Shown: in pieces, positions 1-64,000 of the stretch | Layout of the letters: every line of letters begins with the position of its first letter | Position numbering within the stretch: the first letter of the stretch is position 1 | Source of the DNA: an uncultured Candidatus Saccharibacteria bacterium | GTDB lineage: Bacteria; Patescibacteriota; Saccharimonadia; Saccharimonadales; Saccharimonadaceae | NCBI GenBank assembly: GCA_963553085.1 | Contig: CAUVLR010000001.1 | Span: 5,342 to 69,341, forward strand | Direction: 5' to 3' | Length of the DNA stretch: 64,000 nucleotides | The notes under the pieces: model-generated | Databases searched by the model: none | Told to the model about the DNA's origin: nothing | What the model saw: the letters and a program-made list of their open reading frames with translations, nothing else | Program-made: the position numbers and the translations under genes

Positions 1-158
1 CTGGCGTATTAGAATCCCCATCTAGGACAAGGCGGGTGCTCGCAATAACTAACCACGGTTAGCTACCATTAGAGCCCCTTTCTAATGCGTCGTTAGGAAA
101 TAAACTACAGGCTAGACCTAACCTAATTATATCATTGACTGGCAAATTACCCACCACC

Positions 159-818
159 CTAGAGGCCGAACCACTTGGCGACGACGGTGAAGCAGCCCTC
201 TGCCCCTCGAGCGATATTGATCACTAGTCCGCTCACAATCGTCCCGGCTAATAATACGACCAGGAAAACCACCGCCACGCCGTACCGTTCCATCTTATCC
301 ATCACTCGCCTAGCTCCCGGCGGAGCAAAAGCATAGAGCAAGCGTGAGCCATCTAGCGGTGGTATAGGTAGCAGATTAAAGGCAAAGAGGCTCAAGTTGA
401 TTACTTCCGCTTGACCGATGAGCTGACCTGCTAGACTAGCTTGGTCAACCCGTAGACACCTAGAGATGATAAAGCAAATAAAAGCTAGCACTAGGTTGGT
501 CAGCGGTCCTGCTAGTGCGACTAGGGCGGCACCCCAGTCGCCACCTTTTAGCCGCTTGGTGTTTATCGGCACTGGCTTAGCCCCGCCGAAGATCGGCATC
601 GGCGTGCCCGAGGCGGTTGCCAGTATGGCGAGTGCCGGCAGTACGATGGTCAGGTAGGGGTCGATATGAGGTGCCGGGTTAAGCGTCAGACGCCCTTCCT
701 GCTTGGCTGTGTCATCACCCAGCCAGTGCGCCACCAGTCCGTGCATTATCTCATGCAAGACTAACGACACTAGAGTGACGCCTAGGGTGGTGCCTAGGAC
801 AATGACCGTGGCTATCAT
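159..818 (-). CDS. Site-2 protease family (peptidase M50) membrane zinc metalloprotease
   Basis: 219-aa hydrophobic ORF with HExxH motif (LHEIMHGLVAH) and a downstream NLLPIPPLDGSRL motif typical of M50/S2P. Confidence 0.85.
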   Translation of the reverse strand: MIATVIVLGTTLGVTLVSLVLHEIMHGLVAHWLGDDTAKQEGRLTLNPAPHIDPYLTIVLPALAILATASGTPMPIFGGAKPVPINTKRLKGGDWGAALVALAGPLTNLVLAFICFIISRCLRVDQASLAGQLIGQAEVINLSLFAFNLLPIPPLDGSRLLYAFAPPGARRVMDKMERYGVAVVFLVVLLAGTIVSGLVINIARGAEGCFTVVAKWFGL

Positions 819-825
819 GGCTACA

Positions 826-834
826 ATTATATCA
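826..834 (-). promoter_or_regulatory. Extended -10 box TGATATAAT, 7 nt upstream of the ATG at 818 (leaderless-type promoter)
   Basis: Reverse complement of 826-834 reads TGATATAAT. No Shine-Dalgarno sequence fits in the 7-nt gap. Confidence 0.55.
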
Positions 835-876
835 TTGCCCTCTCTTCTATGATCCGCCCTCGTAACTCACAGCAAA

Positions 877-939
877 GTCTGTAATTTCCCTATACGCATA
901 GCTTGAGTGGGTACGAGTAGTACAGGTGGTCTCCTCAGG
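877..939 (-). repeat. Arm repeat: inverted solo copy of the elA 3' arm and terminus (left inverted repeat of composite locus 1)
   Basis: TCTGTAATTTCCC...GTACGAGTAGTACAGGTGGTCTCCTCAGGC is the near-exact reverse complement of 1243-1306. Confidence 0.85.
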
Positions 940-962
940 CTCTGCTACTTAGCAACCCCCAC

Positions 963-1063
963 TCTTCGTCTCGTCATCATTTCCTTCAGACCCGCCCGGC
1001 TGGCTCGTGCACTGCTGAGCTTCAAGCGTGCACAGTCTTCAGGAAATGACTGACGCAGACGAA
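963..1063 (+). repeat. hpB copy 1: 101-nt imperfect hairpin repeat
   Basis: CTTCGTCT..CATTTCCTTCAGAC pairs with GTCTTCAGGAAATG..AGACGAAG. Apical stem is GTGCAC/GTGCAC. Four more copies are in the window. Confidence 0.85.
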
Positions 1064-1100
1064 GGACGAAAGACACCCTTTGAGTTGTAAGGAAAGCTAT

Positions 1101-1306
1101 GTCTGTAATTTCCCCGGTCTCATTCCATAGTTGGACCTCAATCTAAGTAAACATTCCCGGGTACGAGCAGTACAGTGTGGTTGACGAAGGCTGTTGATAT
1201 ATCAGTAAGCTAGCAATTGCCAGTGGTACTCGCTACGTCGCCAGGCCTGAGGAGACCACCTGTACTGCTCGTGTGTCAAAGAGTTATGTGTATGGGGAAA
1301 TTACAG
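1101..1306 (+). repeat. elA copy 1 (short form, 206 nt): structured repeat closed by its termini
   Basis: TCTGTAATTTCCCC (5' end) pairs with GGGGAAATTACAGA (3' end). Inner arms GGTACGAGCAGTACAGTGTGGT and ACCACCTGTACTGCTCGT also pair. Confidence 0.85.
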
Positions 1307-1354
1307 ATATGATATATAAATGAAAGATTAACGAAGAAGCTTAATGCGCACATC

Positions 1355-1384
1355 TTGACTGCTCGCTATACAACCTTGTATACT
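1355..1384 (+). promoter_or_regulatory. Candidate sigma-70 promoter for rpmB
   Basis: TTGACT (1355-1360), 18-nt spacer, TATACT (1379-1384). AAGGAG Shine-Dalgarno at about 1401 before the ATG at 1414. Confidence 0.45.
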
Positions 1385-1413
1385 TTAGTCAAGTAAAACA
1401 AGGAGATTTAACT

Positions 1414-1629
1414 ATGGCAAAGGACCAGATTACCGGTAAACACGCCATGAGTGGCAATAATGTCAGCTTCTCAATGCGTCATACCAAGCGTAAGTTTAAG
1501 CCAAATTTACAGCGTAAGACTTTCTATGTGAACGGTCAGAAGGTGCGTCTGCTGGTAGCGACCAGTACTATCAAGACACTTAAGAAGAAGGGGTTCGCCA
1601 CTCAGCCGGAAGAAACCGGCAAGAAATAG
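1414..1629 (+). CDS. rpmB: 50S ribosomal protein L28
   Basis: 71 aa. N-terminus MAKDQITGKHAMSGNNVSFSMRHTKRKFKPNLQ matches the L28 pattern. Confidence 0.9.
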   Translation: MAKDQITGKHAMSGNNVSFSMRHTKRKFKPNLQRKTFYVNGQKVRLLVATSTIKTLKKKGFATQPEETGKK

Positions 1630-1653
1630 CCGGTAGCCCGACAAGATCAGAGA

Positions 1654-1680
1654 AATAGCCTCTCCCGGTGAGAGGCTATT
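1654..1680 (+). terminator. Hairpin terminator candidate after rpmB
   Basis: AATAGCCTCTC-CCGGT-GAGAGGCTATT is a perfect 11-bp stem. The downstream T-run is weak. Confidence 0.5.
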
Positions 1681-1739
1681 ATTGTCATACTAACTACACT
1701 CTACGGTAGTAGAGAGCGATCTTCTTACCGCAGCACCCG

Positions 1740-2378
1740 CTACTTAGTCCGACTAAGCTCATAGGTGGTCATATTGGCAGGCAGGCTCGCCCCTGTCTTT
1801 AGCTTGTAGACGGTTTGCTTCTCGATATTGCTATTGCCCATCTCTTTCTCCAGAGCAGCCAGGCTCTCTTGTGGCACTTCATACTTAGTCTGACCGTCAT
1901 CGTAGTGGGTCGGGATGACTACGCTGGGGCTGATCTGGCGAACGATCGTAGCGGCATCTTGAGCGTCAAGGGTGTAGCCACCGCCTCCGACCGGGACAAC
2001 GGCGATATCTATCTGACCGAGCATCTCCAGATCGTCATCCGTTAGAGGCGCAACCGTATGACCAATGATGGCGATCGCCACGCCCATGGTCTCGATCCGG
2101 TACATTACCGCATCCTGGGCATGCTCATCTTCGGCTAAGTGTGCCGGTACGGCGATGCCTCGCACGCTGACGTCACGATGCTCATACTCACCCGGCATAT
2201 CAATAACGAAGCCCTTGGCTTCTCCCTCGGCAGGAGCAAAAGCAGGCTGAGTCGCCAGTATTACTGCTTCGGGGTTCTGAGCTTCTTTAGCCTGAGCGTT
2301 AGCCGTCGGGTCAACGACGATCAGGGCATTCTTATCCTTAATCACCACACAGTTAGCACCCCTATAATCAATCTCCAT
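1740..2378 (-). CDS. MBL-fold metal-dependent hydrolase (UPF0173-like)
   Basis: Beta-lactamase-fold-like pattern. Start chosen at MEIDY (ATG at 2378), preceded by GGAGGAG. The ORF track extends to 2408. Confidence 0.55.
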   Translation of the reverse strand: MEIDYRGANCVVIKDKNALIVVDPTANAQAKEAQNPEAVILATQPAFAPAEGEAKGFVIDMPGEYEHRDVSVRGIAVPAHLAEDEHAQDAVMYRIETMGVAIAIIGHTVAPLTDDDLEMLGQIDIAVVPVGGGGYTLDAQDAATIVRQISPSVVIPTHYDDGQTKYEVPQESLAALEKEMGNSNIEKQTVYKLKTGASLPANMTTYELSRTK

Positions 2379-3009
2379 GTTTACTCCTCCTCGCCTCAGC
2401 CTGATCATTAACGCCAGGATAATCCACCAGTATGCCGGCGTCGTCCAGCACCGTAATATGCTTTGATTCTAGCACATTTAGGACGAACTTGTCACGGATG
2501 CTTAGTCGGTAGTCCAGGTCGTCCAGGCTCATGATGGTGTAATTAAGCGATGAACCCGTCTCTCGCTCTAGTACCTTGATCAAGCTCTTGACCTTAGTTT
2601 CGTCCAGCTGATTACCCGCTACTACCAGGTCAATCTTGCTATCCGACTCGTAGACCATCACGCCCGAGAAGACCACCTCGCTCACCCCCTTGATCGCTCG
2701 GAAGCGGGTCGCCCAATCGCCGGTCGAGACCCTGGCGCCACTAACTACAGCTTGGTCGTTGGCAAACATGTCTTTAAGCGAAGCGAAGTAGCGAAACTTG
2801 GTGTCCGCCTGATAATACAGTCTGTTGTCGACCGACCGATCAGTGATAATGCCAATCCGCACCAGGTTAGCCAGCTCTCGACGCACGCTATTGATCTGCT
2901 CATTAATATTGCGAGTTATCTCTCTGACGTAAAACGAGCGATGCGGGTTATTCATAAACAAACCGAGAAGCTTCACCCGAGTCTTTGAGCCAAATAGTGC
3001 ATCTATCAT
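2368..3009 (-). CDS. Winged-helix transcriptional regulator-like protein
   Basis: N-terminus FGSKTRVKLLGLFMNNPHRSFYVREITRNINEQINSVRRELANLVRIGII resembles an ArsR/wHTH domain. ATG at 3009 preferred over TTG at 3012. Confidence 0.5.
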   Translation of the reverse strand: MIDALFGSKTRVKLLGLFMNNPHRSFYVREITRNINEQINSVRRELANLVRIGIITDRSVDNRLYYQADTKFRYFASLKDMFANDQAVVSGARVSTGDWATRFRAIKGVSEVVFSGVMVYESDSKIDLVVAGNQLDETKVKSLIKVLERETGSSLNYTIMSLDDLDYRLSIRDKFVLNVLESKHITVLDDAGILVDYPGVNDQAEARRSKHGD

Positions 3010-3016
3010 CAAGGCT

Positions 3017-3025
3017 ATTTTAACA
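3017..3025 (-). promoter_or_regulatory. Extended -10 box TGTTAAAAT, 7 nt upstream of the ATG at 3009
   Basis: Read directly on the minus strand. No Shine-Dalgarno sequence. Confidence 0.45.
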
Positions 3026-3031
3026 CCTCGG

Positions 3032-3955
3032 CTAGCTAAGGCAAAAACTTTTGTACTCAGACATTAGCTCGCCGGTAATCTGACTGGCAGGCGCACCGCT
3101 CGGGTTGTTCAGCTGATTAGTCAGCTCCGGTAAAGTGCGCCACATGATATCACTTGCCCAGCGAGGGTTGCGCCACCAAGTCAGCTGTTTTTTAACCAGC
3201 TGGCGGTCTTTGGTGCTGATCTGTTCTATCAGCTCAGCCTCGTGGATTTGCCCTGTCAGATATTTAGCCACCACACCATAAGAATTGCGTCGCAGTGGTT
3301 CGACCATACCATAGCGGGCTATCAGCCGCTCCGTCTCATCGATCAAGCCTCGCTCCAGCATCTGCTCGGCTCGCTCGCTGATGCGCTGAGATAATTTTTC
3401 TTTATCCACCGCTATACCGATCACTATCGTCTGCCTACTTAGATGCCCACAATTATTGCTCACCCCACCCGTCTCCAGACTGCGGACTAGTCGTCGCTTG
3501 TTATCGAGGTCTCGGGGTAGCTTAGCGCCTCGCTTGATCGCTAACCGATGTAGCTCATCGGGCGGTAGCTTCTCTAGCTCAGCCCTCGTAGTCGGATCAT
3601 AGTCGCCACCGGCTAGCCGATAATCGTAGATAACGCTATTGATGTATAGCCCCGAGCCGCCCACCAGTAGCGGCACATGCTGACGCTGACGAATCTCAGC
3701 GATCTTAGCCATAGCATAACGCTGGAAGTCATATAGGCTGTAGCGCTGGTCCGGCTCAATCAGGTCTAGCCCCCAGTGTGGCACGCCCGCCCGCTCCGGC
3801 TCAGTCGGCTTCGCCGTACCGATATCCATCCCTCGGTAGACCGTCCGACTATCAGCGCAGATCACCTCACCACCGATCAGCCGAGCTAGCCGAATAGCAT
3901 AGGCAGTCTTGCCGCTGGCGGTCGGTCCTAAGATAACGATCAGTGGTAACTCCAT
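3032..3955 (-). CDS. miaA: tRNA dimethylallyltransferase
   Basis: P-loop LGPTASGKT followed by ICADSRTVYRGMDIGTAKPT, the characteristic MiaA N-terminus. Confidence 0.9.
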   Translation of the reverse strand: MELPLIVILGPTASGKTAYAIRLARLIGGEVICADSRTVYRGMDIGTAKPTEPERAGVPHWGLDLIEPDQRYSLYDFQRYAMAKIAEIRQRQHVPLLVGGSGLYINSVIYDYRLAGGDYDPTTRAELEKLPPDELHRLAIKRGAKLPRDLDNKRRLVRSLETGGVSNNCGHLSRQTIVIGIAVDKEKLSQRISERAEQMLERGLIDETERLIARYGMVEPLRRNSYGVVAKYLTGQIHEAELIEQISTKDRQLVKKQLTWWRNPRWASDIMWRTLPELTNQLNNPSGAPASQITGELMSEYKSFCLS

Positions 3956-4106
3956 GTCTTATATGGTAGCAAATGAGTAGCTTTATTTGTGAGATAAGGG
4001 CGAGAATATCGCCCGCCGGCATATTGCGTCCCGCCTAATCGCCTGATATATTGTTAGCATAAGGTTATTAGGTTAACTGAAAATAAAAACAAGCGGAGGT
4101 AAAAAG

Positions 4107-7100
4107 ATGAAAGTTGTTGACCGGGTCAGTAAGATCAGACCTATTAAGTCGTGGTGTGGTCTGAAGCAAGCCCTCACCGCCACCACGCTAGCTCTCTTCA
4201 GCGTGCTATTGATGACCAGCCCGGTGATAGCTGTCTGCCAGAGAGACATCACCGGCAAACAGACCGGCCAGCCGGTCAGCGAGGATCACACCAGCAATGT
4301 CATCCAGCTGATTCATCTGGCTCACACCGCCAATACATTTAACACCGAGTATGGTGCGTATAGCAATAAAGATAGCAACTATGCCGGTACGACCATCGCC
4401 CTACTCAGGAACGGCAAGGTGTACAGCTGGGGCAACAATATCTATGGTGGCGTTGGCAACAATACCACTTGTACTATGACCAGCAACGTTTACCTCAAAC
4501 GGCCACCCTGCTACTATAACCAGCCACAAGATATCACTAAATATTTCGGCAACGACAAGGTGGCCAAGCTAGCTAACCGTAGCCAACGAGCTATCGCTAT
4601 CACCGAGTCGGGCAAGATATACCGCTGGGGACAACCTCCGCTAGACGAAGATGGAAAGGATATAATCAGACACCCCACTCAATATCAGGAACTAGCTCCT
4701 TACCATATCATCGGCTATAGCGGGACCGACCGCGGAGGTCCGGGGACTGTCGGTGGAGGTTGGTATGCTTACAGCGACGACACTATCTTTGACATAAGCG
4801 ACGACAAAGTAAGCATGATCAAGCCTCAGCTGAACGGAGCCACTATCAGATCAGTCGACTGTGTTTGGCGCACAAAGGAGTTCCAGCCTGACAATCCGGA
4901 TAAAGACGAGGGTGGTCTCTATGTACTCACTTCCACCAATAAGCTCCTCAGAGTTCAGGACGACGGCAAGACGACCGAAATAACCAACTCTGAAATAGCC
5001 AAGCGAGGCGGATTTAAGCAGATCTATCATTACTACGCCATCGACCATCAAGGTGGACTCTGGCTCTATGGTCATCCCAAATACGAAGGTGAGTCTACTC
5101 TAGTCGACATGCATCCTAGGCTGGTCGGCTCGATCGGCACCAATCTACCGGCGTTGCAAGAGTTCGTTAACTCTAACGGCGTAGAAATCTCTTCATCTAC
5201 TAAGCGAGACCCTATTGTCCGAGGTGTCGACAATCATTTCTACTATCTGGCCACCTACTACACCAATGAATCAAGACTAATGCTCAATCCTATCGATATC
5301 ACCGCCAGTACTAAACACCAGAATATCAGACTGTTTCATGGTGATGCAGGTGCCGTGAATGACAAGACGCCACTAGAGATAGCGACAGACTACAGCAATC
5401 AATTATTCTATGATTACTCCTTCATCCCCGAGGGCAGCGATACTGACCTAGTCTGTACTACCGCTGAAGGTTTGTCGATGCACCATGAGATTATAGGCGA
5501 AGATCCTTCCCTCAATCTCACCCCGACCCTCCCCTTACGCCAGCAACCGAAACAAGATAAAACCGGCGACACTGCTCCGACCTGTGTCAAGATACCTTCT
5601 GATAAACCGAAGCCGGATCCGATCAAACCGCCCACGCCTAATACACCTAATCAGCCCAAGCTGCCCGGCGTACCTAATACCGGACTAAGAGACGACAAGG
5701 TCGTTCAGCTGGTTCACTCACCCGCCACATTTGACTACTATGGCGAGCAGAAGCATGGTATGGGCACCTGGCGAGACCAAGACTACGCCGGCACGACTGT
5801 CGTGCTGACCGAAAGCGGCAAGCTGTATGCCTGGGGTAATAACATTGCGGGCGGAGTCGGTAACGGCACCGGCTACGGTGCGACGTCTAACAAGAAGCCG
5901 CCCGTCTACTACAGTGACCCCCAGGATATCACCAGATTCTTTAACGGCGACAAGATCGTCAAGCTGGTAAATCACCGCCATGCGTTTGCAGCCATCACCA
6001 GCTCCGGCAAAGTATACTACTGGGGACACGGACTGTTCGATAAAGACAGGAAACCCATCATACATCCGGTCACACTGAGCGAGCTGTCACCCTATCACAT
6101 CATTGGCTTCGGTAGAGACATAGATCCCGGCAACTATAACGGCTCCTCTTCCTATGTAGCTAGTCATCCTGACAACATGAGTGATTGTCTTGCCTTTAGC
6201 AAGGATACCATCTTTGTTCTAGATTGTTACAGGTATACAAGCCGGCTCCAGTACCACGACGAGGCAAAGAACCGGATCAAGCCACAGCTCAGTAGTGGCG
6301 CCACTATCCTCGACGTCGATCACATCACGCGTCGCACCCCCACAGCAGAAGAGCCCGAGCCGGATAAGGGAGGCTACTACGCCCTAACCTCCGATCACAA
6401 GTTGCTGAGGGTGCTGGAAGACGGTACCACCAGCGAGATAACCAACTCGGAGATCAAAAAGCGAGGCGGGTTCAAACAATTATCTTATGCCGGTCATTAT
6501 GCCATCGACAGACAGGGTGGTCTATGGTACTACGGCTACCGAGAGGGCAATGACTCTATCCACGATATGGCAAAGATATCAACTAGTGGTAAATTACCTC
6601 ACCTAGATAGCTTCTTTAATGTTCTCGGACCAGTCGCCCGTGGTGCCGATGGAGCGATCTACGCCATAACTGACACGCACATCAATAGCCCCAATCAGTA
6701 CTTCGTGGGCAGGAGCGTTGACCCGATAGACGTCGGCACCCTGCTCGGCGGTAAGCAGAAGATTAAGCTCCTCAGTGGCGAGGTAGAGACAAGGTACCGG
6801 GGAGATTCAGGCTATACTAATGACTACTACCCTCCCAAAGATCTTCCCTTCTATGACTTCGCCTTCGTGCCACAGAGTCAGCCTGATACTGTCTGTGTCG
6901 GGCTGAGTGGCGCCGCCTACAACCGAATCCATGGCGAGAATAGAGGTCCTCTATTTGAGACCATCCAGCCGGTCGATGGCACACTACCATCCACCTGCGT
7001 CAAACTGCCACCGTGGAATGACGGCAAGTCAAACCCGTCACCCGTACCCGGCGCACCCACTACGTCCAAAGCGCCCGGTGTACCTAATACCGGCAGCCAG

Positions 7101-8657
7101 CCTGACCCGATCATTCAGCTAGTCCATATCCCGGCTGTTATTAACGGGGCAATTAATGGAAACTCTGAAAATCTCACAGCTAAGGATACCGACTACGCCG
7201 GCACGGTCATGGTGCTGACTCAGAGTGGCAGAGTATTTGCTTGGGGCAATAACTACGCCGGCAGTGTCGGCGTTGGTACTGCCGGGTTTAAAGTTCCCTA
7301 CCCCGAATCCGTTAAGAGCCGGCGAGAGGGTCATCCCGAATATTACGATACACCTCAGGAGATCACTAAATACTTTGGCGACGATAAAGTGGTCAGGATC
7401 GGACGCTACGGTCGTACTAGCGTCGCCGTTACCCAGTCGGGCAAGCTCTATCAGTGGGGCTGGAGCCACAACCAGCCCTGGGATTGGTACGACCGACTCG
7501 AGAATATAACTTGGACGGAGCCCACTCCCGACCCCACCCCATCCCTCGATAAGGTCACCGGTATAGGTGGGAGTTATGGTGATATCTATTCCGGTGGAGG
7601 TTGGCTGGCTCATGGCGACGACACCATCTTCACTAAGACTAGCACTAGCCAGCTGAAGGACTTTGGAGACAAGCTAAAGCTATCGCTTAATGGCGCCACC
7701 ATTAGGTCAGTCGACTACGTTGATTTCAACGGCAGGATAGCACAGAACCCTCAACTAGGTATCGACCAGTCCTTTAAGACGGGAGTCTATATCCTCACCT
7801 CGACCAATAAATTGCTCCGAGTTAAAAATGATGGTACTACCACCGAAGTAACCAACGACAAGATTAAGAGTCGAGGTGGCATCAGACAGATCGCTAATCA
7901 GTATGCCATCGACAACCAGGGTGGACTGTGGTACTACGGCGTCGGCATGAGTAAAGACCAAATTTACGATATGTCGCTCAAGACGCTAGGTGGCATCACA
8001 CCTCTACCTCGGCTAAGAGACATCGTCGGTGTCGATCTAATTGAGGATTTACACATGCTTAAAGATGGCTGGCAAAGACCCTGGTCATCTAGTGTACTAG
8101 TCCGCAGCATCGACGGACATATCTACGATGTATCACCGGTTCAAACCAAGTTTTCCACCGAAGACGGTGGCTACCCCGAGCGACGCTTCGCCCTAACCGA
8201 TGTGACCAAACTACTCGGTCACGATAAGATCAAACTCTTCGACGGCAAGATCCACAGCACAGGAGACACTAAGCCGGTAGATAATGAGGCGCCCGGACTA
8301 TACGGCTACTCTTACGTCCCGGAGTCGAAGCTAGATACCGTCTGCACTGTTATCAGTGGTGTAGCTAGCGCCAACGCCAGTCAAGCTCAATCACTCTATG
8401 GTCATGGTCATCCGCTGAATGTTAGCGTCACCACTACCAAGCTAGTTAACGACGCCTTCGCTCCGACCTGCGTCAAGTTGCCGCCCTTACTCACACCGGA
8501 CCCCAAACCCGGCCCAACACCAAATCCGAAGCCGACGAAACCGACTAGCGGTATCAAGGCGCCCTTTGACCGGCCCAAAGCACCCGGTGTACCTAATACC
8601 GGTAGTGAGCCACTCTTTATGAGCGTACACCGAGCACCAATCTTCGCTCGGCGCTGA
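4107..8657 (+). CDS. Secreted or surface protein made of three tandem RCC1-like propeller modules, each ending in P-N-T-G
   Basis: 1516 aa with an N-terminal signal or anchor segment. RCC1-type blades are present (GKVYSWGNNIYGGVGN, GKLYAWGNNIAGGVGN, GRVFAWGNNYAGSVG). Modules span about aa 60-526, 527-996 and 997-1499. GGAGG Shine-Dalgarno before the ATG. Confidence 0.75.
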   Translation: MKVVDRVSKIRPIKSWCGLKQALTATTLALFSVLLMTSPVIAVCQRDITGKQTGQPVSEDHTSNVIQLIHLAHTANTFNTEYGAYSNKDSNYAGTTIALLRNGKVYSWGNNIYGGVGNNTTCTMTSNVYLKRPPCYYNQPQDITKYFGNDKVAKLANRSQRAIAITESGKIYRWGQPPLDEDGKDIIRHPTQYQELAPYHIIGYSGTDRGGPGTVGGGWYAYSDDTIFDISDDKVSMIKPQLNGATIRSVDCVWRTKEFQPDNPDKDEGGLYVLTSTNKLLRVQDDGKTTEITNSEIAKRGGFKQIYHYYAIDHQGGLWLYGHPKYEGESTLVDMHPRLVGSIGTNLPALQEFVNSNGVEISSSTKRDPIVRGVDNHFYYLATYYTNESRLMLNPIDITASTKHQNIRLFHGDAGAVNDKTPLEIATDYSNQLFYDYSFIPEGSDTDLVCTTAEGLSMHHEIIGEDPSLNLTPTLPLRQQPKQDKTGDTAPTCVKIPSDKPKPDPIKPPTPNTPNQPKLPGVPNTGLRDDKVVQLVHSPATFDYYGEQKHGMGTWRDQDYAGTTVVLTESGKLYAWGNNIAGGVGNGTGYGATSNKKPPVYYSDPQDITRFFNGDKIVKLVNHRHAFAAITSSGKVYYWGHGLFDKDRKPIIHPVTLSELSPYHIIGFGRDIDPGNYNGSSSYVASHPDNMSDCLAFSKDTIFVLDCYRYTSRLQYHDEAKNRIKPQLSSGATILDVDHITRRTPTAEEPEPDKGGYYALTSDHKLLRVLEDGTTSEITNSEIKKRGGFKQLSYAGHYAIDRQGGLWYYGYREGNDSIHDMAKISTSGKLPHLDSFFNVLGPVARGADGAIYAITDTHINSPNQYFVGRSVDPIDVGTLLGGKQKIKLLSGEVETRYRGDSGYTNDYYPPKDLPFYDFAFVPQSQPDTVCVGLSGAAYNRIHGENRGPLFETIQPVDGTLPSTCVKLPPWNDGKSNPSPVPGAPTTSKAPGVPNTGSQPDPIIQLVHIPAVINGAINGNSENLTAKDTDYAGTVMVLTQSGRVFAWGNNYAGSVGVGTAGFKVPYPESVKSRREGHPEYYDTPQEITKYFGDDKVVRIGRYGRTSVAVTQSGKLYQWGWSHNQPWDWYDRLENITWTEPTPDPTPSLDKVTGIGGSYGDIYSGGGWLAHGDDTIFTKTSTSQLKDFGDKLKLSLNGATIRSVDYVDFNGRIAQNPQLGIDQSFKTGVYILTSTNKLLRVKNDGTTTEVTNDKIKSRGGIRQIANQYAIDNQGGLWYYGVGMSKDQIYDMSLKTLGGITPLPRLRDIVGVDLIEDLHMLKDGWQRPWSSSVLVRSIDGHIYDVSPVQTKFSTEDGGYPERRFALTDVTKLLGHDKIKLFDGKIHSTGDTKPVDNEAPGLYGYSYVPESKLDTVCTVISGVASANASQAQSLYGHGHPLNVSVTTTKLVNDAFAPTCVKLPPLLTPDPKPGPTPNPKPTKPTSGIKAPFDRPKAPGVPNTGSEPLFMSVHRAPIFARR

Positions 8658-8682
8658 CAATATCAAGCAGAGAAAAAGAAAA

Positions 8683-8706
8683 GGGGCTACCTCGTAAGGT
8701 GGCCCC
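8683..8706. terminator. Bidirectional hairpin between convergent genes
   Basis: GGGGCTACC-TCGTAA-GGTGGCCCC, a 9-bp stem including one G.U pair. Confidence 0.5.
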
Positions 8707-8734
8707 GGAAATGAAGTAAGGACAGAGGTGACGG

Positions 8735-8968
8735 CTAAGCGTCATCTACCTCGTCGAGCAGCCCCTGCCGGAGTTGCTCTCGAACATCAAGCCAACCAGG
8801 CTTGATGTTCATTTTGCGATGACTCTTCCTGCCACCCCCTCTCATAGGGGTGACGTTCCCCCGGAAGGTAGGCTTAGCCACCTTGCCAGAAAGAACCATC
8901 TTGTCGTGCTCTGACAACTTCATCTCTCCGCCCTCCTCAGGCTCGTAGGCTACCGATGACCGATTCAT
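8735..8968 (-). CDS. Small basic hypothetical protein
   Basis: 77-aa ORF. The start may be the internal MKLSEHDK. No family recognised. Confidence 0.3.
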   Translation of the reverse strand: MNRSSVAYEPEEGGEMKLSEHDKMVLSGKVAKPTFRGNVTPMRGGGRKSHRKMNIKPGWLDVREQLRQGLLDEVDDA

Positions 8969-9051
8969 CGGTACAACCTATACGCACTATCATGACAAGC
9001 TTCCGACTATTCGTCAAGCACGACATCATATCTGTCAGTCATCAGCACCGG

Positions 9052-10884
9052 CTACAGTGTCGATAGCTTAGCTCGCCGATCATGCTCTCGCTCGATCGCT
9101 TCCGCCAGCTCATCGGGCGTAAACTGCTTTGCTTCGTCAGTCGCCTCGCCAACCAGATCCTTGCGAATACGGACACCGATTCGCCCTGATTCCGCCTCTC
9201 GGTCGCCAATTACCACTGTATAGGGCACCTTATACAGCTCTGCCGAGCGAATCTTCTTGCCGATCGAGCCGTTACTATCATCCACCGTGTAGCGAATCTG
9301 ATGAAGCTGAGCCTGCTTGACCAGCCGGTCAACCATAACATCCACCGCCGGCGCATCCTTGACCTTGATAATTCGTAGCTGCTCCGGCGCCACCCAGACG
9401 GGAAACTTACCTGCGGTATGCTCAATATAGACCGACAGAAACCGCTCCAGCGAACCAAGCAAGGCGCAGTGGATCATCACCGGTCGCTGAGGCTGACCGG
9501 CTTGGTCGATATACTCCAGCTCAAAGCGCTCCGGCTGAACGAAGTCTAGCTGAGCAGTCGCCAGCTGATGCTCCCGCCCTAGGGCATCAGTCGCCATGAA
9601 GTCGATCTTCGGACCATAAAAGGCCGCCTCGCCATCTTGCTCGTAATATTCGACATCACCCAGGCGCAAGACAGCTTGCTTGAGCTGCTTTTGCGCCGAG
9701 TCCCAGAGCTCCCGGTCGCCCAGATAGGCGTCCGAGTCGTCCCGATAGCTCAGACGCACCCGGAGCTTCATGTCGAATAGTTCATAGATCACCTTGACCG
9801 CCGATAGTAAGTTGGCAATCTCGCCCTCTATCTGGTCGGGGCGGACAAAGTCGTGCGAGTCATCCTGAGTCAGGGCTCGCACCCGAGCCAGCCCGCCCAG
9901 CTCGCCTGACTTTTCATCTCGATAATCAGTGGTGACCTCCATATAGCGTTGCGGTAGATCCCGATAGCTCCGCACCCTAGAGGCATAGATTTGCCCGTGA
10001 TGAGGGCAGTTCATCGGCTTGAGGACGAATTGGTCGCTAGTCTCTTGCGACTTAACCAGGAATAACTCACCGCCAAACTTCGCCCAGTGGCCCGATTTGA
10101 CGTAGAGATCCTTCTTAGTCATGTGAGGCGTCCAGACCTTCTCAAAGCCAATGCCCGCTCTGATCTCGGTCGATAGCCGGGCAATCTCATCTCTCAGCAC
10201 TGTACCTCGGGGAGTAAACATCGGTAACCCCGCTCCGACTAGGTCGCTAGTGACGTAGAGATCCAGCTCTCGCCCCAGCTTGCGGTGATCTCGGGACTTC
10301 GCTTCGGCTTGACGAGCCAGATAGTCGTCAAGCTCCGCCTTAGTGGCGAAAGCGACGCCGTAAACTCGTTGCATCATCGGCTTGGTTTCATCGCCTCGGA
10401 AATATGCTCCGGCAATCTTAGTCAGGTGAAAGCCATCAGCCGGGATGTCACCTGTATTTGCCACGTGTCCACCCATGCATAAGTCAGTAAAGTCACCATT
10501 GGTATAGAAAGACATCTCGCTGCTAGCCGGTTGCTCTTTCCCCTTGGCGCCCGCCTTGGTAGTACCGTGATGCCGGAAATCCTGAATCAGCTCCAGCTTA
10601 TAGATCTGGTCATTCTCCTGTGCCCATTTCTCCGCCTCAGCGATGGTCTTGGTGCTACGCTCGAAGGGTTGCTTCTCTGCTATGATCCGGCGCATTTCAG
10701 CCTCAATCTTAGACAGGTCATCATCAGTCAGATGGGTCTCACCCAGGTCCATGTCGTAGTAGAAGCCGTTTTCGATGGCCGGACCGACACCAAGCTTGAC
10801 GCTGTCGCCATAGAGGCGACGGGTGGCGGCCGCTAAGACGTGCGCCAGGCTGTGCCTGACACTAGTAATATCTATCTCACTCAT
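9052..10884 (-). CDS. thrS: Threonine--tRNA ligase
   Basis: 610 aa with SVRHSLAHVLAAA (second additional domain), a class II core and an anticodon-binding C-terminus typical of ThrRS. Confidence 0.95.
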   Translation of the reverse strand: MSEIDITSVRHSLAHVLAAATRRLYGDSVKLGVGPAIENGFYYDMDLGETHLTDDDLSKIEAEMRRIIAEKQPFERSTKTIAEAEKWAQENDQIYKLELIQDFRHHGTTKAGAKGKEQPASSEMSFYTNGDFTDLCMGGHVANTGDIPADGFHLTKIAGAYFRGDETKPMMQRVYGVAFATKAELDDYLARQAEAKSRDHRKLGRELDLYVTSDLVGAGLPMFTPRGTVLRDEIARLSTEIRAGIGFEKVWTPHMTKKDLYVKSGHWAKFGGELFLVKSQETSDQFVLKPMNCPHHGQIYASRVRSYRDLPQRYMEVTTDYRDEKSGELGGLARVRALTQDDSHDFVRPDQIEGEIANLLSAVKVIYELFDMKLRVRLSYRDDSDAYLGDRELWDSAQKQLKQAVLRLGDVEYYEQDGEAAFYGPKIDFMATDALGREHQLATAQLDFVQPERFELEYIDQAGQPQRPVMIHCALLGSLERFLSVYIEHTAGKFPVWVAPEQLRIIKVKDAPAVDVMVDRLVKQAQLHQIRYTVDDSNGSIGKKIRSAELYKVPYTVVIGDREAESGRIGVRIRKDLVGEATDEAKQFTPDELAEAIEREHDRRAKLSTL

Positions 10885-10891
10885 GCTATGT

Positions 10892-10900
10892 ATTATAGCA
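10892..10900 (-). promoter_or_regulatory. Extended -10 box TGCTATAAT, 7 nt upstream of the thrS ATG
   Basis: Read directly. No Shine-Dalgarno sequence is possible in the gap. Confidence 0.55.
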
Positions 10901-10950
10901 CCCCGAACTTTTGCATATAGCTGGCTGATTTGCTAGTATGAATGCCATAT

Positions 10951-11027
10951 GGGTCGGTAGCTCAGTTGGCTAGAGCGCATCCTTGACGTGGATGAGGTCA
11001 GGAGTTCGAGCCTCTTTCGACCCACCA
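10951..11027 (+). tRNA. tRNA-Val (GAC)
   Basis: Manual cloverleaf: acceptor GGGTCGG/TCGACCC, D arm GCTC/GAGC, anticodon loop TTGACGT, T loop TTCGAGC, encoded CCA. Confidence 0.9.
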
Positions 11028-11035
11028 GCATTATC

Positions 11036-11062
11036 GCCACTACCTCAGGTAGTGGCTTTTTT
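11036..11062 (+). terminator. Rho-independent terminator after tRNA-Val
   Basis: GCCACTACC-TCA-GGTAGTGGC followed by TTTTTT. Confidence 0.8.
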
Positions 11063-11231
11063 ACGCCTATTTACCCCAGACTTTTCCACAGAAAATTGCA
11101 GCTTCCCTTCAGCGACCTCATCATCTCTCACTACTGATACTGCCCACTATTCCCGCCTTTTCCACAGATTATTATGGCTTATTCGGTCGTCATTATGCAC
11201 CCTATGATATATTCACCACCATCGGCTACCA

Positions 11232-11260
11232 TTGACATACAGTGACGGCTAGGGTATAGT
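11232..11260 (+). promoter_or_regulatory. Near-consensus sigma-70 promoter of an orphan transcription unit
   Basis: TTGACA (11232-11237), 17-nt spacer, TATAGT (11255-11260). Confidence 0.55.
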
Positions 11261-11261
11261 A

Positions 11262-11506
11262 ACAATGCTTATGAACAAGAGTTCAAAGGCGAAGAGCCAG
11301 CGCTCATCTCGCCTAGCACAGTTCCACATTTACTTTGAAAGTATCTAGGTTAGTCGCTTGAGCGATGATCACCACACTTTCCTAGCTCCCAGCGCAGAGC
11401 TGCGAGGCTGCACCGGGAGCTAGATAGTATCTCAGGAACGACCAAAAACTAGTACATTAGTTGCCCGCCCCACCATGGAGAAATCCAAAAGTGGCGGGTC
11501 TTTTTG
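11262..11506 (+). ncRNA. Candidate ~240-nt noncoding RNA, or leaderless micro-ORF transcript, of unknown family
   Basis: Bounded by the promoter at 11232-11260 and a hairpin plus T-run at 11463-11506. Contains several stems, for example CTAGCTCCC...GGGAGCTAG. The only ORF is 25-27 codons. Confidence 0.3.
11463..11506 (+). terminator. Terminator-like hairpin with T-run
   Basis: CCCGCC..(loop)..GGCGGG followed by TCTTTTT. Confidence 0.55.
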
Positions 11507-11532
11507 TTGTTCGACACCTTTAGCCCCTCATT

Positions 11533-11633
11533 CTTCGTCTACATCATCATTTCCTTCAGACCCGCCTGGCTGGCTCGTGCACTGCTGAGCTTCAAGCGTG
11601 CACAGTCTTCAGGAAATGACGATGCAGACGAAG
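11533..11633 (+). repeat. hpB copy 2
   Basis: 101 nt, near-identical to 963-1063. Confidence 0.85.
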
Positions 11634-11670
11634 GACAAGAGACACCATTTGAGGCGGAAGGAAGGTTATG

Positions 11671-11975
11671 TCTGTAATTTCCCTAGTCTCATTTCTTAAT
11701 CTAATCTCAATTAAAGCAGGCATTCCTAGGTACGAGTAGTACAGTGTGGTTGACGAAGGCTGTTGATACATCAGTAAGCTAGCAATTGCCAGTGGTGCTA
11801 GCTACGTCGCCAGCCTGTCCAGCTGATGCTAGTTAGGCTAACCTGACATACACAGAGCGTTATTACACCCTAAGTCCTCTTTGCGGTTGTTAGTATTAAG
11901 TATCGTGCTGGAGCCTGAGGAGACCACCTGTACTGCTCGTACACTATAGGGCTATACGTGGAGGGGAAATTACAG
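11671..11975 (+). repeat. elA copy 2 (long form) with nested modI at 11814-11913
   Basis: Same termini and arms as copy 1. An extra ~100-nt stem-loop (CCTGTCCAGC...GCTGGAG) lies between CGTCGCCAG and CCTGAGGAG. Confidence 0.85.
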
Positions 11976-12010
11976 GTGCCAACGGCAATCACGGGCTTTA
12001 CCCTCATATT

Positions 12011-13678
12011 CTAGCGTCTAGGTTTGGTGGCTTTGGGTTTGACCTGCTTGATCGCCTTTTCGGTCACATCGAACTTCTCCATGTAATTGCCCGTCAGTAG
12101 TCGCCACTGAGCAGCATAAGCCGAAGCACTACTATAGACGATGGCATTGATCGGCATCAGCGCCCACTGCAGCACCATCAGCAAGCTTCTACCTTTGCGA
12201 TAGCGCTTCGGACGAGTCGGTAGCATAGAGAGTGAAGTAATTACCGTGATCAGCAGCCCAACCACCGCTATCTGTTGTACTCGAGAGACGATCAGCGGCA
12301 AATCATTGACCAGGATGCTATTATGGGCGGCGATTGGATTGATGTAGAGAGGAGCAAAAGCGCCGAAGCCGACGATCGGCGCCATACAGGCCAGTGAAAC
12401 GTGTCCCTCAAGCGAGCGAAAGAAACGAGCCCAACCGTCCAATAAGCTCCCCCGGAACTTGCCACTCATCAGCCGAGTGGCGATATAGGCGTCGTCCGAA
12501 GCACCGTATGCCCAGCGCCGCATCTGAATAAACTGCGCCTTGAGCGTCCGCCGGTAGGTACTCGACAGCACCGCATCCTGCCCGATGCTTAGCCGCAGCG
12601 GGATCACCTCATAGTTACCGTCAAAGAAGAAATAGCTGCGCCAGTATTGATGTCCGTCTTCGACGATCGTCCGCTTGCTCCAATAGTTCATCTGCTCCAG
12701 CGCCCACAGCCCTTGCGAGTGCGAAGCAAAGTTCTTTAGGGTATTGGGGCGCATTGACGAGATGACATTCCAGAAAGAATTAGACAGCGCTACCACTCGC
12801 ATCGGAGCCGGCGCATCCCAGATGTTGTTGTTGAACAGACATATCGGCTGAAAGGAACATTGTTGCCTATTCTCAGTCGTGATCCACCGGTATGTCAGAT
12901 AGGAGAAATACTGCTTATCCGGCTTGTTATCGGAGTCTAGAGTAGTCACGATGACATTACTAGGGTCAATCCGGTGACGCTTAACCCAGGCTGATACCTG
13001 AGGACCAGCATAGGTCAGGTTCGGACCCTTGCCCATCACCTCATCAGGTAGATCAGCCGGATGTTGCACAAAAACCAGATCACGAAATACTCCCGACCAA
13101 TGCTCCTTGATCTGAGCTACGGTATCTAGGGCATTTTGACCACCCCGTTCTTCGTAAGCGATGAAGACCACTAGATTATGCTTGATGTCATAATCCAGCT
13201 CAGCCAAGTTTTGTATGGTCGGACCAAGCACCTGGTAGCTCTCGTTGTATAGGGCAACGATAACCACGTTGACGATCTGCTTTGGGTCGATACACATATT
13301 TTTGTGTTCAGTTAGATAGCTTAGCTTAGCTATATGGTCAGCTAGTGTATACTCCTGAGCAACTTTTTTACTCGGTATCTGCCGGTAGCGGGCTAACGCT
13401 TTGGCCAGGTGCCTTAGGTCATCCAGTCGCCCTGCCCAATCAAGCGCCGAGGTGCGTTGCATCGCCAAACGCCCCTGGACGGTCCGATATGCCGTGGTGA
13501 CCGCTCGGACGAAAGTCAGCAGGACTAGCGAAAGTATGTATAGCGAGGCAATCAGCGGGCTAAGAAAGCTCAGCAAGATCAGCAGGATCACCGCCCCTAT
13601 CGAGATCGCCCCCGGCAATATCTCAAGCAAGCGGTACCGTCGAGTCCGCTTGCCTAGGGGTATCTCAATATCTGTCAT
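12011..13678 (-). CDS. Processive family-2 glycosyltransferase (cellulose/chitin-synthase-like), membrane-embedded
   Basis: VIVALYNES, TTLDSDN and QMRRWAYG (QxxRW) motifs plus flanking TM segments. Start taken at ATG 13678 (MTDIEIP) after a GAGGAA Shine-Dalgarno. Confidence 0.8.
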   Translation of the reverse strand: MTDIEIPLGKRTRRYRLLEILPGAISIGAVILLILLSFLSPLIASLYILSLVLLTFVRAVTTAYRTVQGRLAMQRTSALDWAGRLDDLRHLAKALARYRQIPSKKVAQEYTLADHIAKLSYLTEHKNMCIDPKQIVNVVIVALYNESYQVLGPTIQNLAELDYDIKHNLVVFIAYEERGGQNALDTVAQIKEHWSGVFRDLVFVQHPADLPDEVMGKGPNLTYAGPQVSAWVKRHRIDPSNVIVTTLDSDNKPDKQYFSYLTYRWITTENRQQCSFQPICLFNNNIWDAPAPMRVVALSNSFWNVISSMRPNTLKNFASHSQGLWALEQMNYWSKRTIVEDGHQYWRSYFFFDGNYEVIPLRLSIGQDAVLSSTYRRTLKAQFIQMRRWAYGASDDAYIATRLMSGKFRGSLLDGWARFFRSLEGHVSLACMAPIVGFGAFAPLYINPIAAHNSILVNDLPLIVSRVQQIAVVGLLITVITSLSMLPTRPKRYRKGRSLLMVLQWALMPINAIVYSSASAYAAQWRLLTGNYMEKFDVTEKAIKQVKPKATKPRR

Positions 13679-13689
13679 AGATTCCTCGC

Positions 13690-14070
13690 TCAGATCACGT
13701 GGACGACCATAGCAGAACCAAGTACTCCGATCACCAAGCCAGCTAGAGCAGTCAGCCATAGCCAACAAAGAGCCAGCTGACGACCCTTGACGGCTAATAG
13801 CTTGAGCGAAACCAGTAGATTAGCTACGAAGACTACCGCCGGAAAGACAGCAAAATTAAAAATATAATACCAGGGAGCGTCGCTGGAGGTGCAGTTGATG
13901 GCTGCTTTGCCGATAATCTCACAGTGGGTCTTGATAGTTAGTCCTGCCCGAGCGTGCGTCAGAGCGATAACGATCATCACCAGCATCTCCAGCAGACAGA
14001 CTATGCTTAGTACGACAAAAAAGCGACTCTTGATCGCATCTGCTACAGCCTCTTTGATTTGCTTGCTCAT
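13690..14070 (-). CDS. Small integral membrane protein
   Basis: About 126 aa from MSKQIKEAV with four hydrophobic segments. Stop lies 11 nt before the GT2 start. Confidence 0.45.
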   Translation of the reverse strand: MSKQIKEAVADAIKSRFFVVLSIVCLLEMLVMIVIALTHARAGLTIKTHCEIIGKAAINCTSSDAPWYYIFNFAVFPAVVFVANLLVSLKLLAVKGRQLALCWLWLTALAGLVIGVLGSAMVVHVI

Positions 14071-14083
14071 CTTACTTCCTTTA

Positions 14084-14157
14084 TGGTGCGGGTGCAGAGA
14101 GTCGAACTCTGGTTCCAACCTTGGGAAGGTTATGTATTACCGCTATACGACACCCGC
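14084..14157 (-). tRNA. tRNA-Gly (CCC)
   Basis: Manual cloverleaf: GCGGGTG acceptor, anticodon loop TTCCCAA, T loop TTCGACT, encoded CCA. Confidence 0.9.
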
Positions 14158-14176
14158 ATATTAGAGTCCAAAGTAC

Positions 14177-14253
14177 TGGAGCCACCTCGGAGATTCGAAC
14201 TCCGGACCCCCGCTTTACGAAAGCGATGCTCTAGCCAACTGAGCCAAGGTGGC
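14177..14253 (-). tRNA. tRNA-Thr (CGT)
   Basis: Manual cloverleaf: GCCACCT/AGGTGGC acceptor, anticodon loop TTCGTAA, T loop TTCGAAT, encoded CCA. Confidence 0.9.
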
Positions 14254-14323
14254 ACGCCTTAGTATATTATACCATGTGAGTTGCAAAAGCCGATGGGTTT
14301 TGCTACTATACGCCTAGAGTTTT

Positions 14324-14401
14324 GCGCCTGTAGTGAAGCTGGTCCATCACGCCTCCCTGTCACGGAGGAGATCGCCGGTTCGAATCCGGTCGGGCGCGCC
14401 A
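14324..14401 (+). tRNA. tRNA-Asp (GTC)
   Basis: Manual cloverleaf: GCGCCTG/CGGGCGC acceptor, anticodon loop CTGTCAC, discriminator G, encoded CCA. Confidence 0.9.
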
Positions 14402-14453
14402 TGAGTAAGACCCTAAATAGATCTCATCAACCTAAGGTTACTCTAGAGCATGG

Positions 14454-14487
14454 TTAGTCGGTTACGCTTTGTAACCGACTAATTTTC
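14454..14487 (+). terminator. Terminator hairpin after tRNA-Asp, overlapping the stop codon of the convergent CDS
   Basis: TTAGTCGGTTAC-GCTTT-GTAACCGACTAA followed by TTTTC. Confidence 0.6.
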
Positions 14488-15588
14488 TTTGCTAGCAAAG
14501 CTACTGTCGCTCGGCACATTGATATATTCTTTGATCACCCCTCGCTGCCGTAGCTTAGCGAAGTCCTGATCCAGCTTGGTCAGCTTGACCATGACCAGCT
14601 GGTAGGTCATTTCTTTCTTGTTCTTATTTATCAGCTTGGCAATGTAGTAGTAGTCCGAGCTATCCAGGCAGACTTTCTGTACGCTGGTCGTCTGACCCGG
14701 CTCCAGTCGCTGGATTAGCTTGACCATACCGGTCGGATCTCGACCGGCTAGACTAACCGTCCGGTTGACGTTTGCCCCCGCTGCATCATCGTCGCTCATA
14801 TCCTTAGCCACCTGGGCGAAATCCACCCCCGATTCGATCAGGCGCTTAGCCTTATCGATCTTAGACTTGGCTTGTTGGTCTATCAGGTACGACAGCTTTT
14901 GACTGAGCATCTGGTCTTTAATCGTCGCCCGATAATCATCCAGCGTCCAGCCGTAGAAGCTCTGGAGTGTATCCGTCAGGTCGTCTTTGGTTGCTCCGTC
15001 AGCCTCTCGCATCGACTTGATCTTAGCGTCGACCTCACTGTCCGATACGCTCACGCCGGATTGCCCGGCCAACCACTCCACGTAGGCAGCTTTCTCGGTC
15101 ACCTGTAGGTCCTTCCGCTTGAGATAAGCCAACTCCTTACTACCCTCCTTGCTATTGAACGAACGTCGCTCTCGATTAATGTAATAAGAAATGTCTGCTC
15201 GCAGACGACGCAAGTAGTCTTGGTAGCGCACCGGGTGGCCATCGACCGAAGCGACACTTAGTGGCAAGACCTTGGTGACATTGTAGTAAAAGTTGCTAGT
15301 TTGCTGCTGCCGATAGAGTGCATTTTGAAGCCAAAGCCCGAAGCCGGTGGCGGCGACGATGGCCAGTATCACAGTGACGACCAGCAGACGCTTCTTAGAG
15401 TACTGTACCGGATACTTGAGCCGGCGACCCCGAGCTAAGATACTCTGCCGATGCTCATCGATATTATCACTGGTAATGCGCACCGGCGACAAGCTAGCTC
15501 GACGGCGGAACAGCTTCGCTCTTAGCTTGCCGCCCAAGCGTCGCTCCTTGCCTGGCGAATCATTTATTTGTTCATTACTCTTACTCAT
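14479..15588 (-). CDS. Membrane-anchored SurA/PrsA-like chaperone (PPIase-like)
   Basis: 369 aa with an N-terminal TM segment and a SurA-N-like helical region. The parvulin-like C-terminal part is a weak match. Confidence 0.45.
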   Translation of the reverse strand: MSKSNEQINDSPGKERRLGGKLRAKLFRRRASLSPVRITSDNIDEHRQSILARGRRLKYPVQYSKKRLLVVTVILAIVAATGFGLWLQNALYRQQQTSNFYYNVTKVLPLSVASVDGHPVRYQDYLRRLRADISYYINRERRSFNSKEGSKELAYLKRKDLQVTEKAAYVEWLAGQSGVSVSDSEVDAKIKSMREADGATKDDLTDTLQSFYGWTLDDYRATIKDQMLSQKLSYLIDQQAKSKIDKAKRLIESGVDFAQVAKDMSDDDAAGANVNRTVSLAGRDPTGMVKLIQRLEPGQTTSVQKVCLDSSDYYYIAKLINKNKKEMTYQLVMVKLTKLDQDFAKLRQRGVIKEYINVPSDSSFASKEN

Positions 15589-16097
15589 CAGTTCTCTTCC
15601 TGGGCAGATGCTCCCCGGTGACTACGTTGCACCGCCCGATTAAGCCTACCGCAAATTTGTTCACAGCTAGCAATCTTAGTCATGACCATATCACCGGCCA
15701 TAGTCTGGAGGATGATCGTACCATAGCCCGCCATGCTGCCTCGTAGCCCGTCGATATTATACTGGATATTCTCTACTTTAGCCAAATTAATATCGGTAGT
15801 GGTCTTGTGGAATAACCCTCGCTGAATCTGCTGACGGATCCGCTGACTGGTCACGATATTGACGCTATAGTACCAGCTCAGCCAGGCACCAAAGATCTTG
15901 AGCAGTCCAACTACGACCAAGCCAAGCGCTACATACCAGCTCCACGAATATTGACTCCACTGCATCAATACGCCTCCGCCGACCGCCAGCAAAGCTATGC
16001 CCGGCCAGCTCGACTCCAGCATCACCGAATAATGCCGGCGAAAGACGAAGTCAACCTGCTCGCCTGCTTGCTGCCCAACGAAGCTCTGCTTTACCAT
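15588..16097 (-). CDS. Membrane protein with bacterial PH domain (bPH_2/YdbT-like)
   Basis: Two TM segments followed by YSVNIVTSQRIRQQ...GTIILQT, the bPH_2 pattern. Start taken at ATG 16097 (MVKQSF). Confidence 0.55.
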   Translation of the reverse strand: MVKQSFVGQQAGEQVDFVFRRHYSVMLESSWPGIALLAVGGGVLMQWSQYSWSWYVALGLVVVGLLKIFGAWLSWYYSVNIVTSQRIRQQIQRGLFHKTTTDINLAKVENIQYNIDGLRGSMAGYGTIILQTMAGDMVMTKIASCEQICGRLNRAVQRSHRGASAQEEN

Positions 16098-16103
16098 GCC
16101 TAT

Positions 16104-16112
16104 ATTATAGCA
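16104..16112 (-). promoter_or_regulatory. Extended -10 box TGCTATAAT, 6 nt upstream of the ATG at 16097
   Basis: Read directly on the minus strand. Confidence 0.5.
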
Positions 16113-16230
16113 AAATGACGTTGCTTCTACCTGAATGACCATTGACACGCCGCACCATAAAGCCATAGGCAAACAGCAAGCCAGCTACACCCGCTACCCC
16201 GGTGTAAGTACGTATATGTCCAATAATTCC

Positions 16231-16306
16231 TGGTAGCCCAGATACGAGTCGAACGTACAACCTTCTCCTTAGGACGGAGCTGCTCTATCCATTGAGCTAC
16301 TGAGCC
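16231..16306 (-). tRNA. tRNA-Arg (CCT)
   Basis: Manual cloverleaf: GGCTCAG/CTGGGCT acceptor with two G.U pairs, D arm GCTC/GAGC, anticodon loop GTCCTAA, T loop TTCGACT, encoded CCA. Confidence 0.8.
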
Positions 16307-16371
16307 ACAGCTAGATTATAGCATAGTCGTGGCGACTCCGTCTAACAGTAGTGACTGAACACTACGTTTAC

Positions 16372-17700
16372 TCAGTGCTTTTTGATACTGTGAAAGAAGT
16401 TATTCAGTAGATAGAAGGGTACGTCATATAGATTGTCCGTTTTCTTGTAGTTCGCTACCGATGAGCGGACTGCCAGACGTGGTTGATACTTATTCATATA
16501 CACCGCCAAGCTCTTAGCTCGCAGATTCGTACCGCTCTTGACCTCGACCGGCACGATCTGACTGCCAGTCTGGACGATGAACTCGACTTCGGCTCGTGAT
16601 TGCCCATCCATCGCCCAATAGCAGACATCCAGACCACCATCGACTTGCAATTCTTGCAGAGCTAACTGCTCGGCCAACGATCCCCGAAACTCAGTAAAGA
16701 CTTGGTTGCCTTCCAGCAAGACTTGCTCGTCTAGACGTACCATAGCTGCTAACAGCCCGACGTCTAGATGGTATAGCTTAAAGGCACTCGCATTGGCATA
16801 CGACATGATCGGTATCCGGGGAGGTTCCAGCCGATTTATCCGACGCACCAGCCCCGCTTCTTCCAACCATGCCAGTGCCAATTCATATTCCTTTGCCCTT
16901 GCTCCCGCACGAATCATGCCAAAAACAAATTTGGCATTTTTCTTGGCTAGCTGACTTGGGATGATACGCCAGACCTGCTCGATCCTTCTCGCAAAAGATG
17001 CTTCGGGGGTATGCTTGCTAAAGTCATTAGCATAATCAAACAAGATATTATCCTGGATCCGTCGCACTTCATTCCACGATCTCTGCTCAACATAGCTAGC
17101 CACCACCTCAGGCATTCCGCCGACATAACAATAGGTCTTGATATAATCGATCAGTCTATCATGAAAAGGCGCCAGTAATTCTTGATCCATCGACGTAGAC
17201 GTGATCATCTCGACCAGATGCTTCTCGCCTAAGGCCAGTAGAAACTCCCGAAATGACAAAGGCGCCAGCTCTAGGTAGTCCACTTTGCCGACCGGGAAGG
17301 ACGTACCTTGATGAGTGGCTACACCCAGTAGACTACCAGCTACGACAATATGGTACTGAGGGGCATTTTCGCAAAAGTACTTTAGCGCCGTGAGCGCCTT
17401 GGGTACTTCCTGGATCTCATCCAGCACGATCAAGGTGTTATCGGGCTCAATGTCCACGTTCGTCTCAGCTTTCAGGCTCTGGATTAATCGGTTAACGTCA
17501 AAATCTCCGTCAAAGAGTGCCGCCATGCGGGAATTGTTATCCAGGTTGACGTACGCCGTCTGCCGGTACTGAGTCCTGCCGAACTCTCTGATCAGTTCTG
17601 TCTTGCCTACTTGGCGAGCACCTCGAACGATCAGTGGTTTACGGTGTAGGCTCTTCTGCCAAGCCTTCAGGTCTTCAATCTTTTGACGATACATGTACAT
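16372..17700 (-). CDS. AAA-family ATPase with DUF4143-type C-terminal domain
   Basis: 442 aa. KPLIVRGARQVGKTELIREF Walker A and LIVLDEIQ Walker B, the general architecture of AAA_14/DUF4143 proteins. Confidence 0.8.
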   Translation of the reverse strand: MYMYRQKIEDLKAWQKSLHRKPLIVRGARQVGKTELIREFGRTQYRQTAYVNLDNNSRMAALFDGDFDVNRLIQSLKAETNVDIEPDNTLIVLDEIQEVPKALTALKYFCENAPQYHIVVAGSLLGVATHQGTSFPVGKVDYLELAPLSFREFLLALGEKHLVEMITSTSMDQELLAPFHDRLIDYIKTYCYVGGMPEVVASYVEQRSWNEVRRIQDNILFDYANDFSKHTPEASFARRIEQVWRIIPSQLAKKNAKFVFGMIRAGARAKEYELALAWLEEAGLVRRINRLEPPRIPIMSYANASAFKLYHLDVGLLAAMVRLDEQVLLEGNQVFTEFRGSLAEQLALQELQVDGGLDVCYWAMDGQSRAEVEFIVQTGSQIVPVEVKSGTNLRAKSLAVYMNKYQPRLAVRSSVANYKKTDNLYDVPFYLLNNFFHSIKKH

Positions 17701-17743
17701 AATGACAACTTCCTCTCTTCTACTGCTAATTATGCCATGTTTT

Positions 17744-17830
17744 TACATTTTTTGTAAGGAACTTTTGGTGATTTACTACACTTTTTGTGACGAACTTTGG
17801 CGCTATCGCTACACTTTTTGTAAGGTACTT
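17744..17830 (-). promoter_or_regulatory. Three 21-nt direct repeats phased at exactly 33 bp upstream of the ATPase gene
   Basis: TACATTTTTTGTAAGGAACTT (17744-17764), TACACTTTTTGTGACGAACTT (17777-17797), TACACTTTTTGTAAGGTACTT (17810-17830). Confidence 0.6.
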
Positions 17831-17849
17831 CATGACTCACCCACACATA

Positions 17850-17912
17850 CTGTAATTTCCCCTTCACGCATAGCTCGAGTTGGTCCGAATAGCACAGGTG
17901 GTCTCCTCAGGC
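17850..17912 (-). repeat. Arm repeat, inverted solo copy (locus 3)
   Basis: CTGTAATTTCCCC...CACAGGTGGTCTCCTCAGGC, homologous to 877-939. Confidence 0.8.
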
Positions 17913-17935
17913 CTACTGCTTAGTCAGCCCTCATT

Positions 17936-18036
17936 CTTCATCTACATCATCATTTCCTTCAGACCCGCCTGGCTGGCTCGTGTGCTGCTGAGCTTCAAGC
18001 GCACACAGTCTTCAGGAAATGATCAGTAGAGTGAAG
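17936..18036 (+). repeat. hpB copy 3 (variant carrying compensatory substitutions)
   Basis: Apical stem is GTGTGC/GCACAC instead of GTGCAC/GTGCAC. Confidence 0.85.
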
Positions 18037-18082
18037 GACAAAAGACACCCTCTTATGTGCTAAGGGCTATCTAATACTTTAT

Positions 18083-18205
18083 ATGGGGGGCTGATAGATT
18101 CATCACATCAACCTCAGACCTGGCGCTCATAATGTACCACTGGCGATTGATTACTTGTAGGACATTGATTAGTCTTCGGTTGTCTGTGATGAATCCGCCC
18201 CCCAT
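18083..18205. repeat. palC: 123-nt palindromic insert, the only copy in the window
   Basis: ATGGGGGGC..GATTCATCACA pairs with TGTGATGAATC..GCCCCCCAT. Lies between hpB copy 3 and an elA fragment. Confidence 0.7.
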
Positions 18206-18219
18206 GAAAGCCTTCCTGC

Positions 18220-18275
18220 GGGTAAAGAGCAGTACTTGATGGTTAACGAAGACTGTTGATACGACAGTAAGCTAG
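18220..18275 (+). repeat. Degenerate fragment of the elA 5' arm
   Basis: GGTAAAGAGCAGTACTTGATGGTTAACGAAGACTGTTGATACGACAGTAAGCTAG aligns with the elA core GGTACGAGCAGTACAGTGTGGTTGACGAAGGCTGTTGATA..CAGTAAGCTAG. Confidence 0.65.
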
Positions 18276-18284
18276 ATGATACAC

Positions 18285-18488
18285 ACGTAATTTCCTCGGT
18301 CTCATTGCTTAGCCAACCTCAGTCTAAGGTAGACACTCCTGGTACGAGTAGTACAGTGTGGTTGACGAAGGCTGTTGATATAGCAGTAAGCTATCCAGTG
18401 CACGTGGTAGTTTATACGGTGCCAAGCCTGAGGAGACCACCTGTACTACTCGTACGAACCCGGATTATATGTGGAGGGAAATTACAGA
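18285..18488 (+). repeat. elA copy 3 (short form)
   Basis: Termini GTAATTTCCTC / GAGGGAAATTACAGA and conserved arms. Confidence 0.85.
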
Positions 18489-18560
18489 ATCTGCCTTGAA
18501 CCACTCCAGCCCATCGCTAAAAGTCCCTACATTCTTCATCTTGTGCGACATTAGGTAAAA

Positions 18561-18569
18561 TGCTAAAAT
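18561..18569 (+). promoter_or_regulatory. Extended -10 box TGCTAAAAT, 7 nt upstream of the xer ATG at 18577
   Basis: Read directly. Confidence 0.5.
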
Positions 18570-18576
18570 ACGCCTG

Positions 18577-19530
18577 ATGACCCATGACAAAGACGCTAAA
18601 AATGATGAATTTTACCTCGCCGACCTGATCATGGACTTCGTCGAGTACATCGAAATAGAGCGAGGCCGATCCATCCGCACCGCCGAGAACTACAACCTGT
18701 ACATGGACCGACTGGTCGAATTCGCCGGCAACATCCCCGTCAGCCAAATCACCGACGAGCTGGTCAGAAAATATCGTCTGTGGCTGAACCGCTTCGTCGA
18801 CGAACAAGGGCGTGAGCTCTCGCTCATCACCCAGAGTTATCATCTGATCGCTCTGCGGAGCTTTCTCAAATATTGCTCGCAGCGAGACATCCCCACCCTG
18901 GATGCCAGCCGGGTCAACCTACCCCGCACTCAGAAGAAACAGGTCTCCTTCCTACTGGCGGAAGAGGTGGCTCGGCTATTCGACGCCATTCCGCTTGACC
19001 AACCTAGCGGACTGCGAGACCGAGCCATCATCGAGCTGCTCTTCTCGGGTGGCATGCGAGTCAGCGAGCTATGTAGCATCAATTGCAACCAGCTCAACCT
19101 GGATCGGCGAGAATTCACCGTCAGGGGCAAGGGTGGTAAAGACCGCCCCATCTTCATCAGTCAATCAGCCGCTGATACGATCGAGCGATATCTGCAGACT
19201 AGGTCGGACGGGCTCAAGCCGCTCTTTCTCAATAACTCTCGCAATATCGTCGAGAGTGATGACGTCGACCTCAGCGAAGCTCGCCGTCTGACTCCCCGCT
19301 CGATCCAGCGAATCGTCAGTAAATATGCTCAAGCAGCTGGCATCACCAAGCATGTCACTCCCCACACTCTGCGCCACTCTTTCGCTACCGACCTGCTGAT
19401 GAATGGCGCCGACCTGCGCTCGGTCCAGTCGATGCTGGGGCACAGCAATATCGCCACCACCCAGATCTACACTCACGTGACCGACCCTCATCTCAAGGAA
19501 GTACACGACAAATTTCAGAGCAACCTGTAA
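18577..19530 (+). CDS. xerC: Tyrosine site-specific recombinase, XerC/XerD family
   Basis: 317 aa. SAM-like N-terminal domain, [38 protein letters not shown] (R-H-R-Y catalytic pattern). Confidence 0.9.
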
Positions 19531-19610
19531 AGCACTACCACTAGGCTGGTGCAATATCGCCACCATCATCGAGATCGCAGCCTGAGACTGCGATGCCCAC
19601 AGCGAACTAA

Positions 19611-20894
19611 TTACTTACACCTGTCTTCACCCGTGTCGTACTGTACTTCTATGTCTTTACAGACTTTACCGTTAGTATCGATGACATACTCCGGCCACCA
19701 GTTCGTACTGTCGGCATTCTTGTCAAAGCTAGGCTTGAGCCGAGCCTGAATCCGACTAAAGGAATCAGATGATCTACCGGTCACATCAACCAGTGGCTGA
19801 ACGCCGTCGAAGTAGAGCTTGTTCTTGCCCTGGTATGCCGTGATCTTGAAGTGAGTACTACGATAGATGGCATTGATACGCAGATAATATGTTTTATCAG
19901 TATAAAGTGACTCTTTATTGAATATCGTTTTACAGGCATACTCTTTATTACTGCCGCTTTGACAATATGCTTCTACGATCGGCACACCCTTATGATATTG
20001 AGAGTTTGGCGCAATCTTATCCTTGTTACTAGATGGGTATTGAGGCTGGTAGTTACCCAAACGATAACCGCCCTTACCATTACCGCTCTCCGACGGACGC
20101 AGAGTCAGAGCGGTGTCGCTACCTGTCAGGTCGTTCAAATTAAAGCCACCTTTAGGCACACCAACTCGCTCGACCCGAAGGACTGCCGGTCGGTTGCTGC
20201 TATTCCAAGTAGTGGTCGTAGGTAGACCGGTGCCATTAGCGCCATTCATGTCAGCCGGGTTATCACCATCGTTGCCGGTAACGTTGCGGTGCCACTCGAT
20301 CTCTAGTCTATCAATGACGGCGGCTTGGTTATTTGCGTCCACTACCCTGAGCGGTACGATGACCGACTTGCCCAAGTTATTCACTATCCCCTGGTAGTTG
20401 TCAGTCTTAGTGGCGATCTTTAGACACTGATAATATTCGTTATTCTCGTTTTTGCCGCCACTATTATCACCGACTCTAACTCGGTAGCCTCTACCATTAT
20501 CCTCTTTTTCGACCTTGAAGTTGCTTGATTGCGTGATATCTACTTGCTCAAGTATCTTGTCACAGTCCCTACCCTCCAACTCGGTTGAAAGTTTACCAAT
20601 CACCTCAGAGCATAAATTTTTATCAGCCTGGCTAGCATAGTCACCACTCGCTTGGCGCTTGTTATAACAGTAGACGATCAAGCGCTTAGCATCCTCAACG
20701 CCCGACTCAGCCGCAATCTTAGCTGACGACTGGAGAGAGTCATTTAGCGCCTGGCGAGACGCTGAGATGACCACGAAGGTGAAGCTGACGGCGATCGCCG
20801 CAAAGAGCATCATAAACATAGCCACGGTCACCATCGAAGCTTGGCCCGACTCACGATCACCCGGTCGACACCGAGATACTAAGCGAGAAATCAT
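19611..20894 (-). CDS. PilX-like pilus assembly protein (last gene of the minor-pilin operon)
   Basis: 427 aa. N-terminal hydrophobic helix [22 protein letters not shown] resembles PilX_N. Start overlaps the upstream stop (ATGA). Confidence 0.5.
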
Positions 20895-21628
20895 ATCTTA
20901 CTCCTTTCGTAAACAGTGAAGGTATACTTGGCAAATGAGCAATATTGGTTCTTAGCCGGGGTGAATGTGTCTGTCGAGTCAACTATTCCGTTATCATTTT
21001 TATCTATCCACTCACCACATTGCCAATAAGAGTTGGGGTTATTCTGACTGGCATCAATATGAACGATTCCGGTGTTATCGGTATAAGCTTTGATCGGTCG
21101 GTTCGCCCCCTCGGTCGAGACTACTACGCTGATGGTTAGCAGAGGCGCATCAGTCTTTTGCTCCACTTTGAACTCCTGGATCGTTGCTCCTCGCCCCAAC
21201 AAGATATGAACATTGGAATCGGCGCTCGGCAGCCCCGGCTGCTTCTTAGGGTTGCTGCAGTATTCACCTTTCGGGTCGTCGATCCGAGCCAGCCGGATCG
21301 GCGTCCCATCAAGATAGACATTATCCTTCTCGTTATGGTCATCAATATCCTGCTGCGTATTCCACAGGTAAGACACACCGTTGATGCACATCCGACGATT
21401 GACAGTATCTACCGTCGCTGCCGGGCTGTAGCGAGCCTTATCACCGATATCGCTATTCATCTGCTGACCGGCTTGGTTGATCTGAGCCAGCCAGATGCCT
21501 TTATTATACGAACGGACGATATTGACCGTAGTAGCAGCCAAGATGAAGATGATGAAGCCAACGAAGATCAGAGCCGTCGACACCTCGATCAAGGTAAAAC
21601 CGCTCTGTTTGTCTGATAGTCTAGCCAT
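20891..21628 (-). CDS. Minor type IV pilin with prepilin-type N-terminal cleavage/methylation domain
   Basis: KQSGFTLIEVSTALIFVGFIIFIL. Confidence 0.75.
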   Translation of the reverse strand: MARLSDKQSGFTLIEVSTALIFVGFIIFILAATTVNIVRSYNKGIWLAQINQAGQQMNSDIGDKARYSPAATVDTVNRRMCINGVSYLWNTQQDIDDHNEKDNVYLDGTPIRLARIDDPKGEYCSNPKKQPGLPSADSNVHILLGRGATIQEFKVEQKTDAPLLTISVVVSTEGANRPIKAYTDNTGIVHIDASQNNPNSYWQCGEWIDKNDNGIVDSTDTFTPAKNQYCSFAKYTFTVYERSKI

Positions 21629-21655
21629 GTCTTATCCTTTCCTATCCTTCACTAC

Positions 21656-22264
21656 TTACTTATAGTACACCCGTACGTTAGATTCCATTCGCCCTGAGCC
21701 CGGCTGTTGCGCCGCATGTGGTGTCCAGCAAGCCCGAACGTAGAAGTCGATATAGCCGGGCATATCGCCCTGCCCATCGTGCTTGTCACCCTCGATCCAG
21801 ATACCTCGGCTATCTTCATTACCATTACCATTTTTACTACCCGCTGCTTCCGGCTGTCCGTAGACGTTATTCGTCAGATCAGTGGTTTTTGCCGGATTAA
21901 GCTTATGTATTTCTACCGGCGATGTACCGCCACCCACACTCAGGTAGAAGCCGCCATTACCAATCTCGCAGCCATTTTGACCAAGCTTTCCATTTGGCTG
22001 AGTATACTTATTAATGATCTTATCGTAAGTATCCTTATTGGTGACCGGATCGTCAAAGACGTAGCGCAGTAGCTCCGCCTGGCTACTCAGGCTAGCTCGC
22101 ACCGAAGTCCGCTCGACCGCATTTGACACCCCCATCAATCCCCGATTAATGACCGCCAGGCTAGCCGCCAGCATTAGCCCCAGCACCGCCATCGCCACAG
22201 TCACCTCGACTAATGTGTCGCCCCGTTCTGCTTGATTTCTCTTCATCCTTGCCCTCATCATCAT
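21656..22264 (-). CDS. Pilin-like protein with a divergent prepilin signal
   Basis: ERGDTLVEVTVAMAVLGLMLAASL. Confidence 0.6.
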   Translation of the reverse strand: MMMRARMKRNQAERGDTLVEVTVAMAVLGLMLAASLAVINRGLMGVSNAVERTSVRASLSSQAELLRYVFDDPVTNKDTYDKIINKYTQPNGKLGQNGCEIGNGGFYLSVGGGTSPVEIHKLNPAKTTDLTNNVYGQPEAAGSKNGNGNEDSRGIWIEGDKHDGQGDMPGYIDFYVRACWTPHAAQQPGSGRMESNVRVYYK

Positions 22265-23196
22265 TATTGATCCAAATTACTACACGCCTCGGCTACATCT
22301 TTGGGCCCCACATTGTTCACCCCGCCGTCCCAGTTCCAGTTACCGCCCGCTACGTTAAAGTTGTTTGACGTACCCGCCGGGTTATCACCGCCGGGTATAC
22401 AGATGACACCGCCGGGGTAGCCTAGGCCGCTATTGCGTACCGCCAATACTACTTTGTCATCTTGCGACATATTAGCCTTAGCTACATTTAGGTTTATTTG
22501 CTTCAGACCATTAACCGGCGCATTGGGCACGTTATCTAAGACCACCGCCGGGACGACCACCAATGAACCGTCGACCGGACTGCGCATGATGGCAATATTG
22601 TTGGTTTGATTAGGATTCGGATTGCTGGGATCAGAATCATATAGACTCATATTAGTATTGCCAATCAGCCAAACCTTCTCCAATTTATTGCTGCCTATTT
22701 GCTTGATCGTAGGGTTAAGACCGGCGTCATTCCCGCTAGTATCAGTCAAGGCATATAGCGTCACATTACTGTCCTTACTGTCCTTCAGGTTATCAAAACC
22801 CGTCTTGGTGCTGTCCGGCCACTTAGAGCCCGTCCCCACCACAGCAATGATAAAGCTGACTTGGACACGACCGACCTCGCCGTCATTATCAAAGGTCAAC
22901 AGACGCCCAATAATGTAGCAGTCGTTGTTATTGCCGGGGATAGCCGTATTCTTACACTCTGATACGGGCCCCATCTTGTTAGTGCTCACATCACCCTCAG
23001 TCAGGCGAGAATTGATGCCGGAGCGAACCTCGTTATACTGCTGCTTGATGAAAGACTGGGTAGTGACCAGCGAATCACGGAAGCGACCTCGCCCGACCAT
23101 AGCCGCCAAGCCAAAGGTCAGTAAGACCAGTGTCGCCGACATGGCGATGGCTAGCCCGGTCTCAAGTACGGTATATCCACCCTCTCGCTTCATCAA
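22264..23196 (-). CDS. Pilin-like protein with a divergent prepilin signal
   Basis: REGGYTVLETGLAIAMSATLVLL. Coupled to its neighbours by overlapping stop and start codons. Confidence 0.6.
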   Translation of the reverse strand: MMKREGGYTVLETGLAIAMSATLVLLTFGLAAMVGRGRFRDSLVTTQSFIKQQYNEVRSGINSRLTEGDVSTNKMGPVSECKNTAIPGNNNDCYIIGRLLTFDNDGEVGRVQVSFIIAVVGTGSKWPDSTKTGFDNLKDSKDSNVTLYALTDTSGNDAGLNPTIKQIGSNKLEKVWLIGNTNMSLYDSDPSNPNPNQTNNIAIMRSPVDGSLVVVPAVVLDNVPNAPVNGLKQINLNVAKANMSQDDKVVLAVRNSGLGYPGGVICIPGGDNPAGTSNNFNVAGGNWNWDGGVNNVGPKDVAEACSNLDQ

Positions 23197-26100
23197 TACC
23201 TCACCGGCAGATTAGTTACTTGCGTCGTGGTTAAACCTTCCAGCTGGTTGCCGGACGAGCCATTAGAGGTGGTCAGCCAGAGGTTGGGCGTGTAATTGAT
23301 CCACTCGGCAGTCGAGGAAATCCTATCGGTCTTCCACTGATTATCCTCCTGTAGATTACCTGCCCCGAAGGTACGACGGAAGATCGGTGAATTCTCAGAG
23401 ACGATAGCGCCATTGACCTTGAGCTTGTGCTGGCATTTACTATTCGGTAGCATACCTAAGTCAGCTGGATTCTTAGCATCCTTGCAACTCTCGAAGTGAT
23501 CCTTCGCTACATAAGTACCGGTAATGAGACTTACTCCAGGATTAACTTTAATGTTCTTAGCCATGATGGTGAAGCTGGGAATATCAGACAGATTAGCGTA
23601 AGGACCGGCATAAGCATCGATCTTACCGGTAATAGTGACATCAGCCTGCTCAGCAAAGATAGTAATGTGTGTACCTTTGCCCAGATCGCCATGTATCTTT
23701 AGAGACCCACTGCCGGCTTTATAATTACCACTTTGCAAACCACCTAGATCAACGTTTGATCCACCTGATAATGGCGTAGTGTTAGTTGAGCTAGGCATGG
23801 ACAGAGACTTCTTTAGGAGGCCGGCTGGCTTAAGCCACTTCAGATCGTTACAATCACCCTGGGCTTTATCCGTATTAGCATAGCTAAGCTTACAGGCTAG
23901 ACTGCGGTATTTGTCATACGCTGTGGTATAGCCGGCTGAGCCAAAGTTGACCACGCCGTCCGTGTCGCCGGTCAGCAACCCATACTGCGAGTAGGAGCCT
24001 CGCTTATCAGTGCCGGGGACCTTATCACTCTTGCTGACACTAGCACCTTGGAAGCCCTTATTAGCATAGCTATCTGAGCCGGATAGGTTAAGGTTGGGAC
24101 TCTTCGTCACCACAGCACAAGCAATGTTGCTAGCTCGGAAAGTATCAGCTGACTGGTCATTCCTCACACTCCAATTATTGTCAACAGCGATGTAAGAGCA
24201 GATCTTATCGCCGGGCTGAGCCAGCCAGCCACTACCGTATATGCCATACGACTTAGACCGCATGTTACTACCGCCGACATTAAGGACAACGTCCTCATCA
24301 TCTCTACCAGTGTCCCAACCGACGCAAGGATCAATTTGGCCACTCCAATATTGCCCACCTAAGCTACGACCACCTCTACAGCTAACGCCCTTGCCGTCCC
24401 AGAACTCAGGATATGTCGGACGATCATCTTTGTCTGCGGGCAACGATGCCCCTCTCTTCAGAATAAAGGTATAATTGTGATACCGGAACGGTCTCGTCTT
24501 AGTCGGACCGGTAGGGTTCTCTACCATGTAGTCGAAAGTAACCGTGTCGCCCGCTTGAACTTTATCCTGTTTAGCTATGGTGGTTGGTACGATACCACTA
24601 CTCTTATCTTTGGGTCCATCATCCGGCGGCGGAGGATAGTGATAAGGAATATAGACACAAGCCTTAGGAGTTAAGCGTTGTTTCCAGCCGTTGTATTCCC
24701 AGCTCATCCGCAACCACTGACAGAGAGTCTGTCCCGCATCACCCGGCTTAACCACATAGCGATAATGTCTGGTTACCGCCTCTCCTTCTGATATCCGCCG
24801 ATTAAACGATAAAACATTATCATAACACTCTCCACCCCAGTCATAGCACCCCCACATTATTTGCCGATGGTCGCTACCGTTAAGTGGACCGCCTCGATCG
24901 GCAGGTCGAAACCAATTGGATCCCTCCTCCGGCTTCGGCTCAGTCTGATTCCAGCTCTGACCAAGTGGGCGAGGGTCTATCCAACCTTCACGAAGGTTAG
25001 TAAAGTCCATTTTCATTTCTTCGGGGACTATATAACCGCTAGAGTTATAAGCTCGGAACCACCAAGTCAGCTCATCACCCGGGTAGAGTTCAGCTTTATG
25101 GTGGTTATTATCCATGACAGCTTTCGGAAGGCTTCCTTTAACGTGTGGATAGTTGCCCGTCCAAGTCCAGAGTGTATTAGGTGTATTAGGTTTATTAGCA
25201 CCAAGATAGCCCATGACCTCAGCTATACTTTTGTCATTTTCTTTGCTGTTATACTTGCCATACGAAGAAAGCCACTTGTAGCCGGTCCTCGGTTTTTTAG
25301 AATCGCCAGTGGGCTTCTTTGTGAAATCAACGGTGGTGCGCATATCAACTTTTGGCTCGCAGGTAATGTTGTAAAAGATGTTGTCAAAAGGCAGCTCATA
25401 CTCAATCAAGTTATTTTTCCAGACATTGTCGATGACAATCTTATATTTATGATCTGGATACATCATCATTTCCACGTATAAGACCCCGTTTTCACCCATG
25501 CAGCCATGACTACCGTACACACCATCATCACCTGCACCGAGCTGACCGCACTGGTACTTAGGGTCGTTTCCATCATAGTAAGCTACTCTCCTGCCATTAT
25601 CTGACTCATCATATACACTAACACTAAGAGGCTGCTTACCATTATTGGTACCCCACCAGGGATACCAGGTATCCAGATCATAAAGTCTCAAGTGATAAGG
25701 CGAACCCGGTCCTCCGAGATGGGTCGGCTCGGTAAAGCTACAAGGTAATGCCATCTGCATTTCCTTCCGCTCATGCCCGATAATATCCCCCATTCTGTCG
25801 TTATACCGAATGCTAGCCTGCGACGCCCTACCGGTCGCATAGGCAATAATACCGTCACTCCTATCTAATTGCAGCTTAAACTGAAACAAACTGCCTATTA
25901 AGGAGGCACGTATCCTAGCCTTCCAGTAGCCAGTTGAACTATCATACCAAAAATCTCCAGTGTTGACAGTAAAATGACCATCACCGTAAATACGAGCTCC
26001 ACCATTAAATACAGCACCAGAGCTCCAATCACCGGGACTTCTGTGTATGTCAAAAACTTTCACCCCTACGTCACTATCGGGTTTATCCTTAAAATACACC

Positions 26101-26303
26101 GGCACTTCAAGTTCTGTGTATGGGTGAGTTGAATCTTTGGTCAGGTTATATCTATCATCCGGGCTACTGGGGCCGACATTGGACAGCGCCATGGTGACCG
26201 ACCCACGTGCTATAGATATAATCATTGTAACTGCCACAGCTAGGAACACTCTATTTAGCCAGACAAGCCAGCTCTTACGATTAATAATCTTTGCTTCCAT
26301 CAT
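23193..26303 (-). CDS. Large (1036 aa) N-terminally anchored protein in the minor-pilin operon; candidate pilus-associated adhesin
   Basis: Single N-terminal TM or signal segment, rich in W/Y/G/N/D, no recognisable catalytic motif. Call based on operon context only. Confidence 0.45.
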   Translation of the reverse strand: MMEAKIINRKSWLVWLNRVFLAVAVTMIISIARGSVTMALSNVGPSSPDDRYNLTKDSTHPYTELEVPVYFKDKPDSDVGVKVFDIHRSPGDWSSGAVFNGGARIYGDGHFTVNTGDFWYDSSTGYWKARIRASLIGSLFQFKLQLDRSDGIIAYATGRASQASIRYNDRMGDIIGHERKEMQMALPCSFTEPTHLGGPGSPYHLRLYDLDTWYPWWGTNNGKQPLSVSVYDESDNGRRVAYYDGNDPKYQCGQLGAGDDGVYGSHGCMGENGVLYVEMMMYPDHKYKIVIDNVWKNNLIEYELPFDNIFYNITCEPKVDMRTTVDFTKKPTGDSKKPRTGYKWLSSYGKYNSKENDKSIAEVMGYLGANKPNTPNTLWTWTGNYPHVKGSLPKAVMDNNHHKAELYPGDELTWWFRAYNSSGYIVPEEMKMDFTNLREGWIDPRPLGQSWNQTEPKPEEGSNWFRPADRGGPLNGSDHRQIMWGCYDWGGECYDNVLSFNRRISEGEAVTRHYRYVVKPGDAGQTLCQWLRMSWEYNGWKQRLTPKACVYIPYHYPPPPDDGPKDKSSGIVPTTIAKQDKVQAGDTVTFDYMVENPTGPTKTRPFRYHNYTFILKRGASLPADKDDRPTYPEFWDGKGVSCRGGRSLGGQYWSGQIDPCVGWDTGRDDEDVVLNVGGSNMRSKSYGIYGSGWLAQPGDKICSYIAVDNNWSVRNDQSADTFRASNIACAVVTKSPNLNLSGSDSYANKGFQGASVSKSDKVPGTDKRGSYSQYGLLTGDTDGVVNFGSAGYTTAYDKYRSLACKLSYANTDKAQGDCNDLKWLKPAGLLKKSLSMPSSTNTTPLSGGSNVDLGGLQSGNYKAGSGSLKIHGDLGKGTHITIFAEQADVTITGKIDAYAGPYANLSDIPSFTIMAKNIKVNPGVSLITGTYVAKDHFESCKDAKNPADLGMLPNSKCQHKLKVNGAIVSENSPIFRRTFGAGNLQEDNQWKTDRISSTAEWINYTPNLWLTTSNGSSGNQLEGLTTTQVTNLPVRY

Positions 26304-26312
26304 AATAATTAA

Positions 26313-26891
26313 CTAGCCTATCGACTCTTTACCCTTCTCCCCCGATCGTTGGACATTAAGCTCTCTGTACTTATTGGCCTTATCCTGCTCATGTCTCTTG
26401 GTATAAATCTCCGATAACACACGAGCTGTGTCTGCGCTATGGAGTACATCCTCGGCCTTCTTAGCATAGACGAGCGACTTATCAAGCTTCATCTCCTTTT
26501 TATCGCTAAAGACAGATAGGAGCGTCGCCAGTTCTAAATACAGCTTCGCCTGCTTCTGCTTATCCTTGGCCTGTTTGATCTGACCCTCATACCACCAGAT
26601 AGCCGGCTTCTCTTTACCCTCGTAGATCAGCTTACCGGCATCAGACTCCGACTTGATATTATACTTGCTATACGCCAGGTAGTTCCCTAGCTGGTCGTCC
26701 AGGTCGGTGAAAGCGCAGATGCCGATGGCGACTAGCGCCAGGACTAAGACCACCCCCATGACGACTCGCCCGACCTTGAGCAAGCGTCCATCAGACGACT
26801 TCTTAGCGGGCTCAGCCACCGGTGAGTCACCCGACTGCACCGTGCCGGCTAATGACACCTCTTTGTTTATGTTGTCCCCACTTTTAACCAT
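26313..26891 (-). CDS. Membrane-anchored hypothetical protein with a helical, TPR-like C-terminus
   Basis: 192 aa with one TM segment. First gene of the operon. Confidence 0.4.
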   Translation of the reverse strand: MVKSGDNINKEVSLAGTVQSGDSPVAEPAKKSSDGRLLKVGRVVMGVVLVLALVAIGICAFTDLDDQLGNYLAYSKYNIKSESDAGKLIYEGKEKPAIWWYEGQIKQAKDKQKQAKLYLELATLLSVFSDKKEMKLDKSLVYAKKAEDVLHSADTARVLSEIYTKRHEQDKANKYRELNVQRSGEKGKESIG

Positions 26892-26927
26892 AACTATAAT
26901 TGATTATAGCATAGTCGGGCTGATTGC

Positions 26928-27029
26928 AAAGCCCAGCAGGATACAACGACTATTCTTATCTAAGGTGGGTCAATAAGTCATTACGCCCTCTCAGTAAACA
27001 GATTTAGATTGGTATCAGCTGGACAGGCC
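26928..27029 (-). repeat. modI solo copy D1
   Basis: The reverse complement starts GGCCTGTCCAGCTGATAC and ends GTATCCTGCTGGGCTTT, the same ends as the stem-loop nested in elA copies 2, 5a and 5b. Confidence 0.75.
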
Positions 27030-27186
27030 GGAAGTTTTCGGCAAGGAGTGACCGTGTGTTATGTAGCCTGATGAGGAGTCAAGGCATTTGTAAAGAAAAG
27101 TCAATAGGCGCAGCGTGAGTGTGCTAAGAATATTTACATTGATAGTATAATATGCTAGTATCACTACATAAGGTAGGAGTAAAGCT

Positions 27187-27885
27187 ATGAGCAATAAAAG
27201 CGAGATCAAGAGACTACGTGAGAGCCTCGGGCTCAGCCAGCAACATATGGCTGATACGCTGGGTATGAGCCGTCCCTCTTACGACAAGGTAGAGGCAGGG
27301 ACAAAGGAGCTCACCGTCGCCGAAGCCCGCAAGCTATCTGACGAGCTGGGAGCCAGCTTTGATGTCATCTTCATGAATAGCGAGCCAAGTGTCAGCTACG
27401 ACAAGGAGCGCTATAAAGAGATGATTCGTCGGTTCATCAGGTACGCCGGCGCAAATAGCGATGACAGAATCCCGAAGACAAAATTAGCCAAGCTACTCTA
27501 TCTCCTGGATTTCTCGTGGTATTACGACAATCTGGAGTCTGTAAGTGGGCTGCAGTACCGCAGGATTGCACAAGGTCCGGTACCGGACGAGTTCTTTCGC
27601 ACTGTCGAAGAGATGTATGATACGGAAGAGATCGATATCAAGCTCCGAGGCAGAGCAATGATGATCAGTCTGAACGAAGAGCTCGACCCGGCGAATGAGC
27701 ACCTCCTCTCCGACGAGCAAGACAAGCGGCTCAGAGAAATAGCAGCCCAATGGAAGACAGCCAACACACGAGCGATAGTTGACTATACCCACAGCCAGCT
27801 GCCATGGAAGTACTGCGAGCCAAATGAATTAATCCCATACGATGCCATAGTCCAGGAGGATCCCGACCATGTCTACCGGCGGTAG
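27187..27885 (+). CDS. XRE-family HTH fused to a Panacea (DUF4065/SocA-like) domain; putative antitoxin
   Basis: The N-terminal region RLRESLGLSQQHMADTLGMSRPSYDKVEAG is an HTH. The central region KLAKLLYLLDFSWYY...AQGPVPDEF matches the DUF4065 pattern. Confidence 0.7.
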   Translation: MSNKSEIKRLRESLGLSQQHMADTLGMSRPSYDKVEAGTKELTVAEARKLSDELGASFDVIFMNSEPSVSYDKERYKEMIRRFIRYAGANSDDRIPKTKLAKLLYLLDFSWYYDNLESVSGLQYRRIAQGPVPDEFFRTVEEMYDTEEIDIKLRGRAMMISLNEELDPANEHLLSDEQDKRLREIAAQWKTANTRAIVDYTHSQLPWKYCEPNELIPYDAIVQEDPDHVYRR

Positions 27886-28279
27886 ATATCTAGTGCAGTT
27901 TGACCCATATACGAAGAATCATTTCATAAAGAGCATCACCAAACGATACAGCAGTAGACAGTGGCAAGCCACCCGGAAATCTCTTGAGTTCGTACTGGAG
28001 CACATAGATCAGCACATTCTCACCGACAAGGCAAGGACGATCCACGCATCAGATGTCAGTCGAATCGTTAAGCTATATTTCAAGATTGCCGGGACTAAGG
28101 ACTCGGCAAGAGGGTCAGGCAACAGAGCTATAGTCTTCCTGGATGATACCCTGCACATCGCCAGAGTACTGCTGGTGTACTCTAAGAAGGAAATTTGCCA
28201 ACCTAACGAGACTGTAAAATGGCAGAAAGTGATCAATGAGCAATTCCCGGAGATTATGAAAAAGTTCCCCGGCCGCTAA
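27869..28279 (+). CDS. Putative toxin partner, family unassigned (possibly a RelE/ParE-like fold)
   Basis: 136 aa, overlapping the antitoxin gene by 17 nt. The strand-helix-helix-strand pattern (YLVQFDPY ... IVKLYFKI ... NRAIVFLDDTLHIARVLLVY) is only suggestive. Confidence 0.4.
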   Translation: MSTGGRYLVQFDPYTKNHFIKSITKRYSSRQWQATRKSLEFVLEHIDQHILTDKARTIHASDVSRIVKLYFKIAGTKDSARGSGNRAIVFLDDTLHIARVLLVYSKKEICQPNETVKWQKVINEQFPEIMKKFPGR

Positions 28280-28345
28280 ACAGCTACAGCTATCTATTAG
28301 ATTCTATTGCTAATGTCGAGGATAAAATCAAAAGCCGCCCCCTCT

Positions 28346-28440
28346 AAAATTGAGCATAGCACCGTGCGCACGGTGCTACCTCATGAGAACGATACCGAAG
28401 TGGCGTCCCCTACGGCGGAGAGGTGAACACTCTCCTATAC
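28346..28440 (-). ncRNA. Candidate ~95-nt small RNA of unknown family
   Basis: Lies downstream of a TTGACA-17-TAGTAT promoter. Three hairpins are present (GGAGAG..CTCTCC; GGGGACG..UUCG..CGTTCTC; the perfect palindrome 28357-28378), followed by AATTTT. Confidence 0.3.
28357..28378. terminator. Perfect 22-nt palindrome between convergent units
   Basis: TAGCACCGTGCGCACGGTGCTA. Confidence 0.45.
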
Positions 28441-28445
28441 GGAGT

Positions 28446-28474
28446 ATACTATCATCCGAGCCGGGTCATGTCAA
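28446..28474 (-). promoter_or_regulatory. Near-consensus sigma-70 promoter immediately downstream of the fpg stop codon
   Basis: On the minus strand: TTGACA (28474-28469), 17-nt spacer, TAGTAT (28451-28446). Confidence 0.5.
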
Positions 28475-28485
28475 TGCACGCACCG

Positions 28486-29361
28486 CTATTTATCTAGTAG
28501 TGGCTGGCAGTCCGGGCAATAGTGAGTGCCTCGTCCCGCTAGCTTGATCTTCCTGATCTCGTGTCCGCAACGAGCACAAGGCTGACCCTCTCGGTGATAC
28601 ACTCGAGCAAACTTATCCAGATAGTCGCCCCTACTTCCATCCGCTTTGACATAGTTGCGGGCCGTCGAGCCACCCGCCCGGAGCGACTGATTCATGATCT
28701 CGATGATGCTATCAAGCAAGCGATGCAGATCATCATCTGACAGCTGCTCGACTCTGGTCATCGGATTGATCCGGGCTAGCCACAAGCTCTCGTCGGCGTA
28801 GATATTACCGACACCGGCCAGCACCGTCTGATCCAGGATAGCCGTCTTGATCCGTGATTTCTGATGCCGACGCAACCGTGGTAAAAACTCCCGCCACGGG
28901 TCGCCCGACAGAGGCTCCGGCCCGAGCTTAACTATGCTAGCCAGCCGCATCACTTCACTAGTCGGATATAGCTTGATCCAGCCGAACTTACGCTGATCAT
29001 TAAAGAATAGCCTGCCGCCACCGGATAGCTCAAAGATCGTCCTGGTCGACTTATCCGGCAGCTCACCGATCATTGAATCATTCGGATGACCTGCCGCCCA
29101 CGCCTGATCACCCCTGTAAACTAGCTGACCAGTCATCTTGAGATGGATCAGTAAGGTGTAGCCGCTGGTCAGATCAATCAGCAGCATCTTAGCCCGACGT
29201 CTGACACCGGTAACGGTCGCCCCGGTCACCAGCCGGCTGACGTCTGCCGGGGCGATCTGAAGTGATTTATCGCACAAGCCGGTCACCTTAGTGATCTGCC
29301 GGTGAAGTATTAGCCCCGCCAAGCCACGACGTACCGTCTCGACCTCGGGTAGCTCCGGCAC
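28486..29361 (-). CDS. mutM: Formamidopyrimidine-DNA glycosylase
   Basis: MPELPEVETVRRGL N-terminus, H2TH region, C-terminal zinc finger CARCGHEIRKIKLAGRGTHYCPDCQ. Confidence 0.92.
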   Translation of the reverse strand: MPELPEVETVRRGLAGLILHRQITKVTGLCDKSLQIAPADVSRLVTGATVTGVRRRAKMLLIDLTSGYTLLIHLKMTGQLVYRGDQAWAAGHPNDSMIGELPDKSTRTIFELSGGGRLFFNDQRKFGWIKLYPTSEVMRLASIVKLGPEPLSGDPWREFLPRLRRHQKSRIKTAILDQTVLAGVGNIYADESLWLARINPMTRVEQLSDDDLHRLLDSIIEIMNQSLRAGGSTARNYVKADGSRGDYLDKFARVYHREGQPCARCGHEIRKIKLAGRGTHYCPDCQPLLDK

Positions 29362-29585
29362 TACTGCTCGCCTCTGATGAACTCTTTGATGACGTTATTT
29401 AGCTCGACGGCCTTTTGCTTCTCCTTGAGGCGTTTCTTGCCTGCCCGAGTTTTATCAAAGGCTAGCTGGCGGGTCAGGGCGATCTCGACATACTTTGACA
29501 ATGTCTCACCGGTGTCGATCAGATGCTTCTTGACAGTCTTGCGTAGCTCCTCCGGTAGGTAGATCGTGGTCTTCGTTCCAGTCAT
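29361..29585 (-). CDS. Ribbon-helix-helix (CopG-like) small DNA-binding protein
   Basis: 74 aa, TTIYLPEELRKTVKKHLIDTGETLSKYVEIAL. Its stop overlaps the fpg start. Confidence 0.5.
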   Translation of the reverse strand: MTGTKTTIYLPEELRKTVKKHLIDTGETLSKYVEIALTRQLAFDKTRAGKKRLKEKQKAVELNNVIKEFIRGEQ

Positions 29586-29655
29586 TATGTTGTTAAGTTT
29601 ATCATCATTGACGTCATAGCGTCAACCACCAGAGGTGAAATATAGAGCCTCGGCG

Positions 29656-30267
29656 TTACAGCGAGCGCTGAACTTCGTCAATGGCGGCCTTACTACCGGG
29701 CAATTGACCCAAGATCAGATTGGTGACAGCCGCACCGTTGCCGTTAAAGCTGCCCTCGATATCACCACAAGAGGTAGTCCACAGCTCAGACTTGCCATAG
29801 CTCCCGTTATCCAGGATAAAGTCGATCAGCTGGCCGGAGGCGCAGAGACCGCTGCTCTTCTGGGCACTCTTTTCGTTAGCCTTGATAAAGCCGTTATCGC
29901 CTAAGGCCGCCAGGAAGTTAGCAAATGCCTCCTTAGTATTACCTAGCTCCATCGTCTTGAGGACATCCTCTCGCCCATAGCCTTTATATATCACTAGCTT
30001 GCGCTGGTTCGGGGTGATGCTGGCGCTGATCTCATAATGACGCTCTTTGGCCAGCACCGGCCCTCGCACCTCCATACGCACCACCGTCGAGTCGGTCGGC
30101 TCTAAGATGCTATGGGTCACCTGCTGCTCCGGCTTCTTCGGCTCGTTCTTGCCACCAAAGATGGTCTGCGCCAGAAAGACTATCCCTCCGATCATCACCA
30201 TAGCGATCAATATGACTAAAGCGATGGCACCAAAAGGTATCTTAGTTCGTCTCATTACGCTTATCAT
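29656..30267 (-). CDS. Membrane-anchored hypothetical protein
   Basis: 203 aa, one N-terminal TM segment, no recognised family. Confidence 0.4.
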   Translation of the reverse strand: MISVMRRTKIPFGAIALVILIAMVMIGGIVFLAQTIFGGKNEPKKPEQQVTHSILEPTDSTVVRMEVRGPVLAKERHYEISASITPNQRKLVIYKGYGREDVLKTMELGNTKEAFANFLAALGDNGFIKANEKSAQKSSGLCASGQLIDFILDNGSYGKSELWTTSCGDIEGSFNGNGAAVTNLILGQLPGSKAAIDEVQRSL

Positions 30268-30329
30268 TGTAACGACAAACCGCTACGAGCGCAAACTTAA
30301 GCACGTACCGTCTAGCCCAAGACCTGCTC

Positions 30330-30662
30330 TTAGCCTTTCTCAAATAGTACTTTCACTCTCGCCAGAAGCTTTTCCAATAATTCATCCGGAATGTCTTCTA
30401 CATAGCGGTAATTTCTGGCGTTGTAGTCAATCGTCACCAGCTGATCCAGCAAAACCTTGCCCGTTGATACGGTGCCGTCCAGTGGCACGTAAAAAGGATA
30501 GCTTCGTCCAGTGTTACTAATCGGAGCAAAAATAGCGATATTGGAATACTTGGTGACTATACTGTGACTCAGACAAATATAAGGACGATATCCTCTTTGC
30601 TCATGCCCGGCCTTCGGGTCAAGGTTGATCTTAATGATAGATCCTTGCCGAACCATTACCAC
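30330..30662 (-). CDS. mazF: MazF/PemK-family endoribonuclease toxin
   Basis: GSIIKINLDPKAGHEQRGYRPYICLS is the typical MazF N-terminus. Confidence 0.85.
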   Translation of the reverse strand: MVMVRQGSIIKINLDPKAGHEQRGYRPYICLSHSIVTKYSNIAIFAPISNTGRSYPFYVPLDGTVSTGKVLLDQLVTIDYNARNYRYVEDIPDELLEKLLARVKVLFEKG

Positions 30663-30901
30663 CGCTCGTTCCCGGTACTCTTAAACACCACCGGAGTGAC
30701 ATTGACCGGCTTCCCCTTGTAGCCTCTAAAAAGCTCCTCCACCGTTAGCTCCGGAGCCTTGCCGGCTTTCTCCAGGATGATTTTATCCCTGGTGGTTTTA
30801 TAGTCCAAAATATCGTTCGGCTGTAGCTGCAACTGTTTCATCAGCTGCTTGGGCAATCGAATGGCCGAGCTATTGCCCCATTTACTAATCACTACTTGCA
30901 T
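30656..30901 (-). CDS. mazE: MazE/AbrB-family antitoxin
   Basis: VISKWGNSSAIRLPKQLMKQLQL (SpoVT/AbrB swapped hairpin). Overlaps mazF by 7 nt. AGGAG Shine-Dalgarno present. Confidence 0.8.
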   Translation of the reverse strand: MQVVISKWGNSSAIRLPKQLMKQLQLQPNDILDYKTTRDKIILEKAGKAPELTVEELFRGYKGKPVNVTPVVFKSTGNERW

Positions 30902-30961
30902 TACAACATCTCCTATTTACGATAAGCATTATAGCACATAAATATCATTATGTATATACAT

Positions 30962-31063
30962 AAAGCCCCAGCAGGATACATCGCCCATTCCCTGTCTAAG
31001 GTTAATCAATGAGTCACTACGTCTTTCCGGCAGGTAGTTTAATCCAAGTATCTGCTGGACGGG
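30962..31063 (-). repeat. modI solo copy D2, abutting the polA stop codon
   Basis: AAAGCCCCAGCAGGATACA...GTATCTGCTGGACGGGC aligns with D1 and with the nested copies. Confidence 0.75.
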
Positions 31064-33613
31064 CTACAGCTGACTCCAATCATGACCAATCTTCGTCTCG
31101 ACTAATAAGCGGGCACCCAGCTCGGGGTAGATCTGCTCCATGATCTGCTTCATCTCACTGGCGATGCGCTCTGCCTCAGCTTCGTCACACTCGACCATGA
31201 TACTATCGTGTACCTGCATGATCTGACTAGCGCCGACAATCTCCTCCACCTTAAGCATCGCCATTTTCATCAGGTCGGCCTCCGTCCCCTGCACTGGCAG
31301 GTTGATAGCTGCTCGCTTGGTGGCTTCTCGCACCATCGTATTAGACGATCGCAGTCCCGGCACCGGGCGACGTCGGCCGAGCAAGGTCTGTACATAGCCG
31401 TCTTCCTTCGCCTGCTCGATCACCTTCGCCTGATAGTCCCGGATCGGCCGGCGAGCCTGGAAGTACTTGTCGATAAACTCTCTCGCCTCACTCAGGTTCA
31501 TGTCTGTCGCCTCGGCTAGTCCATGCGGACTCATGCCATAGAGAATACCGAAATTAATCACCTTAGCATGACGACGCTGCTCGGGCGTAACTTCAGCCGG
31601 GGTGACCCCATAGGCTTCAGCCGCCGTCATAGTGTGAACGTCATTAGTCGGGTCGTCAAAGACCCGAATCAACGCCTGATCACCCGCCAGAGCAGCCGCC
31701 AGGCGCAACTCAAACTGGGCGTAGTCGGCATTGACCAAGACCCGACCGGTCGGAGCGATAAAGGCCCGCTTAATCTCTCGCCCCTGCTCGGTTCGAGCGG
31801 GGATATTCTGCATATTTGGGTTGCTCGACGACAAGCGCCCTGTCGCCGTGATGCTCTGGCTAAAGGTCGTATGAATCCGCCCATCGGGAGCAATCAACTT
31901 CGGCAAGGTGTCGGCATAGCCGGTCTTGAGTTTAGCTAGCTCCCGATACTTAATGATTAGATCGATGACCGGGTGTGCCGACCGCAGTTTAGCTAGTTCC
32001 TTGGCCCCGGTCGGATAGCTCCCCCGCTTATTTTTGCGAGCTGTCGGCTTCAAGGCTAGCTTGGTAAATAGCGCCTCGGACAATTGAGTCGGGCTAGCTA
32101 CATTAAATTCATAGCCGACCTCCCGCCAGATAGCTTGCTCCAGTAGCGCTAAGCTATCGCCCAGCTTTTGATGCAGTCGAGTCAGCTGAGCTTGATCAGC
32201 CAGGACGCCTCGCTCCTCCATCCTAGCCAAGACCAGCTGCAAGGGGAAGTCCACCTGGCTCGCCAACTGCGCCAGCTGAGATAGCTGATTTAACTGCCGG
32301 CGAGTCTGCTGCCAGAGCTGGTAGACGACAGCCAGCCGCCTTGACTCCGACTGATCCGGCTGCTCAGCCAAGATGTCCGCCAGAGTGCGTGGCTTACTGA
32401 GCGACCCCACTAGGAAGCCGGCGTGACTAATGTCATAGTTAGCCACGAACTCAACGGGGAGATTGCGCCGGAGAAACTGGCTAGCCAGCTCCTTCAGGTC
32501 ATAAGCTACTACCGGTACCGCCGTGAGTAGCTCTGCCGCCAGCTTGTAACTAGTCTTGTAATACTGACCCGACTGATCACTGAGTAGTAGACCATCCTCA
32601 GCCGGCACCACCATGACCGTGCCAGTCAGTTTATCCGGCAAAGAAGCTGCCTGGAACTCCACTGCCGGCTCGATAGCAGTCTCTGCGCCGACCGTCTCAT
32701 CTCCCTCAGACACTTGCATGTCGGCAGGCAGTCGCCTCAGCAGTGAGGTGAATTGTAAGTCCAGCAGAAGCCGACGCAGCCTCTGCCGATCCAGCTTATT
32801 CACGTCTGCCGCTTGTAGGTCGAGGGGGATTGGCGCATCACACTGAATCTGCACCAGCTCTCTCGACATATAGGCACCAGCCTTACCATCAACCAGTTTG
32901 CGCCGGGCCGCTCCGGTAATTTCATCCAGGTGAGCGTAGACACCATCCAGGTCATGATACTTCTGCAGTAGCGCCACAGCCGTCTTTTCGCCTACCCCGG
33001 GCACACCGGGGATATTGTCACTACTATCTCCCTTAAGGCTCTTTAGATCAAGGAATTGATCTACCCGGATACCATACTTAGCCTGGAAAGCCTTAACGTC
33101 GAAGCGATCAATGCTGCTTAGCCCCTTTTTAAGAGCATAAACTTCGGTGTCATCATCGATCAGCTGAAGCATATCCAGGTCAGACGAAGCGATCACCGTA
33201 TGAATACCGGCTCGGTTAGCCTGCTTAGACAAAGTGCCGATGATATCATCTGCTTCATAGTCGTCCACCTCATAGAAAGGCCAACCCAGCGCCTCAAGTA
33301 GTTGGCGCAAGATCGGAATCTGCTGATAAAAATCCGGTGGCGCCGGGTGACGATTAGCTTTATACTCCGGGTAGATAGACCGACGACGCCGAATGTTGGT
33401 CTTAGCTTTATCCCAGGCTACCGCTACATAATCCGGTCTGAGCTGACGGACCAGCTCCAGCGCCAGCGAAGCAAAGCCGTAGACTCCGCCCGTCGGTCGT
33501 CCATCGGCAGTCGAAAGATGGGGCATGGCATAATACCCCCGGTAGAAAAGCGATTTGCCATCGATCAAGACAAAGATCTTGGGCTTGGCTTGTTTCGCCG
33601 GCTCATCCTTCAT
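31064..33613 (-). CDS. polA: DNA polymerase I
   Basis: 849 aa. 5'-3' exonuclease N-terminus and family A polymerase motifs (DYAQFELRLAA, RRHAKVINFGILYGM, QVHDSIMVE). Confidence 0.95.
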   Translation of the reverse strand: MKDEPAKQAKPKIFVLIDGKSLFYRGYYAMPHLSTADGRPTGGVYGFASLALELVRQLRPDYVAVAWDKAKTNIRRRRSIYPEYKANRHPAPPDFYQQIPILRQLLEALGWPFYEVDDYEADDIIGTLSKQANRAGIHTVIASSDLDMLQLIDDDTEVYALKKGLSSIDRFDVKAFQAKYGIRVDQFLDLKSLKGDSSDNIPGVPGVGEKTAVALLQKYHDLDGVYAHLDEITGAARRKLVDGKAGAYMSRELVQIQCDAPIPLDLQAADVNKLDRQRLRRLLLDLQFTSLLRRLPADMQVSEGDETVGAETAIEPAVEFQAASLPDKLTGTVMVVPAEDGLLLSDQSGQYYKTSYKLAAELLTAVPVVAYDLKELASQFLRRNLPVEFVANYDISHAGFLVGSLSKPRTLADILAEQPDQSESRRLAVVYQLWQQTRRQLNQLSQLAQLASQVDFPLQLVLARMEERGVLADQAQLTRLHQKLGDSLALLEQAIWREVGYEFNVASPTQLSEALFTKLALKPTARKNKRGSYPTGAKELAKLRSAHPVIDLIIKYRELAKLKTGYADTLPKLIAPDGRIHTTFSQSITATGRLSSSNPNMQNIPARTEQGREIKRAFIAPTGRVLVNADYAQFELRLAAALAGDQALIRVFDDPTNDVHTMTAAEAYGVTPAEVTPEQRRHAKVINFGILYGMSPHGLAEATDMNLSEAREFIDKYFQARRPIRDYQAKVIEQAKEDGYVQTLLGRRRPVPGLRSSNTMVREATKRAAINLPVQGTEADLMKMAMLKVEEIVGASQIMQVHDSIMVECDEAEAERIASEMKQIMEQIYPELGARLLVETKIGHDWSQL

Positions 33614-34710
33614 TAGTTCAGATAATCGTGGAGTTTCTCCGTCTCCTTATTCTTGCGTAGCCGCATCAGCGCCTTGGCTTCTATCTGACGAATCCGCTCT
33701 CTAGTCACCGCAAACTCCACACCGACTTCCTCTAGAGTGTGCTGTCGCCCGCCATCCAGCCCAAAGCGAAGCTTGATGATCTTCTGTTCCCGATCGGATA
33801 GTTGCCCTACCACCTCCATGACTTGCTCTTTCAGTAAACGATCATTAGTGGCGTCTTCCGGGCTAACCGCCGTATCATCCTCAACGAAGTTGCCCAGCTC
33901 GCTGGCATCGTCCTCATCACTACCACCGATGGTGGCATCGAGGCTCTGGATATCCTGCTTGATCTTAAAGACGTACTTGATCTTCTCCGGCGTCTCGCCC
34001 AGCGCCTCTGCCAGCTCCTCGACGGACGGCTCTCGGTTAAGCTCCTGGGTTAGCTTGCGCTGTGTCCTTAGCAGCTTATTGATCGTCTCTACCATATGGA
34101 CCGGGATCCGGATAGTCCGAGCTTGGTCGGCAATCGCCCGAGTGATCGCCTGGCGAATCCACCAAGTCGCATAGGTCGAGAACTTAAAGCCTCGGTCCGG
34201 GTCAAACTTCTCGACTGCTCTGAGCAGCCCGGTGTTACCCTCCTGGATCAGATCGAGAAAGTCCAGACCTCGCCCCGAATAACGCTTGGCGATCGAGACC
34301 ACCAGGCGCATATTAGCCTCTGCCATCTTATCCTTCGGTCGTTTCAGCCTCTTAATCTTAAAGCGCAGGCCGGTCGCTTCTTTCTGCAAGCCGGCTCGCT
34401 TCGCCGGGTCAGACTCGCTCTTTCGCTCCGCCTCGACTTCCTTAAGTCTCTGCTCTGCCTCGGCCAGCGGCTCAGCGTTCTTAACGATATCATAGGCAAT
34501 CTCCGCTTCTTCTTCCGGCGTTAGTAGTGGGATGCGCCCAATCTCTCGCAGGTAGACCCGAACGCTATCGTCAGAAATGCTGTCCAGGTCAGAGGGCTCG
34601 ATGATAGTATCGTCATCAATATCACTAGTGATATCGCCGTCGGTCGGCTCCCCTGCTTCGTCAAGATTGATATCATTTAATAATTCTTCGTCGACCGGTC
34701 TATCAGCCAC
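33613..34710 (-). CDS. rpoD: RNA polymerase sigma factor RpoD
   Basis: Regions 1.2-4 recognisable ([51 protein letters not shown]). GTG start preceded by GGAG. Confidence 0.95.
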
Positions 34711-34869
34711 TACTTCACTCCTCTCTCAATGGTTATCTTTGTTTTAGTGTTTTCGAGTTTATACACATCTATCCTGTAGGTTCGCTGACCTTTAACTTAG
34801 CCTAGATAATACCACAGATACTGACCGGTGACAAATGCAGGGAGCATTATCGTTAGAAAAATGATAAAT

Positions 34870-34915
34870 AAAATACTAGAAAAATGTAAAGTAAAATACT
34901 GGAAATTTGTAAAGT
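34870..34915 (+). promoter_or_regulatory. Two tandem 23-nt direct repeats upstream of the ATPase remnant
   Basis: AAAATACTAGAAAAATGTAAAGT / AAAATACTGGAAATTTGTAAAGT. The motif resembles the minus-strand reading of the 17744-17830 repeats (AAGTACCTTACAAAAAGTGTAG). Confidence 0.55.
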
Positions 34916-34935
34916 AGCATGCTTAAATAAGCACC

Positions 34936-35089
34936 ATGAAGCAATACATCCCCCGCATCATTGACCAAGAATGTCGTCGAGGGTAAGGGGCGACGTATTC
35001 TCTCTCGCAGTGTCATCGTCGGTTCGGGCTATGCCTATACCCGACCGGATGGGATAAATGTGATCCCACTGAGTGCACTGGGAGTATAA
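34936..35089 (+). pseudogene. Internally deleted, frameshifted remnant of an AAA/DUF4143-type ATPase gene
   Basis: MKQYIPRIIDQECRRG then a stop. In another frame, GRRILSRSVIVGSGYAYTRPDGINVIPLSALGV then a stop. From memory, these resemble the extreme N- and C-termini of that ATPase family. Confidence 0.45.
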
Positions 35090-35203
35090 GTCGGGCGGAT
35101 TCATCGCCGCCCCCCATACACCTGCATTGACCCAGACTAAGTTTTCCACTAGAATAGCCTTGTCAAATAAGGTGGTCTTAGGATCGCTAGAAACAGGAGT
35201 TAT

Positions 35204-35533
35204 ATGCCACTTATCAAATCAGCCATCAAGCAGATGAAGCAGGATCAGCGCCGTTATGCCCAAAACCTGCGCACCAAGCGGGCTATGCGCACCGCCATCA
35301 AGGCTTTCCAGAGTAGCCCCAGCTTTAGTGCTATGTGCCAGGCTCAGAGCACTATTGATACCGCTGCAAAGAAGAATGTCATCTCTAAGCAAGCTGCCGC
35401 TAGACGGATCAAGCACTTGGCTAAGCTCGCCAAAGAGTCTGGCGTCAAGATTCCGGCTAAGACGGCCGCCAAGAGTAAGCCCACCAGCAAGAAGAGTGCC
35501 GCTAAGCCGGCTAGCCGAGCTAAGAAGTCCTAG
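35204..35533 (+). CDS. rpsT: 30S ribosomal protein S20
   Basis: MPLIKSAIKQMKQDQRRYAQNLRTKRAMRTAIKAF, with a Lys/Ala-rich C-terminal tail. Confidence 0.9.
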   Translation: MPLIKSAIKQMKQDQRRYAQNLRTKRAMRTAIKAFQSSPSFSAMCQAQSTIDTAAKKNVISKQAAARRIKHLAKLAKESGVKIPAKTAAKSKPTSKKSAAKPASRAKKS

Positions 35534-35554
35534 CGGGACGCAAACATTCATAGC

Positions 35555-35760
35555 AGAGGCAAAGTCTGTAATTTCCCTCTATACATAGTCCTATGGCATA
35601 CGAGTAGTACAGGTGGTCTCCTCAGGCTTGGCACCGTATAAACTACCACGTGCACTGGATAGCTTACTGATATATCAACAGCCTTCGTCAACCACACTGT
35701 ACTACTCGTACCCAGGAATGTTTACTTAGATTGAGGTCCAACTATGGAATGAGACCGGGG
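35555..35760 (-). repeat. elA copy 4 (short form, opposite strand)
   Basis: The reverse complement is nearly identical to copy 1 over the termini, the arms and the variable 5' region. Confidence 0.85.
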
Positions 35761-35797
35761 AAATTACAGACATAGCTTTCCTTACAACTCAAAGGGT

Positions 35798-35898
35798 GTC
35801 TTTCGTCCTTCGTCTGCGTCAGTCATTTCCTGAAGACTGTGCACGCTTGAAGCTCAGCAGTGCACGAGCCAGCCAGGCGGGTCTGAAGGAAATGATGA
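35798..35898 (-). repeat. hpB copy 4 (opposite strand)
   Basis: The reverse complement is near-identical to 963-1063. A degenerate arm remnant follows at about 35923-35950. Confidence 0.85.
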
Positions 35899-35992
35899 CG
35901 AGACGAAGAGTGAGAGATTGGCTAGGTAGTAGAGTCGAGGAGACCATACAGCCTGCTCCGGGCTACAAAGCTTTTAGGGGCTAGCCTGTCCA

Positions 35993-36928
35993 CTATATAT
36001 TACTCAGCGTGGAGCGGATATGTAGCCAAGCTTCATCTGGTGCAGATAGCTTGACCTTACCATCCAGCTGGGCGAGCTTCTCGACAACCTCGCCTAGTCG
36101 CCGGGATAGCTGACGATCGCCTAGGCGCTCAGCCAGCTGGCGAGTCTGATTCAGTTGATAGGGGCTGAGCTTGACCTTAGCACCGGTCAAGACGCCAGCC
36201 AAGGCTAGAGCTTGTGAGGCTAGTAGCCCCAGGAAGCGATTACTATCCTCCCCCGCCGTGATCAGCCGGTCAAGTAGCTGCGCCACCTTAGCTTGATTGC
36301 CAGCTAGTCCTGCCTCTAAGATGGCAAAGGCATTAGTCTGGGGGCTGGGCTGAACATACTGCTCGACTAGCCGAACCGTTAGCTCGCTGCCTAGTAGCGC
36401 CAGCTTGTCCAGCTCCAGCTTGAGACGAGCTTGCTGATTCTCCTCGCCCACCGTTAGCTTGAGCAGTTTATCGGTAACGCCTCGCTCGACGCTTAGCCGG
36501 TGGTACTTGAGCTCTGCCTCCAGCCACGGTCGGAGTTGATAACTGCTCTTAGCCAGGTCAAACTTCTCTACCGTGGCGCCGAGGCGCCTCAGCTCTTTCA
36601 TGGTGCGAGTGATAGTGAGGTTGCGCACTTTGCTCAGAGCTTTGATATCAGTCAAGATGACGGTGGTCTGCTCGGGAATATGAGCCAGGTTCGTCTCCAG
36701 CATGGTCCAGTTGCCCGCCTGGGCGGTAACGGCTGAGACGATGACTAGCCGATAAGTGTCGAAGAGGCTAAGGGCAGTTAGCTGAGAGGCCAGGTCAGCC
36801 GGGGCTACTTCGGTGCCGTCAATGGTGGTGATAGCACCGGCGCTGTGCTCCTGAGCAAATGCTTGGCGTAGTTCTTTGACTCGCCGGTTGATCAGGTAGT
36901 CGTTGTCACCGTGGAGGAAATAGATCAT
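35993..36928 (-). CDS. holA: DNA polymerase III delta subunit
   Basis: 311 aa. MIYFLHGDNDYL N-terminus and overall HolA-like layout. Confidence 0.75.
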   Translation of the reverse strand: MIYFLHGDNDYLINRRVKELRQAFAQEHSAGAITTIDGTEVAPADLASQLTALSLFDTYRLVIVSAVTAQAGNWTMLETNLAHIPEQTTVILTDIKALSKVRNLTITRTMKELRRLGATVEKFDLAKSSYQLRPWLEAELKYHRLSVERGVTDKLLKLTVGEENQQARLKLELDKLALLGSELTVRLVEQYVQPSPQTNAFAILEAGLAGNQAKVAQLLDRLITAGEDSNRFLGLLASQALALAGVLTGAKVKLSPYQLNQTRQLAERLGDRQLSRRLGEVVEKLAQLDGKVKLSAPDEAWLHIRSTLSNI

Positions 36929-36934
36929 ACTAAT

Positions 36935-36943
36935 ATGATAGCA
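36935..36943 (-). promoter_or_regulatory. Extended -10 box TGCTATCAT, 6 nt upstream of the holA ATG
   Basis: Read directly. Confidence 0.45.
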
Positions 36944-36995
36944 TCAGAGCCAGTCGTATGGTCTCCTCAGTTCTACTGCCTAGTCAGCCCTCATT

Positions 36996-37096
36996 CTTCA
37001 TCTGCATCATCATTTCCTTCAGACCCGCCTGGCTGGCTCGTGCACTGCTGAGCTTCAAGCGTGCACAGTCTTCAGGAAATGACGATGCAGACGAAG
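36996..37096 (+). repeat. hpB copy 5
   Basis: 101 nt, preceded by an arm remnant (GTATGGTCTCCTCAG, about 36965-36981). Confidence 0.85.
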
Positions 37097-37135
37097 GACA
37101 ACATGTACCCTTAGCGTGATTAAAGGTACTATGTG

Positions 37136-37421
37136 TCTGTAATTTCCCCGGTCTCATTTCTTAGTCTAGCTTCAGTCAGAGATGAACACTCCTAGTACGA
37201 GTAGTACAGTGTGGTTGACGAAGGCTGTTGATACAGCAGTAAGCTATCCAGTGCACGTGGTAGTTTATACGGTGCCAACCTGTCCAGCACCCAGCAGATG
37301 CGTAAGTCTATTCAGGTATAATTTAAGCTCATATTACACCATAGTTCTTCTTACGCAACGCCAGCTCTATGTATCCTGCTGGGATGCTGGAGCCTGAGGA
37401 GACCACCTGTACTACTCGTAC
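37136..37421 (+). repeat. elA copy 5a (long form, nested modI at 37279-37392, 3' terminus missing)
   Basis: Conserved 5' terminus and both arms are present. The GGGGAAATTACAG end is absent. Confidence 0.8.
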
Positions 37422-37488
37422 AGGGAGCTATATATATGAAAGGAGACCACACGCCCTACTCTGAGCTACAAGACTTAATATTTATACG

Positions 37489-37806
37489 TATGTAATTTCC
37501 CTGGCCTCATTCCATGGTCTGCCGTCAATCAAGCAAAGCATTCCTAGGTACGAGTAGTACAGTGTGGTTGACGAAGGATGTTGATACAACAGCAAGGTTA
37601 CAATTGCCAGTGGTAACTTACACGTCGCCAGCCTGTCCAGCACCCAGCAGATGCGTAAGTCTATTCGTATACAATTTAAGCCTATATATGCCTCGGCTCT
37701 TCTTGTACAATACCAACTTTATGCATCCTGCTGGGATGCTGGAGCCTGAGGAGACCACCTGTACTGCTCGTGTGTCAAAGAGTTATGTGTATGGGGAAAT
37801 TACAGA
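37489..37806 (+). repeat. elA copy 5b (long form, nested modI at 37632-37744)
   Basis: Complete termini and arms, in tandem with copy 5a. Confidence 0.85.
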
Positions 37807-37845
37807 CCATGCTCTGAGCCACAAGCTTTCGTAAGTAATTATACC

Positions 37846-37904
37846 TAAGGAGACCACCTGCACTACTCGTACACTATAGAGTTATGCATGGAGGGAAATT
37901 ACGG
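37846..37904 (+). repeat. Solo elA 3' arm and terminus
   Basis: AAGGAGACCACCTGCACTACTCGTACACTATAGAGTTATGCATGGAGGGAAATTACGGA. Confidence 0.75.
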
Positions 37905-37924
37905 ATTCCGTTTATGCTCTGATG

Positions 37925-38809
37925 CTATAGTGCAAAGAAGGATTGGAGAGCGGGCTGGAGCAGCCAGCTGAGCAGGAAGACTAGATAGGTGGCTACTATC
38001 AGATAAGGGCCGAAGGGGATGGCACTGGTACGCTTGAGCCGGTGGCGCAGAAGCGCCGGCAGAGAGACCAGCGTCGCCAGCAAGTTAGCCAGGAAAAGAA
38101 TGACCAGTCCCAGCCACCACTGCGGTACCAAGAGACCGATCGCCAGCCCCAGTTTGACATCGCCCAGCCCGACTAGCTTGCCCCGAGAAGCCAGATAGAT
38201 AACGCCATAGATGCCGGCAATCGGTGCCATACCACCGGCCACCGCCATCAGCCAGCCTCCTACCCCACCACCGTGTAGCACCGGCAAGGTCACCAGTGAG
38301 TAGACCAGGCTAAGCCCGATCAGGGGAAAGACCAGGCGGTTCGGTAGCTTGCGCCAGCGCAGGTCGTAGACGAAGAGAGCGACCATCAGCACTAGGCAAG
38401 CTAGCCACAGCCCGAAAGCCAGCCAAGCTAGCCCCGGCGAAATGCACCAGAGGCTAGCGGGAGTGCAAGCAATCCCCAGGGTAATACTCGGGTCACGCCA
38501 AGCATGCTCCAGTACCGAGGGAAAGAGCGCACCGGAGAGGACGAAGCTGAGACAGGTCAGTACCTCCAGCCGAAGCGCCAGCCGCCCGATCCGCTTGTGG
38601 CAGTAGCGACAACGCCCACCCAGCCCCAGGTATGAGATGATCGGGATCATGTCGGTCGGGGCGAGGCGATGGTGGCAATGCTCGCACTCACTCCGCCCAC
38701 TCAGCCAGTTGAACCCCCGCTTCATTCGCCAAGTCAGGGCGCCGATGAACGAACCCATGATCGCCCCGAGGAGAGCTAATGAGAAGTAGTAAAAGATCAT
38801 TACTTGCAT
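37925..38809 (-). CDS. pilD: Prepilin peptidase (A24 family)
   Basis: N-terminal Cys motifs CEHCHHRL...GGRCRYCHKRI and a polytopic membrane domain. ATG at 38809 preferred; the ORF track starts at GTG 38815. Confidence 0.85.
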   Translation of the reverse strand: MQVMIFYYFSLALLGAIMGSFIGALTWRMKRGFNWLSGRSECEHCHHRLAPTDMIPIISYLGLGGRCRYCHKRIGRLALRLEVLTCLSFVLSGALFPSVLEHAWRDPSITLGIACTPASLWCISPGLAWLAFGLWLACLVLMVALFVYDLRWRKLPNRLVFPLIGLSLVYSLVTLPVLHGGGVGGWLMAVAGGMAPIAGIYGVIYLASRGKLVGLGDVKLGLAIGLLVPQWWLGLVILFLANLLATLVSLPALLRHRLKRTSAIPFGPYLIVATYLVFLLSWLLQPALQSFFAL

Positions 38810-38815
38810 AAGCAC

Positions 38816-38824
38816 ATTATAGCA
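38816..38824 (-). promoter_or_regulatory. Extended -10 box TGCTATAAT, 6 nt upstream of the ATG at 38809
   Basis: Read directly. Confidence 0.5.
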
Positions 38825-38825
38825 G

Positions 38826-38862
38826 TAAAAGAGAAAACCTCCCTACCATAAGGCAAGGAGGT
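38826..38862 (-). terminator. Rho-independent terminator after pilA
   Basis: On the minus strand: ACCTCC..(loop)..GGGAGGT followed by TTTTCTCTTTT. Confidence 0.7.
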
Positions 38863-38889
38863 ATAGCCTAGACTAATACTTAGGTAAGA

Positions 38890-39378
38890 TTAGCTGGCAT
38901 CCTGACAGTAGAACTCGTAGCCTTTGTTGTTCTCTACCGTACCAACCACAGCGGACTTCCGACCGGGCGCATTTTTAACCTGGTGAAGACCGTCGCACTG
39001 ACTTGACTTGACCACAAAGATCTGTTCCGCAGTGCTGGCATCAGGTGTGCTAGGTAAGCTACCCTGCGCTAGAATATCAATCTTCTTTATATTAGACGAC
39101 AGCGTATCTAGGTATTTACCAAGATTATCATCCTTCTTTATTCCTGAGCTTGTCTCCTCATAAGGGGTATCACTATCGTTCAACGCCGTGGTAGGGTTAT
39201 TAGAATTATAATCCGTCACCGCCTCAACTACGTTGCTGATGTCTCGCTTGCGGGCGTCATTTCGCTGGTTGCGCTGCAAGGCCGGCACTGCCAGGAAGAC
39301 CACGAGGAAGATCAAAGCACCGATAGCTAAGACCAAGGCTACCTCGATGATGGTGAAACCTTTTTCAGTTTTTTTCAT
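38890..39378 (-). CDS. pilA: Type IV major pilin
   Basis: MKKTEKGFTIIEVALVLAIGALIFLVVFLAV, a prepilin signal with G|F cleavage and Glu at position +5. Confidence 0.85.
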   Translation of the reverse strand: MKKTEKGFTIIEVALVLAIGALIFLVVFLAVPALQRNQRNDARKRDISNVVEAVTDYNSNNPTTALNDSDTPYEETSSGIKKDDNLGKYLDTLSSNIKKIDILAQGSLPSTPDASTAEQIFVVKSSQCDGLHQVKNAPGRKSAVVGTVENNKGYEFYCQDAS

Positions 39379-39469
39379 ACTGGATTGTATGTCCTTTCTT
39401 TATTAATTATTACATGTCTGATTATATACTAAGCTGGCGAAAACACAAGCGCTATCAGCGGAATATCAG

Positions 39470-40678
39470 CTAGAGAGTGGAAGTATCGGTCAAGCCGTAG
39501 ATCGGTAGTAGCACCGCCAGGACGATGAAGCCGATCATGATCGCCATCAAGATCATCAGGACAGGCTCAATCAAGGTGGAGATAGCGGCGATGGCGTTAT
39601 CGACCTCCTTGTCGTAGTAGTCAGCGATCTTCGCCAGCATGGCATCGATACCACCGGACGACTCGCCGATCTTGATCATCTGCGGCACGAAGGGCAAGAT
39701 GTACTCTCGGTTCGTCAGCGCCTCAGAGAGCGCCTTGCCGTTCTTGACCTTGTTAACCGCCTGGAGGATCTCGTCTCGGATAAGGACGTTATTGACCGCC
39801 TCTGATGAGATCTTCAGAGTCTCGATCATCGATACGCCGGAGCTCAGTAGCACCTGAGCCGTCCGAGCGAAGCGAGCCATGTACATCTTGCGTAGCAAGC
39901 TATTAAAGATCGGTGCATTGAGCTTGAAGGTATCCCAAGCCCGTCGCCCACTGCTGGTAGCCAGCCAACGCCGAGCGAAGAAGATCAGCCCGCCCAGCGC
40001 CACGATGATGATATACCAGAAAGCAGCGAAGAAATTGACGACAGCCAGCAAGATCTCGGTAGTGATCGGTAGAGCCTTGCCCAAGTCCTTGTACATGCTG
40101 GAGACCTGTGGAATCAAGGTGACTAGCATGAAGATAACCACTGCTACGATCACCGCCAGGACGATCGCCGGATAGACCATTGCCCCCCTGATCTTGCTGA
40201 TCTGGTCGTAGTCGTGCTCCTGCTGATTAGCCAAGCGAGCTAGGGCTTGGTCCAGCGTACCGGAAGTCTCACCGGCTCGTACCAGCGCCACGTAGACCTG
40301 GTTAAAGACCTTCGGGTACTTCGCCATGGCATCAGACAGAGGCATACCGCCATTGATGCTGCCGACCAGGTCGGCGACGATCACCTTGAGCATCTTGCTG
40401 TTAGTCTGGTCTTGGACGGTCGCCAACGACTGAGCCAGCGGCAAGCCGGCATTCAGCATGGTCGCCAGCTGACGAGTGAAGATGACCAGCTCTTTCGGGC
40501 TAACCCGCTTGCGCAGACCAGAAAGAAGCCCTTCCTCGCTAGCCGGGGTCATCTCTAAGGGAACTAACCCCTGCGCCATCAGCAGCTTAGCCGCCGCCGA
40601 CTCACTATTGCCCTGGACAGTACTCTTCTCGATCTTGCCAGTGGCGGTATTACGAGCTTTATATCGAAAGGTAATCAC
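39470..40678 (-). CDS. pilC: Type IV pilus platform protein (GspF family)
   Basis: 402 aa with duplicated T2SSF domains and three TM segments. Confidence 0.9.
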   Translation of the reverse strand: MITFRYKARNTATGKIEKSTVQGNSESAAAKLLMAQGLVPLEMTPASEEGLLSGLRKRVSPKELVIFTRQLATMLNAGLPLAQSLATVQDQTNSKMLKVIVADLVGSINGGMPLSDAMAKYPKVFNQVYVALVRAGETSGTLDQALARLANQQEHDYDQISKIRGAMVYPAIVLAVIVAVVIFMLVTLIPQVSSMYKDLGKALPITTEILLAVVNFFAAFWYIIIVALGGLIFFARRWLATSSGRRAWDTFKLNAPIFNSLLRKMYMARFARTAQVLLSSGVSMIETLKISSEAVNNVLIRDEILQAVNKVKNGKALSEALTNREYILPFVPQMIKIGESSGGIDAMLAKIADYYDKEVDNAIAAISTLIEPVLMILMAIMIGFIVLAVLLPIYGLTDTSTL

Positions 40679-40684
40679 CGGTCT

Positions 40685-41749
40685 CTACCCCCTCATCATT
40701 CGATTAAGATCATCTAAGTCAACAGCGTAATTCTTCGCCTCGTCGTAAGTAATCTGACCGGACTGAACCAGCTGCACCAGGGTGCGATCCATCGACTGCA
40801 TGCCTTCCTTGGCGCTGGTCTGGATGACCTGGTCGAGCTGATGCGACTTACCTTCACGGATAATATTGCGGACAGCCGGGTTAGCGACTAAGATCTCGGC
40901 TGAGACCAAGCGTCCACCTCCGATAGCCGGGATCAAACGCTGCGAGCAGATCGCCATCAGCATGTTGCCCAGCTGGGCTTTGATCTGAGGCTGCTGGTGC
41001 GGCGGGAAGACATTGACCATCCGGTCGATCGACTGGGAAGCGCTGTTGGTGTGTAAGGTGGCGAAGACCAAGTGGCCCGTCTCGGCGATAGTGATGGCGG
41101 CGCTGATCGTCTCCAGGTCACGCATCTCACCGATCAAGACGACATCCGGGTCTTCTCGTAAGGCGGAACGCAAGGCAGCACTAAAGGAGTAGGTGTCGTA
41201 GTGAACCTCCCGCTGAACGATCACCGAGCGCTTCGACTTGTGGGTAAACTCGATCGGGTCCTCAATAGTGATGATATGCTCGCTCCGCTCAGAGTTGATC
41301 TTGTCCAGTAGCGCCGCTAAGGTAGTCGACTTGCCTGAGCCGGTCGGCCCGGTGACTAAGACTAGCCCCCGAGGATAATCAGCGAAGGATTCGACGACCG
41401 CCGGCAAGCCAAGCTCAGCCAAAGTCGGAATATCATTCGGGATGAGACGCATAGCAGCAGCGATATTACCCCGCTCATGAAAGGCGTTGACCCGGAAACG
41501 ACCAAGATCGCCAAAGGCAAAGGAGAAGTCAAACTCCTTGTCCTTGAGCAGGATCTGCTTCTGCTCGTTGTCTAAGATGCTGAAGATCAAGCGCTCTGTC
41601 GTCTCGACATCTAGCGATGGCGTATTAGCCACCGGCGTTAGCGCTCCGTCGATCCGAAGCATCGGCGGTAAGCCTACCTGCAGGTGTAGGTCACTGGCGT
41701 GCTGGTTAATGACCTCCTGCAGCAGCATTTCTATTCTGATGTTATCCAT
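40685..41749 (-). CDS. pilT: Twitching-motility retraction ATPase
   Basis: GLVLVTGPTGSGKSTT Walker A and AHLVFATLHTNSA. The 354-aa length is typical of PilT. Confidence 0.9.
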   Translation of the reverse strand: MDNIRIEMLLQEVINQHASDLHLQVGLPPMLRIDGALTPVANTPSLDVETTERLIFSILDNEQKQILLKDKEFDFSFAFGDLGRFRVNAFHERGNIAAAMRLIPNDIPTLAELGLPAVVESFADYPRGLVLVTGPTGSGKSTTLAALLDKINSERSEHIITIEDPIEFTHKSKRSVIVQREVHYDTYSFSAALRSALREDPDVVLIGEMRDLETISAAITIAETGHLVFATLHTNSASQSIDRMVNVFPPHQQPQIKAQLGNMLMAICSQRLIPAIGGGRLVSAEILVANPAVRNIIREGKSHQLDQVIQTSAKEGMQSMDRTLVQLVQSGQITYDEAKNYAVDLDDLNRMMRG

Positions 41750-41790
41750 TATGCCTCCCTATTCGTTTTTAATTATATCATGCTCATGCT

Positions 41791-43557
41791 TTATGCAATA
41801 TTAGCCGCCACTCGGTTAACTTCCTCGATAGTAGTCTGCCCGGTCAGCGCCTTGAGGAAGCCATCTTGGTGCATCGGGATCATCCCCTGAGCGATACCCA
41901 GCTGCTGGATCTGGCTAGAGGTAGCATGCCCGATGATCAGCTTCTGCACTTCGTCAGTCACTTCCATCACCTCGTAGAGACCCATCCGACCCTTAAAGCC
42001 ACCCGGCGTAGTAGCCGTCTCTTTGCCCTTGACCAGGGTAAAGGAAGCTGAATCCTGCAGGGGCAGATTAGCGTAGCCTAAGTCCTGACCGATCGTCTGA
42101 ATCTCGGCCGGCGTCCTCGGCAGGAGTGGCCCGACCACGTTTCTGATCATCTCGGTCTGCAACGGGTCACTCTGATACGACTCTTTATCTGCCGAGACTC
42201 GACGAACCAGACGCTGCCCGATGACGGTATTGATTGTCGAGGCAATCAGGAACGGCTCCACCCCCATATCCAGCAGACGGGGCAAGATGCCAGCCGCCGA
42301 GTTAGTGTGCAGAGTCGAGAGAACGAGGTGTCCGGTCAGAGCTGCCTGAACCGCCAGGTTAGCCGTCTCGCTATCTCGGATCTCACCGACCAGGACGACA
42401 TCAGGGTCTTGGCGCAGGATAGAGCGTAGCCCATTAGCAAAGGTCAGCCCAACGGCAGGATTAACCTGGATCTGATTCACTCCCTCCATCTTGTACTCGA
42501 CCGGATCCTCCAGGGTGACGATATTGATCTTCTCGCTATAGATCTCTTGGACTAGAGCGTAAAGCGAGGTTGACTTACCTGAGCCGGTCGGTCCGGAGGT
42601 CAGGATCATGCCATTAGGACGAGCAATCCCCCGTCGAATCATCCGGAGAGCTCGGCTGGCATAGCCCATATCCTCCAGCTTAAAGGTGCTACCCGACTTA
42701 TCCAGCAAGCGGATCACTACCTGCTCACCCCAGACGACCGGTGAGATAGCGATACGGAGGTCAACCTCTTTCTCGCCGACCATGACGGTGAACTGACCAT
42801 CCTGCGGCTTGCGGTGCTCGTCAATCTTGAGATTAGATAAGATCTTGATCCGAGAGACCAGCGCCGCCTCAGTCGACTTGGGTAGAACCATCACCACTCG
42901 GAGTACGCCGTCAATCCGACAACGAATGGTTAGCTGATTCTCGCTCGGCTCAATGTGGATATCTGAGGCCCGAACTCGCTGGGCATACTCAAGGAGCTGG
43001 TTCAGCACCTTAGAGATTGGCGAATCCTGGACGATCACCTGAGCATTGCTGGTGATCTTAGGAGCGTTACTGTCAAGCGAAGCTCGGACGCCTTCATCAA
43101 CATCCATCCGGTACTGCGACAGGACGTTATTGATGCCCGATTCACTCGCCATGTAGACTTTGATCGGACGACCGATGGTATTCGACAGGAAGTCAACTGC
43201 CTGGACGTTGTTGGCATCAAGCATGGCGACCGCCAAGCGCTCCGCCCCACCTTCGTTAGTCTCACCCAGCGGCACCGCCATGAAGCGTTGCGCCACCTCC
43301 ATCGGTAGAAGTGCCAAGACGCTACTATCGATGATAGCGTGCGACAAGTTGACATAAGGCGTACCACTGGTGCGAGCCGTCGCCTCAGCTAGCTGCTCGT
43401 CGTTAATGATCTCCTCTCGCATCAAGTAAGCAAAGAGGGGCTCATTCTCTGCCTGTGCCTTGCGACGAAAATGCTCCAGCTGGTCATCGGTAAAAAGGCC
43501 TGCTTCTATAAAGTAGGCCTCTATCTTAGCACGAGACTCGTCGGTCAGGATTGCCAT
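41791..43557 (-). CDS. pilB: Type IV pilus assembly ATPase (GspE family)
   Basis: 588 aa. N-terminal GSPII_E_N-like region and GMILTSGPTGSGKSTSL. Confidence 0.9.
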   Translation of the reverse strand: MAILTDESRAKIEAYFIEAGLFTDDQLEHFRRKAQAENEPLFAYLMREEIINDEQLAEATARTSGTPYVNLSHAIIDSSVLALLPMEVAQRFMAVPLGETNEGGAERLAVAMLDANNVQAVDFLSNTIGRPIKVYMASESGINNVLSQYRMDVDEGVRASLDSNAPKITSNAQVIVQDSPISKVLNQLLEYAQRVRASDIHIEPSENQLTIRCRIDGVLRVVMVLPKSTEAALVSRIKILSNLKIDEHRKPQDGQFTVMVGEKEVDLRIAISPVVWGEQVVIRLLDKSGSTFKLEDMGYASRALRMIRRGIARPNGMILTSGPTGSGKSTSLYALVQEIYSEKINIVTLEDPVEYKMEGVNQIQVNPAVGLTFANGLRSILRQDPDVVLVGEIRDSETANLAVQAALTGHLVLSTLHTNSAAGILPRLLDMGVEPFLIASTINTVIGQRLVRRVSADKESYQSDPLQTEMIRNVVGPLLPRTPAEIQTIGQDLGYANLPLQDSASFTLVKGKETATTPGGFKGRMGLYEVMEVTDEVQKLIIGHATSSQIQQLGIAQGMIPMHQDGFLKALTGQTTIEEVNRVAANIA

Positions 43558-43562
43558 GCCAC

Positions 43563-43814
43563 CTATTTGCTCTCCAGGTTAAAGGGGTGCTGGTTGGACT
43601 GGTCACCGATAGTTGTCCGAACGGTCGGATTGATGGCGGTGTCAGAGAAGATCTTCTTATCCGGCTCGTCAACCTTACTCTCAATAGTCGGAGCTATCTG
43701 GACTGTCTGCAAGCTATCGGCCGGTGAAGGCATGATCGCCCCGACTACGAAGTACGAAGTCAAGCCGACGATGGCAACGATTAAGATGATAGCCGCCCAA
43801 TCACTTTTTCTCAT
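43563..43814 (-). CDS. Small single-pass membrane protein within the pilus operon
   Basis: 83 aa, overlapping the upstream gene by 14 nt. No family recognised. Confidence 0.4.
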   Translation of the reverse strand: MRKSDWAAIILIVAIVGLTSYFVVGAIMPSPADSLQTVQIAPTIESKVDEPDKKIFSDTAINPTVRTTIGDQSNQHPFNLESK

Positions 43815-44577
43815 ACTGGATCTCCTTCTTACCTAGCTTAAAGTTAACCTTGCTAGAATAATAGGTCTGCGCCTCGATGGTGGCATTGAGCTTGTCGTCC
43901 GAGCCATCAATCGTCAGCTTGGTGATAGTGATCGGTCGAATGGTGCTCTCGATATCTTGCAGGGCAGACTTGACTGAGTCGAAGCTACCGACCAGGCTAA
44001 CTCGGAAGGTGATCGGCTTGGCTACCGGGAATTGGATATCGTCTGCCTTACTGACGCCGGATTTACTGGAGCCGGAGCTTGAACCGGACGAGCTACTCGA
44101 TGAGCTGGAGCTTGAGCTTGATGAACTCGACGAGCTGGATGAACTGTCAGACTCGGTAGTGTCTACATTGATCTGCTCTATAGTCACGCCCGACTTAGAC
44201 AAGATCTTGTTCTGAAGCGATGAACTCAGCGCCACACTATCGTCCTCGGTCGGCAAGGCGTCGATCACTACCTGAAAGACCGTGCTGTCATCGGCTTTGA
44301 GGTTGGGTAGCGACAAAGCAGCGTTAGCCTTGAGGGCGTTGACATTCTTGATCAGCTTGTCGACCGCCTCGACATTATCGTGCATGGTCTGAGCAGTCTT
44401 ACCCACGTCACGGTTAACCTTGTTCTGGTAGTTGATCCGCTGCATCAGATTCCAGCCCACCACCAAGCAAATCACTACCAAGGCTGCCGCTAATGCCACC
44501 CAGGTGAATACCTGCTTGCGGGTGTTAGTGATCTGCTGTCGCTTCTTGATACCGGTCAGGGCATTTTCTTCACTCAT
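43801..44577 (-). CDS. PilO-like pilus assembly protein with a poly-Ser insert
   Basis: One TM segment and a coiled region. Call based on position after pilN. Contains about 20 consecutive Ser. Confidence 0.5.
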   Translation of the reverse strand: MSEENALTGIKKRQQITNTRKQVFTWVALAAALVVICLVVGWNLMQRINYQNKVNRDVGKTAQTMHDNVEAVDKLIKNVNALKANAALSLPNLKADDSTVFQVVIDALPTEDDSVALSSSLQNKILSKSGVTIEQINVDTTESDSSSSSSSSSSSSSSSSSSSSGSSSGSSKSGVSKADDIQFPVAKPITFRVSLVGSFDSVKSALQDIESTIRPITITKLTIDGSDDKLNATIEAQTYYSSKVNFKLGKKEIQYEKK

Positions 44578-45497
44578 TGCTCGTCCTTCTTGTCATTAGA
44601 CTTATCTTTGGCATCAGTATGGAAAGTCTCTTTCGGAGCATTGCGGTCACCATCCGAGGTGGTTTCTTTCGGTACTTCCAGCTTGATATTAGTCGACTTC
44701 GGACTGAAGGCACTGTCGTTAAAGGTAACCGTCAGGGTGAAGCTAACTAGAGCTTCGTTCTGGCTACCACCGGCAGAGAGGCTGCTGTCTTTGACATTGA
44801 CAGCGGTGACCAGATTTTCTTTCATCGCCTTCTTCTTAGTAGCAGATTTCTTCTTTTTCTTAGACTGGCTATCGCTATCGGAACTATCACTATCTGACGA
44901 GGTCTCTTTACTATAGGTACCATCCGAGTTAGCTGAACTTTCGCTATCTGACGAGGTGTCCTCCTCTTCTACTTCATAGCTGAGCTGCGCCTTGGACAAG
45001 GTATTCTTATAGACGTCGAGTGCCGAGAAGTTGGTCGTCTTACCTTCGATCGTCATAGTGATACCGTCAGCACTAGCCGAAGAACTGCTGGACGAGGTGT
45101 CACCGCTACTACCGGCCGGTGCTTCGATCTTCGCACTGCTGATCTGAACGTTATTCGGCGCAGCCGGGTTAAGCTGAGTCAGATAGTCCATCAGCCGAGA
45201 GTAGACCTGCTGGTCAGACTTGAGCTTGCCGATCTGCTTGAGCTGATTCTGAATGGTGATGTATTTATCAAGCTGCTTCTTCTTTTGAGCTTGCTTGATC
45301 GTCTGCTCGTCATTCTTGATGCTATTCTCCATCAGAGCCTTGGCTCCTATCAGTACGCCAAGCGTACCGCTAAGCAGGAGTAAGACACCTATCGAAGCAC
45401 CAACGACGATAACGCTGATCGAGACGACCAGATTGCGCTCTCGCCTGACCCGCAGGAGATCTTTCTTAACATCCGGCAGGAGGTTTAGGGAAATCAT
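44574..45497 (-). CDS. pilN: PilN-like pilus assembly protein with a Ser/Asp/Lys-rich low-complexity region
   Basis: MISLNLLPDVKK...RNLVVSISVIVVGASIGVLLL is the conserved PilN N-terminus plus TM segment. Confidence 0.65.
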   Translation of the reverse strand: MISLNLLPDVKKDLLRVRRERNLVVSISVIVVGASIGVLLLLSGTLGVLIGAKALMENSIKNDEQTIKQAQKKKQLDKYITIQNQLKQIGKLKSDQQVYSRLMDYLTQLNPAAPNNVQISSAKIEAPAGSSGDTSSSSSSASADGITMTIEGKTTNFSALDVYKNTLSKAQLSYEVEEEDTSSDSESSANSDGTYSKETSSDSDSSDSDSQSKKKKKSATKKKAMKENLVTAVNVKDSSLSAGGSQNEALVSFTLTVTFNDSAFSPKSTNIKLEVPKETTSDGDRNAPKETFHTDAKDKSNDKKDEQ

Positions 45498-45498
45498 C

Positions 45499-46542
45499 TT
45501 ACTCCGCCCTTTCTGCTAGCCCGACCGCTACGGCGAACTGCGAACTTATTGGTGCCAGGGTGGTCTGATCACCCATCGGAACATTGACATGCTGCCAAGG
45601 TGTCGCCAGCTGGACCGGCAGGTTGGTCTTCTCACTCATGATATCGGTAAAGCCGGTCAGGCTGGCTGTATAACCGCTGACCAGCATGGCGCCGATCTGC
45701 ATATTGTTGTACTTAGTGACGAAGAACTTGAGCGACTTAACCAGCTCGGCATTAAGCTGGTCAACCAGTGTATGTACCGCCCGATAGACTTGACCGTCCA
45801 GGGCATTCTGGTCGACACCGAACTTAAGCAGTAGCTGACGAGCTTGCTGGTCGTCGATATTGAGGTTCTGCTTAGCCATCCGTACCATCGAGGTCAGCCC
45901 GATCGGGATAGAACGAATCAGGCGAGGAGCATTACCAATGGTCACGATCACGTCTGTCGATGAGTCCTCCATATTGACTAGGAGTCGCCCATCAGTGATA
46001 CCGTCAGGTAAGAGAGCCCGGATCAGGGCGATGCTGTCCGGCTCGATAGCGATGACATTAAGCCCCAGCTCGTTCTCCAGCATGTCCAGCCTGGCCTCGG
46101 TAAAGGTATTGAGCACACTTGCCACTAATACCTCTGTCTTACCCTGCTCGACCGGTGACGGTCCGATGATTGCCCAGTCAATCTTAGCTTCATCAGGACG
46201 CATCGGTACATAATTCTCAGCCTGGTACTTGATGGTGGCATTCAGCTCTGCCTTAGCCACCGTCGGCACCTCAACGACGCTGGCGAACATCTTGCCCGAA
46301 GGGACGCCGATCGCCACGTCTTTAGTCTTGATGCCCGACTGATTGATCACCTCAGTGATCGCCATCCCTAATGCCCGGCGGTCTTTGTCTGCGGTAGACT
46401 CGCTAAGGCGGGATGGTATAGCCTTAGTCGCATAGTGCTTTAGATTCCAGCCACTGCCGGAATGCCCCAACTCAACCACCCGGATCGCTGTTGTACCTAT
46501 GTCCAAGGCGAAGAAGTTGCCCACCGTTTTATTTAACTTCAT
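45499..46542 (-). CDS. pilM: Type IV pilus assembly ATPase-fold protein PilM
   Basis: Actin-like fold pattern, FFALDIGTTAIRVVEL. ATG at 46542 (MKLNK) preferred, 9 nt after a TATAAT. The ORF track starts at TTG 46566. Confidence 0.85.
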   Translation of the reverse strand: MKLNKTVGNFFALDIGTTAIRVVELGHSGSGWNLKHYATKAIPSRLSESTADKDRRALGMAITEVINQSGIKTKDVAIGVPSGKMFASVVEVPTVAKAELNATIKYQAENYVPMRPDEAKIDWAIIGPSPVEQGKTEVLVASVLNTFTEARLDMLENELGLNVIAIEPDSIALIRALLPDGITDGRLLVNMEDSSTDVIVTIGNAPRLIRSIPIGLTSMVRMAKQNLNIDDQQARQLLLKFGVDQNALDGQVYRAVHTLVDQLNAELVKSLKFFVTKYNNMQIGAMLVSGYTASLTGFTDIMSEKTNLPVQLATPWQHVNVPMGDQTTLAPISSQFAVAVGLAERAE

Positions 46543-46721
46543 ACTATTTTCATTATACATAACCAATTTGAAAATACAATGTCACGCCGAATCAGTCGGT
46601 TTATGACGCAGCTTGAGCTCCGGACACACATGCTCTAGAAATATTGTCAGCTTGTACATAGCAAAAACCGTGCGAATAATTAGTGCTAAAATATTAGTGG
46701 AATGAGAGAGGAGGCGCTGCT

Positions 46722-47843
46722 ATGCTAAAGATTGCCATCGTCGGGCTGCCCAATGTCGGTAAGTCTACCCTATTTAACGCTCTGACCAATGGCGACGCCT
46801 TAGCCGCCAACTATCCTTTCGCCACCATCGACCCCAATACCGGCATCGTTGCCATACCAGACGAGCGACTGGAGGTACTTGCCAAGCTATACCAGACAGA
46901 TAAAATCACCCCGGCGACGATTGAGTTCGTCGATGTGGCCGGGCTAGTCGCCGGTGCCAGCAAGGGTGAAGGGCTGGGTAATAAGTTTCTGGCGCACATC
47001 AGGCAGTGCGACGCTATCTGCCATGTGGTGCGAGCCTTTAGCGATGATCGTGTCCAGCGAGCCGACGGTACGGTGACTATCGACCCTAAGTCGGATATCG
47101 AGGTGATCAATACCGAGCTAGCCTTAGCCGATGTAGCAACAATCGAAAACCATTTACCTAAGCTCCAGAAGGAAGCTAAGGCAAATCCGAAGTTAATGCC
47201 CCGGGTAGCCCTACTCCGGTCAGTCCAATCTCAGCTGCTAGCCGGCAAAGTGCCGACTGAGTTTCACAGCTTCAGCTCCACCGAGCTCCATCAGCAGCTG
47301 GACGGCCTAGACTTACTAACTGCTAAGCCGGTCATCTACCTCTTCAATGTCGAAGAGACTGACCTGACCAACCAAGCCCGCCAGGCCGAGCTCCGTCAAT
47401 TAGCCAGTCAAGCAACCGGACAGCCGCTAGACCAGCTCACCGCCGTCTTTGTCTGCGCTGAGCTAGAGAGCGAGATTCGCTCGCTCTCGCCGGTCGAAGC
47501 AAGTGAGCTGATGGCTAGCTATGGTGTGACCGAGTCGAGCTTAGACCAGCTAGCCAGAGTCGCCTATCATACGCTGGGGCTACAGTCCTTTCTGACCGCC
47601 GGAGCAAAGGAAGTGCGAGCCTGGACGATCCACCAGGGCTGGACAGCACCCCAGGCTGCCGGCGTCATCCACACCGACTTTGAGCGAGGCTTTATCGCCG
47701 CTCAGGTAGTCGACTACCACGATCTTACTCGGCTCGGCTCTGAGTCGGCCGCTCGTTCGGCCGGCAAGGTTCGGACCGAGGGTAAGACCTACATCATGCA
47801 GCCAGATGATGTAGTAGAGTTTCGCTTTAATGTCAGTAAATAA
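46722..47843 (+). CDS. ychF: Ribosome-binding ATPase YchF
   Basis: MLKIAIVGLPNVGKSTLFNALT and the C-terminal TGS/YchF domain. Confidence 0.95.
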   Translation: MLKIAIVGLPNVGKSTLFNALTNGDALAANYPFATIDPNTGIVAIPDERLEVLAKLYQTDKITPATIEFVDVAGLVAGASKGEGLGNKFLAHIRQCDAICHVVRAFSDDRVQRADGTVTIDPKSDIEVINTELALADVATIENHLPKLQKEAKANPKLMPRVALLRSVQSQLLAGKVPTEFHSFSSTELHQQLDGLDLLTAKPVIYLFNVEETDLTNQARQAELRQLASQATGQPLDQLTAVFVCAELESEIRSLSPVEASELMASYGVTESSLDQLARVAYHTLGLQSFLTAGAKEVRAWTIHQGWTAPQAAGVIHTDFERGFIAAQVVDYHDLTRLGSESAARSAGKVRTEGKTYIMQPDDVVEFRFNVSK

Positions 47844-47844
47844 T

Positions 47845-48570
47845 CTAAGCTAGCTTAGTCAGTAAGTAAAACCTCTCCCGATTACCTCTCGCCCCCGCTA
47901 CGGCACTATCGGCCTTGGCTCTCAGTAAAAAGTACTGCTTCGCCCACTGCTCGAAATCGTGTAGGATGCGTCGCCGCTCGGTGTCATTTTTGATCACGCC
48001 GTGGTTCTTTAGTCGGCTACCTGTCTCAAACTGTGGCTTAACCATGACTACGACTTGAGTCTGTCGATTCGCTAGCTCAGCCAGATGAGGTAGTACCTCA
48101 CGTAGCGAGATGAAAGAAACGTCGATCAATATAATATCGACCGACTGATCGGTCACAAAATCCCTGATATCCGTTTTCTCATGTAGCTCGACCCGTGCGT
48201 CACGCCGTAGCTGAGGGTGAAGCTGATCAGTGCCGACATCGACACAGATGACTCGCCGAGCACCCCGACTGAGAGCGTAGTCAGTGAAGCCACCTGTCGA
48301 TGAGCCGACGTCCAGGACTGTCTTACCTCGAAAGTCTACCGCCAGCTTATCAGCTACTGAGGCCAGCTTTAGCCCAGCCCGGCTGACGAACTGCTCGGGC
48401 TGATCCAACTCAACTAGGCTCAGATCGTGGACGAAGTAGCCCGACTTAGTAATGAGGCGACCGGCCACTCTAACCCGCCCCAGACGAATGTAAGATTCAG
48501 CTTGCGAACGGGTGGTCACCAACCCTAGCTGAACCAGAGCCTTATCCAGACGGACACCCTGCCCCGCCAT
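47845..48570 (-). CDS. tlyA: TlyA-family rRNA 2'-O-methyltransferase
   Basis: S4 domain (RLDKALVQLGLVTTRSQAESYIRLGRV) plus FtsJ-like methyltransferase (VLDVGSSTGGFTD). Confidence 0.85.
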   Translation of the reverse strand: MAGQGVRLDKALVQLGLVTTRSQAESYIRLGRVRVAGRLITKSGYFVHDLSLVELDQPEQFVSRAGLKLASVADKLAVDFRGKTVLDVGSSTGGFTDYALSRGARRVICVDVGTDQLHPQLRRDARVELHEKTDIRDFVTDQSVDIILIDVSFISLREVLPHLAELANRQTQVVVMVKPQFETGSRLKNHGVIKNDTERRRILHDFEQWAKQYFLLRAKADSAVAGARGNRERFYLLTKLA

Positions 48571-48576
48571 ACTAGG

Positions 48577-49143
48577 CTAGTCCTTCATTCGTTCTATATA
48601 GCTACCATCCCGGGTGTTAACCTTGATCACATCGCCGTTCTTGATGAAGGCCGGTACCTTGATAGTGATACCCGTCTCCAGCTTGGCATCTTTCTGGACA
48701 CTGGAGGTAGTATTACCCTTGACGACGTCCTCAGTATACTCGACCTTAAGCGGCGTCGAAGTCGGCAGATCGACAGCGATGACCCGCCCGTCGAAGAATT
48801 GGAGCTGGACTTCCGCCCCTTCCCTGAGGTAGCTGGGCACATCGCTCGCTTCATCCAGCGGCAGCTCAAACTGCTCAAAGGTATCGGGGTTCATGAAGTA
48901 GACTTTTTCGGCATCGCTATACAGATACTGCGCTACCTGGTGCGACACTTCCGCAGCCTCAATCTTGTCCTGCCCCTTATAAGTCTTAGCCAGCACCGAG
49001 CCATCGATCAAGCTCTTGATCCGGACATTGACGATCGAGCCACCCCGCCCCATCACCTTCTGAGCATAGTCAATCACCTGATAGGGCTTGCCATCGACGA
49101 CGATCACTCGCCCTTTCTTCAGATCAGTTGGTCCATACATCAT
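48577..49143 (-). CDS. efp: Elongation factor P
   Basis: 188 aa with the typical KOW and OB domain layout (GRGGSIVNVRIKSL). Confidence 0.93.
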   Translation of the reverse strand: MMYGPTDLKKGRVIVVDGKPYQVIDYAQKVMGRGGSIVNVRIKSLIDGSVLAKTYKGQDKIEAAEVSHQVAQYLYSDAEKVYFMNPDTFEQFELPLDEASDVPSYLREGAEVQLQFFDGRVIAVDLPTSTPLKVEYTEDVVKGNTTSSVQKDAKLETGITIKVPAFIKNGDVIKVNTRDGSYIERMKD

Positions 49144-49214
49144 TCTCTCCTTTCAAAAAGGGCGACAGCCGGAAGCCCACCCGGCTGATTCGCCCTAGTC
49201 TTTACCCTAATCTA

Positions 49215-49409
49215 CTAGCTAGCCACAAATGGCAAAAGCGCCAAATGACGAGCTCGCTTGATCGCCACTGCCAGATTGCGTTGCGACTTGGCGCTCAACC
49301 CTGTCTTGGAGCGAGGCTCGATCTGCCCGTAGTTGTCAATGTACTTACGTAAGACTTCGACCTCCTTATAGTCAAAGTAGCGTGGTGATGGACGTTTAGT
49401 TCTCTTCAT
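49215..49409 (-). CDS. rpsR: 30S ribosomal protein S18
   Basis: [52 protein letters not shown] at 49409 is preceded by AGGAG. Confidence 0.9.
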
Positions 49410-49419
49410 AATTCTCTCC

Positions 49420-49866
49420 TTAGAATGGGATATCACTTAGGTCAATCGGCTCGTCAGCATCTACCTCGGCAGTATCAGCCGGTGGCTGAGTATTAGACTT
49501 CTGACTACCGCCACCAGCATTAGTGCTACTACCTCGCCCATCGTTAACGAAGCTAAACTCTTCGACTATGACATCAATGGCGCTACGGCGCTTGCCTGTC
49601 TCCTTATCTTCCCAGCTCCGCTGTTGCAGACGACCGCTGACCAGTAGCTGCCGCCCCTTGCCGACATACTTAGCGATGGTCTCACCGGTATTGCCCCAGG
49701 CAGTACAGTTGATAAAACTGGTCTCTTCTCGGCGATTGCCATCGGAACCTCGGAAGGTACGATTAACCGCTAGCGAGAAGCTAGTGACTGATTGACCAGA
49801 TGGCGTCGTCCGCACCTCGGGGTCAGCCGTCAGATTTCCCATTAAGATTACTTTGTTAAATGCCAT
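49420..49866 (-). CDS. ssb: Single-stranded DNA-binding protein
   Basis: OB-fold N-terminus [17 protein letters not shown] and an acidic tail ending DLSDIPF. Confidence 0.92.
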
Positions 49867-49888
49867 TACACTCCCCTTTACCCTCTAA

Positions 49889-50266
49889 TTATTCTGCCGA
49901 GGCGCTCTCTCTGGTAGCCTTCGCCTCTTCTCGAGCTTTTTTATTCTCAGCTAGCCAAGCCTCGATCTTAGCATCAACTTTAGTGATCAGATGACGCAAG
50001 ACGTCGTCGGTGATATTAAGTGTGCTGTCGATCTTAGCCGGTGCCGTGCTCGGTAGCTCCAGCTGATACACTCGGTAGATAGCATGTGTCTGCCCAGCGA
50101 TCTTGTAGGCTAGCGACTTACGCCCCCAGTCATCCTCGCTGATTATCTTGCCACCGTTGTCTTTAACTAGGTTGGCAATAGTCTGGAGCGGCTTATCCAT
50201 CTGCGCCTCCAGCTCGGGGCGAAACAGCACCACCATCTCATAACGGCTGGTCGCCGTCTGTGACAT
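49889..50266 (-). CDS. rpsF: 30S ribosomal protein S6
   Basis: YEMVVLFRPELE pattern and the conserved rpsF-ssb-rpsR gene order. Confidence 0.9.
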   Translation of the reverse strand: MSQTATSRYEMVVLFRPELEAQMDKPLQTIANLVKDNGGKIISEDDWGRKSLAYKIAGQTHAIYRVYQLELPSTAPAKIDSTLNITDDVLRHLITKVDAKIEAWLAENKKAREEAKATRESASAE

Positions 50267-50359
50267 AGATCCTCCTTTGGTTTATAGCCACGGCTCGCCG
50301 GCAGTGGCAGGTTAATGTTACAGTAGTATTATAACACAACTGCACTAAAGCTCTTAATC

Positions 50360-50701
50360 ATGAACCGAGACACTATAGCTGTAGTAGCTAGACATTACAT
50401 CCCAACCTTATCCCTGGTAGAGCAGGTCGGTTCAGAGTGTGCCGTAGATGGCACAATCGCCGTTAAGCTTGTCATCGAGAGAAGCGATTCACCACATCGT
50501 CAGGAAGCAGTCCTAATCCGATTAGGCAATTACGCCGACCACGACGATTTGGTTATGGAAGTTACCGGTGGTCAGAGAGCAGTCGGAATATACCTAGCCG
50601 GCGGACGGATAGCCGACCCGGATAGCACTGAGTCGGACATTTTGCACCGAGCTATTTACAAGTATGGCTATCGGCGGTACTGCCTGTATCAGGTCGTCTA
50701 G
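50360..50701 (+). CDS. Hypothetical protein
   Basis: 113-aa ORF, no motif recognised. Confidence 0.3.
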   Translation: MNRDTIAVVARHYIPTLSLVEQVGSECAVDGTIAVKLVIERSDSPHRQEAVLIRLGNYADHDDLVMEVTGGQRAVGIYLAGGRIADPDSTESDILHRAIYKYGYRRYCLYQVV

Positions 50702-50719
50702 CTTGGAGTACACGGCAAA

Positions 50720-51292
50720 TTAGCGAAGCTCTTCAATTAGCTTCAACATGGTGGCTTTCGCCTGCCGGCGCTCCGACTCGGGGTGAATCGGTACTTCCAG
50801 GTCTGTCGCTAAGTCCCAGATCTGATTGATCGCCTGATTACTCTCGACCAGGTCATCGTTATATGACGCTAAAGCGACGATGGAGTAAGCGATATCGTAA
50901 TCCAGAAAAAGCTCTTGCTCCAGCTCCCGCTTCTTGAGGCGAAAATAATTGGTGACACCGCCTAGCGTAGCTAGTACCCGGCTAGGCTGGAAAAGCTTAA
51001 TGTCACCCTCCCGCACCGGACCATCAAGCCCTACCCCGCCAGCCAGGTCAGCAAGATTACTTTCAGTGAGATCCTGATCGCTAGACGCCCAATTAGCCAC
51101 TTGGTGCGCCAAATCACCATCCACTTGGCTCAGGTGAAACAAAGCGTCCAGGCATAAATCAGCGAGATCTTCAGCGAATAACGGCAGGTAAATACCGACA
51201 AAGCGTCGCACATCGTCGTCTGTCTCAATCCGGCTTAGTTTGTCTTGCCAGAACCGAGCCCTAATCTGCCGAAGATCCTTAGTCTGAAACAT
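50720..51292 (-). CDS. Hypothetical acidic helical protein
   Basis: 190-aa ORF with a TATAAT 9 nt upstream of the ATG. No family recognised. Confidence 0.35.
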   Translation of the reverse strand: MFQTKDLRQIRARFWQDKLSRIETDDDVRRFVGIYLPLFAEDLADLCLDALFHLSQVDGDLAHQVANWASSDQDLTESNLADLAGGVGLDGPVREGDIKLFQPSRVLATLGGVTNYFRLKKRELEQELFLDYDIAYSIVALASYNDDLVESNQAINQIWDLATDLEVPIHPESERRQAKATMLKLIEELR

Positions 51293-51319
51293 GATAGCAT
51301 CATTATAATATAATCCAGC

Positions 51320-51805
51320 CTAGTCCAAGTAATTAAACCGCCGATAAAGCTCATAGGCAACCGCCGAGGCGACAACCGGCAAGGTCAGAAAGTCAACCTT
51401 ACGTTCGTCCATGGGCAATTTAACCATACCGTCAAGTAGTGCTTGTTTATACTTAGTAAGACCAGTTGCTTCAGTGCCAAATACCATAACGATATCCCGA
51501 CTATCCGGTAAGTCGACCTTGAAGAAGTTCTGCTTAGCATCACCGGACGTACCCAGCAAGTACTTCCCTTTAGCACGCAAGTCATCAATAGCCTCTTCAA
51601 AAGTGTCGTAGTGCACCTCAGAAAAGCCATCATCCATATTCCACGATCTTACCTTTGACCTTACCTTTGGTAGATCAAACGGCAAAGCACCCTTACCCGA
51701 CGTATAAACTATCGCATCTATAGATCTAGCGATCTGAATAATGTGCGCAATATCATAAGGAGACCTGATAGTATCGAAAAGTAGCTCGACCCTTCGCATT
51801 ATCAT
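51320..51805 (-). CDS. SpoU/TrmH-family RNA methyltransferase
   Basis: IVMVFGTEATGLTK and a C-terminal knot-region pattern. Confidence 0.65.
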   Translation of the reverse strand: MIMRRVELLFDTIRSPYDIAHIIQIARSIDAIVYTSGKGALPFDLPKVRSKVRSWNMDDGFSEVHYDTFEEAIDDLRAKGKYLLGTSGDAKQNFFKVDLPDSRDIVMVFGTEATGLTKYKQALLDGMVKLPMDERKVDFLTLPVVASAVAYELYRRFNYLD

Positions 51806-51835
51806 CCTGTTTCAGCTTTTTGCACTAGACCGTAC

Positions 51836-54121
51836 CTACTCCTCGCCTAGCTCATCAAGTGATGAGACGAGGACTTCGCGGGGGCGAGAGCCGTTTTGTG
51901 GTCCGATGATACCATTCTGCTCCATCTCATCGATGATCCGCCCGGCTCGGCTAAAGCCGATCCCGAGACGACGCTGCAGGAACGAGGTGCTTATCTTGCC
52001 TGTCTCGACCGCTATCTGAACAGCCTGGCGGTACTTATCGTCGCCCGCTCCACCGCCACCAATCGCTACTCCACCGCCGACCGGAGAATCGTCAGACAGC
52101 CTCGCCAGTAGAGTTTCATCGTACTGAGCCGGACTCTGGAGCTTCAGCTCAGTGACCGTCTGACTCACCTCGTCGTCATCGACATAAGCCGACTGGACTC
52201 GACGAGGCTTCTTCAGCTTGGCGGTAATCATCAGCATATCGCCCTGCCCCATCAGCATCTCCGCCCCTGACTGATTGATAATCTGTTGCGACTCCATCTT
52301 ACTCCGCACCATGAAAGCAAAACCGGCCGGAATATTCGCCTTAAGCGGACCTTGGATATATTTCGCCCGAGGCGCCTGCATCATAATCACTTCGTGGATA
52401 CCCGCCGCTCGGCCTTTCTGAGCAATGCGCTGGACGGCACTGGTGACCGCTTCTCGCTCGGAGGATTTTAGCGAGTCAATGATATCAGTGTACTCGTCGA
52501 TGATTACCACCAGACGAGGCATCTTCTCACTAGGAAAACGTCGATGAAAGTCCGACAGCTTCTTGATACCGCCCTTATCTCGAAAAACCTGGTAGCGTCG
52601 ATCCATCTCCTCAGTCACCCAGAGCAGAGTCTTGACCAGCTTATGCATCTCATCACCGGTCGTCCCGCTAATGACCGGCGCCACTAGGTGGGGCATATCA
52701 ACATACGAGGACATCTCATTACCCTTAGGGTCGACCAGGACAAACTTGAGGTCATCCGGAGTATTACGAAAGAGCATGGACATAATCAGAGCGTTCATCA
52801 TCACCGACTTACCTGAGCCGGTCGTACCAGCGATCAGCAGATGAGGTAAGCTAGCCAGATCCAGCACGATCGGATCACCGATCACATTTAGCCCTACCGC
52901 AAAAGCCAGCTGACTGCGATTCTTCGCCCATTCCTTTGACTCCAGGATGGAGCGTAAGCTAACCGAGGCAGGACGCTTGTTTGGTATCTCGATACCCACA
53001 TAGGGCTGACCGGGGATCGGCGCTTCGATGCGCAGACTCTCCACCTGCATATTACGAGCCAGCTCGTCGTGTAGGCTGGTTATCTTAGACAGCGGTACGC
53101 CCCGCTGAGGCTCGAGGCAGTACTGAGTTACCCTGGGTCCGACGTTAGCCTTGCGTACATTGCCACCCACACCGAATTCAGACAGAGTCTCCTCGATCTG
53201 TTGCGCCCGCATCTTCATGTCACCGGGATCGGCCTCTCGTTTCGACTCGGTCAGTAAGTCGACCGCCGGGAACTGCCAGTTGGAATTATTGATCGCTGCT
53301 ACGACGTCTCGAGTGTCCGCCTTCTCAATCCCACTAGCCGTCCGCACTTCCAGATTACGCTCCGCCTTAGTAGCAGCATCTTTGTCGTCATCCGCCGCCT
53401 CGGCTAACTTAGCCCGGCGCCGAGCCAGCAGGCCTTTCTTGCCCGGCTTCTCGACTGGCTCCTTGGCAATCTCTCCCTTGCCTAGGCCTCCGACCTTGAT
53501 CTTATCTTGGTCAGACAGCGCCTTAGCCACCTTGCGGTTACTTGCCTCTTCGTCACTCTCCCGCCCGACGAAATCTCGCATAGCATCCAGCACCGCCTTG
53601 GGCGAGATAGAGAAAATAAATAGGAATAGGATCAGCATCAGCACTACCGATATCAAGATAGCCAGAGGTACATTGACAAAACGCAGCATACCGTCAGCCA
53701 CTATCCAGCCAACCGTACCGCCACCCCGCCCCGTCTGAGCTACAGCCAGCGACTTAGGGTCGCTCAGACTCAGCTGAAAAGTGCCGGATAGCAAAGCAAA
53801 GAAGAGTATCGTCGTCACCCAGATGACCGCCGGCACCCGATCCTCGGGCTGGCGAAACACCTGGATGATCTGTACCGCAAAGATTAGCGGCACAGCAAAG
53901 GCCGTCCAACCGACTAGCCAACGAGTCCAGGCCGCTAGCTTGACCGGCAGGACACCGCCTACGCCGAACAAGCCAACGGTGATGATGGCAGTTACCACCG
54001 CCAGCAGAATCGCCCCCACCTGCGCCCAAAAGTGCTGTGGCACGGTATGCACGGCAGCGGCTGACGGCTTCTTGTTTTTACTTTTTGGCGGACGACCGGG
54101 TCCACGCTTTTTAGCGCTCAT
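51836..54121 (-). CDS. ftsK: DNA translocase FtsK/SpoIIIE
   Basis: N-terminal TM segments, LLIAGTTGSGKSV Walker A, C-terminal gamma wHTH. ATG at 54121 (MSAKKRG) preferred, 6 nt after TATTAT. The ORF track starts at TTG 54136. Confidence 0.9.
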   Translation of the reverse strand: MSAKKRGPGRPPKSKNKKPSAAAVHTVPQHFWAQVGAILLAVVTAIITVGLFGVGGVLPVKLAAWTRWLVGWTAFAVPLIFAVQIIQVFRQPEDRVPAVIWVTTILFFALLSGTFQLSLSDPKSLAVAQTGRGGGTVGWIVADGMLRFVNVPLAILISVVLMLILFLFIFSISPKAVLDAMRDFVGRESDEEASNRKVAKALSDQDKIKVGGLGKGEIAKEPVEKPGKKGLLARRRAKLAEAADDDKDAATKAERNLEVRTASGIEKADTRDVVAAINNSNWQFPAVDLLTESKREADPGDMKMRAQQIEETLSEFGVGGNVRKANVGPRVTQYCLEPQRGVPLSKITSLHDELARNMQVESLRIEAPIPGQPYVGIEIPNKRPASVSLRSILESKEWAKNRSQLAFAVGLNVIGDPIVLDLASLPHLLIAGTTGSGKSVMMNALIMSMLFRNTPDDLKFVLVDPKGNEMSSYVDMPHLVAPVISGTTGDEMHKLVKTLLWVTEEMDRRYQVFRDKGGIKKLSDFHRRFPSEKMPRLVVIIDEYTDIIDSLKSSEREAVTSAVQRIAQKGRAAGIHEVIMMQAPRAKYIQGPLKANIPAGFAFMVRSKMESQQIINQSGAEMLMGQGDMLMITAKLKKPRRVQSAYVDDDEVSQTVTELKLQSPAQYDETLLARLSDDSPVGGGVAIGGGGAGDDKYRQAVQIAVETGKISTSFLQRRLGIGFSRAGRIIDEMEQNGIIGPQNGSRPREVLVSSLDELGEE

Positions 54122-54158
54122 GGCAGTATAATACAATATTTCACCAGTTAGAGCAATT

Positions 54159-56396
54159 TCACCGAGATGAGTTACTACTGTTTAGTTTAGTCGAGCTTGG
54201 TCGCTGCAGTCGCCTGTAGGAAATCGGTTTAGCCGGAGTCGCCGAGGAGCGACCGGCTGTAGTGTCGATATTGGGTGACTTAACCGGCGCACCGGGGCGA
54301 CGATGCGGCGTAAAATGAGCCGAGGTAGCCGAACCGCCTTTGATCCGAGCAATTTCCTGAGCCGCAAAGTCCCGCTCCCGCTTTGACGGACTCTTGTCTT
54401 TGCCCGGCTTGCTTCCGCCAATCTCATTGACTACCGGGATAACGATCGGGGTGCGCCGAGTCTTGTCGTATAGAATCTGGGTTATCTCTTCCCTCAGGTC
54501 ATGCTTGAAGCCTTCCATGTCGACCCGTCGGCTAGCGTAGACCCGGGCAGCTTTCTGGCGAATGTACTGACGAATGGCATTGATCAGGTCTTCGCTATCA
54601 CGCAGATAGATAAAACCGCGGCTAATGATATCGGGCGAGCTGAGAATTCGCCCCGTCCCCCGCTGAACAGTCAGCACTACGACAAAGATGCCCTCGGTGG
54701 ACATATGAATGCGGTCTTTGAGTACCACTTCACTCACCTCAGTACCGGCGTCGTCGTACATGACCCCGCCGACATGGACCCGACCGACTCGCTGAGCTGT
54801 ACCATCATCGTAAAATTCGATCACATCGCCATCATCACAGACGAAGATGTGGTCTCTGGGGATACCACACTCGACCTCCGCCATCTCGGCATTATGCACC
54901 AGCATATGAAACTCACCATGATTCGGAATGTAATAAGTAGGATGAAGGGCATCAACCAGCTCCAGATGATCATCATGCTTAGCGTGCCCGGAAATATGTA
55001 GCGGACCAATACCGTAGCGGGCCGTCTGATTATTGCGCAGGACATCTGAGCCTTCTCGCATCAAACCATCAATCGTATGCGCTACATGACCTTCGTTGCC
55101 GGGGATAGGGTTGGAGGCAAAGACGATGACGTCGCTCGGCTTGATCTTAATATAGCGATGTGCCCCGGTCGCCATCCGATTGAGCACGGCACTAAACTCA
55201 CCCTGAGAGCCGGTACAGACGATACACACCTTACTATCCGGCAATTTAACGATATCCTCCATAGTGACGACAGTGTTCTTAGGGATATTCAGCCGACCGG
55301 TCTTTAGTCCGATCTCGACGTTCTGAACCATCGAGAAGCCGGCGAAAGCCACTTTGCGCCCATGCGCCGCCGCCGAAGTAACGATGTTTTGCATCCGATG
55401 CACCTGGGATGAGAAGCAAGACAAGATCACCCGAGAGGTGTCATACTTCTCCATGATCTGGTTAAAGCTCTCCTTGATGTCATTCTCTTCATAAGGCGTC
55501 GCCGTGCCGTCTTGCTCGACGTTAGTTGACTCGTTTAAGAGTAGGTGTACTCCCTCCTTAGTGGCAATCTCAGTTAGTCGAGCCAGATCAAACTTGCGTC
55601 CGTCGACGGGGTCTTTCTCAAACCGCCAGTCACCCGAGCTGACGATCACGCCAACCGGCGTCCTTAAGACGACCGCCGCCGAGTCAGGGATAGAGTGGTT
55701 CACCCGAACCATCTCCATATTGAAATGCTCGCTGACCTGAATCCGTTCATGATTATCCATATCCACCTCATGGTATTCGGGCTCAAAGTCGGTATCTTCC
55801 TCCTCCATATTCTTCTTCAGCATACCGATGGTAAAACCGGCCGAGTAGACCGGCGCCGGAATCTTCTGGATCAGATGGTGAAAGGCGCCAATATGATCAA
55901 GGTGTCCGTGAGTAATGATCACTGCCTTGATCTTATCTTTTCGTTCTTCCAGATAGGTGATATCCGGCACGATGTAGTTAACTCCGGGGTAATCGTCACC
56001 CGGAAAGAGAAAGCCCATGTCGATAACGATAATCTCGTCACCGTATTCGAAAGCAGTCATGTTTTTGCCGATACCCATCTCACCGTTACCGCCGATCGGG
56101 ATGACCCGCACCGCCGACTTGTTCTTCGCCTTCTGAACATGCTGGCGAGCCAGCGTCGGGGTGTACTGCTCGCCGGCAAAGCCGTTGTAGAGCGAGCGAT
56201 TGACCGGTCCGTCGATGATATGCTGACTGGCCTGAGCATTGACGTTGTCGCTGATACGACGTTTCGCCCGCTCAACTTCACCTCGCCTGGTAGTAGTAGC
56301 GTCAAGCACGGAATTACCCGTCTTACGTGAGCTGGCCTTGGCCGGTCGTTTCGACAGATCGTCTTCTGCGACTTTAGCCAAACGTTGCTGTCCCAT
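54159..56396 (-). CDS. rnj: Ribonuclease J with basic N- and C-terminal extensions
   Basis: Metallo-beta-lactamase HGHLDHIG, a beta-CASP region, and the RNase J C-terminal domain. ATG at 56396 is preceded by GGAGAAT. Confidence 0.88.
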   Translation of the reverse strand: MGQQRLAKVAEDDLSKRPAKASSRKTGNSVLDATTTRRGEVERAKRRISDNVNAQASQHIIDGPVNRSLYNGFAGEQYTPTLARQHVQKAKNKSAVRVIPIGGNGEMGIGKNMTAFEYGDEIIVIDMGFLFPGDDYPGVNYIVPDITYLEERKDKIKAVIITHGHLDHIGAFHHLIQKIPAPVYSAGFTIGMLKKNMEEEDTDFEPEYHEVDMDNHERIQVSEHFNMEMVRVNHSIPDSAAVVLRTPVGVIVSSGDWRFEKDPVDGRKFDLARLTEIATKEGVHLLLNESTNVEQDGTATPYEENDIKESFNQIMEKYDTSRVILSCFSSQVHRMQNIVTSAAAHGRKVAFAGFSMVQNVEIGLKTGRLNIPKNTVVTMEDIVKLPDSKVCIVCTGSQGEFSAVLNRMATGAHRYIKIKPSDVIVFASNPIPGNEGHVAHTIDGLMREGSDVLRNNQTARYGIGPLHISGHAKHDDHLELVDALHPTYYIPNHGEFHMLVHNAEMAEVECGIPRDHIFVCDDGDVIEFYDDGTAQRVGRVHVGGVMYDDAGTEVSEVVLKDRIHMSTEGIFVVVLTVQRGTGRILSSPDIISRGFIYLRDSEDLINAIRQYIRQKAARVYASRRVDMEGFKHDLREEITQILYDKTRRTPIVIPVVNEIGGSKPGKDKSPSKRERDFAAQEIARIKGGSATSAHFTPHRRPGAPVKSPNIDTTAGRSSATPAKPISYRRLQRPSSTKLNSSNSSR

Positions 56397-56560
56397 GATT
56401 ATATTCTCCTTTTCTTTAGATAGATGTTCGCCTAGCCTTAGTGACAAGCACTCTATATGCTTCGTTTTTAAGAATAGTAAGAGTGTGCGCTATCGCAACG
56501 GTAACTCTATAGTATCAAAGACTGCATAAAAGTAAAGTGAGTCGGATTAACGCCGGGTCG

Positions 56561-59194
56561 CTAGCTAGGTGGCAGAGCTAAGACAGCTCGTGAGGTTACC
56601 AGTGTTGCATCATATATGCCTGTTGTTGACCGAGAGGAGAAGATGCCGGGGCGAGAACTATAACCGGGGCGCATCTCGCCACCGCCCGCTTCCCCACCAT
56701 AAGCCGTCCAGCAATAGACTCCATCATCCACATTATTATAATTCGGGAAGATTGAGTCGGCGTCGCCCCAAGATTGATCATTAGCAGAGACTGACATCTT
56801 ATTCTTAGTCTCGTACAGGGCTTGCCCACCACATGTCTCCCAAGTGCAGACATCATAGTTATACCAAGTCTCTTTCGTCGCCACCGACCAAGGTCGTCTA
56901 TAACCCGAACCCTGATCCAGTTTGCCCCATTGATATGTACGGACGTATGGCTCAACCATGTTTACTCCTATACCACTTTCATAACAGGGATCAACCACGT
57001 CAAAACGGGTAGCATTGCCGGCGACGCCCTCCTGTGTACCGCCTGCCATATCGTAGACACCGTAGACATTACCGGTAGTCGAGGCTAGCTGGCCAAGAGA
57101 CCCTTGGTAGGCTCGCTGTGGGTTAGTCTTAGAGCAAGCTAACGGCGACTCTATATGACTGGCAGTAAGCGTCTCACCGTCATCGACGTACGGCGTATCA
57201 GGGTCAGTGGCACTGCCCGGTCCGCAGCCAGTCACCCCTTCATTGTCGTCCGGTCTGTCACCGTCGGCATCGGACCAGCTGGTGCTACGGATTCTAGCTC
57301 GGTTGGGTTTTACTCCATTCCAGCCGGAACCGTAGATTGAAGCCGTTAGATAGGTGGCGGCGCCCCATTCATCCGGCCTAACCATGCGAGAATTAGCCTT
57401 AGCCAAGTTATGTGAGTTTTGTGATATGCCAGCTATATCACCACCACCAACATTCTTGGGGTCATTAACCCCAATCTTCTTGCTCATAGTAAAGAACCCA
57501 GCTACGCCTTCGGCGACATTAGCAATCTGATTTGGTTTAACTGTCGGCGCAGTCCGCTCGCCAGTTAGCTCAAACTTGCCTATCCAGACACCGTTTAACT
57601 CTTTATTGCCGAGGCTGAAGGCAGGGTGGGTAGCCCAGGTAGTTTTATTGGCTTTAGCCAAGTCGTTAGTATAAGCCCGGTCGATACCGCAGTCACGCCA
57701 GTAAGTCTTCGCCAGTATATTCTGATCATTGTTGTCCGGTACGCCATTATGCCACATCTGGGCAGCTGTCCGGATATTAGCATTGCAACTGGGAGCCGGA
57801 CGCTTCTTAGTGTCTGTCGTCTTCTCAAAGTGGATACTGAAATTGTTCCCCGGTACATAGTGGTCGGTAGCGTCTCGACGCTGTACCTCATAGGCATAGC
57901 GAGGGATATATACCCAGTAGCCTAGAACATCGTTATTATCAAGCTCCACCGATTTGTTCTTATACTTAGTCAGTTTATCCGGCTTAACGGTGACGGCGTT
58001 CGCCCAACGCTTGGCTAGATAGCTGTACCAGCTCCCCTTACTACCGGCGATCTCACCTTTGGTCATAGTCTGCCACCTGGGACTGTTGTTGCTGCCGATA
58101 TAGCGAATCGGGATCATATGATCGTCGATATCTACCTGGCAATCACTTCTGGCATCGGCGTTAGTGCAGAGGCTCTGCCTGGTAAAGCGGTAGCCCCGCT
58201 CTAACTTGGCAGTGCCACCCTGAGTTACGACGTAGAGATTGTACCGACCAGGCTCAATCGGCGAGTTAACCGAAGCGGAGATTCGGCAAACGATAGCACT
58301 ATCGGAGAGAATCTCGGTGATCTGACATTCTTCGCCGCTATCACTCCGACCATTATCATTGATATCGACAAAAGCTTGATAGGCCGTGGCTAGATTGGTA
58401 CCCATTAGAATATTTGGCTGAGACTTATCTGCCTCCCCGTCAATATGGAAGTGATTAGGGGTAGCCTCCCGCAGGGTCGGGGCTGGTGGCAACTTAGCCG
58501 TTGCCGTATAAGTCAAGATTACCTTGTATTCCCCGGCCTGAACCTTAGCAAGATCAGGAACATTGACACCATAGTAGACTATCCTGTCATCTCCGTTCAT
58601 GTCTGTCGGTGCTGTCGCTGACATGATAGTGACTCCTTGACCAGCCACCGGTACTCCCATGTATTTGGTAGATCCGAGGGTGGATTGGTCGGTTGACTCA
58701 TAGTCGGACCGAGTGCTAAAGCCCGTCTCACCCGGCAGGGCTACACCCCAACTATTCGCTGATAAGGTGGTCGGATGAGATAGTGTGGCATGAGTAGCCG
58801 GGATAGTACCGCCAAGATCATTGACTAGATCAGTCTTTGTCGTCTTGCCGGACATAGTCACATTATAGCCATTAGCGGCATTAGTTCGAATGTTAATCTT
58901 CTCTCTGACGGTTGATATGCCACTGGTATTCTTAATAATCGTAGCATTTCCCATCTGAAGCCCCAGCATAATTACCGGCGGCTTCCCTGCCTGAAAAGGT
59001 ATAGCTCCAGCCGGTCGGCCAGTGGCAAGAATATCGCTAACTAAGATCGACACGGTCACTACCACTATGAGCAGAAGCCCCAGATTTCTGAATAGCTCCA
59101 GATGTCGTTGGTACTTGCGAACGATCCGAAGGTGACGCTTGACCGAGACCTCTCCGGTAAGATCTCCTCTTATTCTTTCTCTTTGCTCCACCAT
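56561..59194 (-). CDS. Large membrane-anchored surface protein with an Ig-like (IPT/TIG-like) region and a C-terminal FGE-sulfatase/C-type-lectin-like region
   Basis: 877 aa with an N-terminal TM segment. WIGKFELTG, MVRPDEWGAATYL and VYGVYDMAGGTQEG resemble divergent FGE-sulfatase motifs. Confidence 0.5.
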   Translation of the reverse strand: MVEQRERIRGDLTGEVSVKRHLRIVRKYQRHLELFRNLGLLLIVVVTVSILVSDILATGRPAGAIPFQAGKPPVIMLGLQMGNATIIKNTSGISTVREKINIRTNAANGYNVTMSGKTTKTDLVNDLGGTIPATHATLSHPTTLSANSWGVALPGETGFSTRSDYESTDQSTLGSTKYMGVPVAGQGVTIMSATAPTDMNGDDRIVYYGVNVPDLAKVQAGEYKVILTYTATAKLPPAPTLREATPNHFHIDGEADKSQPNILMGTNLATAYQAFVDINDNGRSDSGEECQITEILSDSAIVCRISASVNSPIEPGRYNLYVVTQGGTAKLERGYRFTRQSLCTNADARSDCQVDIDDHMIPIRYIGSNNSPRWQTMTKGEIAGSKGSWYSYLAKRWANAVTVKPDKLTKYKNKSVELDNNDVLGYWVYIPRYAYEVQRRDATDHYVPGNNFSIHFEKTTDTKKRPAPSCNANIRTAAQMWHNGVPDNNDQNILAKTYWRDCGIDRAYTNDLAKANKTTWATHPAFSLGNKELNGVWIGKFELTGERTAPTVKPNQIANVAEGVAGFFTMSKKIGVNDPKNVGGGDIAGISQNSHNLAKANSRMVRPDEWGAATYLTASIYGSGWNGVKPNRARIRSTSWSDADGDRPDDNEGVTGCGPGSATDPDTPYVDDGETLTASHIESPLACSKTNPQRAYQGSLGQLASTTGNVYGVYDMAGGTQEGVAGNATRFDVVDPCYESGIGVNMVEPYVRTYQWGKLDQGSGYRRPWSVATKETWYNYDVCTWETCGGQALYETKNKMSVSANDQSWGDADSIFPNYNNVDDGVYCWTAYGGEAGGGEMRPGYSSRPGIFSSRSTTGIYDATLVTSRAVLALPPS

Positions 59195-59297
59195 CTACCG
59201 GCTATTATAGCTTAGCCCGGCTAGTAATGATAGCTTTAGCTGCCCATGTATGCTATGATTTAGGCAAGGTAAAAAGACAAACATCAGGAGGCAAAAC

Positions 59298-60848
59298 ATG
59301 TATCGAAATAGTCAGCGAAAAGTCGGCGGTATAGCCCTATTTAAGGTACTATTCGCCGTTAGTCTACCGGTTCTCAGCTTGGTCTCACCGATGACTGCCA
59401 TCGCTCAGCCAGCTCCCACCATCATTCAGTCCGACCCGGTAGTTCAACTGGTCCATGTTCCGGCACTTAGTGCCAGCTTTCGCAAGACTTATCGACCGTA
59501 TAGCGAGCTGGCAAAGACTGATCGGACAGAGCAGCTGTGGCGAGATAGTGACTACGCCGGAGCAACGGTCGCCCTGACTAAAAGCGGCAAAGTGTATGCT
59601 TGGGGCAACAATATCCGTGGCCATGTGGGTAACGGCACAACCTGCACTTTATCCAGCCCCGGTCAATATGATAAGAAGCCGCCCTGTTACTACGACCAAC
59701 CACAAAATATCACGAAGTACTTCGGTAATGATAAAGTCACTAAGCTTGCCAGTAACCATGTTAGTATAGTTGTCGCCTTAACTACTTCAGGTAAGCTGTA
59801 CTACTGGGGTCGGGATTGGGATCCGGTCGCCAGCGAAAACGTAGTGATCAATCAACCGACGACACTAGACACACTATCGCCTTACCGTGTTACCGGCTTC
59901 GGAGGGCATGGTGCCGGATTTAGCAGAGATTTCGAATATTTCCCCCATGACGCCTGGTACGCCTATAATGATGACACCTTGTTTTTAGTTGGTGGCACTG
60001 GCACTTTTCTCTCCTTTAGCGATGATGCTAAGCATGTCATCAAACCTAAGCTGGATGGTGCCACCATCAAGCAAGTCGACTATGTCGATACCGGATATAC
60101 TCCCGGTCGAAATGGTACTTATATCCTGACCTCCAAAAACAAGCTCTTTCACCTCAAATTCGATGGAAGCACGACTGAGGTTACTAACGACAAGATCAAG
60201 AGTAGAGGTGGCATCAAGCAAATCTTTAACCACTATGCCATCGATCACCAGGGTGGACTGTGGTTCTATGGCTATGGCAAGAATATTGACCCTGTGATAC
60301 AAGATATGTCACAAAAAACCATCAAGCCACTGCCAATCGCCCGTGATCTACTGACTTATAATTATGATACTGTCATACTCGGTGCCGATAACCATATCTA
60401 CAATATTAATGTATATCGCTTCGACGAGAACAAACATTTTCTCAATACCATGATGGTCAAGTCGATGGATATCACCACCTTAATTAGTAAAGAAAGGGTG
60501 AAGTTACTTAATGGTGGTATGAGTCAGCGATTTCCAGAAGATGTTCATATACTAGAGAATTACTACGACTACTCTTTTACGCCCGAAAGCCAGCCGGATA
60601 CAGTTTGTACCGGGCTTAGTGGTGTAGCTGCTAATGATTTTAATCAGGAATCCGAGGAAAGAAACCCGCCCAAGACTGAGACTACCCGACCGGTCAATGG
60701 CACCCTCCCTACTACCTGCGTCAAGATGCCACCGGTCACAGTCCAGGTTCCTGCACCTGCGCCGACACCGACTCAGCCAGCACCCGGTGCTCCCGACTTC
60801 ACAGCCAAACGCAATAATCTCCGAGCACCCAATACCGGCAGCCAATAG
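59298..60848 (+). CDS. Secreted single-module RCC1-like propeller protein ending in APNTGSQ (paralog of the modules in 4107-8657)
   Basis: 516 aa with a signal peptide (...PMTAIAQP). GKVYAWGNNIRGHVGNGT and YAIDHQGGLWFYG. Long stretches resemble each module of the 1516-aa protein. Confidence 0.75.
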   Translation: MYRNSQRKVGGIALFKVLFAVSLPVLSLVSPMTAIAQPAPTIIQSDPVVQLVHVPALSASFRKTYRPYSELAKTDRTEQLWRDSDYAGATVALTKSGKVYAWGNNIRGHVGNGTTCTLSSPGQYDKKPPCYYDQPQNITKYFGNDKVTKLASNHVSIVVALTTSGKLYYWGRDWDPVASENVVINQPTTLDTLSPYRVTGFGGHGAGFSRDFEYFPHDAWYAYNDDTLFLVGGTGTFLSFSDDAKHVIKPKLDGATIKQVDYVDTGYTPGRNGTYILTSKNKLFHLKFDGSTTEVTNDKIKSRGGIKQIFNHYAIDHQGGLWFYGYGKNIDPVIQDMSQKTIKPLPIARDLLTYNYDTVILGADNHIYNINVYRFDENKHFLNTMMVKSMDITTLISKERVKLLNGGMSQRFPEDVHILENYYDYSFTPESQPDTVCTGLSGVAANDFNQESEERNPPKTETTRPVNGTLPTTCVKMPPVTVQVPAPAPTPTQPAPGAPDFTAKRNNLRAPNTGSQ

Positions 60849-60874
60849 ATTTATAGCATCGCAAAAGAAAACCC

Positions 60875-61468
60875 CTATTTACTATTACTATCTAGTAGTG
60901 GCTTGATCTTCCGAAAGTCGTTGAGCAGAGTCTGGCGCATCGCCCCGTTATAGAGAGCTGCTGCCGGATGATACAGCGGCAAGACTTGCCACAAGTATGT
61001 CTGACCGTCTCGGTGTAAACGAACCTGACGTAAACGACCATGATCCTGTGATATCTTTCCCTCCGGTATAAAGCAATTCATGGCATGTCGCCCCAGGGTA
61101 ACGATGACTCTAGGGTTGATAATGGCTAATTGACGCATCAGATAGGGCCAGAAGGCACGCTTCTCCTCGGGTAGAGGGTCACGATTGCCCGGCGGACGGT
61201 ATTTAACGATATTGGTGATATAGACTTGGCTTCGCTCCAGCCCGATGCCGGCCAGCATCTCGTCCAGAAACTTGCCCGATGCCCCGACGAAGGGTTTACC
61301 CTGCAAATCTTCTTGTTTACCCGGCGCTTCACCGACAAAAACTATTTGACTGCCGGGGTCACCATCACCGATCACAAGCTGAGTCGCTTGACCGGCCAGC
61401 TCGGCGCACACCTCATCCGCAATGATCTGCTCAGCTAACTGATCTATTTGCTGTTTCCGAGATTCCAC
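60875..61468 (-). CDS. Family 4 uracil-DNA glycosylase
   Basis: VFVGEAPGKQEDLQGKPFVGASGKFL (GEAPG motif) and a C-terminal HPAAAL-type motif. GTG start. Confidence 0.85.
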   Translation of the reverse strand: MESRKQQIDQLAEQIIADEVCAELAGQATQLVIGDGDPGSQIVFVGEAPGKQEDLQGKPFVGASGKFLDEMLAGIGLERSQVYITNIVKYRPPGNRDPLPEEKRAFWPYLMRQLAIINPRVIVTLGRHAMNCFIPEGKISQDHGRLRQVRLHRDGQTYLWQVLPLYHPAAALYNGAMRQTLLNDFRKIKPLLDSNSK

Positions 61469-61474
61469 GGCTTC

Positions 61475-61483
61475 ATTATAACA
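61475..61483 (-). promoter_or_regulatory. Extended -10 box TGTTATAAT, 6 nt upstream of the GTG at 61468
   Basis: Read directly. Confidence 0.45.
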
Positions 61484-61538
61484 AAACTACCCCGCTCGGG
61501 GGGGTAGTTTTGTCGCTTTCTCGCTAGGCTACGGACAG

Positions 61539-62453
61539 CTAATCTTTCAGGGTCTTCTTATATAGATAGCTGCTCAGACTGGAGAACGAACTCGAGTAGT
61601 TAGCGTCTCTCAGTGACGACACCATCTTGATCACTGACGATCTGACCACTGAGTCAGCTTTGGTGAGTTTACTAAATGATTTACTGAAGTCGCTATAATT
61701 GACCTTCTCGCCATTAGCTAGCTTCTTGTAGTAATCCGCATAAGCTTGGGCTGCCTCAGCCAGCTCTTTCACGCCGTCCGCCAGCTCTTGATCACCTTTA
61801 ATCTTGGCATCCTTAGCTATTGAAACCACCTGCTGGTAGTTATTGGAGCGCTCCCTATAGTAAGCATCGGTACCCGCACTCGCCTTGATATTGTAGGGTT
61901 TGCGCATAGCGATGTAGATGGGGACTACTTCGTTCATCTTGTCCATCACCTCTTTCGTCTTGCCGGAGTACTTGTCAAACTCACCCTTAAACTTGTCAAA
62001 TTTCTCTTTACTATCCTTGTCTTTCTCGATAGCTTTCATCTTGCCCAGCTCGGCGATGGCTTTATCGACGCTCTTTATCTGGCTCTTGGCCTTGTCAACC
62101 ATCTGGTGATACTTGTCAGCCGTCAGATCAGAGCTACCGGACAACGATATACCCTTATTATCGTCGATCTTCTCCTTGATATTATTTAGAGCATCATAAG
62201 CCTCGCTATAGTCTTTGGTGGTGACTTTATTTAAGTTAATGAAAACGATCACTCCAACTACCACCAGGATCAGCACCACTACCGCCGAAACGATGCCGAT
62301 GATCAGCTTCTTATTGGACTTGCCTGATTTCTTAGGCTCATTACTCACCTTGTCCTCATCAAACGGTGAGACAGGCTTGTTTTTGCTGACCTTGTCTGAC
62401 GAAGCTTTATTCTTACTCGTTTGGCTATCAAACGGGTTTACACTCTCGCTCAT
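61539..62453 (-). CDS. Membrane-anchored Lys-rich hypothetical protein
   Basis: 304 aa, one TM segment after a disordered N-terminus. Confidence 0.4.
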   Translation of the reverse strand: MSESVNPFDSQTSKNKASSDKVSKNKPVSPFDEDKVSNEPKKSGKSNKKLIIGIVSAVVVLILVVVGVIVFINLNKVTTKDYSEAYDALNNIKEKIDDNKGISLSGSSDLTADKYHQMVDKAKSQIKSVDKAIAELGKMKAIEKDKDSKEKFDKFKGEFDKYSGKTKEVMDKMNEVVPIYIAMRKPYNIKASAGTDAYYRERSNNYQQVVSIAKDAKIKGDQELADGVKELAEAAQAYADYYKKLANGEKVNYSDFSKSFSKLTKADSVVRSSVIKMVSSLRDANYSSSFSSLSSYLYKKTLKD

Positions 62454-62643
62454 TAAATCTACCTCCTTTTTCTATAATCATCATAGCATAACCAAGCATG
62501 ACTCGGCGAAGCCACCGCCTTTCCCATAGTTAAGACTACTTGCCGGCTAGTCGTTAGCCCATAAGTCAGATTACCCACCTCATAGATCCATCAATGGCTC
62601 CGGCTGGAATGAGAGTTAAATTATACATTACCGGGTCGTATCC

Positions 62644-62739
62644 TCTACTATAAAGCTACTATAAAATTTTTTAGGACTAAAACAGACTAGCTCACATCTG
62701 TAAAATCAGTCTACTATAAAGCTACTATAAAGTTTTTAT
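62644..62739 (+). repeat. Two ~29-nt direct repeats 66 bp apart, each an internal tandem of CTACTATAAA
   Basis: TCTACTATAAAGCTACTATAAAATTTTTT (62644) and TCTACTATAAAGCTACTATAAAGTTTTTA (62710). Confidence 0.6.
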
Positions 62740-62755
62740 GCTTAGAAAGGGCTCT

Positions 62756-63538
62756 CTAATGTCTGTAATTCTTAGTCTTTAGGTATGCCTTAGTGAATTG
62801 TCGACGCCAAGCCCTCGGTCCATGCGTCAAGCACCAGATGATTAGTCGCCAATGCCGAGTCGGTACCACCAGGCTTTTGCTCCGCTGCACCGCCCGCAGC
62901 GTCTCGCTGACCACTCGCTCCGGTCGGACATAGAGCCATTCAGGAATCGCCGGCTCTGCCAGCCCCGCTACGCTATGGAAGTTGGTATGCATCCAGGCCG
63001 GACAGACGGCTGTGGCCGTCACCCCCGTCCCTTCTAATTCCAGCGCCAGGCTCTGAGTATAAGTCAGTACGTAGCTCTTGATTGCCGAGTAGTTCCCGGT
63101 ATAAGTCCAAGCTGCCGTGCTGGCGATATTGACGATATGCCCCCGCCCCGCCTTGACCATTGGTCGGACAGCGGCTGAGCTAAAGAGTAGCGTATTAAGT
63201 GCCATGACATTGACGGCGTTTCGTTGCAAGCGACGTATCCGCTCACCGCCGTCTCCGGCTCGGAAGTGAGTAGCAAAGCCGGCGTTATTGATGAGGTAAA
63301 AAAGATCCTTGGTCTTACTGATGACTTTGGCGATGATCTCGGCATTATCCGGATCGGCCAGGTCAATAGCGATCGGCTCAGCTGCGACATGATAACGCCC
63401 GGCCAGGTCACGACAGACCTGTTTGAGCCTAGCCTTATCCCGAGCGATCAAGATCAGATCCAGCCCCCGCTCAGCTAGCGCTTCAGCGAAGAGCAGCCCC
63501 AGCCCGGTACTACCGCCCGTGATTATCGCTGTTGCCAC
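62756..63538 (-). CDS. Short-chain dehydrogenase/reductase family oxidoreductase
   Basis: TGGSTGLG cofactor motif, NNAG, and the YSAIK catalytic motif. Confidence 0.85.
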   Translation of the reverse strand: MATAIITGGSTGLGLLFAEALAERGLDLILIARDKARLKQVCRDLAGRYHVAAEPIAIDLADPDNAEIIAKVISKTKDLFYLINNAGFATHFRAGDGGERIRRLQRNAVNVMALNTLLFSSAAVRPMVKAGRGHIVNIASTAAWTYTGNYSAIKSYVLTYTQSLALELEGTGVTATAVCPAWMHTNFHSVAGLAEPAIPEWLYVRPERVVSETLRAVQRSKSLVVPTRHWRLIIWCLTHGPRAWRRQFTKAYLKTKNYRH

Positions 63539-63554
63539 CCTTCACTCCTTCCGC

Positions 63555-64000
63555 TCAAATATCCTGTTTGACGCCTAGCATGGTCAAGCTGAGACGGCCC
63601 TTATCGTCTATCAGCATTAGCTTGACCCTCACTTTCTGACCGACCTTTAGGACCTCGTCAGGGCTGCTAATCCGACGTTCAGCGATCTTACTGACATGGA
63701 GCATGCCATCCACTCCGGGCAAGATATTGATAAATGCGCCAAAGTCCTTCAAGCTAACTACCGTGCCGGTATAGACCTTGCCGACTTCTGGCTCTTCAAC
63801 CAGTCCCTTGACCCAATCAATCGCCCGCTGCATCTTCTCGCTATCGGTACTGGCAAAGGTGACCAGTCCGCTCTCATCAATATCTATCTCGACGCCGGTC
63901 TCGCTGGTGATCTTATTGATCGTTTCACCGCCCTTGCCGATGATTGAGCCGATCTTGTCGGGATTAACCAGTAGCTTCTCGATTCTCGGTGCATAGGGCG
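63555..64000 (-). CDS. pnp: Polyribonucleotide nucleotidyltransferase, C-terminal KH and S1 domains (partial; continues beyond the window)
   Basis: The frame is open to the window edge: ...APRIEKLLVNPDKIGSIIGKGGETINKITSETGVEIDI... (KH) then VGKVYTGTVVSLKDFGAFINILPGVDGMLHVSKI (S1). Confidence 0.9.
   Translation of the reverse strand, partial: PYAPRIEKLLVNPDKIGSIIGKGGETINKITSETGVEIDIDESGLVTFASTDSEKMQRAIDWVKGLVEEPEVGKVYTGTVVSLKDFGAFINILPGVDGMLHVSKIAERRISSPDEVLKVGQKVRVKLMLIDDKGRLSLTMLGVKQDI

What the first reader, a model, noticed from the sequence alone, without database searches (positions are those of the whole stretch)
17936..18036. Double compensatory substitution preserves the apical stem of hpB
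In hpB copies 1, 2, 4 and 5 the apical stem is GTGCAC (for example 1006-1011) pairing with GTGCAC (1027-1032). In copy 3 the 5' strand is GTGTGC (17980-17985) and the 3' strand is GCACAC (18001-18006).

Two adjacent base pairs have therefore switched (C-G to U-A and A-U to G-C) while pairing stays perfect. The 15-nt loop TGCTGAGCTTCAAGC is unchanged.

The basal stem of copy 3 also carries a G-to-A change (CTTCATCT) matched by a C-to-T change in the partner strand (..GTGAAG). Copy 5 has the same G-to-A change without compensation, so the evidence is not uniform.
Basis: seen in the sequence. Interest (0 to 1): 0.7.

Follow-up and report, generated by a model that had tools for sequence, protein, structure and literature searches.

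The report
Covarying hairpin in Saccharibacteria mosaic repeat
The paired base changes are real and the hairpin's stems are kept complementary, but the hairpin belongs to a multicopy, invertible, non-coding repeat found in oral Saccharibacteria genomes, so it is not yet shown to be an RNA gene.

Summary
The window holds exactly five hpB copies. Copy 3 has GTGTGC/GCACAC where the other four have GTGCAC/GTGCAC, and the 15-nt loop is unchanged.

I collected 82 full copies from at least 52 species-level Candidatus Saccharibacteria assemblies (Nanoperiomorbus/G5 clade). GTGTGC/GCACAC is the second major allele, not a private event in copy 3.
- Watson-Crick states: 41 CA/TG and 24 TG/CA.
- Mixed states: 6 TG/TG (two G.U) and 2 CA/CA (two A.C).

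Pairing is constrained. Paired sites stay associated: normalised MI is 0.54 at 19-21 nt and 0.26-0.35 at 80-96 nt. Unpaired polymorphic sites 11-66 nt apart show almost none (0.00-0.04). Further compensatory changes occur in the basal stem and at the tip (A-U to U-A).

hpB is a module of a mosaic repeat ordered T-inverted-repeat, hpB, C, T-inverted-repeat. This repeat:
- is absent at one orthologous site;
- is reverse-complemented in place at 5 of 8 orthologous loci;
- shows no orientation bias relative to genes;
- has no consensus promoter or terminator and no Rfam match.

No transposase was found. The closest known kind is REPIN/BIME/MITE-like palindromic DNA, where compensatory changes are already documented. 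Whether the folded form is RNA or single-stranded DNA is unresolved.

The parts
17936..18037 (+). hpB copy 3 (the finding). The basal stem is CTTCATCTAC / GTAGAGTGAAG. The 5' arm is type B and the 3' arm is a modified type C.
17980..17985 (+). Apical stem, 5' strand: GTGTGC (TG allele)
17986..18000 (+). Apical 'loop' TGCTGAGCTTCAAGC. It is partly paired inside (GCU/AGC plus G-C and A-U around a GCU triloop).
18001..18006 (+). Apical stem, 3' strand: GCACAC (CA allele)
963..1065 (+). hpB copy 1 (basal arms A/A; apical GTGCAC at 1007-1012 and 1028-1033)
11533..11633 (+). hpB copy 2 (arms B/B with one A.C; apical GTGCAC/GTGCAC). It is part of an insertion at about 11535-12010 that is absent from the orthologous site in L109.
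35804..35912 (-). hpB copy 4 (arms A/A), just downstream of holA
36996..37096 (+). hpB copy 5 (arms B/B with an uncompensated A.C), upstream of holA. It is inverted relative to copy 4.
877..942 (+). T module (left inverted repeat of the locus-1 cassette): GTCTGTAATTTCCC..GGTACGAGTAGTACAGGTGGTCTCCTCAGGC
1100..1244 (+). C module of the locus-1 cassette. C follows hpB in the same orientation wherever the two are adjacent.
1245..1307 (-). T module (right inverted repeat of the locus-1 cassette). It pairs with 877-942 in the fold of the whole cassette.
17850..17912 (+). T module, left inverted repeat of the cassette that holds copy 3
18219..18409 (+). Two C modules (one partial at 18219-18275, one at 18287-18409) of the cassette that holds copy 3
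18425..18488 (-). T module, right inverted repeat of the cassette that holds copy 3
18577..19530 (+). Xer-like tyrosine recombinase gene, 89 bp beyond the cassette. Any link to the element is not shown.

Best explanation
**What hpB is (shown).** hpB is a roughly 103-nt hairpin module of a multicopy, non-coding mosaic repeat. The canonical order is T inverted repeat, hpB, one or two C modules, then inverted T. The repeat is 0.45-1 kb long. In a scan of one genome per species it was found only in Candidatus Saccharibacteria assemblies, including named Nanoperiomorbus (G5) genomes.

**Hairpin anatomy (predicted).**
- A two-part basal and middle stem of about 22-26 bp.
- A 4-bp helix, AGAC/GUCU.
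- A three-way junction carrying a 3-bp mini-hairpin, GCC-UGGCU-GGC.
- An apical arm of 6 bp plus 5 further pairs.

**The copy-3 variant (shown).** GTGTGC/GCACAC is the second major allele of the apical stem. It is not a fresh mutation in copy 3.

**Constraint on pairing (shown).** Complementarity is actively maintained. The 5' arm, the apical cassette and the 3' arm are reshuffled among copies by recombination or gene conversion, yet paired positions remain associated while neighbouring unpaired positions do not.

**Mechanism (inferred).** I infer that the element must fold as a single strand for its own maintenance or spread. This would be an intrastrand DNA hairpin or cruciform used during transposition, replication or recombination, as in REPIN and IS200-type elements. 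Unpaired recombinants would then be lost or repaired.

**DNA dynamics (shown).** The cassette is present or absent at an orthologous site. It is also flipped in place by exchange within the conserved inner 25-30 bp of the flanking T repeats.

**Open.** The enzyme responsible is unknown. An additional or alternative RNA-level role is possible.
For: **Distribution.**
- 120 loci were returned, nearly all Saccharibacteria, from at least 52 assemblies.
- There are five copies in this 64-kb window.

**Allele counts.**
- Among the 73 copies with a standard 5' strand: CA/TG 41, TG/CA 24, TG/TG 6, CA/CA 2. The other 9 of the 82 are a variant with an extra A in the 5' strand and an altered loop.

**Constraint.**
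- Normalised MI is 0.54 for the apical pairs and 0.26-0.35 for four basal pairs 80-96 nt apart. All have permutation p <= 0.0005. Unpaired sites 11-66 nt apart give 0.00-0.04.
- 96.7% of cells are paired against 93.8% in shuffles (0 of 500 shuffles as high). Slid controls give 31-44%.

**Further compensatory changes.**
- Tip pair A-U 58 / U-A 9, both changes transversions.
- L056 U-A to C-G; L071 A-U to G-C; B subtypes A-T and G-C.

**DNA-level behaviour.**
- Empty site in L109, with the opposite orientation in L060, L090 and L099 at the same site.
- A 540-bp cassette is reverse-complemented between L046 and L103: 471/539 identical when inverted, with colinear flanks.
- Both orientations occur at 5 of 8 orthologous loci.
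- At locus 1, a bare hpB lies in the opposite orientation to L031 in L037 and L013.

**No gene-like features.**
- No orientation bias relative to genes: 14 co-oriented, 22 anti-oriented, 10 divergent, 5 convergent.
- No consensus promoter or terminator in the two cassette regions scanned (loci 1 and 4/5).
- No Rfam match.
- Both strands fold, and DNA parameters give the same structure.
- G.U-type and A.C-type single changes are about equal.

Against: - **No enzyme found.** No transposase or other cognate enzyme was seen among genes flanked by the modules. A tblastn with an IS200 TnpA sequence recalled from memory found nothing in about 770 kb. That is a weak test.
- **Asymmetric core.** hpB is not a doublet of inverted REP units. 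Its 51-nt core is asymmetric and its unpaired loops are almost invariant, which also fits a specifically recognised RNA.
- **Wobble state persists.** TG/TG (G.U on the hpB strand) appears in L051, L063, L083 and L104, which look like one orthologous locus, and in L098 and L110, which share a second. The A.C state occurs in only two copies (L067, L118), not seen to share a locus.
- **T-arm bias.** In T+/T- arm pairs, G.U-type differences outnumber A.C-type 49 to 26 on the hpB strand.
- **Imperfect constraint.** 29% of copies have discordant basal arms. Five copies carry an uncompensated change that destroys the AGAC/GUCU helix. Constraint is therefore incomplete, or some MAG copies are chimeric.
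Confidence: 0.5

Rival explanations
1. hpB is a structured RNA. It would be either a cis-acting element in the untranslated regions of neighbouring genes (a processing, stability or protein-binding site) or a small RNA. The stems would covary because the RNA fold is selected. The DNA mobility would only be how the RNA module is distributed.
For: - Covariation follows pairing, not distance.
- One compensatory pair changed by transversions on both sides.
- The loops and the three-way junction are almost invariant across at least 52 species. 112 of 118 copies with the junction region covered carry the exact junction sequence. Most of these were found with that pattern; the rest lie in the same loci, and the six exceptions all come from those.
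- The G.U intermediate TG/TG persists in several species at what appear to be two loci, while A.C is rare.
- G.U-type differences exceed A.C-type 49 to 26 in T+/T- pairs on the hpB strand.
- Copies lie next to highly expressed genes: rpmB, rpsT, rpsJ and tRNAs.
Against: - No orientation preference relative to flanking genes.
- The cassette is inverted at 5 of 8 orthologous loci, which would put the antisense sequence into any host transcript.
- No consensus promoter or terminator and no Rfam family.
- There are no fixed G.U pairs, so both strands fold equally well.
- Single G.U-type and A.C-type changes are balanced inside hpB.
- The copy number, 5 in 64 kb, is unusual for a small-RNA gene.
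Confidence: 0.3
2. The complementarity is restored mechanically rather than by selection. Intrastrand template switching, or arm-to-arm gene conversion in a quasi-palindrome, copies a change from one arm onto the other. Double 'compensatory' changes would then arise in one step and need no function.
For: - The element is a long quasi-palindrome, the known substrate for template-switch correction (established knowledge of quasipalindrome mutagenesis).
- All apical changes are adjacent dinucleotides mirrored in the two arms.
- At locus 1 a bare hpB with near-perfect 26-bp arms lies in opposite orientations in close relatives. This is indistinguishable from a flip of its core, as with hairpin-loop inversions.
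- Copies exchange sequence freely: several apical states occur at one orthologous locus.
Against: - Conserved asymmetries are never 'corrected': two bulged C residues in the type A 3' arm, the asymmetric 51-nt core, and the A bulge in the variant allele.
- Mismatched states persist: A.C in window copies 2 and 5, and TG/TG in several species at what appears to be one locus.
- Template switching alone does not explain why the unpaired loops are invariant.
Confidence: 0.12
3. There is no constraint at all. The two apical sites are only 20 nt apart and are inherited together as two subfamily haplotypes, so the apparent covariation is plain linkage and shared ancestry. MAG assembly artefacts could add to it.
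For: - Only two major apical haplotypes exist.
- The number of pairs with changes on both sides is not above the shuffles (9 against 8.0; 141 of 500).
- Many contigs end inside hpB, so assemblies are disturbed by the repeat.
Against: - Polymorphic unpaired sites 11-45 nt apart are in complete equilibrium (MI 0.00-0.04). Paired sites at 19-21 nt and at 80-96 nt are strongly associated.
- The apical state is independent of the basal arm type: CA with A16/B14/C13, TG with A11/B9/C10.
- Private double changes keep pairing in single copies, L056 and L071.
- The same alleles recur in dozens of independent assemblies and in this window.
Confidence: 0.05

Closest known systems
REPINs / REP sequences with RAYT transposases (Pseudomonas, E. 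coli; Bertels & Rainey 2011, PMC3116915)
   Same: - Extragenic and multicopy.
- Long hairpins of about 70-110 nt, predicted in ssDNA or mRNA.
- Compensatory changes on the two sides of the hairpin.
- Higher-order clusters.
- Persistence within one lineage.
   Different: - hpB is not two inverted copies of a short REP. Its 51-nt core is asymmetric with a three-way junction.
- No RAYT or Y1 transposase was found.
- hpB is embedded in a larger cassette bounded by inverted repeats.
BIMEs (bacterial interspersed mosaic elements) of enterobacteria
   Same: Mosaic arrangement of several repeat modules in a fixed order and orientation within intergenic regions. The palindromic units occur together with other conserved motifs.
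   Different: The sequences, the host (a reduced-genome CPR episymbiont) and the module sizes all differ. The 60-65-bp T inverted repeats that bound an invertible segment are not a BIME feature.
MITEs such as Correia/NEMIS (Neisseria) and ERIC/IRU
   Same: - Non-coding elements under 1 kb with terminal inverted repeats.
- Insertion polymorphism between relatives.
- Either orientation.
- Fold into long hairpins when transcribed.
   Different: - No target-site duplication could be defined.
- No parent insertion sequence with matching ends was found.
- The internal hairpin, not only the termini, is the most conserved part.
- In-place inversion is frequent.
Invertible DNA switches (invertons, fimS, shufflons)
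   Same: A segment of 0.3-0.9 kb is bounded by inverted repeats and is found in both orientations at the same locus. A tyrosine recombinase gene lies next to one cassette.
   Different: - No promoter was detected inside the cassette.
- Both orientations were seen only between species, not within one population.
- There are many copies per genome.
- The recombinase looks like a housekeeping Xer.
Integron attC sites and the CTX-phage attP(+) folded ssDNA substrate
   Same: Imperfect palindromes whose structure is conserved through covarying arms. They are recognised as folded single-stranded DNA by tyrosine recombinases.
   Different: - No R/L boxes (GTTRRRY).
- No cassette array in a single orientation.
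- No IntI-type integrase: the integron model scores 148 bits against a cut-off of 265.

Membership tests
REPIN / REP-RAYT system | The element is a doublet of two inverted short REP units that together form the hairpin | tested here: not met
   The arms are inverted repeats, but the 51-nt core (CAGACCCGCCTGGCTGGCTC..apical hairpin..) is asymmetric and is not two copies of one unit.
REPIN / REP-RAYT system | A cognate single-copy RAYT (Y1 HUH transposase) gene flanked by the repeats | tested here: inconclusive
   None was found among ORFs flanked by modules. tblastn with an IS200 TnpA sequence recalled from memory found nothing in about 770 kb. Whole genomes were not searched.
REPIN / REP-RAYT system | Extragenic, high copy number, with compensatory changes across the hairpin | tested here: met
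   Five copies in 64 kb, all intergenic. Covariation is shown.
MITE | Terminal inverted repeats on a short non-coding element | tested here: met
   T+ and T- (about 65 bp, ending TCTGTAATTTCCCC / GGGGAAATTACAGA) bound the cassette. The only ORFs overlapping the repeats are short gene calls with no Pfam family.
MITE | Insertion polymorphism with a definable target-site duplication | tested here: inconclusive
   L109 has an empty site where the window has an insertion. The junctions are ambiguous (TA, TAG or a longer direct repeat) and they differ in the inverted alleles.
MITE | A related autonomous insertion sequence with the same termini | tested here: not met
   No transposase-bearing copy was found in the window or in 120 loci. 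There were no matches on viral contigs.
Structured non-coding RNA family | Covariation that supports the secondary structure | tested here: met
   The signal is equally compatible with an ssDNA hairpin.
Structured non-coding RNA family | Own promoter and terminator, or a consistent orientation within host transcripts | tested here: not met
   No consensus promoter or terminator in the cassette. Orientation relative to genes is unbiased and flips between species.
Structured non-coding RNA family | Evidence of transcription and of folding in vitro or in vivo | not testable with these tools
   No transcriptome or probing data are available here.
Structured non-coding RNA family | Match to a curated RNA family | tested here: not met
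   At Rfam gathering thresholds only five tRNAs match. At E <= 10 on locus 1 there are only chance-level hits.
Invertible DNA switch (inverton) | Inverted repeats flanking a segment that is found in both orientations at one locus | tested here: met
   L046 against L103. Five of 8 orthologous loci show both orientations. These comparisons are between species only.
Invertible DNA switch (inverton) | A promoter or other directional signal inside the invertible segment | tested here: not met
   No sigma-70-like site in the cassette on either strand.
Invertible DNA switch (inverton) | A dedicated invertase | tested here: inconclusive
   A Xer-like tyrosine recombinase lies 89 bp from cassette 3. 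It scores best to the XerC, XerD and XerA models and only 51-58 bits to the invertase models, whose cut-offs are 221-222.
Integron attC | R''/L''-L'/R' boxes, a cassette array in one orientation, and an adjacent IntI | tested here: not met
   No GTTRRRY boxes are seen in the alignment. Copies are dispersed and lie in both orientations. The recombinase scores below the integron-integrase cut-offs.

The most novel reading that the evidence does not exclude
The T-bounded cassettes could be a genome-wide set of recombinase-flipped switches in an ultra-small episymbiont. By extrapolation from 5 copies in 64 kb there would be dozens per genome of under 1 Mb. hpB would be a strand-specific structured RNA, or a protein-binding hairpin, whose orientation changes the expression or stability of the adjacent transcripts. 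The neighbouring Xer-like recombinase would act as the global invertase.
Probability: 0.1. Interest if true: 0.8.

Novelty: new variant of a known kind. Interest (0 to 1): 0.5.

Why it matters
Candidate phyla radiation bacteria such as Saccharibacteria have very small genomes and are generally thought to carry little repetitive or mobile DNA. Here one oral lineage carries a dense mosaic repeat family: 5 hpB copies and at least 15 associated modules in 64 kb.

- **Unusual conservation.** Its most conserved part is a covarying hairpin that is kept almost identical across at least 52 species.
- **Frequent inversion.** The cassettes are inverted in place at most of the loci that could be compared.
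- **Practical consequence.** The repeats break metagenome assemblies of these organisms, and many contigs end inside hpB.
- **Methodological point.** Clean compensatory substitutions in a repeated hairpin do not by themselves show that it is an RNA gene.
- **If functional.** A strand-specific RNA or a recombinase substrate would point to a new regulatory or genome-plasticity mechanism in episymbionts that are hard to culture.

Tried and rejected
- **Rfam.** The whole window at gathering thresholds gives only tRNAs. Locus 1 at E <= 10 gives only chance-level miRNA and snoRNA hits.
- **Ribozyme or T-loop resemblance of the apical loop.** I considered this by eye and dropped it. The hammerhead core CUGANGA is not present, and no Rfam model supports it.
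- **Transposase search.** Pfam on the neighbouring genes gives housekeeping functions: M50 peptidase, metallo-beta-lactamase fold, ThrRS, holA, a sigma factor and prepilin peptidase. ORFs flanked on both sides by modules are holA, a phosphoribosyltransferase, rpsJ and unknowns. tblastn with a remembered IS200 TnpA sequence gave no hit.
- **Viral contigs.** The hpB pattern gave one chance hit in GC-rich coding sequence. The T pattern gave none.
- **Half copies.** L042, L045 and L117 looked like a possible master locus. They are a truncated hpB 5' half upstream of the promoter of a P-type ATPase gene.
- **Strand test from G.U against A.C.** The counts are balanced inside hpB and only moderately biased in the T arms, so the test is not decisive.
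- **Arm inversion as the cause.** I checked whether the apical change could result from inverting the apical hairpin. It cannot, because the loop is unchanged.
- **Literature.** Searches for Saccharibacteria or Patescibacteria with MITE, REP or repeat terms found no description of this family.
- **Not done.** The single metagenome-contig scan was not used. No covariance model was built, because pattern, BLAST and nhmmer searches already recovered the family.

Full report
**1. The observation**

- The 15-nt motif TGCTGAGCTTCAAGC occurs five times in the window with no mismatch: at 1013, 11583, 17986 and 37046 on +, and at 35845 on -. The chance expectation is 0.13.
- A profile search finds exactly these five hpB copies.
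- In copy 3 the flanking hexamers are GTGTGC (17980-17985) and GCACAC (18001-18006). The other four copies have GTGCAC on both sides.
The correct positions are 1007-1012 and 1028-1033.
- The basal-stem statements are also right. Copy 3 has a G-C to A-T change. Copy 5 has the same G-to-A change left as A.C.
- All five copies fold into the same roughly 103-nt hairpin. It has a long basal and middle stem, a 2x2 internal loop, a 4-bp helix, and a three-way junction. The junction carries a 3-bp mini-hairpin and the apical arm.
- Fold z-scores are -4.0 to -6.2 as RNA and -5.3 to -7.3 as DNA. The opposite strand folds about as well.

**2. Host and family**

- The window is bacterial. It encodes a sigma-70 factor, holA, ThrRS, prepilin peptidase, L28 and five tRNAs.
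- Its holA protein is found on a metagenome contig (ENA ERZ21659802) and on a Logan contig whose two ends lie inside hpB.
- I scanned one genome per GTDB species with the junction pattern CAGACCCGCCNGGCTGGCTC. This pattern leaves the basal, middle and apical stems unspecified.
All but two chance hits are Candidatus Saccharibacteria assemblies, including Ca. Nanoperiomorbus periodonticus (G5, HOT-356). At least 52 assemblies are represented.
- Many hits lie at contig ends, so the repeat breaks assemblies.
- Of 118 copies with the junction region covered, 112 carry the exact pattern. Most of these were found with that pattern. The rest are further copies in the same loci, and all six exceptions come from those.

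**3. Covariation in 82 full copies (alignment A2)**

*Apical stem*
- Among the 73 copies with a standard 5' strand: CA/TG 41, TG/CA 24, TG/TG 6 (two G.U on the hpB strand), CA/CA 2 (two A.C).
- The other nine copies are a variant with an extra A in the 5' strand and an altered loop.
- The odds ratio is 82 and Fisher p = 1.3e-11.
- Copy 3 therefore carries the second major allele rather than a private event. Both alleles coexist within single genomes. Several apical states occur at one orthologous locus in different species.

*Other compensated positions*
- A third allele changes the 'loop' from GAGCUUC to GUGCUAC in nine copies. This turns a predicted A-U pair closing a GCU triloop into U-A, with transversions on both sides.
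- The basal stem has three main arm types, A, B and C, each self-complementary.
- A and the B subtypes are related by G-C to A-T exchanges.
- Private compensated changes occur in L056 (U-A to C-G) and L071 (A-U to G-C).

*Whole-structure statistics*
- Over 39 pairs, 96.7% of cells are paired against 93.8% in shuffles (0 of 500 as high).
- The covariation score is 0.152 against 0.094 (0 of 500 as high).
- Slid controls give 31-44% paired.
- The number of pairs with changes on both sides (9) is not above the shuffles (8.0; 141 of 500). There are therefore few independent events.

**4. Control for linkage**

- Copies are related and they recombine, so I compared association between paired and unpaired polymorphic columns.
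- Paired apical columns, 19-21 nt apart, have normalised MI 0.54.
- Paired basal columns, 80-96 nt apart, have 0.26-0.35. All of these have permutation p <= 0.0005.
- Unpaired polymorphic columns 11-66 nt apart have 0.00-0.04, none significant. This includes apical-3' against basal-3' columns at 20-30 nt.
- Apical state is independent of basal arm type: CA with A16/B14/C13, TG with A11/B9/C10.
- Association therefore follows pairing and not distance. Simple hitch-hiking is ruled out.
- Random-endpoint gene conversion is also ruled out (my inference from segment lengths). It should produce more half-converted apical stems than fully converted ones, yet only 8 of 73 are mixed.
- Constraint is not absolute. 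24 of 82 copies have discordant basal arms. Five copies carry TCAGACCC changed to TTGTTGCC, which destroys the 4-bp helix without compensation. Some chimeras could be strain-mixing artefacts in MAGs.

**5. What hpB belongs to**

- Module mapping across all loci gives one canonical order: [T+] hpB+ C+ (C+) T-. C follows hpB in the same orientation wherever the two are adjacent. C plus T- units also occur without hpB, and bare hpB is rare.
- T+ and T- are inverted repeats of about 65 bp. They end in TCTGTAATTTCCCC and share an inner block, GGTACGAGTAGTACAGGTGGTCTCCTCAGGC.
- The whole locus-1 cassette (870-1312) folds with a roughly 62-bp closing stem (z = -11.7).
- T arms of one cassette are only loosely complementary. 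Over nine cassettes the differences are 26 transversions, 48 gap columns, 49 G.U-type and 26 A.C-type.

**6. DNA-level dynamics at orthologous loci**

Many loci are syntenic with the window at 85-97% identity.
- **Locus 2.** The Nanoperiomorbus reference (L109) has an empty site where the window has an insertion of about 480 bp. L060, L090 and L099 carry the cassette in the opposite orientation at the same site.
- **Locus 1.** Relatives carry different arm types. One is a recombinant with its crossover in the core (L024). One has a bare hpB in the window's orientation (L031), and two have a bare hpB in the opposite orientation (L037, L013).
- **Upstream of holA.** The roughly 540-bp cassette of L103 is the reverse complement of that of L046. 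Identity is 471/539 when inverted against 307/428 when direct. The flanks are colinear, and the left outer T variable part is unchanged. The exchange points therefore lie in the conserved inner T block.
- **Systematic count.** Five of eight orthologous loci seen in two or more assemblies show both orientations.

**7. RNA or DNA?**

*Against a conventional RNA gene or cis-RNA*
- No orientation preference relative to flanking genes: 14 co-oriented tandem, 22 anti-oriented, 10 divergent, 5 convergent.
- Frequent inversion.
- No consensus promoter or terminator in the cassette.
- No Rfam match.
- No fixed G.U pairs, and balanced G.U-type and A.C-type single changes inside hpB.

*In favour of a strand-specific folded form*
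- The loops are nearly invariant.
- The TG/TG wobble state appears in L051, L063, L083 and L104, which look like one orthologous locus, and in L098 and L110, which share a second. The A.C state is seen in only two copies, not known to share a locus.
- G.U-type differences outnumber A.C-type 49 to 26 in the T arms.

*Enzymes and precedent*
- No cognate enzyme was identified.
- A Xer-like tyrosine recombinase gene lies 89 bp from the cassette that holds copy 3. It scores as XerC, XerD or XerA and may simply be the housekeeping Xer.
- Compensatory changes across the hairpin are already described for REPINs, which are thought to act as ssDNA or mRNA hairpins (PMC3116915).

**8. Verdict**

- The observation and the inference of structural constraint stand.
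- The best-supported reading is a new REPIN/BIME/MITE-like mosaic repeat family of the Nanoperiomorbus clade. Its conserved hairpin must stay foldable as a single strand, most likely for the element's own DNA transactions (confidence 0.5).
- A structured-RNA role is the main rival (0.3).
- Mechanical arm-to-arm correction (0.12) and plain linkage (0.05) are less likely.
- I found no published description of these repeats in the searchable literature.

Noticed in passing
L046:3530-4075 vs L103:1130-1680; window 35564-35958 and 36957-37905: The whole T-bounded cassette (hpB plus C) is reverse-complemented in place between species while the flanking genes stay colinear. Five of 8 orthologous loci show both orientations. 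The exchange points lie in the conserved inner T block GTACAGGTGGTCTCCTC.
   Followed up: yes
window 11535-12010 vs L109:6122-6129: The Ca. Nanoperiomorbus periodonticus reference has an empty site (..GACACCTTTA|GCGCCTAGG..) where the window carries hpB-C-T. The junctions do not give a clear target-site duplication.
   Followed up: partly
L042 (- strand, about 5880-6030), L045:6640-6830, L117:2030-2220: A truncated 5' half of hpB (..TCATTTCYCTCAGACCCGCCTGGCTGGCTCGTGTGYTGCTGAGCTAC) is conserved in three species. It lies just upstream of an extended -10 promoter (TGTTATAAT) and the start of a P-type ATPase gene. It may be a domesticated remnant.
   Followed up: partly
window 18577-19530 (+): A Xer-like tyrosine recombinase gene lies 89 bp downstream of the T- repeat of the cassette holding copy 3. 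It scores 228 bits to the XerA/integron-integrase model NF040815, above that model's cut-off, and is conserved next to repeats in L038 and L003. Any link to cassette inversion is untested.
   Followed up: partly
L077:976-1084, L075:224-299, L035:178-268, L071:5691-5770, L009:2532-2625: A subfamily has TCAGACCC replaced by TTGTTGCC. This abolishes the predicted AGAC/GUCU helix, and the 3' strand shows no compensating change.
   Followed up: no
window 4107-8657 (+) and 59298-60848 (+): A 1516-aa protein with RCC1-like repeats contains internal DNA repeats spaced about 1.4 kb apart. It shares them with a second gene 52 kb away (repeat families D4, D6, D8-D11, D13, D15).
   Followed up: no
window 62644-62737: Two copies of TCTACTATAAAGCTACTATAAA[A/G]TTTTT, 66 nt apart, lie in an intergenic region (repeat family D20). 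Their function is unknown.
   Followed up: no
window 11453-11503: A clear intrinsic terminator (GCCCGCCCCAC..GTGGCGGGTC followed by TTTTTGTT) lies about 425 nt downstream of tRNA-Val and immediately before hpB copy 2. The 425-nt stretch upstream of it has no ORF of 150 aa or more.
   Followed up: no
L003-L122 (table): A large share of hpB hits lie within the first or last 100 nt or so of their contigs. This repeat family is therefore a systematic break point in metagenome assemblies of these Saccharibacteria.
   Followed up: partly
window 1416-1630 (+): A short gene for ribosomal protein L28 (rpmB) lies just beyond cassette 1, with a good promoter (TTGACT, 18 nt, TATACT at 1355-1384). The cassette is upstream of that promoter, so it is not part of the rpmB transcript.
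   Followed up: partly
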